Source of the DNA: Zootoca vivipara
Taxonomy: Eukaryota
Length of the DNA: 64,000 nt
Assembly: GCF_963506605.1 (NCBI RefSeq)
Contig: NC_083278.1
Span: forward strand, 31,744,001 to 31,808,000
Direction: 5' to 3'
Part shown: positions 1-64,000 of the stretch, one piece after another
Numbering within the stretch: the first letter of the stretch is position 1
How the letters are laid out: every line of letters begins with the position of its first letter
Notes under the pieces: model-generated
Told to the model about the DNA's origin: nothing
What the model saw: only the letters and a program-made list of their open reading frames with translations
The model's database searches: none
Made by a program: the position numbers and the translations under genes

Positions 1-1048
1 GAACCATATTATTCAGCCTTACTGGCATTATCTTAGCTCTCCTCATATATGGGATTTTATTCTGAGATAGTGTCATTCCATCTCTAATATTTCTAAGCCT
101 TTTAGCAACCTTTTCCACGTACATCCTGCAAGTGCCCTTTTATAGAGTGGCTGCCCTTTTAAAAGTCAGATATTCCTTCTTTTCCTGTCTTATTCTGCTA
201 CTAAGATTTAAAATTCCAGCTCCTTTATGATCAGTATTTCTTAGCATCTCAGCACTTTTCCTTGAAGTTAATTTCACAAAAATTAAGGATTGCCTCTCCT
301 TTTATGGAGCCCAGAATTAAATGTCCCAGAAAGCCATCATGATATCTAGTCATTTCTTCTCTGTCCCATAATCTGTTCCATACTTCACAAAACCATTGTA
401 AGACAAATGCAAGCAACCCACTGTTACTTTGTGTATTTGCCATCAGACAGACATTGGTCAGGCAGCTCACAATACATCTTTCACCTTAGTCATAAAGGTC
501 TTAATAAAGCTGTGTTTGAACATATTTGCGACAATAATAGGACTGTGCTGTGAATTTAATAAATTATATATGCTACATACGGTATTTACATGTGATGTCA
601 ACATGGCAATGAAAGTTGCACAAGTATACCAAACATTTTATATCTATGTGTCTAGGATTTCATGTAAATGGGAACTTATTGGATCTGACCCGCCAGCCAA
701 CCAGGTTCCCCACACCTGGTCTACAGGGAGAGGAAAACATCCCCAGTAGGTCCTACAATATGTACATGGAGGCGGAAGCCAGATTTCTCAGCTGCAGGGC
801 AACAGAGCTCGGAAAGCTTTGAGTCTTCAGGGAGTGCCTGAAGATAATCTGAAGTGCCTGAGATAATCTGTGAGTTAGGATGACAGCAACTGGGTAATGG
901 AATTGGTTAATCAAGCACTGGTGACCACAACGTAGTTTGCTACTCACTCTGCACAGTATTTATTTTATATTGAAAATTAAGTTTTCAGTAAATATATTTA
1001 GTTCAACGTTAAAATAAATATCCTGGTCTGACTTCTCTCATACCTATA

Positions 1049-1464
1049 CAGTGGTACCTCGGTTTATGAACACAATTGGTTCCGGAAGTCTGTTCATAAA
1101 CTGAAGCGTTCATAAACTGAAGCGAACTTTCCCATTGAAAGTAATGGAAAGTGGATTAATCTGTTCCAGACAGCTTAAACTGAAGCGTTCATAAACTGAA
1201 GCGAACTTTCCCATTGAAAGTAATGGAAAGTGGATTAATCCGTTCCAGATGGGTCCGCAGAGTACTTAAACTGAAGCGTTCATAAACTGAAGCATGGGTG
1301 TAATTGGTTCCAGAAGTCTGTTCATAAACTGAAGCGTTCATAAACTGAAGCGAAATTTCCCACTGAAAGTAATGGAAAATGAATTAATCCGTTCCAGATG
1401 GGTCCGCGGCGTTCATAAACCGAAAATTCATAAACCGAGGTGTTCATAAACCGAGGTTCCACTG
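1049..1464. mobile_element. Tc1/mariner-type MITE with internal tandem subrepeats
   Basis: TIRs CAGTGGTACCTCGGTTTATGAAC / GTTCATAAACCGAGGTTCCACTG, TA on both sides; interior built from AAACTGAAGCGTTCAT units. Confidence 0.9.
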
Positions 1465-1614
1465 TAGTCTATAGAGACACTACCAGAAAGGGTTGGTGGC
1501 AGTGGAAGATATAGAAGAAGGGTAGACAATGTGGTACACTCTGGATAGGATAGGTATAATGGGAAGTGTAGTACAACATCTGGATGGCACCATGCTGGCT
1601 ACTCTGGAAAAAGA

Positions 1615-1815
1615 GCCTGGGAGACCAGGGTTCAAATCCCCACTCAGTCATTAAGCTCATTGGGTGTCATCAGGTCAGTGTCACCATCTTTCAGTCTGAC
1701 CTACTTCACTTGGTTTCTGTGAGAATAAAATAAAGGATCTTTCAAACCATGTACACTACCTTGGAGGGGGGGAAATGGGAATATAATTGCAGTGAATGCA
1801 ATACATAAATAAAAA
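1615..1815 (+). mobile_element. Squam3-like tRNA-derived SINE, degraded
   Basis: B-box GGTTCAAATCC, body CCTACTTCAC...GTGAGAATAAAAT, AT-rich tail. Confidence 0.6.
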
Positions 1816-2232
1816 AAGGTAATCAGTTACACGCACCCACCCAGGGTTAAACAGTGGTGTGAGGTTTTTTTTAAGGTATAGATAATTTACATTTTGGTAT
1901 GGTGCAATCTCCCACAAATAGGTAGTTGTGGGAATGATCCTGCATGTAAGGGTAGTGGAAGGAAAGCAAATTATTCCCTATTTGGTGGATAAATCAATAA
2001 GATGAATAGATCTTTGATAGTCAGTGTCAGGAAGGTAGGGTTTTTCACAGGAGGTGGAGTGATCTTTCACATTTGCTAGCAACTGGTGAGATTTAAAGAC
2101 CTAACAGTCACAAAGTAAAGGCAGAACAATAGGACTGGAAAAGGGAATCTACCACCTCAGCATAACAACCAAATGCACAAATAATGTCAAATAAATGAAC
2201 ATATAATAACACTTGATCTTTAAGATATCATA

Positions 2233-3008
2233 TCCTCCCTCAAAGAGGGCACGTGTTGCGATGAGACCTGGCAACAAAAACCCTTGTGTTGTGGGTGGGT
2301 ATGATTGGATAGCCACAGCACCCGATTAGTAGGTCCCTTGATGCTGGGTTCAATCTGACCAATGGGACGCTAGTCAAAATGGATCAAGGGACCTATATAT
2401 GCCAATGCACGTGACCCTGAGCTTTCTCTCTTGGTCAGTGCATCGGAACACCCGCCCACCCCTCCCTATATTTAGGGCTTGCGCGCTTGACCTTGCTATG
2501 CTGTCGTGTGTCGTCTGTCATTGGGACAGGGGCACAGCAGGAATTTCCCCCACTTGGCTGATTGGCTGTCACCATTTGGGTTTCGCCTGCCGCGTAGCAA
2601 ATCGTCACAACTTGTAAGGTTGTGGATAGGCTCTGGTTCAGGTGATAAGGATGGGGGTATGCTTTCACCATCCCTATGTGAAGGGGTATTCTGTTAAAGG
2701 AATCCAGGGACTCAGTGGTTTGGTCAACCCTGCGAGGGGTTGTGCCTGAGTCCAGGGGGACATCTAGGTGGTGGACATAGCATGTCCCCGGCTTTCTGCC
2801 ATTCCAGGTGTTCACCCTAGGCTGACCTATGATGCTCTGGGTCAGCACTACCTGTCACGGTGCAGGGAGCTAGTCGAACCAGAGCCTATGCAATCACTCA
2901 CTTGCTGTAATCAATAAAGTTGTGGCCTAAATTCTGCCAAAAACCAAACCAAAATTTGAGTCTCTTCTGAATTTATTTAAGGGGGAGGTTTAAAGGTCTT
3001 CACACACA
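2233..3008 (+). mobile_element. Unclassified LTR-like element, copy 1 (possible Ngaro/YR-type remnant)
   Basis: Collinear with 43093-43863; CCAAT boxes, TATA-like at 2394, AATAAAGTTGTGGCC at 2913; no clear TSD; exact ends uncertain. Confidence 0.75.
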
Positions 3009-3118
3009 AATGATGCCAGAGTGGTGGGATGTTATGAAGGTTCAAAATTTGCAAATTTACAGGTGGGGTTAGAAGCACAGGGTAATAAAATCATTCACAG
3101 ACTAAAAGATTAAATGTA

Positions 3119-3507
3119 AGGTAAAAAGGTAAAGGTAAAGGACCCCCGGAGGGTTAGGTCCAGTCAAAGGAGGCTATGGGGTGCGGCACTCATCTCGCTT
3201 TTCAGGCCGAGGGAGCCGGCGTTTGTCCACAGACAGCTTTCTGGGCCATGTGGCCAGCATGACTAAATTGCTTCTGGTGCACGGAGGACCATGACGAGTG
3301 CCAGAGCGCATGAAAATGCCGTTTACCTTCCCACAGTAGCAGTACCTATTTATCTACTTGCATTGGCATGCTTTCAAACTGCTAGGTTGGCAGAAGCTGG
3401 GACAGAGCAATGGGACTCACCCCATCACACAGATTCAAACTGCTGACCTTTTGATCAGCAAGCCCAAGAGGCTGGGTGGTTTAGACCACAGTGCCACTTG
3501 CATCCCT
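3119..3507 (-). mobile_element. Sauria SINE
   Basis: tRNA-like head at the right end, (ACCTTT)n tail, TSD TAAATGTA at 3111-3118 and 3511-3518. Confidence 0.9.
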
Positions 3508-3579
3508 GAATAAATGTAGCACCACTGGTGCTACCAGTGGGATAAAAGAATAGCTTCATCGTGCCCAACCTTCCTGTAA

Positions 3580-3690
3580 GGGGCTTAGGGTAGCACATAT
3601 GGTTCTTCTCCACTTCCTACTTTATCTTCACAACCACCATGTGGATAGTTGAGGCTGAGAAAGGTTCTGGCCCATGGCCACCAGTAAGCT
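3580..3690 (-). mobile_element. Squam3-like SINE fragment
   Basis: TTTATCTTCACAACCACCATGTG...GGCTGAGA body motif. Confidence 0.45.
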
Positions 3691-4290
3691 ACACAACTGG
3701 GTGCAAAAGCAGAAAGCCAACAAGGCCAACCACATTCTTTGCAATCCAATCAAATGCACTTTTAAAATGTCTACTCTCCTATCTGCACTTCAGAAGAAAA
3801 AGGAATATGCACAACATATATATTGGAACAGACACAGACATGTGATAATTAGAAAAGATATTTTGGGTGTAATAGATTGTTCTATATTAAGCTATGGCCA
3901 AGCATTAGGCCTAGTACAGAACTTTTCTTGGCTTTAAAAGATATGCATGAGTAATGAGTCTAGAGACAAAGATTTTTCATTCTTTTACAGGAGCTATTGC
4001 CAAAAGGTCATGTATAATTAAAAGTTACACATGGAGGGGGTGGGAAAGACTTGTGGCTGGGATTGAAATGGAGTGCCAATCAAAAGGCTACAAAAAGGTA
4101 GCAATTTGATTAATGAAATAAAATCAATATAGGCACAGTAATGGTTATTACCTATAATTTAAGTATTTTAATTAAAGAACCATAGCAATTAAAGATAAAA
4201 ATAATAATTACATCTATACTCTGGAAGACGATACGGTTTCCTTCAGACTCTTTCCCATTGCTATTTTTAAGCTTAGCTGCAAAATCTACT

Positions 4291-4595
4291 TACAGGTAGG
4301 TAGCCGTGTTGGTCTGAGTCGAAACAAAATAAAAAAATTCCTTCAGTAGCACCTTAAAGACCAACTAAGTTTTTATTTTGGTATGAGCTTTCGTGTGCAT
4401 GCACACTTCTTCAGATACACTGAAACAGAAGTAACCAGACCCTTATGTATAGTCAGAGGGTGGGGGGAGGGTGATGGGAATGGGTGATGGGCTGATAGGA
4501 GTGGTAAACCTGTTGATGGCTGTTAACGACTGCAATTGGTCTTGCGGGAAAAAGCAAGGGCTGAGGTGCTAAAGAAAGCTAGATCATGTATAATG
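4291..4595 (-). mobile_element. Penelope-like element 3' end (pLTR) carrying a hammerhead motif
   Basis: ACAGGTAGGTAGCCGTGTTGGTCTG...GACCAACTAAG terminus repeated at 56315-56491; contains the hammerhead core. Confidence 0.8.
4381..4418 (-). ncRNA. Minimal type I hammerhead ribozyme (PLE-type)
   Basis: Minus strand reads GTAT-CTGAAGA-A-GTGTG-CATG-CACAC-GAAA-GC-TC-ATAC: 4-bp stem I, complete core, 5-bp stem II, palindromic minimal stem III. Confidence 0.85.
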
Positions 4596-4692
4596 AGATT
4601 AAAAAAACATGTTGAGAAAGACTACCAAAATGCAGCTCATAAGCTAGGAGAAGCCCTTACTAATCGGGGCTACCCTGATTACATTATACAAG

Positions 4693-5208
4693 ATGCATAC
4701 AAACGCGCCGACAGTCGTAATAGGGAAGAGTTACTTGCAACACCATCTGACAACACCAACAGAAAATCCCCCCCGTTTAGTTATGGGGATGGATTTCACT
4801 CCCCTAGCCCATCACATCAGAAACATAATATACAAACACTGGCAGTCTGGCACATTTGTGGAAGACATTCCTGGCTGTAAAGATCCCCCGCTCTTAGGGT
4901 TTAGAAAGAAAGGGGCCCTACGCAATCAATTGGTAAAAGCAGATTGCCTAGAATCGTCATCTATTATTACCAAAGGCCACTATAGGTGCGGCTCCTGCAA
5001 TTTATGTCCTTACAGTTTGCCAGTTAAGGAGATCAGGAGTGAACACACTCGGTTCACCTTCAAGATTAACTCGATGACAACCTGCAATTCCAATTCTAAG
5101 AATGTTGTATACTGCATTCGGTGTCCCTGTAACAAACTGTACATAGGAAGCACTACGCGACCACTTAAGGTTCGCATAGGGGAACATAGATCGCGCTTCC
5201 GTAACTAA
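4693..5208 (+). pseudogene. Penelope GIY-YIG endonuclease fragment
   Basis: NVVYCIRCPCNKLYIGSTTRPLKVRIGEHRS; frameshifted relative to the upstream ORF and interrupted by a stop. Confidence 0.85.
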
Positions 5209-5555
5209 CTTATGGAAGCCCCGCTCACACCTCACTTCCTACAAAAGAAGCATAGTGATTCCGACTTCATGTTTTTTGGCATCTGGCAGTATACCCCTAA
5301 AAATACCATAAACAGGATATTTTAAAGATTCTCAGGCAACAAGAAACCAAATTGACTTTCATGCTTAAAACGTTACAACCGCATGGCCTTAATTCAGAGC
5401 TTGATCTTTCAGTATTCATTTAATCATACACCAACTCTGTAAGTCTTTTCAGTACTTGAATTCTGCCTCTCCCTCCCTAATTGCTTATCTCCCGGGAAGG
5501 AGTTTCCTGTGTGTGACTCAAACAGAATAATCTTGCTTAGGCCACCATATTCTAC

Positions 5556-6106
5556 TCTAACTAAGAACATAAAGAACACAAGATGTGTAAGTATTAATTT
5601 CTGATATGTTTGGTTTAGATATCTGCTCTTAACAATGTGTAGAACTGAAATCAGTATCCTATTTTTGCTGTTAGTGAATTTGGAAAATTAACCAGAAAAC
5701 ACTGGGACTTAAGCCCAAATAAGAAACTGTACTTTCACTGTAAGTATTGTTTGTACAAATTCGCTTGTCCAAACACCAATTTAGATATACTAACGAACTT
5801 AATTTGAATGTATTAAAATAACACATTCTAACTAAGAATATAAAGAATACAAGATGTGTAAGTACTAATTCCTGATGTGTTTGGTTTAGATATCTGTTCT
5901 TAATAATGTGTATAACTGAAATCAGTATTCTATTTTTGTTGTTAGTGAATTTGAAAAATTTACAAGAAAACACTGTGGCCTAAGCCTAAATAAGAAACTG
6001 TACTTTCACTGTAAGTATCGCTTGTACAAATTCGTTTGTCTAAACACCAATTTAGATATTTTGTTTGAATACTAACGAACTTTAACTTGAATGTATTAAA
6101 ATAACA
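5556..6106 (+). repeat. Two-copy tandem duplication, period about 271 bp
   Basis: TCTAACTAAGAA...GTATTAAAATAACA starts at 5556 and again at 5827. Confidence 0.9.
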
Positions 6107-6113
6107 GAAAGAA

Positions 6114-6176
6114 GATACCACTGAAGAAGCCCACTACTGGGCGAAACAGGTCCTAAACGCCGGCAACCTGTCTGTC
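6114..6176 (+). ncRNA. Hammerhead ribozyme motif with extended stem III
   Basis: CTGAAGA-A-GCCCA-CTAC-TGGGC-GAA-ACAGGT-(14 nt)-ACCTGT-C; GTC cleavage triplet at 6170-6172; stem I weak. Confidence 0.7.
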
Positions 6177-6254
6177 GCGTCGTTGCTGACCCACCCTGTA
6201 TCGCATGAACTTGGCGTTCACCTTATTTCCTGTTAATACACAGTTGGACTAGAT

Positions 6255-6390
6255 CAGGCATCTCCAAACCCAGCCCTCCAGCTGTTTTGGGACTACAGTT
6301 CCCATAATCCCTGACCACTAGTCCTGTTGGCTAGGGATGATGGGAGTTGTAGTCCTAAAACATCTGGAGAGCCGAGTTTGGGGATGCCTG
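6255..6390. mobile_element. hAT MITE
   Basis: TIR CAGGCATC...GATGCCTG, palindromic body, 8-bp TSD GACTAGAT; inserted in a CR1-like tail. Confidence 0.9.
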
Positions 6391-9300
6391 GACTAGATGA
6401 TCCTATGATAGGTCTACGATTCGACAAGGGCTCTTTTAATGTTTTTAATACTCTCACCAGCATTTAGGCCATCAGCTGTTTCTAGCAAGCATACACAGTG
6501 CCAGAGGAGTGCATTGGGTATTTCTTCAACATCATTTTAAAAGCTTTTGCCTCCACTTTGCCTGTCTCTGTTATCATGGAAACATGTGTACCTTGAGAGC
6601 AAGACAAACTGTATAGAAAAAATAATGAGTTGGTCGTCTTGTAGGAAGCAGATTTCTCGCATCCTAGCGTTTATATAGCAGAAGAGTGGATACTTTTAAT
6701 GTGTTCCTATCTTGCTCTTGTGTAATTGCCGGGCTTTTATTCCTTTAAGATATCCATGCTGCATGGCTGCAGATAATTTTGAGGCTGTTGATGACAATGC
6801 TGTCTACAATGGATAGGCACTGGAAAGGGATGTTCATCATAATTCAAATCTCTGGTGAGACATCCTTTGTAGTTCTCCTTTTCAACAGCGGTATTAAATA
6901 AATAGTGTCAAATGTGACAGTCTGAAAACCTTTTGAAAACTAACAGTATTTTCTTTCCCTTTTTATCAAAAAAAGAGAGGAAAAACAGGACTTCACAATA
7001 GGTGCTGAAGTACTACACAGCATGCAGGGCTGATTTTATTTTTATTGATGTGCTTGTGATCTCTTTCAGCATAATCACATTGGAGTGTACCCACGAACGC
7101 TTTTGCAAGAGACCCGTCCAGGGCCTGGTTTTCTTTAACTGCATATTCACCTTTAAAGGCATGCAAGTGCATGTAGTGTGTATGTGTGTGTGTGTGTGAG
7201 TAAGAGAGAGAGAGAAACAACAAGAACAACAACAACAAAACAACAACACAGACAGATAGATATGTTAGTGCTATTGGGCACACAATCTATCCTCTCGCAT
7301 CCTCAGACCATAAATGTTTAAACAATTAATATATACATGCACAGTTGACACGGAAAAGAATGGCTAAACACATGGGCAGTACCAGGAGAGCAGAGAATTA
7401 TTGCATCATGCTCACAAGCAGGCCTTTACATGTGCAACAGAGAAGCATTTTGCTGCAGAGATGGTGGGTGATAACGTTTAAAGAGGGCAACACAATGAAT
7501 TATTGCAGAGAACTGAAGGGCAGTGTCCTCCTTTTATATCTCTATGCACTCTTCTTCCTCTAAGCAGTGATGTTATGCATGTTCTTGAACTCAAATAACC
7601 TGGATAGTCCTGGGCAGAGATACAGGTGACATGTGTGCAGACTCAGCAGACTTTGTGTGTTGCTTACATGCACAACATGGTCTGTACCGAGGTTGAAAAA
7701 TGAGCAAGATAGGGTTGCCCAAGAGTTTTTATCAAAAGCATTTTAACCCCACCTTTCTTCGCATACTTAACGGTGGCTAACAGAAGACAAGAACAAGAGG
7801 ATAATGCAACACTACCTCTGGAAGAAAACAAAATACAGAAAAAACTGTCCAATTTCAGAGTTTAAACACTAAAGTTGAAAAACTACAGATGAACCAAATA
7901 AGAAGGCGCTGGTTTGCACCATCCTAGTCCCTACCTGGTCTATCTCCTAGCAAGCCAAGAGTGTGTGTGTGTTGCTTGCCCGTGTCAGTTTTCTTGTCCA
8001 GTAAGAGATCTACCTGCAGGAAAGTGTGTGTACTGTTTAGTGTGTTTGGATTGGACTGCTGGCTAAATGAGTGTAATCTAGAACCTACCTTACTATAACA
8101 ACAGGCCCTGCTATAGGTAGAGATGGCATCCCAAAGGGGTTAACCTGCCCTCCTTGGGCAGTTAGGGTATAGAATTGTAGGCCAGGTACTGTCAGAAAAA
8201 GGCCCATGACCCTCACCCAGGGGGAAAGCCTGGTTGATGGGAAGTTTGGTTTGGTGCGGTTCTCCCTGAGTGAGAGGCATGGAGAGGAGTGTAGTTGTGG
8301 ACTTTAATGATGCACCAACTCTCATGTTGTTAAGTTATATTACATTTCTCCTTCTAATTGGTAACTGCATATGATTGGAATGTATTCAAATTCGTCAGTT
8401 AGCTGGTTTAAGCAAATGCATGCTTCAGGGCAAAAGTAGCTGTGTTTAGACCAATTATTTAGTGAAATGAATGCAATTTCTCCAGGAAGAAATATGTAGC
8501 AAATAATTAGGTTACTTATTTGAGAAGTGTTGAAACTGTTATATTTTGGGGGGAAATCCCCCTTTTTATTTATTTAGACAGAACATAATTATGCGACATA
8601 AAGCTCTCATGAACAATGATATTTTAAAATGTCATTTTGAGTGAGTATGGTGAGTAATATGGTAATCAATGGTGAAAGCTGATTATTGAAAATACAACTG
8701 TTGTATTAAATCACTGGGAAAGGAGGGGCATGCTTAATTTTATACCAAAGCAGGGGTGGCTAGTTGCAGTGGCAAGGTGCAGGGCACAAAGCAATAAGGG
8801 CAGATTAGGGATGCAACAAGACTTTTTTTTTTTACCGTCTGTATGAATGAATGAACGAATTGCTGTGAAGATATTTAAAATATCTCGGATCTAGATAGAA
8901 TGAAGGTGCCCTTCACAATGTAAGAAGCTCTAGAATAAGCCGCATGAACTAGTCCCAAAGCACCCAGGAATCAGCAGCAATGGAAATTAGCACCTGGTGG
9001 GGGGGGGGGTAGGGAGGCACACATTTCTAAGTAGGGACATGATGATAAGTCTCTGCCTGGGATTTGTTTCAAGTTAAAAAGGGCGATGGAGGAAGATCTT
9101 TCAGACATGCAACAAAATCCTAAAGACATTTCCTCAAAAGAAAATTCCATAGGATTTAGTGGGGCATGAGTAGGCACACAAGAGGATTATGCTGGTAATA
9201 GGAACTCTGCTTTGTGTTATAACAAAATTATGCTGGAGCAAAGAAACAAAATATGTGCTCTCCTTGAAAGGAGCCTTAAACAGAGGGTCTTTTTTTTGTT

Positions 9301-9857
9301 GGACCAGGACATCCAGATTTCTTGTAAGGCAGTTTTTTTTTCTAATGCAGCAGTTTTTAAATTTGCTTTTATTTCTAGTTATGCAGTACATTATGACATA
9401 GCGAGGCAGCTAGATAGATAAGGCTTCACTTAACGTTCTATAGTTTCTATTTAGAGGTGTTTTTTTTAAAAAAAGATACTGCAAAGGAATATAAATATTT
9501 TCATAGAATATAAGAACTAACAACTTTCTTTAAAAAAAATGGCTACTTTCCCCCTGGAGACACAGGCTTGCCTGGAGCAAATTGACCTCTTTCACCCAAA
9601 GCAAGAAGCGTACCTACCCTTAGACCACAAAACCAGAACTAAAAAGCAAAAAAGCAGTTTGATTTAATGTTCCTATTATTTTTTCGCTGATTCCTCCCCA
9701 CACTTGCTGCTCCTTTGACAACGTTTCACACACACACAACATACACACCCTTTGGTTGCTACTTGTCTATCTGGATTCACTACACAGATGGCACCAACTA
9801 ACAGTAGCATGATGCAACTAATAGTAGCATCAGGATGCCATGTAGCCAAATTTGGCT

Positions 9858-9909
9858 GCTGGGAGTTGTAGGCCAAAACATCTGGAGGGCCGCAGTTTGG
9901 GGATGCCTG
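9858..9909. mobile_element. Half copy of the same hAT MITE
   Basis: Matches the right arm of 23668-23804. Confidence 0.7.
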
Positions 9910-10362
9910 GTGTAGAGCCACGAGGAACATCCCATCAACACAAGGATATCTCTTTGTGTAATGCAACATTTCCTCCTCTCTGCAAATCCTGAATTTGTTC
10001 TGGTGGTTATCCCACCGCTCTGGAGCAGTTTTCGGAATAATATGGGGCATGCACAGTGGGAAGAGAAAAGAGTAAATCCTATTGGGCTAGCACAACTATT
10101 TAGTTGAATATCGCTCAGTTGTTTATATATGGAATTATTTGATTTTTGGGGAACAATTCATAATTTTTTTCTATGTCTTAAAGCACCTCAAAACCTCGTC
10201 ACATTACATAGCTGCCATCTTTTTCGATGGAGTCTGCCAAAGCAAAAGTAAATACTGAATCCCCTTTACTGTAATGGTTGCTTTTCTTTTTTTACCATGA
10301 CTTTTAACAGAAGTTTTTGTTTTTAAAGTCTGGAAATATAATGGTTAGAGTTATGCTAGTTC

Positions 10363-10365
<3 letters not shown>

Positions 10366-10423
<58 letters not shown>
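10366..10423. repeat. (GA)n microsatellite
   Basis: About 29 units. Confidence 0.95.
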
Positions 10424-10426
<3 letters not shown>

Positions 10427-13400
10427 ATTTGTGGGGGAAATCTGATCATAAAGGTTTTTACACTAAACATCATTTAGTTTTTGTTTTTTTACACAGTTCC
10501 TTTTCCAAAACTCATAATTCCCCTGCCATACACTTGTCCTTGGCACTGATTTGCTCCTTGGCATTCTTGTTATTCTCAAATCATTAATTTGGGGAAAACC
10601 AAGGCACTTAGTGACTGCAGACTTCTCATCTAAAGCTGCAGTTTAACATTCTCATTTTTCAGTGCATTGTTCAAGCAGAGATTTTCCATATTGGATATGG
10701 CCCACAGGGGCTTAATAAATTAACTCAGATTTCAAGTTGTAAGCCTTTGGGAATGACTAGAGGAAGAGTTAGTATTATCAAAAGGAGACTAAAAGGGACA
10801 CACACAACCTCTCAGAGTAATCCTGAAAAATGCTACATTTGTAAGTCCAGTTAGAAGTATGACAGAGAGAAATAAGCTCCTAAGCACTATGACCCATAAA
10901 TAGCACCAACAACAGATTCACAAAAGAGTCCATAATCAGTAGGAACCAATCCCAGCTCTGTATTGGCATGTTTTAATCACCTCTTTATCACACATCCACA
11001 CTTTAGGGACAGGTGCAACTGGTGCAGGGCTACACTGTGACCCTCTTCACATGAGCATTGCTGCAGCTTGCGTGGTTTTTGAACAATCTGAACTACTTTC
11101 TTGCCCCTGCTAATGGTCATTTTGCATGCAAATACATCACTTGAAATGTGCCTTTCAAGGGTAGTCTGAGTCTTACCTTTTTAAAAGTCAGCCTATTGAG
11201 GATATCTGTATGCGCTGTATTCATGTGAGCAATGCATGTTTAGTTCACAAACCAACCCTTGTGCAGAGGTCATGAATTTTTAATTCACCCTAAGATTCTT
11301 TTTTTTTTTTTTAGGAACGACAGCAACAACAAAAACTGAAAACAGCTTAACAAAAATGAAAATTTGGCAGCTGTTTAATCTGAACATTTTAAGAGGTATA
11401 TTAATTTTTTATTCCACTAAAGATGTCAAAACATCCCCAACAGTTACAAAACAAAGGAACCAAAAAACGGTGTGTATCAGAAACACCAAACAGGAGCATT
11501 CCCAGCTGTCAGCTTTCGTTAGTGGCAAGAGTTTTAAAGCACACTGTGGCTTCTTTCCTATAAGATCTGCCAGAAGATGTACAGCTCATCATTATATGTA
11601 GTCATTGTCATGGCGCAGGTCAAACTGCCAGGGCCGGCCCTACCAGTAGGCAGCTGAATTTTTGTACTATAAAATGGTAGCCTATTGTTATTTTTGTTGT
11701 TGTATTTTTACTTACAGGGAAAGATGCTTAGTAATTTTCTACTTTAGATGCCAGAATAACTTCCAACAGCCTTTAATTAGCACCCATTGCTAATTAAAGT
11801 AAAGGGAGGAAAAAACCAATAGGCTCATGAGTGTTTTCCCAGGTTGAAGCTTATGTTAAAATTGTTGTCTAGGCTATCCAAAACTAGGTGTCACATTTGC
11901 CCCACAATTGGGACAGTGCAGTAGTAGAAAGCACCCACACTGGCTTGCTGGATGAGAATACAGGCTGTTTCAGCAATCATCTAATTAACAGTCCTGAGAC
12001 CAAGCAACATATCACATCATGAAGTTTTATATATGCAGTTATGCTGCTCTGAGGTTATTACACTGGTTATAAAATAATACAATAGGTCAAAATAGTTGTC
12101 CCTGTGCATCCAGGAATCTTCCCCCAAGCTACTCATCTGAATAATTCCCACAGATGATGTATTCTGGTAGAAAGGGAAAATATAGTTAACAAACAGGAGA
12201 AAAGGCCTTACAACTGTGCTGTCCTGTGCAGAGCATTGTGTGCTGCTATCAGTTTAACCTCTTATACTTTGCAAATTCCCAGAAGCACTTGGCACATTGC
12301 TGATGAGTTATGACTTTCTAAAGGTCTAGGTGCTTCTGAGTAATAGTGACATCTTTAAGAGGTCTACTGTCCAGCTACTGCAAAATATATTTTGTGGTGA
12401 AGGAGACAATTAAACTCCAATTTACAATGGCTAATATATTGCTGCAGCTGCATCACTTTGTTCCTGTGCTAGGAATATTCACAGTGGCCTTACGGCATTG
12501 AAGCAGAACAGCCCAGTTCTTGAATTTTTACAGTGGAAGCATTCATACAATTACTGGCGCTCCACACCAGAAAAGACACCTGCACCATAGGAGAATGGGT
12601 AGTCCATTGTAACTGAAATGTAACATTAATTTAGTAATTCAAAATTTACTTTGGCAGCAGGGCAGAATGAGGTTGCCACTTATCTTAACCCACCTTGTGA
12701 TGTGACCAAAGGTTTTCCATTTTCTAAGTTGAAAAAAAGAAGCTACTCATTGTGGTGCAAAGCTCACTCCGCAGCTTACAGACACCTGCTTAACCCAGAA
12801 CGCCTTGGGAACAATACCGCATAGTTGCACATCACATAGCTCCCAATGGATTCTCGGAAATCCAGTTGGTGCGATACAATACTAGGCCCTTGTCACTGCT
12901 ACCTGCTGCCTGCATTTCCTTGCGAGACGCATTAAGGTAAGTGGCAATCGCCAACTGAAATTCTTCTCCCCCTGCCAAGAAAGCAGAAGAATATTGCCCC
13001 CCATTTTCATAGGGAGACTCCCCCCCCCAAAAAATAAAATACTGGAGGAATTATTTCAGCCCAGTCTTAGAACCTGGGGCTGAAAGTTCTCAACAAAGTT
13101 TTACTCAGAGTAGACACCCTGTAGTTAACATGGCTAAGTGGGGGGCCAATGATTTTAATGGGTCTACCGGAACGTCAAATATGTAATTGGCTCTCTTGTT
13201 TGATCTCTGGGGTGATCTCTTGTTTGATCTCTGGTCCATGGGCAAACCGCTTGAATGGAAATAAATACATGCTGGACAAACGGTCTCAGGCCATACTGGA
13301 TCTGAAGGCACATGAGACTACTGCTTTGCAGGAGCAAAGCAGGCTTGGGTCAGCTCAGTGTCTGGAGAGGCAGCTGCTTGAGAGCCATATGTTTGCCTCC

Positions 13401-13428
13401 GCCTTGGATTCCATTATGGAAATTGGGA

Positions 13429-13484
13429 TATACATACATACATACATACATACATACATACATACATACATACATACATACATA
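13429..13484. repeat. (TACA)n microsatellite
   Basis: About 14 units. Confidence 0.95.
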
Positions 13485-13502
13485 CGGTAAATACAATAGG
13501 AG

Positions 13503-13672
13503 CATAGGAAGTTACATTATACTGATTGTGAATGTTCCTGTACACACTGAATGGCACTTGCTCTCTATGGTTTCAAGCAGGGGTCTCACAGCACTCCCTG
13601 GAGATGCCAGGGGTTGAACATGGGACCTTTTGCATGCAGATCATGTTCTCTACCACTGAGCCATGGCCCTTC
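13503..13672 (-). mobile_element. Squam2-like tRNA-derived SINE
   Basis: GGAGATGCCAGGGGTTGAAC..GGGACCTT..GCATGCA...ACCACTGAGC is the reverse complement of a tRNA-like head; similar copies elsewhere in the window. Confidence 0.65.
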
Positions 13673-14204
13673 CTAATTCTCACCATCTAGAGTTATTTGC
13701 TTGAGCTCTGGATCTCCTAATGAGTTGTCATTTATAGGAAGAAACTGTCAGTGCTACATCTCAACACTATTGTTGAGTGTGAAGCTGCCTGTATGATTAT
13801 TCAGATACTTCAAATAAGCCTAGGCAAAAAAATATGCATGTATGTTTACTCTGTTTGCATGCACCTGACATTTAATTGCGTGATATTTATGTAAAGTGTC
13901 AAAATTTCCTCTACTTTGTTTCTGCAAAATGCATATTGCATATTTTATGCAAATATAATGTTCTCTTAATTTCAAAGATAGACAGCCAAAGATCTAATTA
14001 AGCTGGATTTGCTCATCTAATAAAACGAAACAAATTCACATTAGCCTGTTTCAGTCCCTTTTTTTTACTGTAAAATGAGACTGCTAGTGGAGGAAGTGCA
14101 ATTTCAATCCTTTCGGGCAAAAAACACTTACCGGGAAGTTATTTTTATTCCTCTCCAAATCAAACATTCTTCCACCGACAGAGCATGAGACTGGCCATGA
14201 GCCT

Positions 14205-14574
14205 TATTATGGGCAGGGAGGTTGTACCTCCACCTGCTCCTCCACGTTAAGAGTAACCTGTTAAAGGGATCCAGGGTGGTTCCTGTCTGAAGCCTGGCCG
14301 TGGGCTAGGACCATGCCAGACTCCAACGGTGACCCTGGGGGTGCTCAATTGATTTACATCATAGGGCTCCCCCTTCTGGTGGTTGACCCTTAAGAGACTT
14401 CCTGCAGTCAGGCAGGAGTAAGGATATAGTCTTGCTTCACCCAATTGGCTAAGCCAAACCGCTCACATCTGTAACCAATAAAGTTGTGGCCTTATTTATC
14501 CTATTAACCCAATATACTTGTGTTGGTGTATTTATTTTGGGGGGAGCTAGGAGATCCAGTGCCTTGCCACACAC
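14205..14574 (+). mobile_element. LTR-like fragment related to the 2233/43093 family
   Basis: Shares the GTAA.CAATAAAGTTGTGGCC...TTTATT..GGGGG...CACACAC 3' architecture; left end approximate. Confidence 0.55.
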
Positions 14575-16621
14575 TTAAGGTTAATTTAAAACAAACATGT
14601 CACACCTCTTATTATTTGCCCCCTAAGCTCTATTACAGCTGTGATTTAAAATAACAATACCAACAACCACCACTACAAAAGCAACCAACACCTTTCGGCA
14701 CACCTCATCTTGAGGGATTCATGAAAGGGGTAAATACTTGCTTCACAATACTTTTGTAACTCTTGCAACTCATTTTTATTCCATACTTTAGTAAAGTTGT
14801 CATTGGCCTGATCAAGTAGACATGATGGAAAAACCTAGTCTTTACAGCTATGACTTCCTTCAGGGATTCAGTAATCTAATGACATTCTCAACAGCTGGCA
14901 AATGCAGGGAGCCAGATTCAATTTTCATTGTGGAATAGCAGGTTTTGTCAAAAGGTTGGCTGGTGAAAGAATGACAGAACAAACTCAGGACATGACATTC
15001 AACTCATAATCAAAGGCAGTGCTCCAAAATAAAGAAAGTAAACTTATATGAACACAGGGAACTCTTATAACAAGACAAGCCATTGTTCCATCTAGCTCAA
15101 TATTTTTCACATTGACTAGCAGTGAATCTCCAGGAGTCTTTTTCCTAGGCATCCCTGGAAATGCAGTCAATGAGCCTGAGACCTTCAGTATGTGCTCTAC
15201 CACTGATCTATGGCAAAACCACTGGCAGGATGGGATATTGGGGGAACATTTCCAGTATAAGCCAGAAACATCAATACTCACAGGACACAAGCTGTATGTA
15301 TTAGTTATGCTATATAAATTATTAGTAGTATAACAGCAAAGAGTCGCCACTGCAGCACTTGCAGGCACCAGTGTGCCCACTCTACTTCCAATGGCACCCA
15401 CAAAAAAGTCTTTGTAAAAATCTCCTCAAAAATTCATAATGCACAACAGTTTGACTCTTCCTGCCCAAGTTCTGTTTGTACTTGCTTAGCTTCTCCTACA
15501 TTGAATATGGCACCTTAAACATGCCCACATTTCACTGGATGCCAGGATTAGACACCCTCCCTTCCATCCTGAACAGGGAGGGGTAAAGAGTTTCTCTCTG
15601 TGAAGGAGTGCAGCAGCAGCAAAGACAGGTGCCTTTCCCCCAATAATGGAGAGCATGCCCACTCCATTTTGTGGTCCTGCCTCTTTATGTGGTCCTGCCT
15701 CTTTATGCAGCACTCATTTTGTGTTATGCCACGTTTCCTCTGTGGCAGCCATTTTGTGACTTGTGCCCACAGCTCTTTCCCAATATTCCAATTTGCCCAC
15801 TAGCCCCGCTAAAAGGTTGGTGACCCTGTCCTATTAACTCTTTTTCTTTTTCTTTTTTTAATCCAGCACAAATTTCCCACAGATATTGTTCTCCTTCCAC
15901 CCCTTTCTAGTCAATATGTTGTCTTGGGTTAAATCAAACCCCCTCTAGTGTGCATCCTCCATCACACAGCTGCAGCTGAAACCCCTCCAACCTCTCTCTC
16001 CCTCCTGCTATGATCTGCTATCACTGAGGCCCTCAGAGAGAGGGGAAGCATCAGTCCTGCCATGATGCTTAGATCCAGCATCACGACCTGCTGAATTCTT
16101 AACAGCTGACCTTTGCAACTAAGAAATTGTGTCTGTGTGTTTGCTTTTGCGCTCAACCCTCCTAAACACATTTAATTTTGTCATGTGCTTTTTAAATATT
16201 GTAATCCTGAGGGCAGGATTTGCCTATTATTAATCTTTGTAAGCTACTCTGGGAGTCTTTTTCAATTGAAGAGTGGGATAAAAATGCTTTCAATATTAAC
16301 GAAATATGCACACTAAAATCAATCCTTCTCAGTGCTGTGGAAGCACCTTAACCATTTTATAGCATTTCCCACCCCTAAAGTTGAGATCTTTTAACTGGAG
16401 GTGTATCATAAACTCAACCTTGTTGATTCCATGGGACCTTATGCATTCAATCTAACAGCTCCCTATATGTGTGCCTGTTGGCCTAAATATTCTCCTGTCT
16501 TGTCAATATGCTATACGGGGATGAACAAAGTTTCTGCTAGCACAAGCCTTTCCACCTGGTGCTACAGTGCCAAAGTGGGAATAGGGAAGTGTAGATACAC
16601 CCTGATAAATAATAAGGATAC

Positions 16622-17066
16622 TGTAAGGGGAAGAAAGTACAGAGAACCTCCCCCTTGCATCAGAAGTAGCTCCTCCCCAAGCCGTGATAGAAGCGAGGGC
16701 TCTGAGGAGGCCAGTCAGGAAGTGGAGAGAGAGGGCCAGGGCTCCAGCAGCATGGGAAAGCCACGGCTACACAGGAGGGAGGAAAGAGAGGGGGAGAAGG
16801 GGGAAAAGGAAAGCATGGAGCGTAGACCCTTTCCTCCGGTTACGGAATTACGCAGGAGAAAAAAAAGGGAGGAGATTCACTGTCCCGAGACTCCTATGTT
16901 GGAGAAGATCACGTGGGGGGGGGGGCAGTGCCGGATTCTGCATTGGAATGAGCAGACATGTTTTTACACACCTGTCTCACTGTAAATAGACTGCACTAAT
17001 AAAAACTGTTTAAAGACAAGCATGTGGAGCGTCGTTACTCTAGAGTAGTCGCAAGAACCCCTGACA
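16622..17066 (+). mobile_element. Gypsy solo LTR
   Basis: TGTAAGGG...CCCTGACA, 5-bp TSD GATAC, AATAAA; R/U5 motifs (GAGCAGACATG, TTACTC..GAGTAG) shared with the LTRs at 30611. Confidence 0.9.
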
Positions 17067-18553
17067 GATACCTATAAATAGCTGAGCATCCTCAGGAAGA
17101 GGAAGAATTTAGCTGTGTTAACAGAGCTTTACAGCTTCAGTTTGAAATCTCTAACATTCGCCCCCTAAGGATCTCTGGAATAACTGAGAAGTTTTAATCC
17201 TGCCATCACTGTGTCATATTTTCCAGGCGTTTTCTGCCACTAATTGACACATATTGATCCTTAAGGGTAGAAACAATTCTTTGGAACAGTTGTTTGAGGA
17301 CCTGCATTTTATCTTCAGTGAATAAAAGTTTCCATTCATATACATACATACAGGATATGGAATTAGTTATGTTTCCTTTTACGACAGCTTCAGGATGCTG
17401 GGCCATTATGAATCAATGCTAAATATCCTGCACTAGGTAACTCATCATCCCGGCAGGTGTCCCATTCAAAGAGAATTTTTGTCTAGTGTAGTTTTTCAAT
17501 AACTTATTTCCCGTCTTCAAATCTGAGGCAAAACAAAGTGGGGCTTGATGTCGCACAAATACCATTAGACCCAGGGAAACGTCAACTCTAAAAGTGAAGT
17601 TATGAACTTAAAAGAAGTATGTGTAGTGATGCAGGTGAATTTCAGGAAGAAAGCTTTAAGTGCCAGAAAAGAGGCCATCTATAATGTATAAGGAAGCACC
17701 CTCCTGAAACTTGCATCATTTTACATTCTATTCCACACTGACAGGAAACTTTTTCTTTCAGATCTGCATGATTGATCTCAGTTCAGATGTTCTGGTCTCC
17801 TTCAATATGCAGAACACCCACGGATATCAATGGGAGCTCTATATAAAGAGTCAGAAAGAATATCAAAGATGAAATTCATTACGACCTAATTTAAGGACCC
17901 TCCCTTCAGTACCAGTGGAAAACTACTGCAAAAATGGGAGGGGGGAATGCCTGGGTAGCAGAGCACAGGAGGTATACTAACAATTGGGAGAAGTTTCTCA
18001 AAGTAAAAATACATAGAATCAAGGGGGATGTTAACTTTTGTTTTAGAAAAAAAGCAATAAGGTATCTGACATTTCAGTCTGCCTCAGTATCATTTCTTGC
18101 TTTGATTAAACATTCTTCCATATGAAGTGGGAAGTAGATGGAGAAAAGGAGATAGCTTTTATATGGAACATTTCTTCATTAACTATCTTCTAGATATTTA
18201 GCAGTTGCTTCAATACTTGGTTTCTGGTCCAAATTAAAGAAATTTCTCACTACTTTTTAGGGAAGGCCTTCCCCTCTAATGCTTCAGACCACACATTATA
18301 TGCATTAGAAGCACCTATATTTCTGGCCAGTTCATTGGTTCTAAACACTTAAGTTATTAGGGACTCTAGGTAACTAAACCCATCTAAATAAAAGCCCCAG
18401 AACTTGAATGCCCTGACAACTCCTGGGTGTCCTAAACTAGATGTCTTTCTATATGTTGGGCATGCTCCTTGAGCTGATGGGAACAATTTTATTTATTCAT
18501 TGCTGTTTAATATATATATATATATAACACAAAACACCTTTTCTTTGTAGAAA

Positions 18554-18894
18554 TAAACCACTGAGCCTAGGGCTCGCTGATCAGAAGGTTGGCAGTTCGA
18601 ATCCCCATGACAGGGTGAGCTCCCGTTGCTCAGTCCCTGCTCCTGCCCACCTAGCAGTTCGAAAGCACGTCAAAGTGCAAGTAGATAAATAGCACTGCCC
18701 CGGTGGGAAGGTAAACAGCGTTTCTGTGCGCCTGCTCTGGGTCACCAGAAGCGGCTTAGTCATGCTGGCCACATGACCCGGAAGCTGTCTGCGGACAAAC
18801 GCCGGCTCCCTCGGTCTATAGAGCGAGATGAGCGCCGCAACCACAGAGTCGTCCGTGACTGGAACTAACGGTCAGGGGGTACCTTTACCTTTAC
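18554..18894 (+). mobile_element. Sauria SINE, slightly 5'-truncated
   Basis: B-box GTTCGAATCC, conserved body, ACCTTT tail. Confidence 0.9.
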
Positions 18895-19116
18895 TTAAGA
18901 TTCATGCATGCTCATATTTTATTTAACTTGGTAACATAATAAAGGAATAAAGTTGTAAAATCAAAGCAGAGAGATTTCCAGCACTATAAAAAATAGACAA
19001 GAATTTACAAAAGGATGGAAGAATGCTATCACACCAGTGAGACAAAGGGCTCCCTTTTCCATCCCCTTTCAATATTAAAAGACTGCATCAAGTGTTATTT
19101 CGCATTTATTTAAGCC

Positions 19117-19128
19117 AAAGAAAGAAAG

Positions 19129-19163
<35 letters not shown>

Positions 19164-19165
19164 GA
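19117..19165. repeat. (GAAA)n microsatellite
   Basis: Visible tetranucleotide run. Confidence 0.9.
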
Positions 19166-21174
19166 AGCAGATCCTCTCAATACCTATTTTGTCATCCTCC
19201 TCCTCCCTACTGGTCTCCTTATTGGTGGTGCCGCCCTATGTTCTTTGTGTTACTTTTGCATAGTTTCGGAAAGAATAGCACCTCACCTGATGCTGCTGTT
19301 CGTTTTCAAAGAAAACATGCTGAGTAAATACCAAGCATGTTGTGCAGTTTATTCTTATTGCTGCCTTGATGGAGTTGGGAAGTCAACATGCACTAACATC
19401 AGACAAATGTTCTGCAGTCTTTTCATGTCGGCAACAGCAGCCCAGGCATAATAAATCACTAGAACAAATTGTCAGGCTAGTAATGTGGCTTGTGCTGTGC
19501 TGCTTCTCATTAAAGGTAGTTGCAATTGAAGAAAAGCCCCTGCGTGCTGAACCCAGCATTCTTAATGGGATATGTTACCACAATTAGTTTGCTGCCCAAG
19601 TATGCACTCTGTCATTTGGTCTGCCCAAAATGGGGCATGATGTGACAGAAGAACTTTAACAAGTCTCTGGCAAGGTGAAGCATGCTGACGCATTTCTAAA
19701 ATATGCTTTTCCAATGTAATTTCAGGTGACCTTCACAATATGGCCAGGCTTTGGGTAAGTCATTTGTTAATCAATATTAAAGCCCAAAGTGAGTATTTTA
19801 TTGATACTTAAACCGACGCAGCTGATAAATCTTTTCATTGTACCACACCAACGGGTGCATGTCCAAGAGGAATGCTTCATGGTTGCTAGACTAATAACTG
19901 TGACAAAAACTTGATAAAGCATATTTGACACGCCAGAGTCAAAATTCTCTTATGGCATGCAGCACCCCTCAGTCATTTCAAGGTTGGAAGTAAATATCCT
20001 GGGTTATCATCATCCCATAATGTGGTTTAAATTACACAAAAGGAAAAGCCTGGCAGAGTCATGCATTACAAGTCATTCATTAGACAAGTGCACAAGGCTG
20101 ATTAACCATTGAACTAAGTATATTACACAGTGGCCCCAGGCAAACTAATGTCCTTTACTGTACTGTAAAACAGCCCACTCTCTCTATAAAGCAACACACT
20201 CCAATAATTGCAATTCTTGAAGAGCATTTTCTTATACAGATAGTAAATGGTTGTTTCCTTATCAAACAAAGAAGTAACTTAGTTCTTTGAGATAGTTTGG
20301 AAAGGGTGGAAACGGAATGGCTATGTATATTTAGTAGGGCTAGATGTTCCTCTAAACGGGAGAACTTTTAGGGACATTCCATGGGCGTAGAATAGAATGC
20401 CCCTATTTTCTGAGGAATGTTGAAGGGTAGTGTGCCAGTTCTAGGAATATATTGGAGCTTCTACACCCAGAACACATCTCTAGAATGGGAAGATTTTGTT
20501 TGCAGAATGTTACAACCAGCATACATACCCAGAAATTAATTGCACTGAATATTTTTAGTTCATCTTGAGAGGAAAAAAAAAGAGGTGAAGGGAAAACGCA
20601 CCAGCAATGAGAAGTTAACATTTTATCTGTTATTTGTAAGCAAAGCAGACTAGTGCAAGACTGTGGTTTGTTAGAGAAAGCCCGGAAATCTCACCCCAGT
20701 AACCTTTACATGGACTTACAACTCAGTGGTGCATATTAAGTACAGCCTCCACTTAATGAAGCTGGATCTTTATATTTTAGCACTCATTTGGAAAACCAAT
20801 TAACTCTGGCTCTATTGAACAAACTCAAACAGGAAATAAATCAAGTGTTAAAACATTGGTGAAGAGCCAGACTTTATGTAATTAGGGTACTGATGTGCCC
20901 AGGGCTGACTAGTGGTACTGAGTGTTATAGATTGACAACTTCCACTTTCCAAAGCAATTAGAATTTTTAATGCCCCCTTGCTATGCAGGTTGAAGTCTAG
21001 CAAAATCACAGCAGTATTTTGATCTTAGGGAATCTGATGGTTTAGTTTATATTGGAAAAACCAGTTCTTTACTCACAGATGTTCTTTCGGTTTATTATAT
21101 TAGCGGGTCACTTTTTAAAATCTTCCCACTCAATCTGCCAATACATGTATCTGCAACTCAAGATAGCACTTTAT

Positions 21175-21214
21175 GCATCTGATTAAGCGAACTATAGTTC
21201 ATAAAAGCTAATGC
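21175..21214 (+). other. Decayed PLE-type hammerhead motif
   Basis: GCAT-CTGATTA-A-GCGAAC-TATA-GTTCAT-AAAA-GC-TA-ATGC: stem I intact, core mutated. Confidence 0.6.
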
Positions 21215-21528
21215 CATAAATGTGTTCACAAGTCTCTTTGCTCTGTACACCTTTGTTCACCCTTATTTACAGTTTGCAAAGGCTGAAAACTATGTTCACA
21301 GAGAAATATTAATAGGTTCAAATGACTGTGAACAATTATTTCAAAGTTCTGAACCCATTTTTTACAATTGAATTTTACGCACTTTTATTGATTTGTTCTT
21401 ATTTGGTTCAAATTCAGCAGGAGAAGAGGCACACTCATGGATATGCACACTGTTGCCCAACATGTAATAGAGTCAAGTGAGAAATCTAAGATTATCTTTC
21501 ACAATTTAAAATCCAAATGATCTCAAGT

Positions 21529-22227
21529 TAGAATCATAGAGTCATAGAGTTGGAAGAGACCACAAGGGCCATCCAGTCCAACCCCCTGCCAAGCAGGAAA
21601 CACCATTAAAGCATTCTTGACATATGGCTGTCAAGCCTCTGCTTAAAGACCTCCAAAGAAGGAGACTCCACTACACTCCTTGGCAGCAAATTCCACTGCC
21701 GAACAGCTCTTACTGTCAGGAAGTTCTTCCTAATGTTTAGGTGGAATCTTCTTTCTTGTAGTTTGAATCCATTGCTCCGTGTCCGCTTCTCTGGAGCAGC
21801 AGAAAACAACCTTTCTCCCTCCTCTATATGACATCCTTTTATATATTTGAACATGGCTATCATATCACCCCTTAACCTTCTCTTCTCCAGGCTAAACATA
21901 CCCAGCTTCCTAAGCCGTTCCTCATAAGGCATCGTCTCCAGGCCTTTGACCATTTTGGTTCCCCTCCTCAGAACACGTTCCAGCTCGTCAGTATCCTCCT
22001 TGAACTGTGGTGCCCAGAACTGGACACAGTACTCCAGGTGAGGTCTGACCAGAGCAGAATACAGTGGTACTATTACTTCCCTTGATCTAGATGCTAAACT
22101 CCTATTGATGCAGCCCAGAATTGCATTGGCTTTTTTAGCTGCTGCATCACACTGTTGACTCATGTCAAGTTTGTGGTCTACCAAGACTCCTAGATCCTTT
22201 TCGCATGTACTGCTCTCAAGCCAGGTG
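21529..22227 (-). mobile_element. CR1 LINE 3' fragment (ORF2 C-terminus plus 3' UTR)
   Basis: ORF 21606-22184 contains [13 protein letters not shown]...[15 protein letters not shown]; tail of TTCTATGA-like repeats. Confidence 0.95.
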
Positions 22228-23059
22228 AGAGTTAAGAGATGGCATTATGAACCAGCTTCCTGATGTTCTTTTTGGTTTTGCTTTGGGCATCCCATTCTTC
22301 AGTTTACATTCCTAGAAAATATATGTATTATAGTTACATATTTCAAAGAAGTTTTTGCATGGTTAAGTTTCACTCACCTACCTACCTTCCAACCAATTTA
22401 TTAACAATTCAATCTGCCCTTCTGATTCTAAAAAATTAGATATGCATTGCTGATTAGCCAAGCTTGGCTAAAGAAAAAAGGACGCATATGTTTCCATTTT
22501 AATACTAGCTAGAAAACTTAACTTAAGGGTAATGAAGATTCTATCTGTTAATAAATTCAAAGTCAATGTTCATATGGTAGTGAAGTTGGGATCCAGGGAA
22601 CAGTATGAATCCAAATTCTACTCCTAATGAAGATGTAGTGGCTGCATAGGAAATTTAAAGCTTCAGAGCTAGATGGAAGAGTGAAATTAAATTCTTCATA
22701 TTAAATGTAGTTGAAATATATATTATGAATAACACCTATTAAAATTTAGAACCACCTTGCAAACACTTCTAGCTGTGTAAGAGGGCTTGGATTCTTATTT
22801 CACAAGGAATCGGCACATTTAAAAGTTAACAATTCCTTTAGCATCCCTTCCAGTTTTCTAAAATAACCTAGTAGGACCACCTAAGTTCATCTTGTTTGCA
22901 ATCCTTTGGGTATTCCTGTATCATGAGCCCAAAAACTTGTGCATCACATTTTCCATGTGATTTGAAGATAACTGTTAATTAATTTGACATTCACTTATTG
23001 GAGTGGGTGGAAGAGAGAAATCTACAAGTAATCTGTGGAGTAATCTATTCGTATTTGTA

Positions 23060-23370
23060 GAAGAAGAAGAAGAAGAAGAAGAAGAAGAAGAAGAAGAAGA
23101 AGAAGAAGAAGAAGAAGAAGAAGAAGAAGAGGAGTATGGACTTGATATCCTGCCTTTCACTCCGCTTAAGGAGTTCTCAAAGTGGCTGACAATCTCCTTT
23201 CCCTTCCTCCCCCACAACAAACACTCTGTGAGGTGAGTGAGGCTGAGAGACTTCAGAGAAGTGTGACTAGCCCAAGGTCACCCAGCAGCTGCATGTGCAG
23301 GAGCAGGGAAGCAAACCTGGTTCACCAGATTATGAGTCCACCGCTCTTAACCACTACACCACACTGGCTC
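23060..23370 (-). mobile_element. Squam3-type SINE with expanded (TTC)n tail
   Basis: Head GAGCCAGTGTGGTGTAGTGGTTAAGAGC on the minus strand; (GAA)23 at 23060-23128. Confidence 0.8.
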
Positions 23371-23460
23371 TTTATATATGCCTTAAATGCCTTAAAAGAT
23401 CCTATTCCTGAAGAGTCAGGCTCTGGGAGTGCTAACTCTTTTCTGGTGACATGAGATATA

Positions 23461-23624
23461 CCGTACTTTTCCATGTATAAAACTAGGTTCCCCCCCTTAA
23501 AATAATGTCAAAAATTAGGGGGTGTCTTATACATGGATATATCCCCCCATTTTCTTAAATCTGAGTCCAGAAAAATAAGGGGGTGTCTTATACGTGGGGG
23601 TGTCTTATAGATGGAAAAATATGG
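23461..23624. mobile_element. Tc1/pogo-type MITE
   Basis: Imperfect TIRs CCGTACTTTTCCATGTATAA / TTATAGATGGAAAAATATGG, TA flanks; related inverted copy at 46908-47069. Confidence 0.75.
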
Positions 23625-23667
23625 TAGTTCCTATTGCATCCTCGGTCTCATCCAGGTTGCACTAGTG

Positions 23668-23804
23668 CAGGCACCCCCAAACTTTGGCCCTCCAGATGTT
23701 TTGGACTACAATTCCCATCTTCCGCAACCACTGGTCCTGTTAGCTAGGGATCATGGGAGTTGTAGGCCAAAACATCTGGGGGGGCCGCAGTTTGGGGATG
23801 CCTG
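23668..23804. mobile_element. hAT MITE
   Basis: Same family as 6255-6390; 8-bp TSD CACTAGTG. Confidence 0.9.
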
Positions 23805-23854
23805 CACTAGTGTAACATGCTTTCCATGGAGTCATCTCTGAAAAGTGCTCAGAA

Positions 23855-24390
23855 ACTACAGCTGGTGAAGAATGCCATCACCAGTCCACTTCTGGGTGTG
23901 CTTTATAAGAAGCACGTTACTGCATTATTATTTAAGCTGCTGTGGCTCCTAGTTCATTTTCAGGGAGAATTCAAAGTGCTGTCCATTAGGTTTTAAAGCT
24001 CTATACCTTTAATCAAAATAACCTACTTTGTCAGCTGAGGTGAACAGCTTGGGTTGCGGTTGGTGGTGACTTAGGACAGGGCCTTTTCAGTGATGGAGCC
24101 CAGGCTATGTAATCCCTTTCTCTGGAAGTTTATACAACCCCTACAACACAGACATTGTCTTGGGCTGTAAGGACCATTTTATGCCACCACACCTTTGGTC
24201 TCAGGTGACTTTTTGTTGTCCTGGCTCTTTATTATACTGCTATATTTGTTGCCATTTTCCTAATACTCTTAAGTTTATATATTTTTATTTGACATTTTAA
24301 TAATGTGGTTGTTGGCCTTAATTGCTTTTATTATATAAGTTACAATGACGGTCTCTTGGTAGGAAAGTGAATGAGAACATAAATAAATAA
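23855..24390 (+). mobile_element. Old L2 LINE 3' fragment
   Basis: Degenerate QLVQNA..., TTCAAAGTGCTG, AGGGCCTTTTCAGTG motifs and AT-rich tail. Confidence 0.6.
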
Positions 24391-24927
24391 TTTCCAGATT
24401 GGTTAGATGGCTTTAAAATAATTACAACAATATCTTAATTGCTGGGTAATATATCTGTGTCATTCTATCTGTCTATAACGCACAACACAGACGTACACCA
24501 AAGCACAATATCATAATGAAATATTAGACCATTCTCTACCCTAAAAGGTTAAAAACTGTAGACTTTAAAACACAATTAAGGAAAGGATATATGAAGGTTA
24601 AAAGAAAATAAACCAATATATGTGAAGCTATATCATTTATCAATATCAGGTATGCTGATAATTATTAATAGAGGGGGAAAGGTTAAGAGGCATACTAAAG
24701 AGAAACAGAGATGAATGATCAGGAATGTAATAGCACTGGAAAAGGAGAGAGAGATTTCCACGTTCAGAAAGTACAACTGGAGTGCTCCCCAAATAGTTCC
24801 TCTCCCAAAGGGGCCCTCTCTCTTTAGCCAGGCTTTTCCCCTGGCAGGTCTTGCTTGCCTTGTTTCTTCATTCTGTTAAATTGGCAGTCCAATGACTGAC
24901 AGTAGTGCAATCAGGGCTCACCTGACA

Positions 24928-25001
24928 TTGTTGTTGTTGTTGTTTAATCGTTTAGTCGTGTCTGACTCTTCATGACACCATAGACCACAGCACGCCAGGC
25001 A
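24928..25001 (-). mobile_element. BovB 3' tail fragment
   Basis: (TTG)n followed by TCGTTTAGTCGTGTCTGACTCTTC; matches the copies at 62906 and 63125. Confidence 0.8.
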
Positions 25002-25143
25002 TTAGAAGACAGTAGGCAGACATTAGGCGGACTGATAAAGCTGCTTCAAGTGGCAGATACTGGAGGGGAGCAGCTTTCGGCTGCTTTTAACAAGACTGGC
25101 ATAATTCTGGTTCTTTTTCTTTGGTCTTTGTGGGAGATAACTA

Positions 25144-25327
25144 CAGTGGTACCTCTACTTACGAATTTAATGTGTTCCGAACACACATTCGTAAGTCGAA
25201 AAAAATTGTAAGTCGAATCCCATAGGAATGCATTGGGAGAAAAAATTCATCCAAGATGGCGGACGGAGCTCCATTCGTAAGTAGAAACATTCGTAAGTAG
25301 AGTTATTCGTAAGTAGAGATACCACTG
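25144..25327. mobile_element. Tc1/mariner-type MITE
   Basis: TIR CAGTGGTACCTCTACTTACGAA / TTCGTAAGTAGAGATACCACTG, TA flanks. Confidence 0.9.
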
Positions 25328-25476
25328 TATGGGATTGCCTTGATAAGCTCCTGCACCTCTAGATTTACCAGTAGGAATGATAAACAGCTAGCAGAAGGCT
25401 TTGGGGTTTTATTTTGGAAATAAACACTGAGGGTAGATAAATATTAGCATCTCATTATATAGCACCATTTCATATA

Positions 25477-25691
25477 CAGTGGTACCTCGGGTTACAGATG
25501 CTTCAGGTTACAGACTCCGCTAACCCAGAAATAGTACCTCGGGTTAAGAACTTTGCTTCAGGATGAGAACAGAAATCGCGCAGCAGCAGCGGGAGGCCCC
25601 ATTAGCTAAAGTGGAACCTCAGGTTAAGAACAGTTTCAGGTTAAGAACGGACCTCCAGAACGAATTAAGGTCTTAACCCGAGGTACCACTG
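25477..25691. mobile_element. Tc1/mariner-type MITE
   Basis: TIR CAGTGGTACCTCGGGTTA / TAACCCGAGGTACCACTG, TA flanks. Confidence 0.9.
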
Positions 25692-25739
25692 TAGATTAGG
25701 GTATTGGAATTTATGTTGGGTTCCACCTAGAACAGGCCA

Positions 25740-26160
25740 TCTTCCCACTTCCTAGACCTTCCACCCACAGTGCCTCCAACTTGTCAGGATTCAAGCTGAG
25801 TTTACTGGCCATCTCCTACCCCATTACTGCATCCAAGCACTGGGCAAACACTTGCACAGTTCAGATAATTCAGATGGTATAGAGAGCTAAAGCTGGGTAT
25901 CCTCCAAAAATGAGTGACACCTTGCTTCAAATCCTCAGATTACCTCTCCCAGTGGATTCATATAGACAGATGCTAAAAAGCAGAGGTAAAAGATGGAACT
26001 CTGCAGGACCCCACAGTACAACCACCAAGGTGACAACCAGCACTTGTCCCAGTGCTGATCATTGGTAATAGTCCTGCAGGTTGAAGCAGAACCACTGTAA
26101 TATGGTGCCTCCAACTTCCAACCCACAGAGTGCTCCAGGAGAATACCGTGGTCGAGCCGG
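25740..26160 (-). mobile_element. Old L2 LINE reverse transcriptase fragment
   Basis: LYCGVLQSSI...VYMNPLGEVI resembles the L2 RT motif GVPQGS...IYM.PLG. Confidence 0.65.
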
Positions 26161-27621
26161 TGCTATTTAATTTACTCAAGACATTAGAGGCCTCAAGATT
26201 CAGGTTATATCTGTTTCTTAAAATTTGCATTTATTTCTGAGTTGCTCTGTGCAGGTTCACTTTGAGCTATAATTTAGATTCCAAGCCACTCTGCATAAAA
26301 TGAAGTGTAAATGGCTATAAAAAATTTCCCCTTTGGTCAAAGTGGATGACATTTACAGGCGGAGAAGCCACTCCAGAACCGGATTAAGCCTGACAAATTG
26401 CAGACGAGTAGATCCAGGGGCCTTTTTTGTAAAAGGGAAGTAAAGGGTATTCACTTTCCTCAATAATCCCTTTTGTGGGGGAGCAGGGGTCCATGTCTTG
26501 TTCTTTCTTATCTTAAAACAATGAGGTGGTAACTCACTGGTGTGTATTCTTGCTTGTACATTTTTAAAAACTTTGCCATTTACACTCGCCTTTCCTTTCC
26601 ACAGGCCTCTCAATGGACTATAGAGTTTTGCAGAGCTCTGTCAAACTTTGCCCACATGGGAATTTAGGAATCTGGCCTGCTGGCTGTATCCAGTTCCCCA
26701 CTCCTGCAGCAAATCTATGAGCAGAAATGATATGAACCAGAAATAAACTGATTCATCCACCATATCCTATGAATATTAAAATATTCTGGAATGTGTAACA
26801 GACATTTTTGAACTTCGCAGAGGCATTTAGCTGACTGCATGAATGCTGGAAGAGATAGACCACTGTCTGATCTTGTAAGGCAGTTCTTAGATTTGTAATC
26901 CACTCAGGTAATCTTGCTGGAACATAATAAGCATACCAAGTGTTAACTATCACTCCAGCTGGTCATTTGAATTCACCACTATTCTGTCATACAGTCAACT
27001 GAAGTAATAACAAACATCTGATAGATTATCATTTTTCAGCTTGCTTTTGGTCGGCCTGATAAGCAATCTGTGATAGTTTATCAGTGTTAACAGGCTAACA
27101 TGCTCAACCTGAACAGAGAATGCAACTGCAGTCACCAGAAGAAAAAGAAGTATCACATTCATGTGAGGCTTATAAATGAGAATAAGGAATTTCAATATCA
27201 GTAGAAAGCACAAAGGCAGAAGAAGCAATAGCAAGGTAATCAAGGAGGTGGACAACAAAGCCAAAGCTGCTCAAATATTTATTAATAGGATTAGCAAACT
27301 AAATCCAATTTGCGTGCACAGTATTTTTCTAAAGCAGCATAATTAAAACCTTGTACTAGAAGTATATTATCCATGATACATGCTGCAAAAGATTATTAAT
27401 CCCCAGCACGTTTAATGTAATAGTATATAAAACAATACTCTTAAGCGCATAAAAAAGCAATATGTAATATGTACATACTGCTAGATTTGCCATCTTTCAG
27501 CATGCTAACTTTTACTACCTTGGGTTCCCAGTGAACCCAGTTAATACCAAATGAACAAATGTGTTATCTGTACCACCCTGCAATATATATACACAAGTCT
27601 AGATGTGCCTAGGTGCTATGA

Positions 27622-27830
27622 ACACATGAAACTGCCTTATACACAGCCAGACCATTGATCCAACAAGCTCAGTACTATCTAGTTTAATTGGCACTGATTT
27701 CCCAAGGTGCTGCTAATGAGATCCCATGCACGCCTCTCAGTTCAGCTTGCTGAGATCTTTTAAAACTGGAGATTCTGAGCACTGAGCTTCAGAATGTCAG
27801 CATGCAGGACATGCGCTCTAACCACGAAGC
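27622..27830 (-). mobile_element. Squam2-like SINE, degraded
   Basis: AACTGCCTTATAC...AGACCATTG.TCCA and TGCAGGACATGCGCTCTAACCAC motifs. Confidence 0.5.
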
Positions 27831-28682
27831 TTGATTTTGACACCGTCCTCCTGGGTACCTAAATCGCATACACTTAGATGCACACATTATTCATTTCAAT
27901 CCCTTGGTTGCGGGCATTTATGTCTCTGAACAGAGGTGATGTGCTTCTCATGTTTGCCAATGTGTGTAGCAACATTTGCCCCTAACCTTTAGCAGTAGGT
28001 AAAGGTGGTTCTTATTTTTGCTATGTTCTTAGCCTCTATATGATGATGGCACAGCATTTTTCCATGACATCTTAAGGGGGGGGGGGAGGGACGCCACTGT
28101 GGCCACCACAGAAATGTGGTGGCCATTAGCAAAGCAAATAAGAAAGCATTTCCAGCAAGCATGACAATTCACTTATTAAAACATAGCCAGGGCACCAAAA
28201 CAGGACACCAAAATTTCATACCTGTCCCAGTGGAGACATAATAAGGAAACCTACCATCAATAGGCTTAGTGGAGTACATCCAACAACTTATGACTGGCAT
28301 TTACAAAATAATAATAATAATTATTATTATCATAAGGAAATTCAATAAAGAGGTTATATGCTAGGGGAAATATCAAGTAAACAGCCATTCAAAATATTCC
28401 CCAAAACATAATAATATTTCCCAAAACATAATAATATACTTCAGTTAGTTCTATTTGCAACATTTATGTCTACAATGTGGGCATTTTTTTAAAGAGACCT
28501 ACCCTGAGGCTGGCAAAGGTTTATTGCCACTGATATATCTGCTGAAACTTACAGGGAAGAATATTTCACAAACTGCTTTTGTAGGAGTATTTTGGGATCA
28601 AAAACACATTCAATTAAAAACAGAATATCGAACAAGATCATATCCTATTGGAGAAACATATTTCCCTTGCAATGCCTTATTA

Positions 28683-29028
28683 GGTAAAGGGATCCCTGAC
28701 CATTAGGTCAAGTCATGACCGACTCTGGGGTTGCGGCGCTCATCTCACATTATTGGCCGCGGGAGCCAGCGTACAGCTTCCAGGTCATGTGGCCAGCATG
28801 ACAAAGCTGCTTCTGGCAAACCAGAGCAGCACATGGAAACGCCGTTTACCTTCCCACTGTAGCGGTCCCTATTTATCAACTTGCACTTTGACATGCTTTC
28901 GAACTGCTAGGTTGGCAGGAGCTGGGACCGAGCAACGGGAGCTCACCCCATCGCAGGGATTCGAACCGCCAACCTTCTGATCAGCAAGCTCTAGGCTCTG
29001 TGGTTTAACCCACGGTGCCACCTGGGCC
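28683..29028 (-). mobile_element. Sauria SINE (tandem copy 1)
   Basis: Full body; flanked by AATGCCTTATTA. Confidence 0.92.
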
Positions 29029-29040
29029 AATGCCTTATTA

Positions 29041-29407
29041 AAGGTAAAGGTAAAGTGGCCCTTGACCATCAGGTCCAGTCGTGTCCGACTCTGGGGTTGC
29101 GGCGCTCATCTCGCTCTATAGGCCGAGGGAGCCGGCATTTGTCTGCAGACAGCTTCTGGGTCATGTGGCCAGCATGACTAAGCCGCTTCTGGCGAACCAG
29201 AGCAGTGCACGGAAACGCCGTTTACCTTCCCGCCGGAGCGGTCCCTATTTATCTACTTGCACTTTGATGTGCTTTCGAACTGCTAGGTGGGCAGGAGCTG
29301 GGACCGAGGAACGGGAGCTCACCCCGTTGCAGGGATTCGAACCGCCGACCTTCTGATCAGCAAGCCCTAGACTCTGTGGTTTAACCCACAGCGCCACCTG
29401 GGTCCCT
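29041..29407 (-). mobile_element. Sauria SINE (tandem copy 2)
   Basis: Full body with ACCTTT tail; flanked by AATGCCTTATTA. Confidence 0.92.
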
Positions 29408-30443
29408 AATGCCTTATTATGAAGGGATAAATAAAATTTATGCTAATCCATGGTTCTATATCATTACAGTAATCCATTTTTTTTCATTGTCTTATCATGG
29501 CTTTCCTTGAGCATACTATTCCCTGGGTTTGCTGGACTTCTGTGTAACGAAACAAGAAGGATGATGGCTAGGATTAGGCATCTGTCAGGATCTATGAAAT
29601 TACCATCTTTATGTTCATTGCTTCATATCCTAGTGAGTGATGACTTTTGACAAATACATAACAATTTGTTAGCCTTGCTTGCTAACCTGAATGACACTCC
29701 TGCAATACCCATGCACTTTGTCCTATTGCCTTCTGAAGGCCATAGCTGCTGATTAAATTCTAGGAAAGGCAAAAGAAGAAGACTCTAACATTTAATATAT
29801 TTGAAAATTGCTTTGAAGATGTTACTTTATTCAGGCATACTAAAAAGAAATGTAATACTTGCTCAAGTTTTAGCTTGTATGCTCTGATCTTGAAAGCCCC
29901 CCTTTTTAATTAAAAACAAATCCTAATATTCTTCAGCATCAATCAATATGCTTATTTGCACGACGGAAGGTCACTTGGTGCATATTATGCTATCCCAACA
30001 CAAATTAAACTAAACTCAAGCATATACTCCTCCATCATTAATCACTCAAGGCCACTGAGCAAGGCAGCTAATAAGAATTCCAAAGTTACAAGAACAGAAA
30101 TGGATTTGTTGCAAATCTACTTCCTGCCTCCTTTTTGAAACATTTTCAAGATAACCTGTGCAGAACTCTGCCTACTTCTCTATAGAAACAGTTGTGTATG
30201 CAAAACATCTCAAGCTCTGCTGACTTAATGATGTTGTACTCTTTGTGATGTGAAAGCATGGAGCTTCGCGTATTGTTATCACTCCATCAACCAATGATTT
30301 ATAGGGACAGAGGTGAATTTTGTGATACAATTCTCACCACAAAAGTATGAAAGTGCAATAAAGTACATATTTTAAGAAAAAATACATTTAGAAAAGCATA
30401 CATTGAGATAAAATGTACATTTAAATAAATAAGTTCCTAAATA

Positions 30444-30499
30444 TGAAGTTGGATGGAAATGACGAGGGAATGTTCACTCGTCATTTCCATCCAACTTCA
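30444..30499. repeat. Perfect 23-bp inverted repeat with 10-nt loop
   Basis: TGAAGTTGGATGGAAATGACGAG / CTCGTCATTTCCATCCAACTTCA. Confidence 0.95.
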
Positions 30500-30610
30500 C
30501 ACATACAGAACTGGCATGGATTGGGAATAGACTAATACATCCCATCTGATTTATAGGAGGGAGTCTATGCATATAATCAGCAGACTGAAGTGATTAAACT
30601 TTTTATCACC

Positions 30611-31063
30611 TGTAAGAGAGAGGGCTTGCAGAGAGCAGCCCACTCTGCTTACTTCCATCAGATGGGAGAGCAGCAGCAAGTCTGGGAGTTTAAATCAGGA
30701 ACAGGAAGGGTTAAGACGGGTCCAGGGCTCTGCAGAGTCCTGGTGGCTCAGCTCCAGGCTGGTAGCAGGGAAGCAGGGGAGGAGCTAGCTTCAGCAGGGG
30801 CTGGAAAGGAGGTAGACCGGCACCTCAGGTGCCTGGTTTGGGACCACAGAGGACCCATAGAGCAAGGAGGAGGGGCGTTTGGATGCCCAGGCTTAAAAGG
30901 GGGGTCAGAGCCCACGAGACGCCATTGTGGGCTTCTGCCCCATGCAGAGCAGACATGATTTGAGACATCTCACCACTGTATATAGCATGCACAATAAAAC
31001 TATGAAAATCCAGAGGATGTGTGGAGTGCTTACTCGGGAGTAGCCAACACCCCATCTGTGACA
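30611..31063 (+). repeat. 5' LTR
   Basis: TGTAAG...GTGACA; TATA-like TTAAAA at 30893; AATAAA at 30993. Confidence 0.95.
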
Positions 31064-31065
31064 GC

Positions 31066-31076
31066 AAGCCCACAAT
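31066..31076 (+). promoter_or_regulatory. Self-priming primer binding site
   Basis: AAGCCCACAAT is the exact complement of ATTGTGGGCTT at 30924-30934, the predicted transcript 5' end. Confidence 0.75.
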
Positions 31077-31411
31077 CTTTTGATGGCTACCCCGAGGGAA
31101 GAGGGCTGCAAATGTAGCAGCCGGCATGAAGTTGGCAGCATCTAAAGCAGAAGAGAGAGATGCCAAGGGAGGATTGGCATGTGTGAGGGGAGTAGCAGAG
31201 AGCAAGCTGCAGCCAGCACCCTGCAACTATGGAACGGCTCAAGCACCAGGTAGGCACCCAGGCACAGGGGAAGCCAAGCTTAGTGAACCGAGCAGCTCTG
31301 AACACAGCCAAGCCGGAGGAGCGGAGGCTGGACAAGCAGAGAGGACACTCGGGACGGGCCAGCACTTTGTAGGGCGACCCTCAGCACAAGCTGGCTCTAA
31401 GACTGAGAGGC

Positions 31412-33016
31412 ATGGTGGCGTGGAAGTGCAGGAGGCTGAGAGGCGAGTCCGGGCAGAGGGGACAGACGGAGGGGAAAGGCAGCGGCCACAAGTTCCCATA
31501 CAGTCCCGGGGAGGCAGCTGCAGCACAGCACAGCCCCCTCCAGCCAGATGTGATGCAGAGGGACAAAGCCCGCGCGCGGGTACTTTCAAACGCTGACGCG
31601 GGAAAACAAAGGGAAGAGAAAGGCGGGAGATGCCTTTACAATGCACCCAGCCACTGGGTGGAACACTGCCCCCAGCGGAAGGAATGGCGAGAGCAGGCAG
31701 GCACAGACACAAGCCTGGATGCCAGATCAGGAGGGGAGGGGCCAGGCAGAGCACCAACAACTGAGCCCTCCTGTAACACCCCACAGCACGACAAAGAGAT
31801 GGAAGTAAGTCTGCAGCTGCCAAGAGGCCAGACCCAGGAGACAGTCGGGCTTCTCTGCAGGGGCAGCAGCAATGATTTCCTATCGGTGGACTTTGCTAGG
31901 CAGAATCAGATTCCCCTTTTCCCAAGGAAGCTTCCCATGAGCGTCTCGGCCATAGACGGCAGGGAATTGCAGGAGGGTGAGGTCACGCAACAGACCCCCT
32001 CTCGGAAGATGACAGTGAACAAGCACGCAGAAGTGCTAGCTTTGGACTTAATGGACAATGACCCTGTGGGCAGCCAGCGCCGGGGAGATCTCACCTTTGG
32101 AGATGCAGACGGCAAGGAGCACTGCAGGAAAGAAGGAGAATCCTCAGGATCGCACCACATCAGCTCCCCAGGCGGATGGAACGACGCAGAGGCGGGGATG
32201 CAGGAAGAGAAACTGAGCCAACTCACCAAAGAGGACACTTTTACCCAGAACATACGGAGGGACTTGAGGGAGGGAGAGGGGGCAGGGGAAGGGCTTGCAG
32301 AGAAAGAGGGGTTACTCTTTAGCAATGATGCCCGGTATATGCCCCAGGACTCCCTCAGAGGGAAGATTCTCAGGCAATATCATGACAACCCCACGGAGGG
32401 GCATGCAGTACATGTCTTCACGAGGCTCACACCCAGTAAGGCCAGTCTTGGGCGAAACCCCAGAGCCTTCCCAGAGCAGGGGGAGGGGGAGATTGGGGGA
32501 CCACCTATTGAGGCATGGGGTGAGAGGAGGGAGACAGTACACCAACAACTGGATGGAGACGTGGCAAGGGGCAATGAGGCTTACAAGGAGGGGGCAGACC
32601 ATCACAGGGGACTGGAGAAGGTCTTCCACGGAGGGGACAGGGTCTGGCTGTGGTCAGAAGGCCTTCCCATGGGAGGAAGGGGGAAGAAGCTGGCACCCAG
32701 AAGGCTGGGGCCCTTCAAGGTTCTGACACAGATCAACCCTGTCACCTTCAGGGGGGAAGTACCTACAGCAAGAAAGGTCCATCCCGTGGGTCACAGGTCT
32801 TTGCTCTCACACTTCAGGGAAAGCCCAAGGTTCAGAGGACATGACACACATCCAACACAAGACGCTGACAGGAGGGAGGGGGAGGAAATCACACAAAAGA
32901 CACTAGACAGAAGGGTGGAGGGAGAAGGCAGCCAAGAGGTTCCAGAAAGAAAGGAAGAGGAGGAGGTCTACAGTGCCACAGCGAGCCCGGGCTCCCGAAG
33001 GGGGGAGGGGGGTTAA
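31412..33016 (+). CDS. Minimised Gypsy gag-pro-integrase fusion ORF, 534 aa, catalytically defective
   Basis: Broken Zn knuckle CLY-NAPSHWVEHC, protease-like LLCRGSSNDF, integrase N-terminal HDNPTEGH, GPF motif LGPFKV...VHPVGH; no RT, RNase H or DDE core. Confidence 0.7.
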   Translation: MVAWKCRRLRGESGQRGQTEGKGSGHKFPYSPGEAAAAQHSPLQPDVMQRDKARARVLSNADAGKQREEKGGRCLYNAPSHWVEHCPQRKEWREQAGTDTSLDARSGGEGPGRAPTTEPSCNTPQHDKEMEVSLQLPRGQTQETVGLLCRGSSNDFLSVDFARQNQIPLFPRKLPMSVSAIDGRELQEGEVTQQTPSRKMTVNKHAEVLALDLMDNDPVGSQRRGDLTFGDADGKEHCRKEGESSGSHHISSPGGWNDAEAGMQEEKLSQLTKEDTFTQNIRRDLREGEGAGEGLAEKEGLLFSNDARYMPQDSLRGKILRQYHDNPTEGHAVHVFTRLTPSKASLGRNPRAFPEQGEGEIGGPPIEAWGERRETVHQQLDGDVARGNEAYKEGADHHRGLEKVFHGGDRVWLWSEGLPMGGRGKKLAPRRLGPFKVLTQINPVTFRGEVPTARKVHPVGHRSLLSHFRESPRFRGHDTHPTQDADRREGEEITQKTLDRRVEGEGSQEVPERKEEEEVYSATASPGSRRGEGG

Positions 33017-33435
33017 AATGTCTGATGGCCAGGCAGGACACTCCTGCTTCCCAAAACGCAGAGGCACCTATGCACACCATGCAAGGGGAGGGCCGCACAC
33101 TGGAACTGCACGCTCCTTTCTCCCACAGATCCGAACCACCACATGTCAGTAGCACAGGGGACACAGAGGGGGAGGGCGATCCCAGGTGGGGAGCTTGGGA
33201 GACGCAGACCCAAGGAGCCCTCCGGGAATCGGAAGCAATTGTCCAGAGAGAGGAGGAGGATGACAACGGAGGGAACTACACGGACCAGCCACCCAGCACC
33301 AACTGGGAACAGGATTTTACACACACTACAGCAGAGGAGGAAGACCTGTCAGGCTTCCAGCCCTCTTTACAGACATCAGACCAGGCAACCCAGGCCTCAG
33401 AAAGGGGGGAGGGGGGAGCCTGGAGGGGGAGTGGA

Positions 33436-33888
33436 TGTAAGAGAGAGGGCTTGCAGAGAGCAGCCCACTCTGCTTACTTCCATCAGATGGGAGAGCAGCA
33501 GCAAGTCTGGGAGTTTAAATCAGGAACAGGAAGGGTTAAGACGGGTCCAGGGCTCTGCAGAGTCCTGGTGGCTCAGCTCCAGGCTGGTAGCAGGGAAGCA
33601 GGGGAGGAGCTAGCTTCAGCAGGGGCTGGAAAGGAGGTAGACCGGCACCTCAGGAGCCTGGTTTGGGACCACAGAGGACTCATAGAGCAAGGAGGAGGGG
33701 CGTTTGGATGCCCAGGCTTAAAAGGGGGGTCAGAGCCCACGAGACGCCATTGTGGGCTTCTGCCCCATGCAGAGCAGACATGATTTGAGACATCTCACCA
33801 CTGTATATAGCATGCACAATAAAACTATGAAAATCCAGAGGATGTGTGGAGTGCTTACTCGGGAGTAGCCAACACCCCATCTGTGACA
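33436..33888 (+). repeat. 3' LTR
   Basis: Differs from the 5' LTR at two positions by eye; preceded by PPT GGAGGGGGAGTGGA. Confidence 0.95.
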
Positions 33889-35861
33889 TCACCATTCCAT
33901 TCTGTGGGTGGTAGATCATTGGTTTGAACGCTACCCCACAGAGAAAAGTTCCTGAACACAGATTCATAGTGAATCTGGCTACTGAACGCTTCTCCCTGCT
34001 AAAGGGCCCTATGCATATTATTGTAATTATGCTGCATGATTCATGCAATTTGACTCTTTATTATTCGGGGTTGGCCTGTCCCTGGACAGTTGAGGTTGTG
34101 GACAGGAAATGGTTAAAGTGCAAAGACTCTGTAGAGTCACCCTGAAAATTCAATATCTTTTGCTGAATTTTAATACATTAGCTATTCCTCTCCCACCCAG
34201 CTCTAGGAAGATAAACCTGTGATATTGTTTTCTTTTTGCTATTTGGTTTATGTTTACAAAGTATTTAAAATGTCAGTTTCATCGATTCTGTCTGTTTTAC
34301 GTGGATCATTTTGTTGGGAACTGCAGTTACTGCTGTTGGGGGGGGGGAGCTTCACATTTTGAAAATGTTGTCAAATCAGTTCTCAGTAGCAACTATTGTT
34401 TAATAGGCATGAAAAGAAGAGAATGCTCCTATAGGGAAGTCTTGTTCATTTTGAATCTGATAGTAAAGAGAGGGATTTGTTGAGTGTCTCTAGTCAGGAG
34501 TTATCAAAGACGGCATTCAAGGTAAGCCTTTATTCTCACATCAGTGAGAGAACTGTACAGTTGAGGTGTAATTGAAGGGATGTAGTGATTAACATGTTCT
34601 TAAAGGTCCTAGTCCTCGGTTGTGTAGCTGGTGTGGTAGAGCAAAAGACATTGGTTTGCCCTTAATTCTGCATTTCAAGAGGGCCACAATCATTGCAAAG
34701 AAAAAGACACACCCTATTTCTTCACAATTGCTATCTATTACTTCATTGGATGGTGCTTAATTTAATGACTCAATATTTTTTCCCTGCCTGCAAATATTTG
34801 ATTTTTTTTCAGAACTGATGGAGAAAACAAGGGGCTCTGAATGGAATTAAAATCAACGTACATGTATGAAGTATCCCCCCAAAGAAGCTTTACTATCTGT
34901 TGTACTAACTACGACAAAATGAGGCATGACCATTCACACAAAGCCATCAGCTCTCAAATCCACATGATGAAGCTTAATTCCTTTTAATGGCTTTAGGATT
35001 GAAGCATTAGATGAGCAATTCCAGAGAGTACACATAATCATGGTTATCACCACCGTTTTCTATTTGTGGCGCCTTTTATTCTTGTTCTTACTTTTTAAAT
35101 GCAAGAAGATACCATGACTTATCAAGGCAAATGCCTCCCATTTATCAGTACTCTTCCTAAATTACCAAGGCTCAATTTGAATGCTGAAAAGTTGTTCGGG
35201 GTGTTTGGGAAGCTTATGGAAACACATAATGAAGTGGTACAGTAACTTGTCCATATGGGCTGAAGAATTGGGACACTGAAGCCTATCTCACCCCATTTGC
35301 TCTCAATCTGTAGTTCAATGTGAATTGTTTGCATGAGAGATTTGAAAGTGCAATGGTTGGTGGCAACTCTCCCTACAAAAGAGGAAAAAACAGAGTTTCC
35401 ACTATTGCCTTCCCAATAACTGAAAACTTCCCAAGTAGATGGTTTAGGTTTTTTACAGCAGTATAAAAGAAGCAGTTTGTTCATCTCCCCACCCCCTGCA
35501 GCCCTAGGGGGACCCACTGATAACCAATCAAATTAGTATTGCATTCTATGCTTTATGGGGGGGGGGGTTAAAGTGACAAAAGCACATTTTCTCATGTCCC
35601 TGTTTTGCTTAAAATAGATGTTCAGCTAATCTGTATTTATACCAGAGAATAAAATCACATTTCTCAAGACATGATACTATAATTAACTTATTTGCACACT
35701 GCATATAGTCAACTCTCATTAACTAATGAAATGCATCGGATATGTTTGCACTGTATGAGTACGTTCCTGTGAAAGTAACCCTTTGGAAGCCAGTTGTCAC
35801 GAAGCCACAATGGGCAATAAAGGATTTGTGCAAGAATGGTACCATTGACCTAATCACTAAT

Positions 35862-35992
35862 GGGGCTTCCGGCCGGCAGCTCAGTGGTAGAACACATGCA
35901 GAATGTCCCAGGTTCAGTCCCCCAGCATCTCTAGGCATGGCTGGGAAAGACCCCTGTCTAAAATCCTGGAGGGACTCTACTAGTCAATGTAG
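35862..35992 (+). mobile_element. Squam2-like SINE
   Basis: A-box AGCTCAGTGGTAGA, B-box GGTTCAGTCC, GGCTGGGAAAGACCCCTG body. Confidence 0.65.
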
Positions 35993-37453
35993 AAGAGCTT
36001 ATGATTGTAAGGGTTCACAGGCAGCAATAACAAGACCAGGATGATCCAATGGGTATGGATTTTTAACATAAAAGCTCAAAAGTTTTACTATTTTGTACAG
36101 GACTAATTTGTACCAGGGGAGCATGCTGTATGAATTCATGCCTCCACATTGCTAAAACCTACGAGTTATTTTTATGAGCCTGGACATGTCTTGGAGTTAT
36201 TCTGTATTGATTGTTTTCACCAGTTCCTCAGAGCCGATTCAAGGAAAGGCACAAAAATCTGAACATTTCCCTCAGTTGAAAAACAGCAATAAATGCTACT
36301 GCTGATTAGGGATAGATGGACCAACGTGTTTCCAAAACCAGCTCCATTTTGACCTGTTTGTGGGTGAACATTTGCTGGCTGGTGCTGATGCAGATTGTAG
36401 ATTGAAACATCTGGAGGGCACCAGGTTGAGGACAGCTGCTCTTGTCCTCTTTCAGATGCTTGTCCTGCTTTCAGATACCCGAATTATAAGCTAGGTTTCT
36501 TTTGTGCAGTTAACATGCTTGCTGCTGTGACTGCTGTAGCTCTATGGTATGATATATGTGTTCTCCATAATGGCAAGCTTCCCTGGGTCTTTTTGTATAT
36601 GTAGAACTCCCCCTTTCATGGGGAAAAAACAAACATACCACAAGAGCAGCTTTAAAATTCATAGCTGAAGTTGCCCTCACAACAAAAACCAAAGATTATA
36701 ATTCTTTAGAGGACGTGATGCATCGGTAACACCAACAAACTGATTTTCTATATAGCTATGTGCATCATGTTGCATTCAGGAGGCTAAGAAGGTTCTTTTA
36801 AAATCCACCCACACAAATCATTACGTACTGTATTATATTAAATTATATTGATTCATGAAGCTATATCTGTGGTGTAACTTGCTGGAAGGGATATGTGCAG
36901 GTAATTTTTCTCCTGGTCTATACTGTAGAATTATGAGCATGAAAGATTGGAGGGAAGATTATTTTCTATTTATATACCATCGCTGTTAATGACTATTTTT
37001 CACCTTTTGCAAGTTTTCTTTAATAAACAAAAACAACTAAAGATACAGTGTAGGAGGCAAACAATAAGCCACACTTCTCTCCCAATAAGCTCTCCTCCTC
37101 CCTTGCACCGTTTTTGCTTCTGCACGGCTCCAGAGTTCAAACTTGTAAGGTAAACGTGGATCTGCAGCACCAGCAGGGCTATAAATAAGCAACAAGGATG
37201 GGAATATGTTTGGTGGAAGTGACTGGCAAGGATTGGCACTCTTTCAGGGCTGTGTATCAGTCAGGGGAGGGGGGGGGAAAGCATGTTCTTCCCTCCTTAA
37301 TCAATAAGGAAGATGCTCCATCTCTGTCTACATCTTGATAAGTGGCTGGGCCAAGTACAGGTTAGTCAGTTTACCTGTCTGGCAGGTGACATTGTTTTGT
37401 TTAGTTAGTATTTATTTATATGCCACATTTCGGCCAAAAAAAGGGCCTCCAAG

Positions 37454-38399
37454 AAGATAGAAAAATAGGTTTTGAGGATAAAAGATCCAAATTTCAAATA
37501 GAAGTGCTAGAAGGCAAAACAAAGCTTTTGGCAAAGATGTATGATCTGTTGTTGGAGTGGTATACAAAAGATGAGTTGACAAAAGAAGTGATGATTAAAT
37601 GGGCAAAAGATTTGGGGCATAATATTGAATATGATGCGTGGTTGAAATTATGGAATCAAACTTTAAGATTTACAGCATGTACTGCCTTGAAAGAAAATGT
37701 ATATAAGATGATGTACAGATGGTATTTAACTCCAGTTAAGTTAGCTAAAATGTATAGAATGGGTGATAAAAGTTGCTGGAAATGTAAAGAGAAAGATGGT
37801 GAATTTTATCATATGTGGTGGACATGCGAAAAAGTTAAAAGATTTTGGGAAAGTTTATATAATGAATTGAAAAAGATGTTTAGATATACCTTTCCAAAAA
37901 AACCAGAAGCATTTTTGTTAGGAATAATAGGAGGAGAGATTAGAAAAGAAGATCAAACACTGTTTATGTATGCAACAACCGCGGCTAGGACTTTGTTAGC
38001 CCAAAAATGGAAATTACAGGAATTACCTACAATTGTGGAGTGGCAGATAAAAATGATGGACTATGCTGAACATGCTAGATTGACATGCAAGATTCGTGAC
38101 CAGGGGGAGACAAGGTTTCAAAAGGACTGGAGTAAATATGTGGACTATATGGAGAAAAACTGTAGATCATTAAAAACTCTCGCAGGACTAAAATAAACCT
38201 TACGAATTGACCAATATGTTAAAAAAGGAACTGCAAAAAAAAGGAATTAACAAGAAACCCGCATGAAGGGAGGGGGGGAAGTCATAGCTCGGCGGAGCAA
38301 GGTAAAAGATGTGAACATAAGATTTTGTATAAAAGATTGGTTTTGTTAATTTGTTGAATTTGGAAAATTGGAATAAAATGTATTTAAAAACAAAAAAAC
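37454..38399 (+). mobile_element. L1 LINE, 5'-truncated and young
   Basis: Open ORF2 C-terminus with CWKC...HMWWTC zinc knuckle (stop at 38196), AATAAA, poly-A tail, TSD AAAAAAAGGGCCTCCAAG at 37436-37453 and 38400-38417. Confidence 0.93.
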
Positions 38400-38904
38400 A
38401 AAAAAAGGGCCTCCAAGGCAGCTCGGCAAGAATAAGCACACAGGTGCAAATTAAAACGCAAAACAAAATACTAACTTGCCCATGCAAATTGCACATGCCA
38501 GAGACATTCTCCCAGCCTTCACCTGATTGTGGAGGATTCTTAGCTGCCAGCTAACCTGTTTACTACATTGCAGCTCTTGTTTGGGGAGGGTGCCTGACCA
38601 GCTGGGAGAGCATTGGCCACATGCGTGCCCTCGCAGCCGACAAGGAATAAAAACCAGCAGCACTGCCCTGCCTCAGTGCACTTACTTGGGCTTCATATGC
38701 TTTTAAAGCACACAGCTTCCCCCACACTGGTATACCCTTCACAGAGTTACAATTATCAGCAACCTTAACAAGCTTCAGTTCTCAGGATTCCCTGGGGGAG
38801 TCATGTGATCTAAATGTGTTTTAAATGTACAGTGTATACAGCTTTAGGCCTTCCGTTCCATTTAAGTCAGTGTGGTGTGATGGTCTCGGTGGCATTTACA
38901 GGAT

Positions 38905-39235
38905 GCTAGTGGTCTTTTCTGTGGTGGCTCCCCGAATGTGGATGCTATCCGCAGAGATGCTCACCTGACGCCATCCTTACATGTTTTGCACCAGGCAAAA
39001 AGATTCCTCTTTATCCAGGCCTATGGCTATTAAATAATCTATAGCCTGCAAAAGTGTGGGGGGAGAGGACTGTTACTGTGATTCTTATTTTAATAGTAGG
39101 CTGTCTGTCAGTATGCTTTTAACTTTGTTTTATTATGTTTTATCATTGATGCTCTGCAATGTGTTTTTAATGCTGTACACTGCCCTGGGATCTTTTTGAT
39201 AAAGGGTGGTATTTAAATCAAATAAATAAATAATA
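38905..39235 (+). mobile_element. Old L2 3' tail
   Basis: TTTTCTGTGGTGGCTCCC...CCAGGCAAAAA...CAGGCCT and (AAAT)n end; similar fragment at 58930-59060. Confidence 0.6.
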
Positions 39236-40451
39236 CCAACATTTAGTTATACAAATATGAAGGGCAGCAAATTGGAATGTGTTGATATCTATAAATTGAC
39301 ATATTCTCAGTGTCAGTGCTATTGATGTTTGCTCCCTTACTTCCACGGTACACTTTTTGCGTAGTTGGTTATTTACAAGGACGTTGTTAAATACTGTGGC
39401 TCTTGATGTTGTAACAACAACAAAAAAGAGAGACTACTATAAAAGAGATATTTGGGGTTTTTCTTTTACTGACAACATCTCCTCACATATTTCCCAAGTT
39501 GCTATTATATCACACTGCACATTACCTTGGCTGACAGCTTGGGAGGTTGTGTTTTATTAAAACGCTAACATACCAGCAATTTCTTCCACCTCCCCCATAA
39601 AATACATTGTGTATATGTTCTGCAAGTGTTCTGTAGAAAATGTCTTCAGGGGGCCGAGAACGACACTTGGTAGCCCTTTGCCCAAATCCAGCACTTGCCT
39701 TCTTTCCCCTGCCAAACTGTTAGTGGGAAACAGAAAGGGAGCGCCGCTACAGTGAACTCCTTCCATCATTGGGAAGGAGCCTCTGTGGATCTAGCACCAC
39801 ACATTCAGCTCACTGCTCTGCTCATGAATCTCTAGGCTGAAGCTCCAACACCATATTTTCCCTTATATACTTGATCCTGGGCATCATCCACCCACACTCC
39901 ACACACCAAACTCTTAAGTGTGCTGTGTAGGAGATCTGTTGGCACACACAGATTGTCTCTCACTGAACTGGGGCTCCGCTCTCCAAAGTGAGAGTCAAGT
40001 TCCTATCCATGCTTAACTCTGAAGTCTTGGGCTGTGCGCACACTATACATTTAAAGCACATTTAACAAAATTTACAAAGCACTGTATAAATGATAAGAAC
40101 AGAGCTTCATAAAATAGCAGAATACAATAATTTCACATTCCCTTAAAACAGCAGTACACTTGACTCACACACTAATCTGGGAAAGCCTGGGTAAAAAGAA
40201 AATATTTTAGCATCTGTCAAAAGCCCATAATCACTGGTGCATGTCTTATTTTTTAGGGAAGAATTTTCCACACAGCAGGAATCTAAAATACCTACTTAAT
40301 GCACGCTGATGTGTTTTTTGATCTGAGTAATTTCACATAAAATTTGGAGAAGAGAGAAAATCCTAGGATTAATTATGTTCTGATCTGCCCATTAGTCAAA
40401 GAGGTGTGGCACAGGTGAGTTGGCATCAAATTCAAAGAAATTTGGTCAGGT

Positions 40452-40813
40452 AAGGTAAAGGTAAGTCCAGTCAAACTTGACTATGGGATGCAGTGCTCAT
40501 CTAGCTTCAGGCCGACGGAGCTGGTGTTTCTCCACAGACAACTTTCTGGGTCATGTGGCCAGCATGACTAAACCTCTTCTGGCGCAACAGGACACTGTGA
40601 CGGAAGCCAGAGCACACAGAAATGCCATTTACCTTACCTCTGCAGCAGTACCTGTTTATCTACTTGCACTGGTGTGCTTTCGAACTGCTAGGTTGGCAGG
40701 AGCTGGGACAGAGCAACAGGAGCTCACTCCATCGTGCGGATTCAAACTGCTGACCTTCCGATCAGCAAGCCCAAGAGGCTCAGTGGTTTAGACCACAGCG
40801 CCAGCCATGTCCC
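40452..40813 (-). mobile_element. Sauria SINE
   Basis: Full body; imperfect TSD ATTTGGTCAGG / ATTTGTTCAGG. Confidence 0.88.
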
Positions 40814-42371
40814 TTGTATTTGTTCAGGCACCCCTATTCAAAACACAGGATTATATTTTGGGTTGACTCCTTGTCTTCATGGATTACACAGCAAGATATT
40901 ATAGTGACTGATTCCAGCACAAGGAGAAAGTGAGATCAAATGTTGGGATTGCTCCAATGACAAATAAATGCCACTTTGCAGCGACCAGTCTTCAACTAAG
41001 GAGGGAAAGATCTCCTCTATTCCATTCCTTTATTGTTCTGTGGGTTTGCTCTGCTTTGGGTCCCTTCATCTCCTGAATTATCTAGTTTAACTCTGCCTTC
41101 TAAATGAATTCCAGAATCCAATCATGCAAAGTCATCGTATTTGTCCCCCTTCTGTACTATCAATATGAAAGAGCAGATGGATGAAACACTGCACTAAGTA
41201 CATACAAAAACTATGATGTTTTACATATGAGCTTCTTTGTGTTTGTAAAACACACACACAAAGAGAATGCCAGAATCTTGATACAGTCATTTCAATAATC
41301 TTGTCAAGATTGCTCCCCCCCCCGGGTTGTTGTTGTTTTTAAAATCAATACACACAAGTTCATGCATGCAGTTTTAGAAAACGCCACGGCAGTGGGGTGG
41401 GGGTGGGGGAGAATCTTGAAGCATTAATACATAAAATCACATTCAAGACTCCTTTTTAGCAGTGTTTGGTATATACACACATGAACATTATTAAAGTAGA
41501 GGAGGAGAAAAGAAAAGGGGAAAGGCAGGAGCTGAAAGCTGTGGCAAACTGTGAATGCACTGTGGACTCTGGGAATTTTTTTGAATACTGTACAGTACAA
41601 CACAAAACAATGCGGGACTCCTAAGACACCAATTCTGCTTGGGCAAACTGACGAAATCATTTCAAAGTCAAAAATCTTAAGATGGAAGTCAGGCGATGAA
41701 AATTTCAGAAGTATCCCCATTCTTATGCAGTCAGATTCTGCAATGCCCTGGCCAGTAACATATACTTAGATTCCACTGGATTTGAGCAGCACCTGTGCCC
41801 ATACTTCTGGACATAGGAAATTGCCCACAGACATCAGCAAAGTCACTGCAGATTTGCTGTGCTGTCAGAGTGGATCAATCTGCACTTAAACATAAATAAA
41901 TTAAAAAGTCAATAAAATCAATAGTGTCATTTTTGTTTTGTAGAAGGGGTGTCAGTCACTTGTAGACAGCATACCTAGAGGCCTTGTCTTCCTGTCACTG
42001 GCATTCGCTATTGCAGTTAACATCTACAAGTCACATCCATCACTTCAAAACCACATTCCAAAACTCCAACTAGGAAATTCCAACCAGGTCTGTGCTTAGG
42101 TAGAATTCAATGCAGCCAGTGAAATGTAAATGCTTTTCTTGGTATCCAGAATTACAGTGCATATCTCTCTTTGGGTTATATGTCTTCCAAATATAACCTT
42201 TTAACAGAATGGGCTCAATCTGTCCTTCATGCACAGACTTCAGACCTATCATCCACTCACCTATATATTTTAGTCAACTCTTTTCTGATCTTCAAGGTCA
42301 AAACAAAGACAGGGAGCATTCTTACTAGTATTTTCCTATGCAAAATGGTACATTACTATAATAATAATAAT

Positions 42372-42404
<33 letters not shown>

Positions 42405-42405
42405 A

Positions 42406-42627
42406 CAGTCATACCTCGTGTTGCATTAGGTTCATGTTGCGTCTTTTCGGCTTCCAAACCCGGTTTTGCTCAGTGTGTGCGCGCAGAAGCGTTCTGCTTG
42501 CTTTGCACATGCACAGAAGCGCTTTATCGCGCCGCATGTGTGCACAGAAGTGGCACTTTAGTTACAGACTTTTCGGGGTACGAATGGCACCCCGGAATGG
42601 ATTGAGTCTGTAACTAGAGGTACCACT

Positions 42628-42628
<1 letters not shown>
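42406..42628. mobile_element. Tc1/mariner-type MITE inserted in an (AAT)n/(AAC)n tail
   Basis: CAGTCATACCTC...GAGGTACCACTG with TA flanks; related fragment at 56561-56741. Confidence 0.8.
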
Positions 42629-42630
<2 letters not shown>

Positions 42631-42666
<36 letters not shown>

Positions 42667-42778
42667 TATTATTTATACCCCACCCATCTGGCTGGGTTTC
42701 CACAGCCACTCTGGGCGGCTTTCAACAAAAGATTAAAGATACATTAGAACATCAGTTATTAAAAACTTCCCTAAACAT
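42631..42778 (-). mobile_element. LINE 3' tail (L2-like)
   Basis: (AAT)n followed by TTTATACCCCACCCATCTGGCTGGG...CTCTGGGCGGCT. Confidence 0.6.
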
Positions 42779-43047
42779 TGCTAGAATATCACATGCACCA
42801 CCACATATTATTTGTGACCAGTGACCAGCACTGACTCGTCTCCTCTGAGTGCCAAAGAATAAGGTGGAGGGTAGTCTGTTTTGCTTCAAGCTATACTTTT
42901 CAAAAAGCAAACAAGGCAAGGGCAAGAGGAACAAACACCACTTTTTCCCCTTCTGCACAAAACCTGAACTGAGAGAAAAGACCTTGTCCCTTCCTCCAAG
43001 TCTTCAGTGCTTGACAAAGAACTTGGGGGAGATGGGGGAGCTTTAAA

Positions 43048-43975
43048 GCCTGGATAGCGTAGTTGGATAGAGTGTGGTGCTGATAAATCAGGTCCTTCCC
43101 TTAAGAGGGCACGTGTTGCGGTGAGGCCTGGCAACCAAACCCTTGTGTTTTGGGTGGGTATGATTGGATAGCCACAACACCCAATTGGTAGGTCCCTTGA
43201 TGCAGGGTTCAATCAGGCCAATGGGACGCAGGCTATTCGGGTCAAGGGACCTACATATACCCATGCATGTGACCCAGAGCTTCCTCTTTCGGCATTTTGC
43301 ATCGGAACACCCACCTACCTCTCCCTACTTTTAGGGCTTTTGCGATTGACCTTGTTATGCCGCCGTGTGTCGTCTGTCGTTGGGACAGGGGCACAGCAGG
43401 GATTTTTCCCTCTTGACTGATTGGCTGGTGCCATTTGGGTTTCGCCTGCCGCGTAGCAAATCGTCACAACTTGTAAGTTTGTGGATAGGCTCTGTTTCAG
43501 GTGATAGGGATGGAGGAGTGCTCTCACCATCCCTATGTGAAGGGTATTCCGATAAAGGAATCCAAAGACTCAATGGTTTGGTCAACCCTGTGAGGGGGTT
43601 GTGCCTGTGCCTGAGTCTAGGGGGACTTCTGGGTGGTGGACATAGCATGTTCCTGGCTTTCCACCTATCCAGGTGTTCACCCTAGGCTGACCTATGATGG
43701 AGCTCTGGGTTAGTGCTACCTGCCACAGTGCAGGGAGCTAGTCGAACCAGAGCCTATGCAACCACTCACTTGGTGTAATCAATAAAGGTGTGGCCTAAAT
43801 TCTGCCAAAAACCAAACCAAAATTTGAGTCTTGTCTGAATTTATTTAAGGGGAAGGTTTAAAGCTTGCATGTTCAATCCCTGTATCGAACAGCTGCATAT
43901 TCCTGCATTGCAGGGGGTTGGACTAGATTATCCTCAGGGTCTCTTCCAACACTACAATTCACAAGTCTATGATTC
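43048..43975 (+). mobile_element. tRNA-derived SINE with CR1-type tail, split by the LTR-like insertion
   Basis: A-box half at 43048-43093; B-box half and GGTTGGACTAGAT...CTTCCAAC...CTATGATTC tail at 43865-43975. Confidence 0.75.
43093..43863 (+). mobile_element. Unclassified LTR-like element, copy 2
   Basis: Collinear with 2233-3008. Confidence 0.75.
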
Positions 43976-45240
43976 ACTTTGTCCACGGCTCTTGCAGAGC
44001 TAGAAGCAGCCTGTCTGCATTTGAAAGATCTCAGCGGAGGGGCAGTCACTAAAGGAGGAGAGACCACCCAGGGAGTGGATTTGTGGGGCTCTGGCTTGCA
44101 GCCACCAAATACCATCATATACATGCATTATTGATTCTGCTGTGAAAACTGCTTTCACCGCTTGGTGGCAAACTACAGATATGAGGATGGCAACCATTCC
44201 TCATAGTATTACTTTTCAATAATGTTCATGTGGAAAAAGGAAACGAATTAATTCACATCCACATGAGCCACTGGAAACTAGTTAGTAGGAGGCAAGCCTC
44301 CTTGGATGCAACTTGGTTTAGTTTGTTATCCTTCATAATGCCAACTTTTTTTTTAAAAAAAGATGGAATTTTAATTCCTCCTCCCAGTAGCTGCAAAGTG
44401 TGATGCTTGAGTGCCCTTCCTCATTTGTTTTTCATCATGTATCACTGCCCAGAAGCAATCATTAGCTAATTTGCTGATTTATAGCTGTAGCTTATGAGAT
44501 TTAAAACAGTTTCTTTCTCAGCATTACAACAATAGCAGAATGCTGCCACTAGTATACAAAGCTGCATACATCAAGAAAATGTACATGGAAGCGCTTTCCC
44601 TGTAGGAAACGCATAACGTTTGCAGCAGCCCTTAGCTCCAATGACATCCCAAACTGCTCTCTTATTACTTTCCTGTTTTCTTCCAGAGCTGTGCCTTGGA
44701 CTGTCACCTATTTGTTGCACAGAAAGCACAGCTGGGTAGGAAAAAGCATGAAAGCTGTCACCTATCAGAACAAGGTCACAAAACAACTTTAGTGTGTGAA
44801 CACAATTGCTATTATTTGTGCTGGCTCCCAGTGGCATACATCGTGAAAAACAAATTGCTTTTTGTTTTTGTTTCCCCATCTTTTTGACAGAACCCAGGAT
44901 CCAAAGTATACTAGAGTTTGTTTCATATTTGACACCCCCCCCCCCGCATCTATAAAGCACAAAGGCCCGTATTGAAAAGTTGCTTCATGCTGTGAGCGGG
45001 ATCATTTACCCCGGCTTAATAAAAGGCTGGTAAAACCTCTCCTTTAATTTCCTTCTTTCTACTTTTACCCAACTCTCATGCTAGCTTGGATTCCCAGGAA
45101 AAAGTTTGTTGTAATTGCTCACTGATATTTAGGGATGGCCGGATATGTCAGTTTTTCTTTCCCTTTGCTTCTCATTTTTACCTTCTCAAGCTCAGTTGTC
45201 CACATCAGTTTTTTTTTTTAAAGAAAAAAGTCCTAATATA

Positions 45241-45437
45241 CACATAGGAAGTTGTCTTACACCAAGTCAGATCATTGGTCAGTCTAGCTCAATTTTGTCT
45301 GCAGTGACTACCGGTAGTTGCAATTTTGCAAAGTTTCAGGCAGGATTCTCTCCCAGCTGTATCTCATATGCCAGGGGCTGAACCTGGGACCCACTGTAGG
45401 CAAAGCAGATACTCTGCCACTGAGCTATAGCCCTTCC
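45241..45437 (-). mobile_element. Squam2-like SINE
   Basis: CATAGGAAG...CAGATCATTGGTC...GAACCTGGGACC...CCACTGAGCTAT. Confidence 0.65.
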
Positions 45438-46067
45438 CTATTTGAAAATCTGCCTAATATACACATTTCTGCAAGTATTTTCCCCTGCTATAAAGCACTT
45501 TGTAGGTTACTTCCATTCATTTTAATACACACTTTCCCGTAATAGTTTTGTTTTTCCCCCTACACATTATTTGTTGGGAGAACGGCATCACAAAATTCGG
45601 AGAGCTTCAAATTCCAAAGGACATCTGTATTTTGGTTCACGTGTTTCAGGACAGGCAGATTAAGTAGATTAGAGCAAATTCATACAACAAGGGGATTCCT
45701 CTTCCATTCTGCAGCAGCAAGTCCATTATGCATTTGCAAAGTGCTTTCTTTCCCCCCTATTCTTTTCCTATCCCCCCAATCAATTACCGTACATAAATTC
45801 TTACATGAGTTCACTCTTTTGACATTATATGGGTGGTCACACCAATAGATTCCTCACTGGAACATTGATTTGGGATGCATGCTTCAGCTGAAGTAACATC
45901 TCCCTCATTTCTCTGATTTTTGGGGGATACATAGAGGTTATTTTGCTGGAAATTTCTGCATCAAGGCTTAAATGAGTAAAGCACTTCTGAATTTGACCTT
46001 TATAGGGCTATTATATAGGAAGAAGAGAGAAAAATACTGAGTATCAATTTCCTTATACAATAATTCA

Positions 46068-46072
<5 letters not shown>

Positions 46073-46117
<45 letters not shown>
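46073..46117. repeat. (TA)n microsatellite
   Basis: About 22 units. Confidence 0.95.
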
Positions 46118-46121
<4 letters not shown>

Positions 46122-46411
46122 AAATTTAGTATACTATTCAACAGTTTTACTAAATCATGCAGTCCTTAAGGTGTTTAGGATAATTGAAACACATTTCATT
46201 ATTGGGCTTTAAAACTGCTTTTTAAAAATGTTCTCACCCTAATTGCCTAGTGGCTTGACAGTTCACCAATCATCTAACCATGTTTATACATTAATTTTAT
46301 CATATATATTTCACCATGAGTCGATCCTGGCAAACAATTGATTCAAGACTTTGAAAATTCCAAAATTTGATTCTGGAACAGAAGTTAAATTTACGAAAGA
46401 ATAATTAACAG

Positions 46412-46592
46412 TGCCACCCTATACATGTCTACTCAGAAGTAAGTCTCAGCGACTTCAGTAGGATTTACTCCCTGGTAAGTGAGTACAGGAGTGTAGTCTA
46501 AGGTTACACACCTATGCACACACATTTGGAACTAAGCTTCATTTAGCCGAATGGGACTTTCTGCTAAGTAAAGATGCAAAGTGTTAAGCTGC
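46412..46592. mobile_element. Two adjacent short palindromic MITE-like repeats
   Basis: CCTATACATGTCTACTCAGAAGTAAGTC...ATTTACTCCC.GGTAAGTG imperfect hairpin followed by a second degraded unit. Confidence 0.5.
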
Positions 46593-46907
46593 ATTTGGCT
46601 ACACTTATATATAGCAGTGGGGGCACAAGAAGGATGGATAAATGGAAAATAATATATATATCTTAAACTTTGTGCCCTTCACATGTTATGAAGTACAATT
46701 CCCATTGGGCCAGTGATTATGAGAGTTACATTCCAAAACATGGAGGGAACCAGATTGAAGCAGGGAAGTAGGAAGTGGGATTCATTCATCCTCTCTCCAA
46801 ACAGCTGACTAGCAGTATCACCAGTGTTCTGCCAAAGCTAAGGGTGTTTAAAAGGCTGCTATTGCAGACCTTTCAACAGGTTATATTTGGATTGGGGCAC
46901 TGAACTT

Positions 46908-47069
46908 TATATTTTTCCGTGTATAACACGCACCCATGTATAAGACGCCCCCTATTTTGGGGGACTCAAAATTAAGAAAATGGGGGGAGATTGCCCCGTG
47001 TATAAGACTACCCCCCCTTTTAACATTATTTTTTAGTAAAAAGAACCTGGTCTTATACACGGAAAAGTG
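46908..47069. mobile_element. Tc1/pogo-type MITE, inverted relative to 23461-23624
   Basis: TTTTCCGTGTATAA...TTATACACGGAAAA inverted termini. Confidence 0.7.
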
Positions 47070-50000
47070 TTTGCTGCCTGAATTTTTCTGTAAACCACTG
47101 GTTCCATAATGTCCCATTGATACCCACACATATCCAATAATAGCTTTGTGCTTCTGAACACTTAAAAATGTTCATTTGAACAGTAATTAGAAATCTGCAA
47201 AACATGTAGGGAACCTGTGCATTTTCAAATTAGGTGGGGGAGGGGGAGTGAGATACATGAGTGGGATCCATATATCCTAGGTTTTTGTTTTTCCAAGAAA
47301 AAGACACTTAGGAGAAAAATTGCCCCATGCATTTTTACTAGTGCTGACTCTAAAACTGGCAAATGACAGAATTCAAACTGAATAGCAATGTTCTCACAAC
47401 CTTAAATTTTGCTGCAAATATTCTGTAGCATTACTAACACTCAGAGTGCCTTGGTCTTGACTTGCTGTTGAATTCTACTAAAAGTGGACAGTGGAATTTG
47501 GTTTGACACTGTCAGTCCTTTTAAAGCAGAGTAATATTCAAAAGTAGTCTGCAGACATGAGTCTTATTAATACATAATAAAAATGGGGAGGTTGCCATGG
47601 ATATGTGTGTGGGGGGGAAAGCATGCTAGCATGCCTCCCTCTGTCCCCATTTTCATTGCCTTCCACTACTTTGAAGGTGACTATCTGCAGCAGGGGGCAT
47701 CTTTGTAGATGGGAATATAAAATTGTCAATTAAATCTGAAGCATGTTCGTTTATCTAAGGAGAGCTATATTGTTTTCAGCACCATAGAAAGAACAATGGG
47801 TCTTATCTGAAGTGGAGCTTTAAGACTGGAACGTTGTGGACAATGGAGTGGGAACATCTCTTGTCAGCTGACACAGGCAGGAATAAAGATCCATGAGAAG
47901 TGGGCCCAACTTCCTCAGTTTTTCGGATTTGCCAAGCAGCCAAGTACTGATGGAGTCACGGGGAAAAACAACAATCCTATCTGCCTACGTCCCCCTCCCT
48001 TGCTCAGGAAGAAACACTGAATGATATGAAATACCCTGTAAATGTGTGCCCTCTTCAGTCATCAATGCTGCTATGGGACACTACAACTAAGCAAAGTTAT
48101 TCCAGGTGTGACCTTACTAGTGCATTGAAAAAAGATAATAATTAGGTCTGTTTTAACATTCTGAGAGGCTCAGGAGCAGAATATGTCGTCATCATTTGTC
48201 TTCTCTGAGTTTACTCTGTGTGTTGCCCCTTCTAAGCATAAGGCCAGCATGTTTAACCCTGTTACCTTCTTCTCAAAGGACCTGAGGATTTCTACTGCTT
48301 TTCTATTAAAAATGACACTCCTGACATTCAACCTCCTTATTGCTGGCTTATAGCTGTTTTATGATTACCATATTCAGATATTAGAGTGTGCCCCCCCCAC
48401 CCCTGCATATGTACCCTCACTTCAATCAAGAAGACGATTCTCAGTGTTCTTAGGACTGGCCTAGTTTTCCTGGTTGCACATGTGGACATTACATCTGCCC
48501 AAGCAACTGGCTGTGATTTGCATGTCCAGCTTAATGTTTGCATCTCAAAATTGCAACTCGCAACACAATAGCTATAATTCAAAACCAAGTTCATGATATA
48601 AATGGAAATGCCTGGGCTTTGTAAAGTGCGTCTGATTTCTCAAGTGATTGACATGAAAACTCATTTGGAGCTCCCATTTATTATTTAAAACTCACACACA
48701 CGGGAAGGGTGATCTAGAGGGCGATTTGCTCTCACAGCAAAATATGTACAAGAGCAATCAGTATGAAAAATGATGGAATCATAAATCAGAAATGTTCACA
48801 AGTATGCACATTATGACTTTACCTCATTTCCCTTAAATACTGTTTTCATAAAACCCTAATGGCTAGATTCAAAGAACTGCTGCACCAGCAAGTAAGGACC
48901 CAGGTTGGGAGATACCAGTTGCTGTGTTCACAGAATGCCATAAATGAAGATAAAGCAGGTTACTGGGTGTACAGGGAATTTATGCTGGCGATAAAGAAAT
49001 GGCGTGGATGTGGGTTGTTTCTAAGTGTTAAGACAGTTCCATTTTCCTTATACAGATTATTTTCAAAACTCAAGGGTGACTCAGAAAACATTAACTTGTG
49101 GGTACTATTACTGTGGGCAATGCTGTGTTTTTCTGCAAGATTCTTCTGGGGTGGGCGGGAGGGAAATGACAACACATTAACTCTGCACCATATTACGCTG
49201 CCAATCTGTCTGCATAAACTTCTTGGCCAGCCTTCCAGAAACCTGGAACCCTACAAAGGTTTTGGACTACAACTCCCATCACTACTGACCATGCTAGCTG
49301 GAGTTGATGGGAGTAGTAGTCCAGGAGGGCACTAGGTTGGAGGTGGTTGTGTCTTGTGTCCTGTGGAAGTGTCGAAAATTATCTGCTTGACGCAGCTGGT
49401 TTACTCTGCCATCCCTGGACATGCAGAAGAACCCATAACACATATATGAATAGTAGAATTAAGTTTGTGACAATCACCAAGTCAACATTTCTGTACTTTT
49501 AGCATAGGAGGAAAACCGGTATAAAATCAGAGAAATAAATTTTTAATATAAAATGTTAAGAATAATCAATTACAAATTAAAATTGAACTTCATTGTGTGT
49601 TGTTTTGTTTTTGGAAACCCTGTAATTATAGGCTACAAGGGAAGAATTCAAAAGTTCTATATTTATAAAGTTGAATTTAAACTATAACGCAAATATGAAA
49701 TGTATTGTGGCAAATAAGCAGAACCAGTCAAATTTGAAAATTCACACTTTAAATAACTATAAATTTAATATATGCTGATGGCTTGAATGGATTCACTGTT
49801 GCGTAACTCTGAAAAACAATTCTTTCCTGACAACTAAAATGTATTACATTTAATGTCAGTCCATGTGGGATGAGGCCAAATGCAACAGATTTATTTCCTG
49901 ACTTTTAAATGTTTTATTTGTACAAGAAATGTGGGGGAAATGCATTGACCCTTTCAGTTAGAAATGGGCTAACATTTGGCTGTCTATAAAACAAATACTG

Positions 50001-53000
50001 TGTAATATCCAATAGGAAATACTGTGTGAGTCCCAGAGACTCACGACAGGGAAAAGGAAACCCACACATTCCCTTATAATTTAAGACATTGTTCTTCTGC
50101 TGGTGGATCCACTACTTTCTCATGGCCTGATCTAAGGTGGGTTGCAACAGGAACACTGCCACCAGACAAATAAAAGGTAAAGCAATTAAGAACTAGGTTT
50201 CCTAATATATGTTTGGCTTAAATGTGGGCCCCAGGTCTGAAAGCAACTTACCATTCAAGTTTATTTCCCCCCCCCCATTTCTTTTAAACATAAGGTTCTA
50301 AGTGTAGATACACTTGAGGAATTTTATAATTGATGATTTTTATGGTAAAGGCCTCTTGTGCTGCATTCAGACATAGGGTTTATTGCATTTGTTTTACTGG
50401 TTATAATGCTAGCAACTTCTGTCCTAATTTCTAACATTCTTTTTACACTGTCATACCTGAGGCATTATGGAACTCTGGGTTTTTATTATTGATATATATC
50501 CATGACATACTAAATTTCATTCACACCAGTGGGTATACACCATTAGACATGTTGCCGTTGCCTCCACCCTTTCCACTCATGCGTGCTTCTGTTTTCCCAT
50601 GATTCATTGTGCGAGGTGTCAAAATACTAGCCAAAGTTGCATTACATGAGTGGTGGGTGCATAATCTATGAAATCCAACGAAAAACTTACAGCACAACAC
50701 TCCTGCGATATTCTGGAATTCCATTTTTTTGGGGGGGGATTTTTTTCTGGAAAAAATTAATATGAAAATGAGTGCTAAATTTCTGGTAGATTCGTAGATT
50801 TCCAGAAGTGGCTTTTACATCATGTGAAAGACCCCATGAAACATTAAAATTAACAGCCATGAAAATGTCAGGAACCCAGAACAGAATGCTGTCTAAAAAC
50901 ATCCTTGGACTAATGTGCAAACTGGACTTAAGCTAACCACTGAAGCAAAATAGAGCAGAAGTGGGTTCAGTGGGGAGGGAGATTCTGGGGTGTGGGGAAG
51001 TGTTGGAGACAGAGACAAAAAATGGATTGTGGTGTTGGTGAGGAAGGAAGGAAGAAGCCGCAAGAAATTGGAGGGTGGGTGGGAATGCCATCAATCAGGA
51101 ATGCAGGGCTTCGGCTTGTGACTCTTGAACACATGAAGAATTTGATATGTGACTCTTAGGATAAATAACTTGCTTCCCTGTTATAGAAGATTAATAACAT
51201 TATTTGTCATACACCCCAAAGCATGACATTTTAAATCTCTTTGCCATTTCATAGTCAAGCAACGAAATCATTGCCACATCATGGTGCTATTATAATTTTG
51301 AGGCTGAGGCTGTTATCTATATAGGTTAACTTTATAGCTTCCAGAATTGACATAATATCATTTTATGAATTTCATGCAAGGCATGTTTCTGGAGTAGTAA
51401 ATCAAAACAGCAACTCCTGTTTACTAGGCCTGTTTCGAACAATCTCTAAATTCATGTTGGATTCAATAAACTTCTTGCCTGAAATATTATGTATAATGTG
51501 ATCCCACCAACTCTCTCCTCCCCACCTTCCTGTAATAGAGTTCCTGCATATTTAACCCCTTCAAGTTCTTGTTTACTTAACCCCTACAAGCTGTTTACTG
51601 AAATGTAACAACACATTTTCATGCATTATACACACTTCTATTTCCTCAAGGGCCATGAAGGACAAGCAATCCTGTTGACCAACTTACTCTGGAGGCCTTG
51701 GCTCTGTTCTGTCAATTTTAACTTTCAGAAATGCTAAGGAAAGCCATGTAGAATTGTATATAAATCAGGATGCCTACACATTATATCTGTGTTTTTCTGT
51801 TTTGCTATATTTTTGAGGCTAAGTCAGGGGTGGCTAAATATAGACCTGAATATATGTATTCTCCAATCCAGAATCTTTGTGATCAGTTGCTGGGGATGAC
51901 CTGGGCATAAACCTATTCAGAATTGCAGCTTTAATCTGCTAATCTTAGAAACACACCAAGTGTAGATCATCTACTTAATACAGCTGGCTTCTAATGCATG
52001 CTACGTGCACACCAAAATCCTATGTGATGTTGCAGAGAGTTCTGTGTTACACTCTCAGTTTGGCAAAGAGGTCTCTTTTCTGAAAGCAGCACACTTGCCT
52101 GGGTCCTTCTTCCTGTGCAAACTGACACCAACCCTCAGAATTGGGGTGATGTGTACTTGACTCTAATAAATAAATATTAAAATTATTCACCCAAGAGATC
52201 CCAATTCTATGTCAAAAAGTTACAACCTGCATAAATTATGCAGATATAACATACTTACATAATTTATCTGCTCTGCATAATTTATTCATTCCCCATGATT
52301 TTGCACGAATTATTCTGGTTCTGCTAGTCAAGAAGCTATTTAGGGCACTGACACCTCACCCACAATCACTGGGAATCTTATTTTAATTCAGCTGCGTCTC
52401 TTGGCTCTTGACATTTGTGCAGGCAAGAGGCAAGAGACACAAGCTGTGTGTCCATATGGGCTAGAATCATAAATGGTAGTTTCTTAGGACTCTCTATTCC
52501 ATATCCAATATTGCATTCTTTACTTCTGTTGTGCTCCTTAGGATTCACCACATCCATACAGTCCTGTCCAGAAACCTTGGTGACACTGTTGGGTGTTTGG
52601 GGCCACTGTCTCAGTTTGCATTGCTCCACCTTACCTTTGGCAGCTAAGCATGGCAGCAATGGCATTAACTAATCAGAAGTGAGAGTAAGTTAAGTCCTAA
52701 GCATGAGCAGCCCAAGTTGTCCACTACCAGGTTAGGTTGTAGTCCTAGATTATGTCCCTGGGAGTACGCCCCATTGAACATATATAGGACTGCACTGCAC
52801 AGAATACTTTAGCTTCGTGTGATGTCAGGGGAAAAAAAATCAGTCTGAATTCTGAACTATAGTACCGGCATGCTTCATTTATTTTACCTTTCCTACCACA
52901 CTGGCTTAAAAAAAAACCCCTCCAAATTAAAACAGGTCTCATTCCCCACTGACAGCTTGAGAAAGGTAAGTTTTTTTCCTGTTTCCTTTGTTTCCTCTGC

Positions 53001-54829
53001 CTATTTCATCACCCTGATGTATTCTTTCATTATTGAAGCTGTATCCTATTGCTAAGAAATGCTTTGTTAATGTATTCATCAGAGGTTTCTTTCTTATTGA
53101 ATAAAGAATTTATAAAGACATTATACATCAATGTGACTCAATTAAGCAGGTATCCTAAAATGCACAGGATGTTAGAAGACACTCAACGCTTACAAGTTAC
53201 AGTCCACCGTAGTATAATAATAGCGTAATTTGTCATTCTCATACAAAGTCAATATAATCTAATGAGAGGAGAAAAATTTGTATCATTAAATATGTACTCT
53301 AATAGCAAAACAACTTCTGCGCTTTTAAATCAATAACAGTTCTGCAAGAAGCAGATTAATGAGCATACAGTGATGTGTCTGAATGGTTAAACTGCAATGC
53401 CTTGCCCATTATGTATGTGTGTTTGGGTGATGTGGGGCGATTTGGGCTGGGTTTTTTGTTCTTTAAGGTTCATTTGTGAAGATTCCAAGGTGCTGAGAAG
53501 AGCACAAGGTGATGATGTCATCTGTCTCCACTGGCTGCTAGGATCCTCTACCCAGGGGATTGTGGCAGTACACAAACAGCATGAATCAGACCTCACCACC
53601 TGCTTGGGTGGAACCAATAAATGCACAGTCCCAGTGTTGGCTCTGGGTTCTGGAGAGTCCTTAATGGTCTGCTCCTGGAGTAGCTCCACCTCCTCCTGCA
53701 ACTTCCCATTCACTTGCCCTGTTCCTCTGTGCTCAATAGGCAAGGGCGGGCAGGCAAATGGAATGTTGTTCCTTCTCCTTGTTCTGTCACCGCTCACTTG
53801 CTCAGAGAGGGCAGGTAAGCAGGCAGCGACAGATGGAAGGGGCAGCTGGCAGTAGATCCCCTATGCTGATACCCAGCAATGCAACCCCCTGTTGTTAGTC
53901 CGGCACATGATCTCCTTGGTTGCTATTTAGCAGCAGCCTCCAAATGCAATGTACTCCCCTCCTCTGCTTTTGCACCCTGGTTCATGCAAAAGGCAATAAG
54001 AACAGCAAAATGATACATATGGTACTTGTTGATTATACTGGTTTTCTGTAGCACCTTACCCATTTTTTTATCTCTCTCATTTAACACCTTCTAACTGCCG
54101 GAGATACTCCTGTTTTTTTTTTTTTTAAAAAAAACTACACCCACTCAAATTCTAATTTTTGCTATATAAGACAGTACTTACTGCCCCTTTGGATAGGAAA
54201 TATGTAACAAGGATACATTATGTCAAAGAATGTCTCTTGTTACTAAATGCACAGGGGAATAAAAGCTCATCTAATTTAAAAGGAAAACAGCCACAAAGGT
54301 TGGCGGTATGTAGATGGTGACTGTTTTTGCAGTCCTTAAGAATGACCTCTGTTAAATATGAGCAATGTGCCAATATACTCTGGCATAATACCTCCGGGTC
54401 CTCATCCCAGTTTTCAATCTTATAGTGATTGCTCAAAGTGGACCAGGTCAAATCTAAGGCACTACACTTTAGAATAAGGTCAGTCCCCATATCATTGGTA
54501 TTGCAACTTAAAGAGCTGAACTACACTTGCACTTCTGATCAAAGTAAGAAAATGGGATCTATTAGGAATGAGCACACTTCAGAACCATATGAAACAATTT
54601 ATCTGAGATTATCTGATTTATCTGAACATTACCAAGAGAGGTATGCTACAATGTTAACACGGCCTCTCCCAAAGTGGTGCCTTCCAGATGTTTTGGACTA
54701 CAACTCACATAAGTCCCCAGCCAGTGAAGTGTCAGAAACGAAGCCAAAAGAGCTGAACGTATTTGAAACTGGAGAAAGAACTTTTTAATTTCCTGGGTTA
54801 ATCTCTATAACAATGAACACAGGCTATTT

Positions 54830-55270
54830 GATTGAGGGGCAGATGGAGTTTGTCAACCTGGCAAGGTAGGCCATTTAGGAGAAGGAAAACTCTGCTCCTA
54901 AACTTCTGTTGCCTTGCAGCCATAGTCATTCATGAGAAAGGCTTCAGGAGTAAGCCCCGAGGAAAAATCTGTACTGTACCCACTGCCTCGTGGGACATCT
55001 TTGGGAAGCTAAGTAAACATTACACAAATCGGGGGGGAGTCCCTAAGGTGGTTGGATGGCACCTTGTTTGCCTCCTTCCAGCAACTCCTACAGCCAAGCT
55101 GGTGCCAAACGTATTGCTCTGCTTTCCTGTGAGAGAGAAGCCCAGGATCTCCCTATACATTGCCCTGGATTGCGCCCCGGAGAGGTCACTTATGTGCTGC
55201 AAATGCAGTGCTTTGACTTCACCCCTAGAGGTGCATTTCATTGTCTCTTGAGACGGACAGGTGACAACAA
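54830..55270 (+). mobile_element. RTE-related non-coding element (probable)
   Basis: TAGGAGAAGGAAAACTCTG...AAAC resembles RTE 5' regions; CAACAACA end. Confidence 0.4.
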
Positions 55271-55954
55271 CACTATGGATTATGGTGACTTTTCTTTTCT
55301 TTTTTTTAAGCCAATAATGCACCATGTGAAAAGATTCCTACAGAATATATTTGACTCGATGAGCTGTCATAACACTTTGCCCAAATTTCCTGCATTCTGA
55401 CTTGATCCAATTACTCATTCCTGAAATATAATTATATCACTATTTTGTATTATTGAATAATATTAGACACTAAGGCAGGTAGGTTTGGAAGAGGCTGTTA
55501 ATATTTCACAAACCCACATCACCATTAGGAAGAGAGCTCATTAATCATTTAGCAAGACATCACCTTACATAGGGCCCCTGTCAGCCGAAACGGAACGCTG
55601 CTGTTTGAAAAATCACATTTTTATTATTATTATTATCCACCTGCTGCTATGCCCAATTTAGCACCGAGCTCCACCACGTGCTCACCTTGCAATTAAGAAG
55701 GCATGTGGGTTTTAAAATTAAAAAAATCTCTTTCAAACCATCATAACTGATCGGAGTTGGATGGCAGAACAATCTAAATACCCCATGCTTTCAAAGAGTG
55801 GCTGGGTGGTGGCATCTGGGTGGTGGCACCTCACAGGCTAATTGCCTTGGTAATATGCCAGCCCTGAGGCTCAGACAAGGTCCTAGAGACCTCCCACCTC
55901 TTCCCCAAAGACCAGTAAGTGCTTGCCCGGCTTTGGAAAGGAGGCAAGAGAACT

Positions 55955-56080
55955 AGTCCATCTAGTGCAGTACTGTCTACGACTGGCAGTGCCTCACCAG
56001 GGTTTCTGACCCCCTACCCAGAGATGCTGGGGATTGAACCTGGGACCTTTTGCATGCACAGCAGATGCTTTCCCACTGCC
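55955..56080 (-). mobile_element. Squam2-like SINE
   Basis: GAGATGCTGGGGATTGAACCTGGGACCTTTTGCATGCA. Confidence 0.65.
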
Positions 56081-56314
56081 AGAACGCCTCCCCACTGTCA
56101 TGGAATTCTACTCAATACTGATCCAGAGCAGATTGCAGCATATAGTTAGCAGAGTAAAAACTTAAACACCCAGCAGAGCTTTACTGCTACTGAAGGCAAA
56201 TGAGCATAATGGTCACATTCAGGATTGGTACTGTCCATAAGAAATCCAGTTGCAGCAGACTTAACTTAAACTTTCAATAACTTATAATAAGACACTAAGC
56301 ATACTATGTACAGC

Positions 56315-56355
56315 TACAGGTAGGTAGCCGTGTTGGTCTGAGGTAGTTGAAACAA

Positions 56356-56407
<52 letters not shown>

Positions 56408-56491
56408 TCCTTCCAAATTCCTTAGAGACCAACTAAGTTTATCATTGGTATGAGCTTATCATTGGTATGAGCTTTCGTGTGCATGCACACT
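56315..56491 (-). mobile_element. Penelope-like pLTR fragment truncated inside its hammerhead
   Basis: Matches 4291-4407; contains an (AAT)n expansion and a short duplication of TTATCATTGGTATGAGC. Confidence 0.8.
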
Positions 56492-58244
56492 GGGAGGATT
56501 TTTTTATTATTATTTTGTTCATACTACGTACAGAACACCACACCAGAAGGAAAAGAGATACAGTCACACCCCAGGTTGCGCCCACTGCGGGTTGCGTTTT
56601 TCCGGGTTGTGAATGCAGCAGACCCGGAAGTGTTTACTTCCAGGTTCCACCACGTGCGCATGCGCAGAAGCATTCTGCGCACTTCACGCATGTGCAGAAA
56701 CGCTCTATCGCGCATGCGGTCTATCACCGCTTGGGTTACAGTGATGCAATATCAAGACATGGCAACTCAGTCAGAATCTTTTCTGCCAGGCAGCTGGTGT
56801 CAGCTGCCTTGGGCTTCGAAGGAGGAGAATGTAATGTATGCAGTTTGCTGGTCCTTATTGAGATAGGAAGTGTGCTTAGGAAGCTTATGCAATTAATGGT
56901 TTTTTTAATAATTAGCTTTAATGAAGAACTTGGGCTGGAGAAAAGAAGCCTTGGGTTGGGGGAGGGGCTCTTGCTATAGTGCAGTATTTTAGGATTTATA
57001 AAAAGCATCTCTGCTAAAAGGGATAGGCAATATGAATATTTAAGGGCCAAGCGAAGGCCAAATATTCCCCTGGCTGTTACCCTTCACTTAGATTACTATA
57101 TATCTATATGAATATTTATTAGGCTGCGGTTGTATTAGCATCAAACATAGCAACATTGCACTTTAGGCTGTGTCAGCGCTTCTTTTCAACTCCATCTGGC
57201 AATGAATAGCAACCCTTTAAAGTTGGAACGTATCATTGAATATTTCAGTCAAGAGAGGCGCCCGCTTTGCAAAATTACATTGTTTCTCTTTTACAAACAA
57301 TCCTTAGAGACTCAGTATCAGACCAAGAGCCTGACCTGACAAAAACACCAAAATGATAAAAACATATGCTTTGTGGTGCATTACGTGCTAAACAGCTTCA
57401 AATGTTTGTCTCCTGACTCAGAAATGTTGTTCTTCTATTGCTGTTTGGAACCTGTACTGAATGATCCAAAAGTACAAAGTGGTACATATCGGAGCCAGTT
57501 CCCTTCATCATCCCCCATAAAATATTTGAAGACCCCCCCCCAGTTGATAGGTATTACCATTCAAATTGTGTGGGTGTGCCCTATCATGTGACCAATTATG
57601 GGGGTGGGGCTTACCTGGGCCCCCTCAATATTTTATTCAAGTTGGCACTCCTGGTGGTGCTGAACTGTACCACTAGGATCATACTAAGGAGGAGACTATG
57701 GGCCTATCCATACCTTGGCTTAATGTGGATTGTGAAACCCCTTTGGGCCTCCTTTAATTCCCTCTCGTCGATGAGGCATTCTCCTCCAATGCTGCTGTCT
57801 CACACTTTCTCCTTCCTAAATCCGGAGACTTCCTGTGCAATCGATGTAGCATCAATGCATGCAATCGATATAGCTCCCCTGTTTGGATTTTCAAAGAATA
57901 TTACTAGTAGTAGTACCAATACTTCTGTTCCAGTGGAAGGATGAGAAAGTGACGTCAAAGCAGCGGAGGAAGAAACTAAAAAGGAATGGTTTCTTATTTT
58001 GGTTTTTGCTGCTGTCTTTCATGGGACATGCTAGGGATGGGGAACCTTTTTCAGCCTGCAGGTCACGTTCCCTTATGAGCAGTTTTCTGGGAACCACATG
58101 CTAGGGATGGGTAAGGCCAGAGACAAAATGGGGCAAAGCAGCAGGGCAGTTTCTTCACATTCAACACCCCCCTGTTTATCCTCCATCTAGGCAACTAAGG
58201 AGCATTTATCAGAGTTCAAGGACATCCAATGAAATGGATGCAGG

Positions 58245-58408
58245 CAGGGCCGTCTCAAGCAGGTCGGGCACCCTGGCACTGAGGTGCGGAGATCGCTCCG
58301 GTGCCCCCGCCCTCGCAGCGGGCAGCACGGCTTCCACGCAGCGCCCCCCATGCCAGCTCGACGCCCTGGCGACCCGCGCCACCGGGACTACACCTAGAGC
58401 TGGGCCTG
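58245..58408. mobile_element. CpG-rich hAT MITE nested in an older hAT-like element (about 58030-58505)
   Basis: CAGGGCCG...GGGCCTG termini, 8-bp TSD GATGCAGG. Confidence 0.85.
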
Positions 58409-61400
58409 GATGCAGGGCTGGTGAGGGGGAGAGTTATGGGGGTTAGCAAGAGAGGTCTAGAGGGTCACATTTGACCCCTAAGGCCTGAGATTCCCTATCT
58501 CTGGGATACATCATCACCAGCTCTGATCCAAGAATGTGCAACAGCTAGGTGCACACATGCTTAGCTCTAAAAGGAAACTAGAATTGAGCAAAAATACTGC
58601 TGGAAGGGGAAAGCAGGAGAGAATTAATCCACCCCTTCCAAACAGTTGACTATTGGGATTCCAGTTTCTTTTAAAGGAATACATATGTGCAGCCTCAGCA
58701 GCTGGATATATTCTGGTACAGATTTCAGCAGCCAGGCTGCTTACCAGGGCAGGGCAGTCGGAACACGTAACATCGATTCTTGTGGCATGGGTTACTTAGC
58801 GGTTTCTGAGCACAATTCAAAGTGCTGGTTTTGACATATATAACCTTATGCACCTCAAGACCTCTCCCCACATGAACCAACCCATGCCCTGCATTCTTCA
58901 TCCGAGGGAAGTGTAGAGGATGGTAAAACAAGAAGGGGCTTCTCAGTGGTGGCTCGCCATTTATGGAATGCTCTCCCCAGGAAGGAATGCCTAGTACCAA
59001 CCCAATCTGTTTCCATGTGCCAGGCAAAAACATTCTTATTCAACCAGGTCTTTGGATCTAATTTTCTGCTTATTTTATTAGCAAGGTTGGTTGGGGGAGT
59101 TGGATATATGTATCTGGTGTATTTCAAGTTGTTTGAATTTTGTTTGTAATACTTATTTCCAATGTTCCGTTTTGTAAGTCACTTCGAGCTTCTTTTTCTT
59201 TAAAGTAACTAATAACTATAAACAACAGCAACACAATAATAAAATATTTGTCTGTGCAGTTAGGCATATGCACATGGAAGCCTACTTTTAGGCACTTTTT
59301 GCACCTTATTCGAAATGAATAAAGGTCAAGCCACGATGCCAATGCCCAGCAAAATCCTCACCACAATTGATGGTATTTATGCAAGCACATACATGGTATG
59401 ACATTTCAATTGACCTTGCACACAACACCCTTCTGTGGGTTAAGTCATTATTCTTTCAGAATGCTTGAGGCTGTCTACCCCACTAAATAGAAAAGCATCT
59501 TTTAATTTTCAAGTGCAAACTCCCTTTTTTTTAATTCCTAAAAAAAACTGCTGTCAATTTGGCACAATTATTCTAAAGAAATTTGCCAAAGCAAAGAGTG
59601 GTGCTTTTGTTGTGGCGGTTGTTGTAAAAGGCATTGAGAGGAGCAGAGCACAAATTCTACCTCCCTCTTTCATTCTCTATGTTAAATTATTATTCATAAT
59701 ATTCTGCTAAAACCCCTAATATAGTCTTCATAATAATATATAATCAATCTACTGTTTATTGTCATTAGAGTAAAAAATTGCAATCTGAGTTTTCAAGACA
59801 CAGCAAATATTAGTGAAACATCATTTAGCCTTTTATCTAAGTGCCTTAGGCATAAAAAACAATCCATCACTTTAAATCAATATGCTATTCAGTCTGGCAA
59901 GTTCCACTGTCTGTAATGTCAGGTTGTTCCCATCGTCTTTGTTCTATGTGTGTTTTTCAACACTTTATTCACTGTGCATAGTGGCAATCAGTGCAATATC
60001 GAAAGAATTATGAATAAAAATACATTTTCAAACTACAGAGATAGGCATATTATGTTTGACAAATAAATTGTTAGGTATATACACTTGCTTTCAGTACTTT
60101 TCAAAGCAATTAAATATGCTCACCTAGAAATATCTAATTATCTTGGATCTTCCTCCCACTTAAATCAATAGAATATGTTCAATCATGGAATGATTAAGCA
60201 TCTAACTCTTAGCTTAGAGAGCTAGCACTAACTTCCAAAACCCAGTGGAAAGGAGAGTCAACCTATAATAATCCACCACATGGCGAAGCTCAACAGCATC
60301 CAAAGTCTTGTGCAAGTCTGGTCATAGGTCAAGTTCTGATGACCCACTTGGAAGTAGTCCTGTGCAGAAAGCTCATTTTTAATATTCACCATGCTTATGC
60401 AAATAGTTGCCAGTAACTGACACCTATCGTGTTGGTTCTGGGTGTCAGGTCAGATGTTCTTTCTCAGTGAATTTATATCTCAGCTGGAGATGTCCTAACC
60501 AGGGGATAGCACTGGATGGCATATGAGCCCCGCTCCAACTCTATGAACTTTCACGTTCCTGTTTTGTGAGGTGTTGCTCCTGACACAGATTGCTTACCCC
60601 TGGCCCCACCTCCGATCTCACGATCTTAGTTTTGCAGTTGCTGCTGCAGCCAGAAATTGCATAGACCCTATTCTATATAGGAATCCATTCATATGCAGAT
60701 ACTAAGGATGGATTTATCCGTTTCAATCACACAAACACCCCCCAAAAAGAGATTTGATCCCAAATTGGACAGTATTGATGAAAATTGTACCTCTGCCGTA
60801 GAAGTGGGCCTTCCAAGTACTGTATGTGCCACCATTTCCACAGTTGTATCTTCCACTAATCTCTTTCTCAAGTGAATGCACTTTTACCACTACTTTATCT
60901 GCATCTCAATCATCTCAGCCCCAGCTCACACATCCCAATGAAGTGCCTTCACTCAGCTACTCATATTTCATAGTGCCTTGAGCACAACAGACTACTTGCC
61001 TATTTCCTCACTCATCATCTTTGTAGGAATGCATTTAGGCACTAGGAAAGGATATATTGTTTACTTATTATCCTTCCTTGCTCATATGGGTGAGCTCAGC
61101 AGAGTACCATCCTTTGCAGCTTTAAACTTGGAAGCTAAGATAAAGTTGATCTAACCTTCTACAGACAATAAACCAAGTTCAAATTGGTGTCTGAGCTGCA
61201 GAGCTCAGACATGCAAATGTGGTCAACTTGGAAGCATAATAAAGAGAGAAATGCCTAGGAAGGCAGGCCGTATGCAGTGTTACAGCTTCCTGACAAGGCA
61301 GACAAAGGAAGTGATCTCACACAGTTATCACTAGCAAATTTTACAGGAAAGCTCTGTGAGACTCATATAGAGTTAGCTTGGCTGCAGTCATTCATGGTAA

Positions 61401-62822
61401 ACTCACAATTGGAATGTACTCTTATCTGGGGTGCAAATGAGCTCAATTTTGTCGGCATATTTGCATGCCCAGTGAAAATGATCACCTCAGAAGTTGTGGA
61501 ATGGAAGAAAACTTTGGCCAAGAGGCTCATGGTGAAAATAGGCCTGAAAATCGGTCTTAAGGGCAGAAATGTTTTTCTGTCTGGAGTGTGGGGCAAGCAG
61601 AAATGCTGACAAGGTCTTAGTCAAGCTAAGAAAATGAACCAGTGTGAAGATAGTGCAATATTTGCTACTCTGTGTGATTGGCAGTATTGGATGACCTTTG
61701 TGAGTTTCCCTGTACCCTAATTAAGCTTTGAGGGAAATGTTTCTGCAGGTGTTTGTCTTGTGATCTGTTGTTTACCAACACAGAAACCAATTTTAGTTGT
61801 TAGCAATGGAGGAATTAAAAAAGAACCAGTGTGCAGGAAAAGGTCCTGGAGTGTTGGGAAACAAAGATAATGTGTGTACAACAGAGGCAAATGTAGAACG
61901 TTTACAACCCATGAGTGGTGATCATTCTTTCTCAAATAGATTAGTTGTTTTCACGCTTCTCCAAAATGGTGCCAAAATCACCCATAAGAAACAGTTCTGG
62001 ATATTCTTATCTTATGAAGTGTCCTTTTCTCCCTTTAACACACCACTTGTAGTATATGTTATAGGACCAATTTCAACATTAAAGAAAAGCATTCCCCACT
62101 GCTGTGAAGCCACTGTAACATATTCATAAACACAATGGTCCTGTGCAGAAAGACTAAAATGTGACAAAATGTCTCCTGTTGTAATGCTTGTCATTGTCCA
62201 TGAATCCACTGGGTAAGTGCAGTAACTTGCCTGAAACCCAGTGAAAAATGTAAATGGCCAACGGAGCTTAAATAGTTGAATGTGACATTAGCTTTCATTT
62301 TCAATCATTTGTATTGCAGCTTGAAAAACAGCACAGAGAAGAAACTACATGGCATTAAAAGCAGTATGCCTCATTTTGCTTTCCAGTTTGTTTTGTGTTT
62401 TATAAATATATTTTTATATACAGTATATCTAAAAGAGCTGTCTAAAATTAAGATCTGCCATACTACTCATTCATCAGATGTTGTCATAGGACACAGACTC
62501 AGAGCTATTTGTGGCTCTCCTTAGGTTTTACAGGGGGAGGGGAGAAAGACCATTTACAATTATATCATTTGAATGCAGGAGGCTTTTATTTCACCAGGAG
62601 GCAGTTGTGTGCTTCAGACTTTGTGCATCTGGATCAAGAAGCACAGAACATTCATGTACACCTAAGGGTTATGGGGGGGGGGAGCTTCTGATGTTGTGTG
62701 TAGTGGAAAAAGCTATACCCTTTTTATTATCTTTACTGTGGTAAAGGACATTCCCATAAGTGATGGGTGCTGCAACTATCACAGGTTTCACATAGCCTTT
62801 TATACTCTTTTACATACAGCTT

Positions 62823-63075
62823 GTTGTCTTTGTCCATAGAGTTTTCTTGGCAGGGATACTGGAGTGGCTTGCCAATTCCTTCTCCAGGAGAAGGGGACGA
62901 CACTAGGAGAAGGGGACGACAGAGGACGAGATGGTTGGACAGTGTTCTCGAAGCTACGAACATGAGTTTGACCAAACTGCGGGAGGCAGTGCAAGACAGG
63001 AGTGCCTGGCGTGCTATGGTCCATGGGGTCACGAAGAGTCGGACACGACTAAACGACTAAAAAACAACAACAACA
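62823..63075 (+). mobile_element. BovB (RTE) 3' fragment with an inverted 5' segment
   Basis: RRRGRQRTRWLDSV...VTKSRTRLND, (CAA)n tail, 11-bp TSD ACATACAGCTT. Confidence 0.9.
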
Positions 63076-63118
63076 ACATACAGCTTACATAATGCTAAGT
63101 ACATCACTAGTTTACTGC

Positions 63119-63825
63119 CATGGTTTAGTCGTTTAGTCGTGTCCGACTCTTCGTGACCCCATGGACCAGAGCCCGCCATGCATTCCTGTCTTCCACTGCC
63201 TCCCGCAGCTTGGTCAAACTCATGTTGGTAGCTTTGAGAACACTGTCCAACCATCTCGTCCTCTGCCGTCCCCTTCTCCTTGTGCCCTCCATCTTTCCCA
63301 AAATCAGGGTCTTTTCCAGGGAGTCTTCTCTTCTCATGAGGTGGCCAAAGTATTGGAGCCTCAGCTTCAGGATCTGTGCTTCCAGTGAGCACTCAGGGCT
63401 GATTTCCTTAAGAATGGATAGGTTTGATCTTCTTGCAGTCCATGGGACTCTCAAGAGTCTCCTCCAGCACCATAATTCAAAAGCATCAATTATTCGGCCA
63501 TCAGCCTTCTTTATGGTCCACCTCTCACTTCCATATATCACTACTGGGAAAACCATAGCTTCAACTATACAGACCTTTGTTGGCAAGGTGATTTCTCTGC
63601 TTTTTTAAGATGCTGTCTAGGTTTGTCATTGCTTTTCTCCCAAGAAGCAGGCGTCTTTTAATTTCGTGACTGCTGCCACCATCTGCAGTGATCATGGAGC
63701 CCAAGAAAGTAAAATCTCTCACTGCCTCCATTTCTTCCCCTTCTACTTGCCAGGAGGTGATGGGACCAGTGGCCATGATTTTGGTTTTTTTGATGTTCAG
63801 CTTCAGACCATATTTTGTGTTCTCC
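63119..63825 (-). mobile_element. BovB (RTE) LINE 3' fragment
   Basis: FTFLGSMI...EIKRRLLLGRKAM, AMVFPVV.YGSE.WT...DAFELWCWRRLLRVPWT; one frameshift; 43-44-bp flanking direct repeat. Confidence 0.95.
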
Positions 63826-64000
63826 TACATACAGCTTACATAATGCTAAGTACATCACTAGTTTACTGCAGTTACTAGTTAATAAAGGATATTGTCTTGC
63901 TGGAATGCTTGGTTTTGTTTTTATTGAATTCCCTACCTGGAACGAACCTGAGGAGTCATTTTAGCTATTCCCTTGACAATAGGAAAATATGTAAACATAC

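What the first reader, a model, noticed from the sequence alone, without database searches (positions are those of the whole stretch)
30893..31076. tRNA-independent self-priming signature in a young non-autonomous Gypsy element
There is no TGG-type tRNA PBS after the 5' LTR. Instead AAGCCCACAAT (31066-31076) is exactly complementary to ATTGTGGGCTT (30924-30934), which starts 31 nt after the TATA-like TTAAAA at an initiator-like CCATT. This matches the established Tf1/sushi mechanism, in which the first 11 nt of the transcript fold back to prime reverse transcription. The LTRs differ at only 2 of 453 positions by eye, so an element lacking RT seems to have been mobilised recently in trans using its own RNA primer. 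The TSS position is inferred.
Basis: partly seen in the sequence, partly recalled or inferred. Interest (0 to 1): 0.75.

Follow-up and report, generated by a model that had tools for sequence, protein, structure and literature searches.

The report
Self-priming passenger retrotransposon in a lizard
This is one of about 130 young copies of a lizard jumping gene that has lost its copying enzyme and likely starts its DNA copy with the first 11 bases of its own RNA, a known trick of its group, likely using the enzymes of a related active family.

Summary
Confirmed. Window 30611-33888 is a 3.3-kb Gypsy element (453-nt LTRs, 2 mismatches, TSD TCACC) whose PBS (31066-31076) is the exact complement of LTR 30924-30934. 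It belongs to a young family of about 130-145 copies lacking RT, RNase H and integrase core; no same-LTR autonomous parent was found. A related active 5.8-kb chromovirus family (about 830 copies) shares its ends but uses different 11-mers, each complemented in its own LTR: seven paired variants in all. Aberrant insertions record the pairing in vivo: three fold-back products, 19 copies with LTR-templated bases beside the PBS, and one copy of this family whose duplicated end stops exactly after the 11-mer. A U5-leader helix completes the Tf1 'pretzel'. RNA-seq shows sense transcription and is compatible with, but does not map, the start at 30924. The mechanism is the published Tf1/sushi one, already proposed for vertebrates, and this scan found similar non-autonomous self-primers on other DNA. 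New here: genomic fossil evidence in a reptile, a likely helper with a different primer, and a long dead-domain ORF that may be kept open by selection.

The parts
30606..30610 (+). left target-site duplication TCACC
   Evidence: repeated at 33889-33893
30611..31063 (+). 5' LTR, 453 nt, TG...CA
30893..30898 (+). TATA-like TTAAAA, 31 nt upstream of the predicted start
   Evidence: function inferred; the autonomous family has no such hexamer at this place
30924..30934 (+). predicted self-primer = first 11 nt of R (predicted TSS at A30924)
30935..30937 (+). CTG, predicted to pair with CAG 31062-31064 (pretzel helix upstream of the PBS, one bulged C)
   Evidence: (33 of 36 cells paired, no covariation)
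30993..30998 (+). AATAAA in R (used at the 3' LTR, 33818-33823)
   Evidence: sequence; invariant columns
31033..31046 (+). U5 arm of the U5-leader helix
   Evidence: 12 bp, one bulge, -21.8 kcal/mol
31064..31065 (+). GC spacer between LTR end and PBS
   Evidence: present in 72 of 73 copies and in the autonomous family
31066..31076 (+). primer-binding site complementary to the element's own R start
31084..31096 (+). leader arm of the U5-leader helix
31126..31596 (+). short ORF from the ATG at the position of the relative's gag start; no Pfam match
31373..33016 (+). 547-codon frame: gag C-terminal/zinc-knuckle remnant, protease remnant without its catalytic motif (31697-32149), integrase N-terminal remnant (32114-32404), integrase C-terminal SH3 (32633-32815); broken in this copy at a G-run near 33010
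32869..33783 (+). continuation of the frame: decayed chromodomain and acidic tail running through U3 into R of the 3' LTR
33422..33435 (+). polypurine tract, nearly identical to that of the autonomous family
33436..33888 (+). 3' LTR
33889..33893 (+). right target-site duplication TCACC

Best explanation
This is a young copy of a non-autonomous Tf1/sushi-type Gypsy family lacking reverse transcriptase, whose RNA likely folds its first 11 bases onto the complementary site behind the LTR, is likely cut after base 11 by a borrowed RNase H, and likely uses that piece as primer, the enzymes likely coming from a co-resident active 5.8-kb chromovirus family. Steps: (1) transcription from A30924 (inferred; indirect support); (2) three-helix 'pretzel' fold: primer:PBS, CTG:CAG, U5:leader (primer:PBS pairing shown by covariation and fossil products, the others predicted); (3) cleavage and extension through GC into U5 (by analogy with Tf1; junction sequence seen in fossils); (4) the plus strand copies the primer, so the PBS is re-templated from the LTR at each cycle, which turns one LTR mutation into a matched pair (inferred); (5) integrase-type insertion with 5-bp TSD (shown). 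Helper identity is the weakest step (about 0.7).
For: Perfect 11/11 in 66 of 73 two-LTR copies, TSD in 63 of 73, identical LTRs in 37 of 73 (85 regions examined). Seven different PBS 11-mers each matched by their own LTR; on 12 hand-picked representatives 7 of 11 positions change on both sides and slid controls fall to 25-47% paired. An older lineage shows a different 10/10 pair in 6 of the 8 loci with a PBS. 28 of 30 chance pattern hits reach at most 9/11. Fossils among 27 junctions with a non-C base after the PBS: 3 LTR-PBS-inverted-U3 fold-backs (TSD seen for L167, L175), 19 normal copies with a G (often GGC, or the complement of the copy's own LTR variant, L176) scattered over the tree, and L153, a copy of this family whose duplicated LTR end stops after exactly 11 PBS bases. 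Protein search: 146 of 150 scored places are 81-100% identical, the next 4 are 59-64%; 34 of 34 LTR pairs among the first 100 of 415 motif hits are 2.4-3.1 kb apart. The autonomous family has gag, PR, RT, RNase H, IN, SH3 and chromodomain, LTR identity 98-100% and the same LTR ends, spacer and PPT. Sense RNA covers the whole element in run X18 (741 reads); depth has its local minimum in the bin holding the predicted start.
Against: No read pile-up at the predicted start; one run, 6% read. In plain thermodynamic folding the primer:PBS helix is not dominant for this copy (mean pair probability 0.04; above 0.6 in 7 of 12 leaders) because it competes with the U5-leader helix, with which it forms a pseudoknot the program cannot model. 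Seven of 73 copies lack a perfect pair, four sharing a change at the last PBS base; five autonomous-type copies have uncompensated mismatches or truncated LTRs and no full match. None of the 22 G-extension or fold-back fossils is from this family; its direct evidence is one event. The U5-leader helix has only 1 of 7 aligned pairs with a two-sided change. The candidate helper aligns at only 69% over the integrase end and 74% over 117 nt of R-U5-PBS; only 150 of 2649 candidates were scored in the parent search.
Confidence: 0.86

Rival explanations
1. Self-priming is right, but the helper is a closer autonomous parent with the same LTR that is rare, unassembled, polymorphic or recently lost, not the 5.8-kb family found here.
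For: The family is only 59-64% identical in protein to the nearest autonomous copies; the parent search scored 150 of 2649 candidates and 315 of 415 LTR hits were not listed.
Against: Clean identity gap; all 34 listed LTR pairs short; the three long copies carry nested inserts, not their own pol; dead-domain sequence is shared by all copies, so the loss predates the present burst.
Confidence: 0.2
2. A host tRNA or tRNA fragment primes, and the LTR match is incidental.
For: A tRNA-like T-arm stretch matches the primer at 9 of 11 positions and could pair through two G:U pairs; the tRNA set examined was partial.
Against: No TGG; cannot explain seven PBS variants each mirrored in its own LTR, LTR-templated bases beside the PBS, or fold-backs that require the plus strand to end in the 11-mer.
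Confidence: 0.03
3. The primer comes from another molecule or from the 3' R copy (inter-molecular or 3'-end priming) rather than from the 5' end of the same RNA.
For: R is present at both ends; fold-back products and G extensions could come from a primer with an upstream tail.
Against: The base after the PBS stays C in 71 of 73 copies although the LTR base before the primer would template G; PBS follows the passenger's own LTR, not the helper's (4 of 11 bases differ); DNA fold-back of the plus strand explains the inverted products without a long primer.
Confidence: 0.08
4. The copies spread by DNA duplication and the self-priming signature is only an inherited relic.
For: None specific.
Against: Distinct 5-bp TSDs in 63 of 73 copies, identical LTR pairs with subfamily-specific changes in both LTRs.
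Confidence: 0.02

Closest known systems
Tf1/sushi group of Ty3/gypsy chromoviruses (Tf1, Tf2, Tj1, Tosmo1-3, Tcry1, pufferfish sushi-ichi); PMC10085805, PMC6317226, PMC4600332, passages read
   Same: PBS complementary to the 5' end of R, three-duplex 'pretzel' potential, SH3_Tf2-1 and (in the autonomous relative) chromodomain, 5-bp TSD, plus strand ending in a PBS copy (described for Tf1 cDNA in PMC11042837, passages).
   Different: Non-autonomous, RT/RNase H and integrase core deleted; squamate host; primer differs from the likely helper's at 4 of 11 bases; ORF runs through U3 into R in both families.
Mouse IAP 1-delta-1 subtype (PMC6466679, passage)
   Same: Non-autonomous LTR element with in-frame internal deletion giving a gag-pol fusion ORF; for IAP the fusion acts in cis to help retrotransposition.
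   Different: IAP is a class II endogenous retrovirus, tRNA-primed (recalled), nearly identical to its helper; here a cis role of the ORF is only suggested by statistics.
ETn/MusD and VL30/MLV passenger-helper pairs (PMC6466679, passages)
   Same: Passenger mobilised in trans and about as young as its helper.
   Different: Retroviral and tRNA-primed (recalled); the passenger here brings its own primer.

Membership tests
Tf1/sushi self-priming chromoviruses | PBS of 10 nt or more, 0-5 nt behind the 5' LTR, complementary to a stretch of the LTR (criterion in PMC6317226) | tested here: met
   11/11 at offset 2; 66 of 73 copies
Tf1/sushi self-priming chromoviruses | No tRNA-type PBS | tested here: met
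   No TGG; no exact match in 30 distinct tRNA-like sequences, best 9/11 internal; set partial
Tf1/sushi self-priming chromoviruses | Self-primer lies at the 5' end of the transcript | tested here: inconclusive
   Depth minimum in the right 16-nt bin but no pile-up; fossil L153 ends at base 1
Tf1/sushi self-priming chromoviruses | Two further duplexes flanking the PBS ('pretzel', PMC10085805) | tested here: met
   CTG:CAG 3 bp and U5:leader 12 bp or more in both families; predicted, weak covariation
Tf1/sushi self-priming chromoviruses | Chromodomain at the integrase C-terminus | tested here: met
   PF00385 over cut-off in the autonomous relative; only a decayed homologous stretch in this element
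Tf1/sushi self-priming chromoviruses | RT/IN phylogeny groups with Tf1 and sushi-ichi | not tested
   No reference Tf1/sushi proteins were fetched; best solved relative of the autonomous pol is Ty3 Gag-Pol, E 8e-140
Tf1/sushi self-priming chromoviruses | RNase H cleavage releases the primer | not testable with these tools
   Needs biochemistry
Non-autonomous LTR retrotransposon | Lacks RT/IN yet has intact LTRs, PBS, PPT, TSD and many same-structure copies | tested here: met
Non-autonomous LTR retrotransposon | Identified helper | tested here: inconclusive
   Candidate shares ends and age; mobilisation not shown

The most novel reading that the evidence does not exclude
A long-lived parasite lineage that rides a helper only about 65% alike: the helper's RNase H reads the pretzel shape, not the primer sequence, the PBS is rewritten from the capped 5' end each cycle (the conserved C after the PBS being a copy of the cap), and the passenger must keep an 800-codon frame of dead domains open to the poly(A) region for its RNA to survive or be packaged. 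The fold-back and G-extension insertions would then be the first in vivo record of Tf1-type priming in a vertebrate.
Probability: 0.35. Interest if true: 0.6.

Novelty: new member of a known kind. Interest (0 to 1): 0.38.

Why it matters
Vertebrate self-priming appears in the papers read here as a prediction from sequence, with experiments only for fission-yeast Tf1. This genome holds two co-active families with different primers and hundreds of near-identical copies whose rare errors show the primer register in vivo, so cleavage specificity and sequence tolerance can be asked on a 200-nt RNA. Self-priming also frees an element from tRNA-fragment control of its PBS (inference). The finding itself is an expected feature of its clade.

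Tried and rejected
Unconstrained folding was uninformative because the structure is pseudoknotted. The run search listed no RNA holder by index; raw RNA runs were laid instead. X16 and X17 gave too few reads (59 and 74) for a start site. Rare PBS-like pattern hits L106, L110-L112 and 28 of 30 loci are not element PBSs. The idea that the G-run at 33000-33015 is a relic PPT plus old LTR was dropped: it lies inside the homologous integrase tail. Three long copies (L209, L220, L230) were checked as possible parents and are nested insertions. The ORF1 line used a wrong frame and is ignored. Amino-acid selection on the long ORF was not found (omega about 0.8-0.9). The primary papers (Levin 1996, Lin and Levin 1998, Butler 2001, Atwood-Moore 2006, one review) were not held, so their content is taken from citing passages; Butler 2001 may already list reptile elements. 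Searches for a squamate or non-autonomous vertebrate case (listings seen) showed none, in a library lacking most subscription journals.

Full report
Observation. The element spans window 30611-33888. Its LTRs are 453 nt, start TG, end CA, differ at 2 positions and are flanked by TCACC. After the 5' LTR come GC and AAGCCCACAAT, the exact complement of LTR bases 30924-30934, which begin 31 nt after TTAAAA. A match this long arose in 17 of 20000 resampled LTRs. The host is a lizard: a protein 96% identical to the main frame is annotated by NCBI from Zootoca vivipara (P0001).

Anatomy. Against an autonomous relative from the same genome, the element keeps the gag end, a protease remnant without its catalytic motif, the integrase N-terminal remnant, the SH3 region and the tail; pol residues about 181-654 (RT and RNase H) and 750-943 (integrase core) are gone. 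Pfam finds only SH3_Tf2-1 over cut-off.

Family. A PBS-junction pattern gives 137 hits, 92 of the first 100 listed being this 11-mer; an LTR-start motif gives 415. Of 85 regions examined, 73 hold two LTRs; 63 of these have an exact 5-bp TSD, 37 have identical LTRs and 70 have at most 3 mismatches; 66 have a perfect primer:PBS pair. The seven exceptions are one primer change present in both LTRs, five single PBS changes (four alike, at the last base) and one deletion. No parent with this LTR was seen: 146 of 150 scored protein hits are 81-100% identical and the other 4 are 59-64% (2649 candidates); all 34 LTR pairs in the first 100 motif hits are 2.4-3.1 kb apart; three long copies hold nested inserts.

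Likely helper. A Pfam SH3 search turned up a large young family of 5.8 kb with 428-nt LTRs, a gag frame and a 1379-codon pol with PR, RT, RNase H, IN, SH3 and chromodomain. A looser junction pattern counts 971 sites against 0 for the reversed control, so about 830 belong to it by subtraction. In 8 of 9 fetched copies where LTRs were delimited they are 98-100% identical, and LTR end, GC spacer and PPT match the passenger's; DNA similarity is otherwise low (69% over the integrase end, 74% over R-U5-PBS). An older sushi-like lineage has different ends and 82-95% LTR identity, which makes it a worse candidate. That the young family is the helper is inference.

Covariation. Seven distinct PBS 11-mers are each fully complemented 138-153 nt upstream in their own LTR: two in the passenger family and five in autonomous lineages. 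On 12 representatives that I picked for being complementary, all 132 primer:PBS cells pair, 7 of 11 positions change on both sides, 0 of 500 shuffles reach the covariation score, and slid registers drop to 25-47%; the picking inflates these numbers. Against: L104, L109, L114 have one mismatch, and L113, L115, L116, L119 have truncated or imperfect 5' LTRs. The older lineage has another pair, 10/10 in 6 of 8 loci. Such matched changes need no double mutation: if the plus strand copies the primer, one LTR change is written into the PBS in the next cycle (inference; Tf1 cDNA ending in a PBS copy is described in PMC11042837, passages).

Fossils of the reaction. They are scattered over a tree with 7 ordinary copies, and near-identical sisters differ in them, so they arise per insertion, from upstream starts or brief fold-back. 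One hit, L153, is from the passenger family: LTR, GC, exactly 11 PBS bases, then a jump into U3 with 1 nt of homology, placing the primer's 5' end at the base equivalent to 30924. The remaining four are three single substitutions and one chance hit.

RNA fold. PMC10085805 (passage) describes a central primer:PBS duplex and two flanking duplexes. Here CTG after the primer can pair with CAG across the LTR end, and U5 31033-31046 pairs with leader 31084-31096 (-21.8 kcal/mol); the autonomous leaders have the same helix with other outer bases (-22.6 to -25.6). The two long helices cross, so nested folding picks one or the other.

Expression. In 6% of run X18, 741 reads cover the element, nearly all in one direction, read as sense for a usual stranded library; X16 and X17 gave 59 and 74 reads. 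On a copy of the expressed subfamily, depth falls from 94 in U3 to 33 in the 16-nt bin that holds the predicted start, rises to 56 in R and falls to 20 after the PBS; no pile-up of ends marks the start. Compatible, not decisive.

tRNA rival. Among 30 distinct tRNA-like sequences of 10 anticodon types the best match to the primer is 9 of 11, inside the T arm. The set is partial, but tRNA priming cannot account for the covariation or the fossils.

Retained ORF. All four remnants lie in one frame in copies such as L081 (816 codons, 0 stops against 18 and 22 in the other frames), ending in R of the 3' LTR as the autonomous pol does. 41 of 67 copies of 3.0-3.4 kb are open across the internal part; 26, this window's included, are broken (7 of 74 rearranged copies dropped). 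Nonsense alleles number 7 against 19 expected (rough Poisson p 0.002; control frames 23 vs 22 and 13 vs 19), two shared indel pairs restore the frame (26+13 nt in 58 copies, 1+8 nt in 5), while shared frameshifts inside reach at most 6 copies; omega is 0.8-0.9. Copies were chosen partly through a protein search and the test is not tree-aware, so this is suggestive of selection for an open frame, as for IAP 1-delta-1 (PMC6466679, passage), not proof.

Comparison and verdict. Self-priming is the stated common feature of the Tf1/sushi group, shown for Tf1 and implicated from fungi to vertebrates (PMC4600332, PMC6317226, PMC10085805; passages only; PMC3601003, PMC5341516 and PMC6934838 also seen as passages). 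Eight literature searches (listings) showed no squamate or non-autonomous vertebrate example, but the primary papers were not available. This scan has reported non-autonomous self-primers on other DNA. The element works like Tf1 and meets the sequence criteria of the group; the phylogenetic and biochemical criteria were not tested. New member of a known kind, unusually well documented; interest 0.38.

Noticed in passing
L268:7634 to L269:3893 (G000:C12), also L105, L224, L228, L231, L234-L236: A young 6.3-kb endogenous-retrovirus-like element (439-nt identical LTRs, TGG-type PBS, retroviral RNase H-integrase and further frames) carries 1.18 kb captured from this Gypsy passenger family (171 nt of U3 joined to 1008 nt of internal sequence, 98% identical) where gag-pro-RT would be; seven loci share the piece. 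A retrovirus/Gypsy recombinant that has itself multiplied.
   Followed up: partly
L072-L080, e.g. L080:1923-7732: Very active autonomous chromovirus family, about 830 PBS junctions, many long pol frames; pol runs through the whole 3' U3 and stops about 20 nt into R, with an acidic repeat tail after the chromodomain.
   Followed up: partly
window 31077 and equivalents in L062-L080: The base after the PBS is C in all three lineages although it cannot pair with the LTR base before the primer (C or T); it may be templated by or pair with the cap. Untested.
   Followed up: partly
L103: Both LTRs are followed by spacer, PBS and leader: tandem elements sharing an LTR, like the PBS-directed tandem insertions described for Tf1 in PMC11042837.
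   Followed up: no
L233:746-866: 56-nt tandem duplication of PBS and leader at a leader site resembling the LTR end, probably a mis-registered strand transfer.
   Followed up: partly
L220:1975-6937: A complete different Gypsy element with identical LTRs is nested in a passenger copy.
   Followed up: no
window 30444-30499: Perfect 23-bp inverted repeat with a 10-nt spacer, 110 nt upstream of the element; origin unknown.
   Followed up: no
window 37405-38196: 263-codon frame that reads like the 3' end of a LINE ORF2 (recalled resemblance); no Pfam match.
   Followed up: no
L062-L071: Older sushi-like lineage with a 10-nt self-primer, GT spacer and LTRs of variable length.
   Followed up: partly

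Follow-up and report, generated by a model that had tools for sequence, protein, structure and literature searches.

A stop-free gag-pol frame in a young non-autonomous Ty3/Gypsy family, perhaps kept open for ribosome transit rather than for its protein

The long open reading frame near the middle of the window (the whole analysed stretch of 64,000 nucleotides) belongs to a young, non-autonomous retrotransposon family with many dispersed copies that share common deletions. The reading that we favour, at a probability of roughly 0.55, is that stops are kept out of the gutted gag-pol frame of this family for the sake of ribosome transit to the 3′ LTR, and not for the protein sequence that it encodes. 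We are evenly divided on the more specific proposal that the reading frame itself is a cis-element, in which the deletions, a compensating frameshift and the exchange of a −1 site for a fusion would all have been filtered for ribosome access to the 3′ LTR while the protein decayed. The frame is conserved; the amino-acid sequence largely is not, and its change is near neutral.

The ORF lies in a non-autonomous chromoviral Ty3/Gypsy LTR element of the Tf1/sushi type, 3.28 kb in length (30611–33888; Table 1). TG...CA LTRs, a 5-bp target-site duplication (TSD) and a polypurine tract (PPT) are all present, and by its structure the element appears to be a derivative of the Tf1/sushi lineage. Its primer-binding site (PBS) is, by its pattern of complementarity, of the self-priming type described for Tf1/sushi elements in PMC6317226: the 11-nt self-primer/PBS complement was unchanged in 89 of 98 copies, with a compensatory change in one, and both the autonomous family and copy L118 show changes in the self-primer that match changes in the PBS. 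The element also has the SH3/GPF module and chromodomain of Tf1/sushi elements, and subfamily C, like the autonomous family, carries the −1 heptamer and stem. Unlike Tf1/sushi elements, it lacks RT, RNase H, the DDE core and capsid, and its protease is not intact. A G-run at 33001–33013 was considered as a second PPT and rejected, since it aligns within the chromodomain.

Table 1 Features of the element in the window copy
Feature	Position	Strand	Remarks
Target-site duplication, 5 bp, TCACC	left 30606..30610; right 33889-33893	+	
5′ LTR	30611..31063	+	TG...CA, 453 nt; 2 mismatches to 3′ LTR
Self-primer, 11 nt, PBS-complementary	30924..30934	+	inferred transcript 5′ end
Primer-binding site, self-priming type	31066..31076	+	
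Upstream ORF, 156 aa	31126..31596	+	starts at likely gag ATG homologue (homology inferred from position and local sequence); overlaps start of long ORF
TAG, upstream bound of long frame in subfamilies A/B	31370..31372	+	absent in subfamily C
Long ORF, window copy, 534 codons	31412..33016	+	mostly 673-790 codons in other copies
Gag C-terminal remnant, broken CCHC knuckle	31496..31687	+	42% aa identity to autonomous family
gag/pol frame junction	31705..31710	+	net 41-nt deletion took G GGA AAC −1 frameshift site and joined frames
Protease remnant	31799..32041	+	catalytic Asp replaced; 15-codon in-frame deletion after
Post-protease linker and in-frame junction	32057..32155	+	RT and RNase H gone, ~486 codons
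Pre-integrase linker and integrase zinc finger start	32156..32404	+	in-frame junction; rest of finger and DDE core gone, 192 codons
Integrase C-terminus with SH3/GPF module	32402..32836	+	57% aa identity to autonomous family
Degenerate chromodomain	32945..33147	+	frame split at G-run 33001-33013 in window copy
Acidic tail, homologue of autonomous family's pol tail	33150..33400	+	in frame in most copies
Polypurine tract	33422..33435	+	
3′ LTR	33436..33888	+	AATAAA 33818-33823; family ORF stops at 33438, 33611, 33781 or 33786

The window copy has no stop over 31373–33016 and an ATG at 31412, which confirms the frame of 534 codons reported in a preliminary description of the sequence. The longest plus-strand frame, 547 codons, exceeded every frame found in 2000 mononucleotide shuffles (at most 297 codons) and in 1000 dinucleotide shuffles (at most 415). 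In a sister copy, the two alternative frames contain 16 and 18 stops over 675 codons. Composition was therefore ruled out as the source of the ORF. As the extent of the ORF, however, 534 codons applies to the window copy and not to the family. Extra G at 33006 was present in all of the first 29 other copies retrieved (+1 in 28, +3 in the last) and in 35 of 38 RNA reads of run X17; only a minority stops at 33014, and the 534-codon length is peculiar to this copy. In most copies the frame reaches or enters the 3′ LTR and takes in the acidic tail and the entire degenerate chromodomain, of which only a possible start had been recognized. Frames of 616–790 codons were read in 26 of 30 copies, and 36 of 41 copies, a sample picked mainly by LTR pattern, were open from 31412 beyond 33000. 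Across all copies the ORF ends mostly at the four positions given in Table 1, in three different 3′ LTR frames; the C-terminus differs freely between copies, and indels adjoin the PPT. Pol of the autonomous relative likewise crosses the acidic tail into its LTR.

Alignment to the autonomous polyprotein of the same genome placed all significant matches (E < 1e-15) in one frame and in colinear order (gag-PR-(RT-RH)-IN with SH3/GPF and chromodomain). The matched remnants comprise the gag C-terminus with the knuckle, the protease, the pre-integrase linker with the start of the zinc finger, the integrase C-terminus with SH3, which Pfam recognized as SH3_Tf2-1 (E 4.6e-10), and the chromodomain. The alignment thus upholds the proposals that both ends of the integrase share a frame with the gag and protease remnants, that deletions have removed RT, RNase H and the DDE core, and that the protease has lost its catalytic Asp and a further stretch in frame; no match to capsid was found in the element. 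The Gag knuckle, said to have one Cys codon missing, does have one codon fewer, but the first Cys is retained, one codon following it has been lost and Tyr stands in place of the second Cys. The statement that all deletion junctions preserve the frame is correct for those at RT/RNase H, DDE core and protease, but the gag-pro join is not a multiple of three (3n) and replaces a −1 frameshift of the parent; nor is every lesion frame-preserving, since the 5′ gag remnant is severed by frameshifts and the TAG at 31370. Residues have decayed strongly. Of 112 residues that do not vary between two autonomous families and a fish element, 42 are changed in this element, compared with 8 changed only in the autonomous (likely helper) family. 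The integrase C-terminus with SH3 (IN-C/SH3) is the best-kept part, with 9 of 40 invariant residues changed.

The subfamilies record how the frame was altered. Subfamily C, a minor group with 8 pattern matches, retains the likely gag ATG (31126), an open mini-gag, the stem and the −1 heptamer in the right phase (GGGAAAC in 6 and GGGAAAT in 2 of the 8). Its 247-codon mini-gag is open in 5 of 5 copies of the first set and in L258, and broken in L264 and L265; its pol frames span 626–743 codons in 4 of 5 copies. The 41-nt segment present in subfamily C is also held by L240, an old copy without LTRs, and is therefore ancestral. In the main subfamilies, A and B, the frameshift site was lost through the net 41-nt deletion that fuses the gag and pol frames; nowhere else does a non-3n deletion leave the frame intact. 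Two further differences set A/B apart from C: 2 nt are deleted near 31440, and a TGA directly behind ATG 31412 has become TGG. The loss of 1 nt near 31394 is common to all, and in subfamily C it ties the gag ATG to gag-C via a stretch in an alternative frame with weak homology. The TAG at 31370 is fixed in A/B, 11 AUGs lie between the inferred 5′ end and 31412, and most A/B copies carry the overlapping upstream ORF. One 3-copy lineage has a 537-nt deletion that starts in the leader and removes all of gag-C.

Substitutions were compared among 97 copies with the window copy as reference. Duplicates, the chimeric or poorly aligned copies L139, L218-220, L230, L232, L234 and L236, and copy L091 were left out, as was every variant at most 8 nt from an indel. 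The 156 variants present in at least 3 copies comprised 52 synonymous, 104 nonsynonymous and 0 stop changes, against 43.7, 107.3 and 5.0 expected (stops, P=0.005), while the control frames gained 7 and 7 new stops; this cut-off was chosen after a first, smaller pass, in which 78 copies showed 1 stop against 4.1 expected (P=0.069, not significant). All 196 shared variants included 1 stop, present in 2 copies, against 6.2 expected (P=0.012), and private variants 4 against 10.1 (P=0.024). The dN/dS ratio (ω) was 0.81 (P=0.08) for variants in at least 3 copies and 1.01 for private ones. Shared indels in the ORF core and tail were 3n in 8 of 12 cases, counting the 537-nt deletion; two more correspond to the change of subfamily architecture, and the remaining two break the frame, one by −1 at 31514 and the other by +1 at 32826, each of them in 2 copies. 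The corresponding numbers were 9 of 24 for private ORF indels and 1 of 7 for shared LTR indels (one-sided Fisher P 0.013–0.04). A +2 variant of the G-run, with a stop at 33150, occurs in 6 copies, and L240 has 4 stops and a frameshift. Copies L218-L237 had been picked for short frames, and broken copies are therefore over-represented in the 98. The stop and indel tests, which do not depend on how the ORF was picked, support selection for an open frame, and the earlier suggestion of selection for translatability stands in part: propagated substitutions carry no stops, propagated indels are mostly 3n, and L240 has decayed.

We consider it improbable that there was no selection at all, that is, that the open frame descends from a few master copies whose junctions fell in frame by luck and that the family was noticed for this reason. 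The copies are young, with identical LTRs in 56 of 97, amino-acid change is near neutral and upstream AUGs are many; moreover, wheat Angela non-autonomous elements, as reported in PMC9744471, spread despite many stops and frameshifts, so that an ORF is not generally needed. Chance alone, however, sits poorly with the absence of stops among propagated variants, and with the frameshift signal, which was kept and later replaced by a deletion of exactly the phase that keeps the frame. It also leaves unexplained a frame that stayed stop-free at dS ~1.6 and dN 0.45 from the nearest autonomous family: a rough neutral calculation for this long branch gave 8–12 expected stops, on the assumptions that change was neutral once function had been lost and that no closer parent was missed in sampling, and none was seen.

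The main rival reading, which we consider less likely and which is suggested by analogy with the mouse IAP 1-delta-1 (I-delta-1) element, is that the mini Gag-Pol protein acts in cis, its nascent chain recruiting its own RNA into helper particles. Either the basic nucleocapsid remnant might bind that RNA or the integrase SH3/GPF module might bind helper proteins. Judging by its title, Saito et al. 2008 also deals with an element of this type. As here, IAP 1-delta-1 gained an in-frame gag-pol fusion ORF by internal deletion and needs a helper in trans; in this family the fusion ORF belongs to subfamilies A/B and includes C-terminal gag only. A fusion protein acting in cis is reported for IAP 1-delta-1 in PMC6466679 and PMC7411935, and provides the precedent. 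Between subfamilies, ω was 0.66–0.92 overall, 0.36–0.6 in gag-C and 1.0–1.6 in the protease (0.55 for one pair), although these values are noisy, control frames spanning 0.47–1.04. The low gag-C values favor a cis-acting protein and are compatible with some protein-level constraint, as is an excess of shared synonymous variants in gag-C (17 vs 11.8 expected) and in IN-C/SH3 (13 vs 8.9), the latter being the best-preserved part. On the other side, the capsid domain is missing and the knuckle broken, SH3 Leu and Phe residues have become Gly, overall ω is not significantly below 1, and the mini-gag of subfamily C tolerates a scrambled alternative-frame stretch; the lineage without any gag-C has even reached three sites with separate TSDs. 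IAP belongs to the betaretrovirus-like ERVs and carries a single 1.9-kb deletion, whereas the present family is Gypsy with several separate deletions. Unlike IAP 1-delta-1 it is without capsid, its residues have decayed strongly and its dN/dS is near neutral, which argues for the frame rather than the protein. With the same ω of 0.81, the variable C-terminus in any of three LTR frames and the loss of gag-C in the 3-copy lineage, a novel protein, the other explanation offered earlier, is weakly supported.

An abundant autonomous Gypsy family had an identical integrase core in 150 of 150 scored matches. In 18 of its 20 copies, pol follows gag and G GGA AAC in the −1 arrangement, and a 10-bp stem lies downstream of the heptamer. 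This arrangement ruled out stop-codon readthrough, seen in L061, as the gag-pol mechanism of the parent. Small indels at the gag-pol junction fuse the frames or leave one in-frame stop in the autonomous copies L056, L061, L062 and L063, a minority state found by a search that favors long frames. Both families have an 11-nt LTR/PBS complement of different but covarying sequence, and their U5/PBS regions are only 73–77% identical. One copy, L146 (G000:C6:54170870-54176205), carries the whole 5′ LTR of the autonomous family (99.5% identical) and its own 3′ LTR, with the changeover exactly at the PBS and a perfect TSD. It is likely the product of an intermolecular plus-strand transfer in a shared particle, and this single recombinant points to the abundant autonomous family as the likely helper. 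Copy L023 is nested within an element of the helper family. Most of L031-L059 represent another young autonomous Gypsy family, which has pol frames of 1369 aa and is less closely related to the element.

Ribosome transit to the 3′ LTR could then operate as follows. The RNA of the element would be packaged together with that of the helper, as the recombinant L146 suggests. In subfamily C the long frame would be translated by −1 frameshifting from the gag ATG, and in A/B by leaky scanning or reinitiation at 31412; otherwise translation would end near 31594 and leave a 3′ UTR of more than 2 kb. The benefit may be escape from the nonsense-mediated decay (NMD) that acts on long 3′ UTRs, translation-coupled packaging, or both. 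According to PMC7566565, NMD can be inhibited by readthrough or frameshifting of low efficiency. Given the 11 AUGs before 31412 and the overlapping upstream ORF in most A/B copies, initiation of the long frame should be rare. These upstream AUGs, the stop and frameshifts in 5′ gag, some spread of frame-breaking changes, the deficit of stops among private variants and the low gag-C ratios given above are points against ribosome transit.

About 145 relatives of the element were found in the genome. DNA matches were 98–100% identical in all 40 scored of 644 candidates, and a 36-nt U5 pattern had 251 exact matches. A protein probe gave at least 145 family-type matches, some of them chimeric carriers, among 150 scored of 2700 candidates, after which identity drops to 62%; these next matches (61–62%) resemble older copies of the same autonomous family, and no closer parent was found among the best 150 of the 2700. 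No autonomous element with the same LTR was present among 54 loci from the first 100 of the 251 LTR-pattern matches, checked alongside 4 autonomous loci; most of the single LTRs there are solo LTRs. L091, with a 7.8-kb LTR pair, was rejected as an autonomous partner, being a family copy into which ~5 kb of a different, RT-bearing element has inserted. Loci with the divergent LTR type of L101 were mostly solo LTRs, with one full and one partial element in 20 loci.

Domestication by the host as a PEG10/RTL-like gene is very improbable. The family has the PEG10 lineage and frameshift type in common with such genes, the PEG10 site presumably being of the same G GGA AAC type as that of the parent, and the previously drawn link to PEG10/RTL holds for lineage only, as nothing points to domestication. 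One copy is annotated at NCBI as an uncharacterized 673-aa protein (P0009), and family RNA is present: of the three raw RNA runs mapped, run X17 gave 736 reads, nearly all in sense orientation if a usual stranded library is assumed. Against domestication, copies are dispersed, with perfect TSDs in 89 of 98, and capsid is missing. The private allele of the window copy was in no read at several well-covered sites, and the RNA must therefore come from other copies. The empty site of copy L256 (L256:144-3494) is crossed by four RNA reads from two runs; this insertion is therefore polymorphic and absent in some individuals. No splice joints were found inside the element in the RNA reads, at low depth. 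Domesticated PEG10/RTL (SIRH) genes are single fixed loci without LTRs, under purifying selection and with capsid kept, whereas this family has dispersed copies with LTRs and near-neutral ratios between subfamilies.

Defective-interfering RNAs of MHV and equine arteritis virus are said, judging by the titles of van der Most 1995 and Molenkamp 2000, to keep an open frame of dispensable sequence, as this family does; they are short-lived RNA replicons, whereas this family is a germline retrotransposon with a long substitution record. Wheat Angela, Sabrina and Quinta are described as helper-dependent LTR families co-evolving with autonomous partners (PMC9744471, PMC11302176). The wheat elements either retain an intact GAG or have decayed and contain many stops, in contrast to the stop-free frame of non-functional remnants found here. 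In listings of titles, we found no description of this family or of a comparable Gypsy case. Non-autonomous LTR elements are commonly read as non-coding or as Gag donors. If the frame is selected only for end-to-end translation, an intact transposon ORF would not prove that a protein works or has been domesticated. The natural contrasts in this family (frameshift kept or fused, frame open or stop-bearing, with a helper identified by recombination) make NMD or translation-coupled packaging testable as a gate of LTR trans-mobilisation.

A 1.2-kb piece of the family (window 30700–30870 plus 32269–33275; shorter in L232) with common foreign flanks occurs at no fewer than 7 loci (L218-L220, L230, L232, L236 and L251). 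In L218 and L251 its frame continues into an ERV-like RT-connection, followed in L251 by RNase H and an integrase zinc finger; by its sequence, the piece is a Gypsy-to-ERV capture in frame at the 3′ junction. Elsewhere in the window, a frame at 4648–5208 matches GIY-YIG weakly, at an E value of 1.4e-4 that lies narrowly below the cut-off, and we take it to be probably a fragment of a Penelope-like element. A ~700-nt repeat in two copies 89–92% alike (~2278–2995 and 43137–43863), with AATAAA near its end, possibly represents solo LTRs of another family. SINE-like repeats, which we assume from their appearance to be Sauria SINEs, lie at 28674–29402, 3125–3496, 18554–18896 and 40506–40803, two of them in tandem ~1.2 kb upstream of the element.
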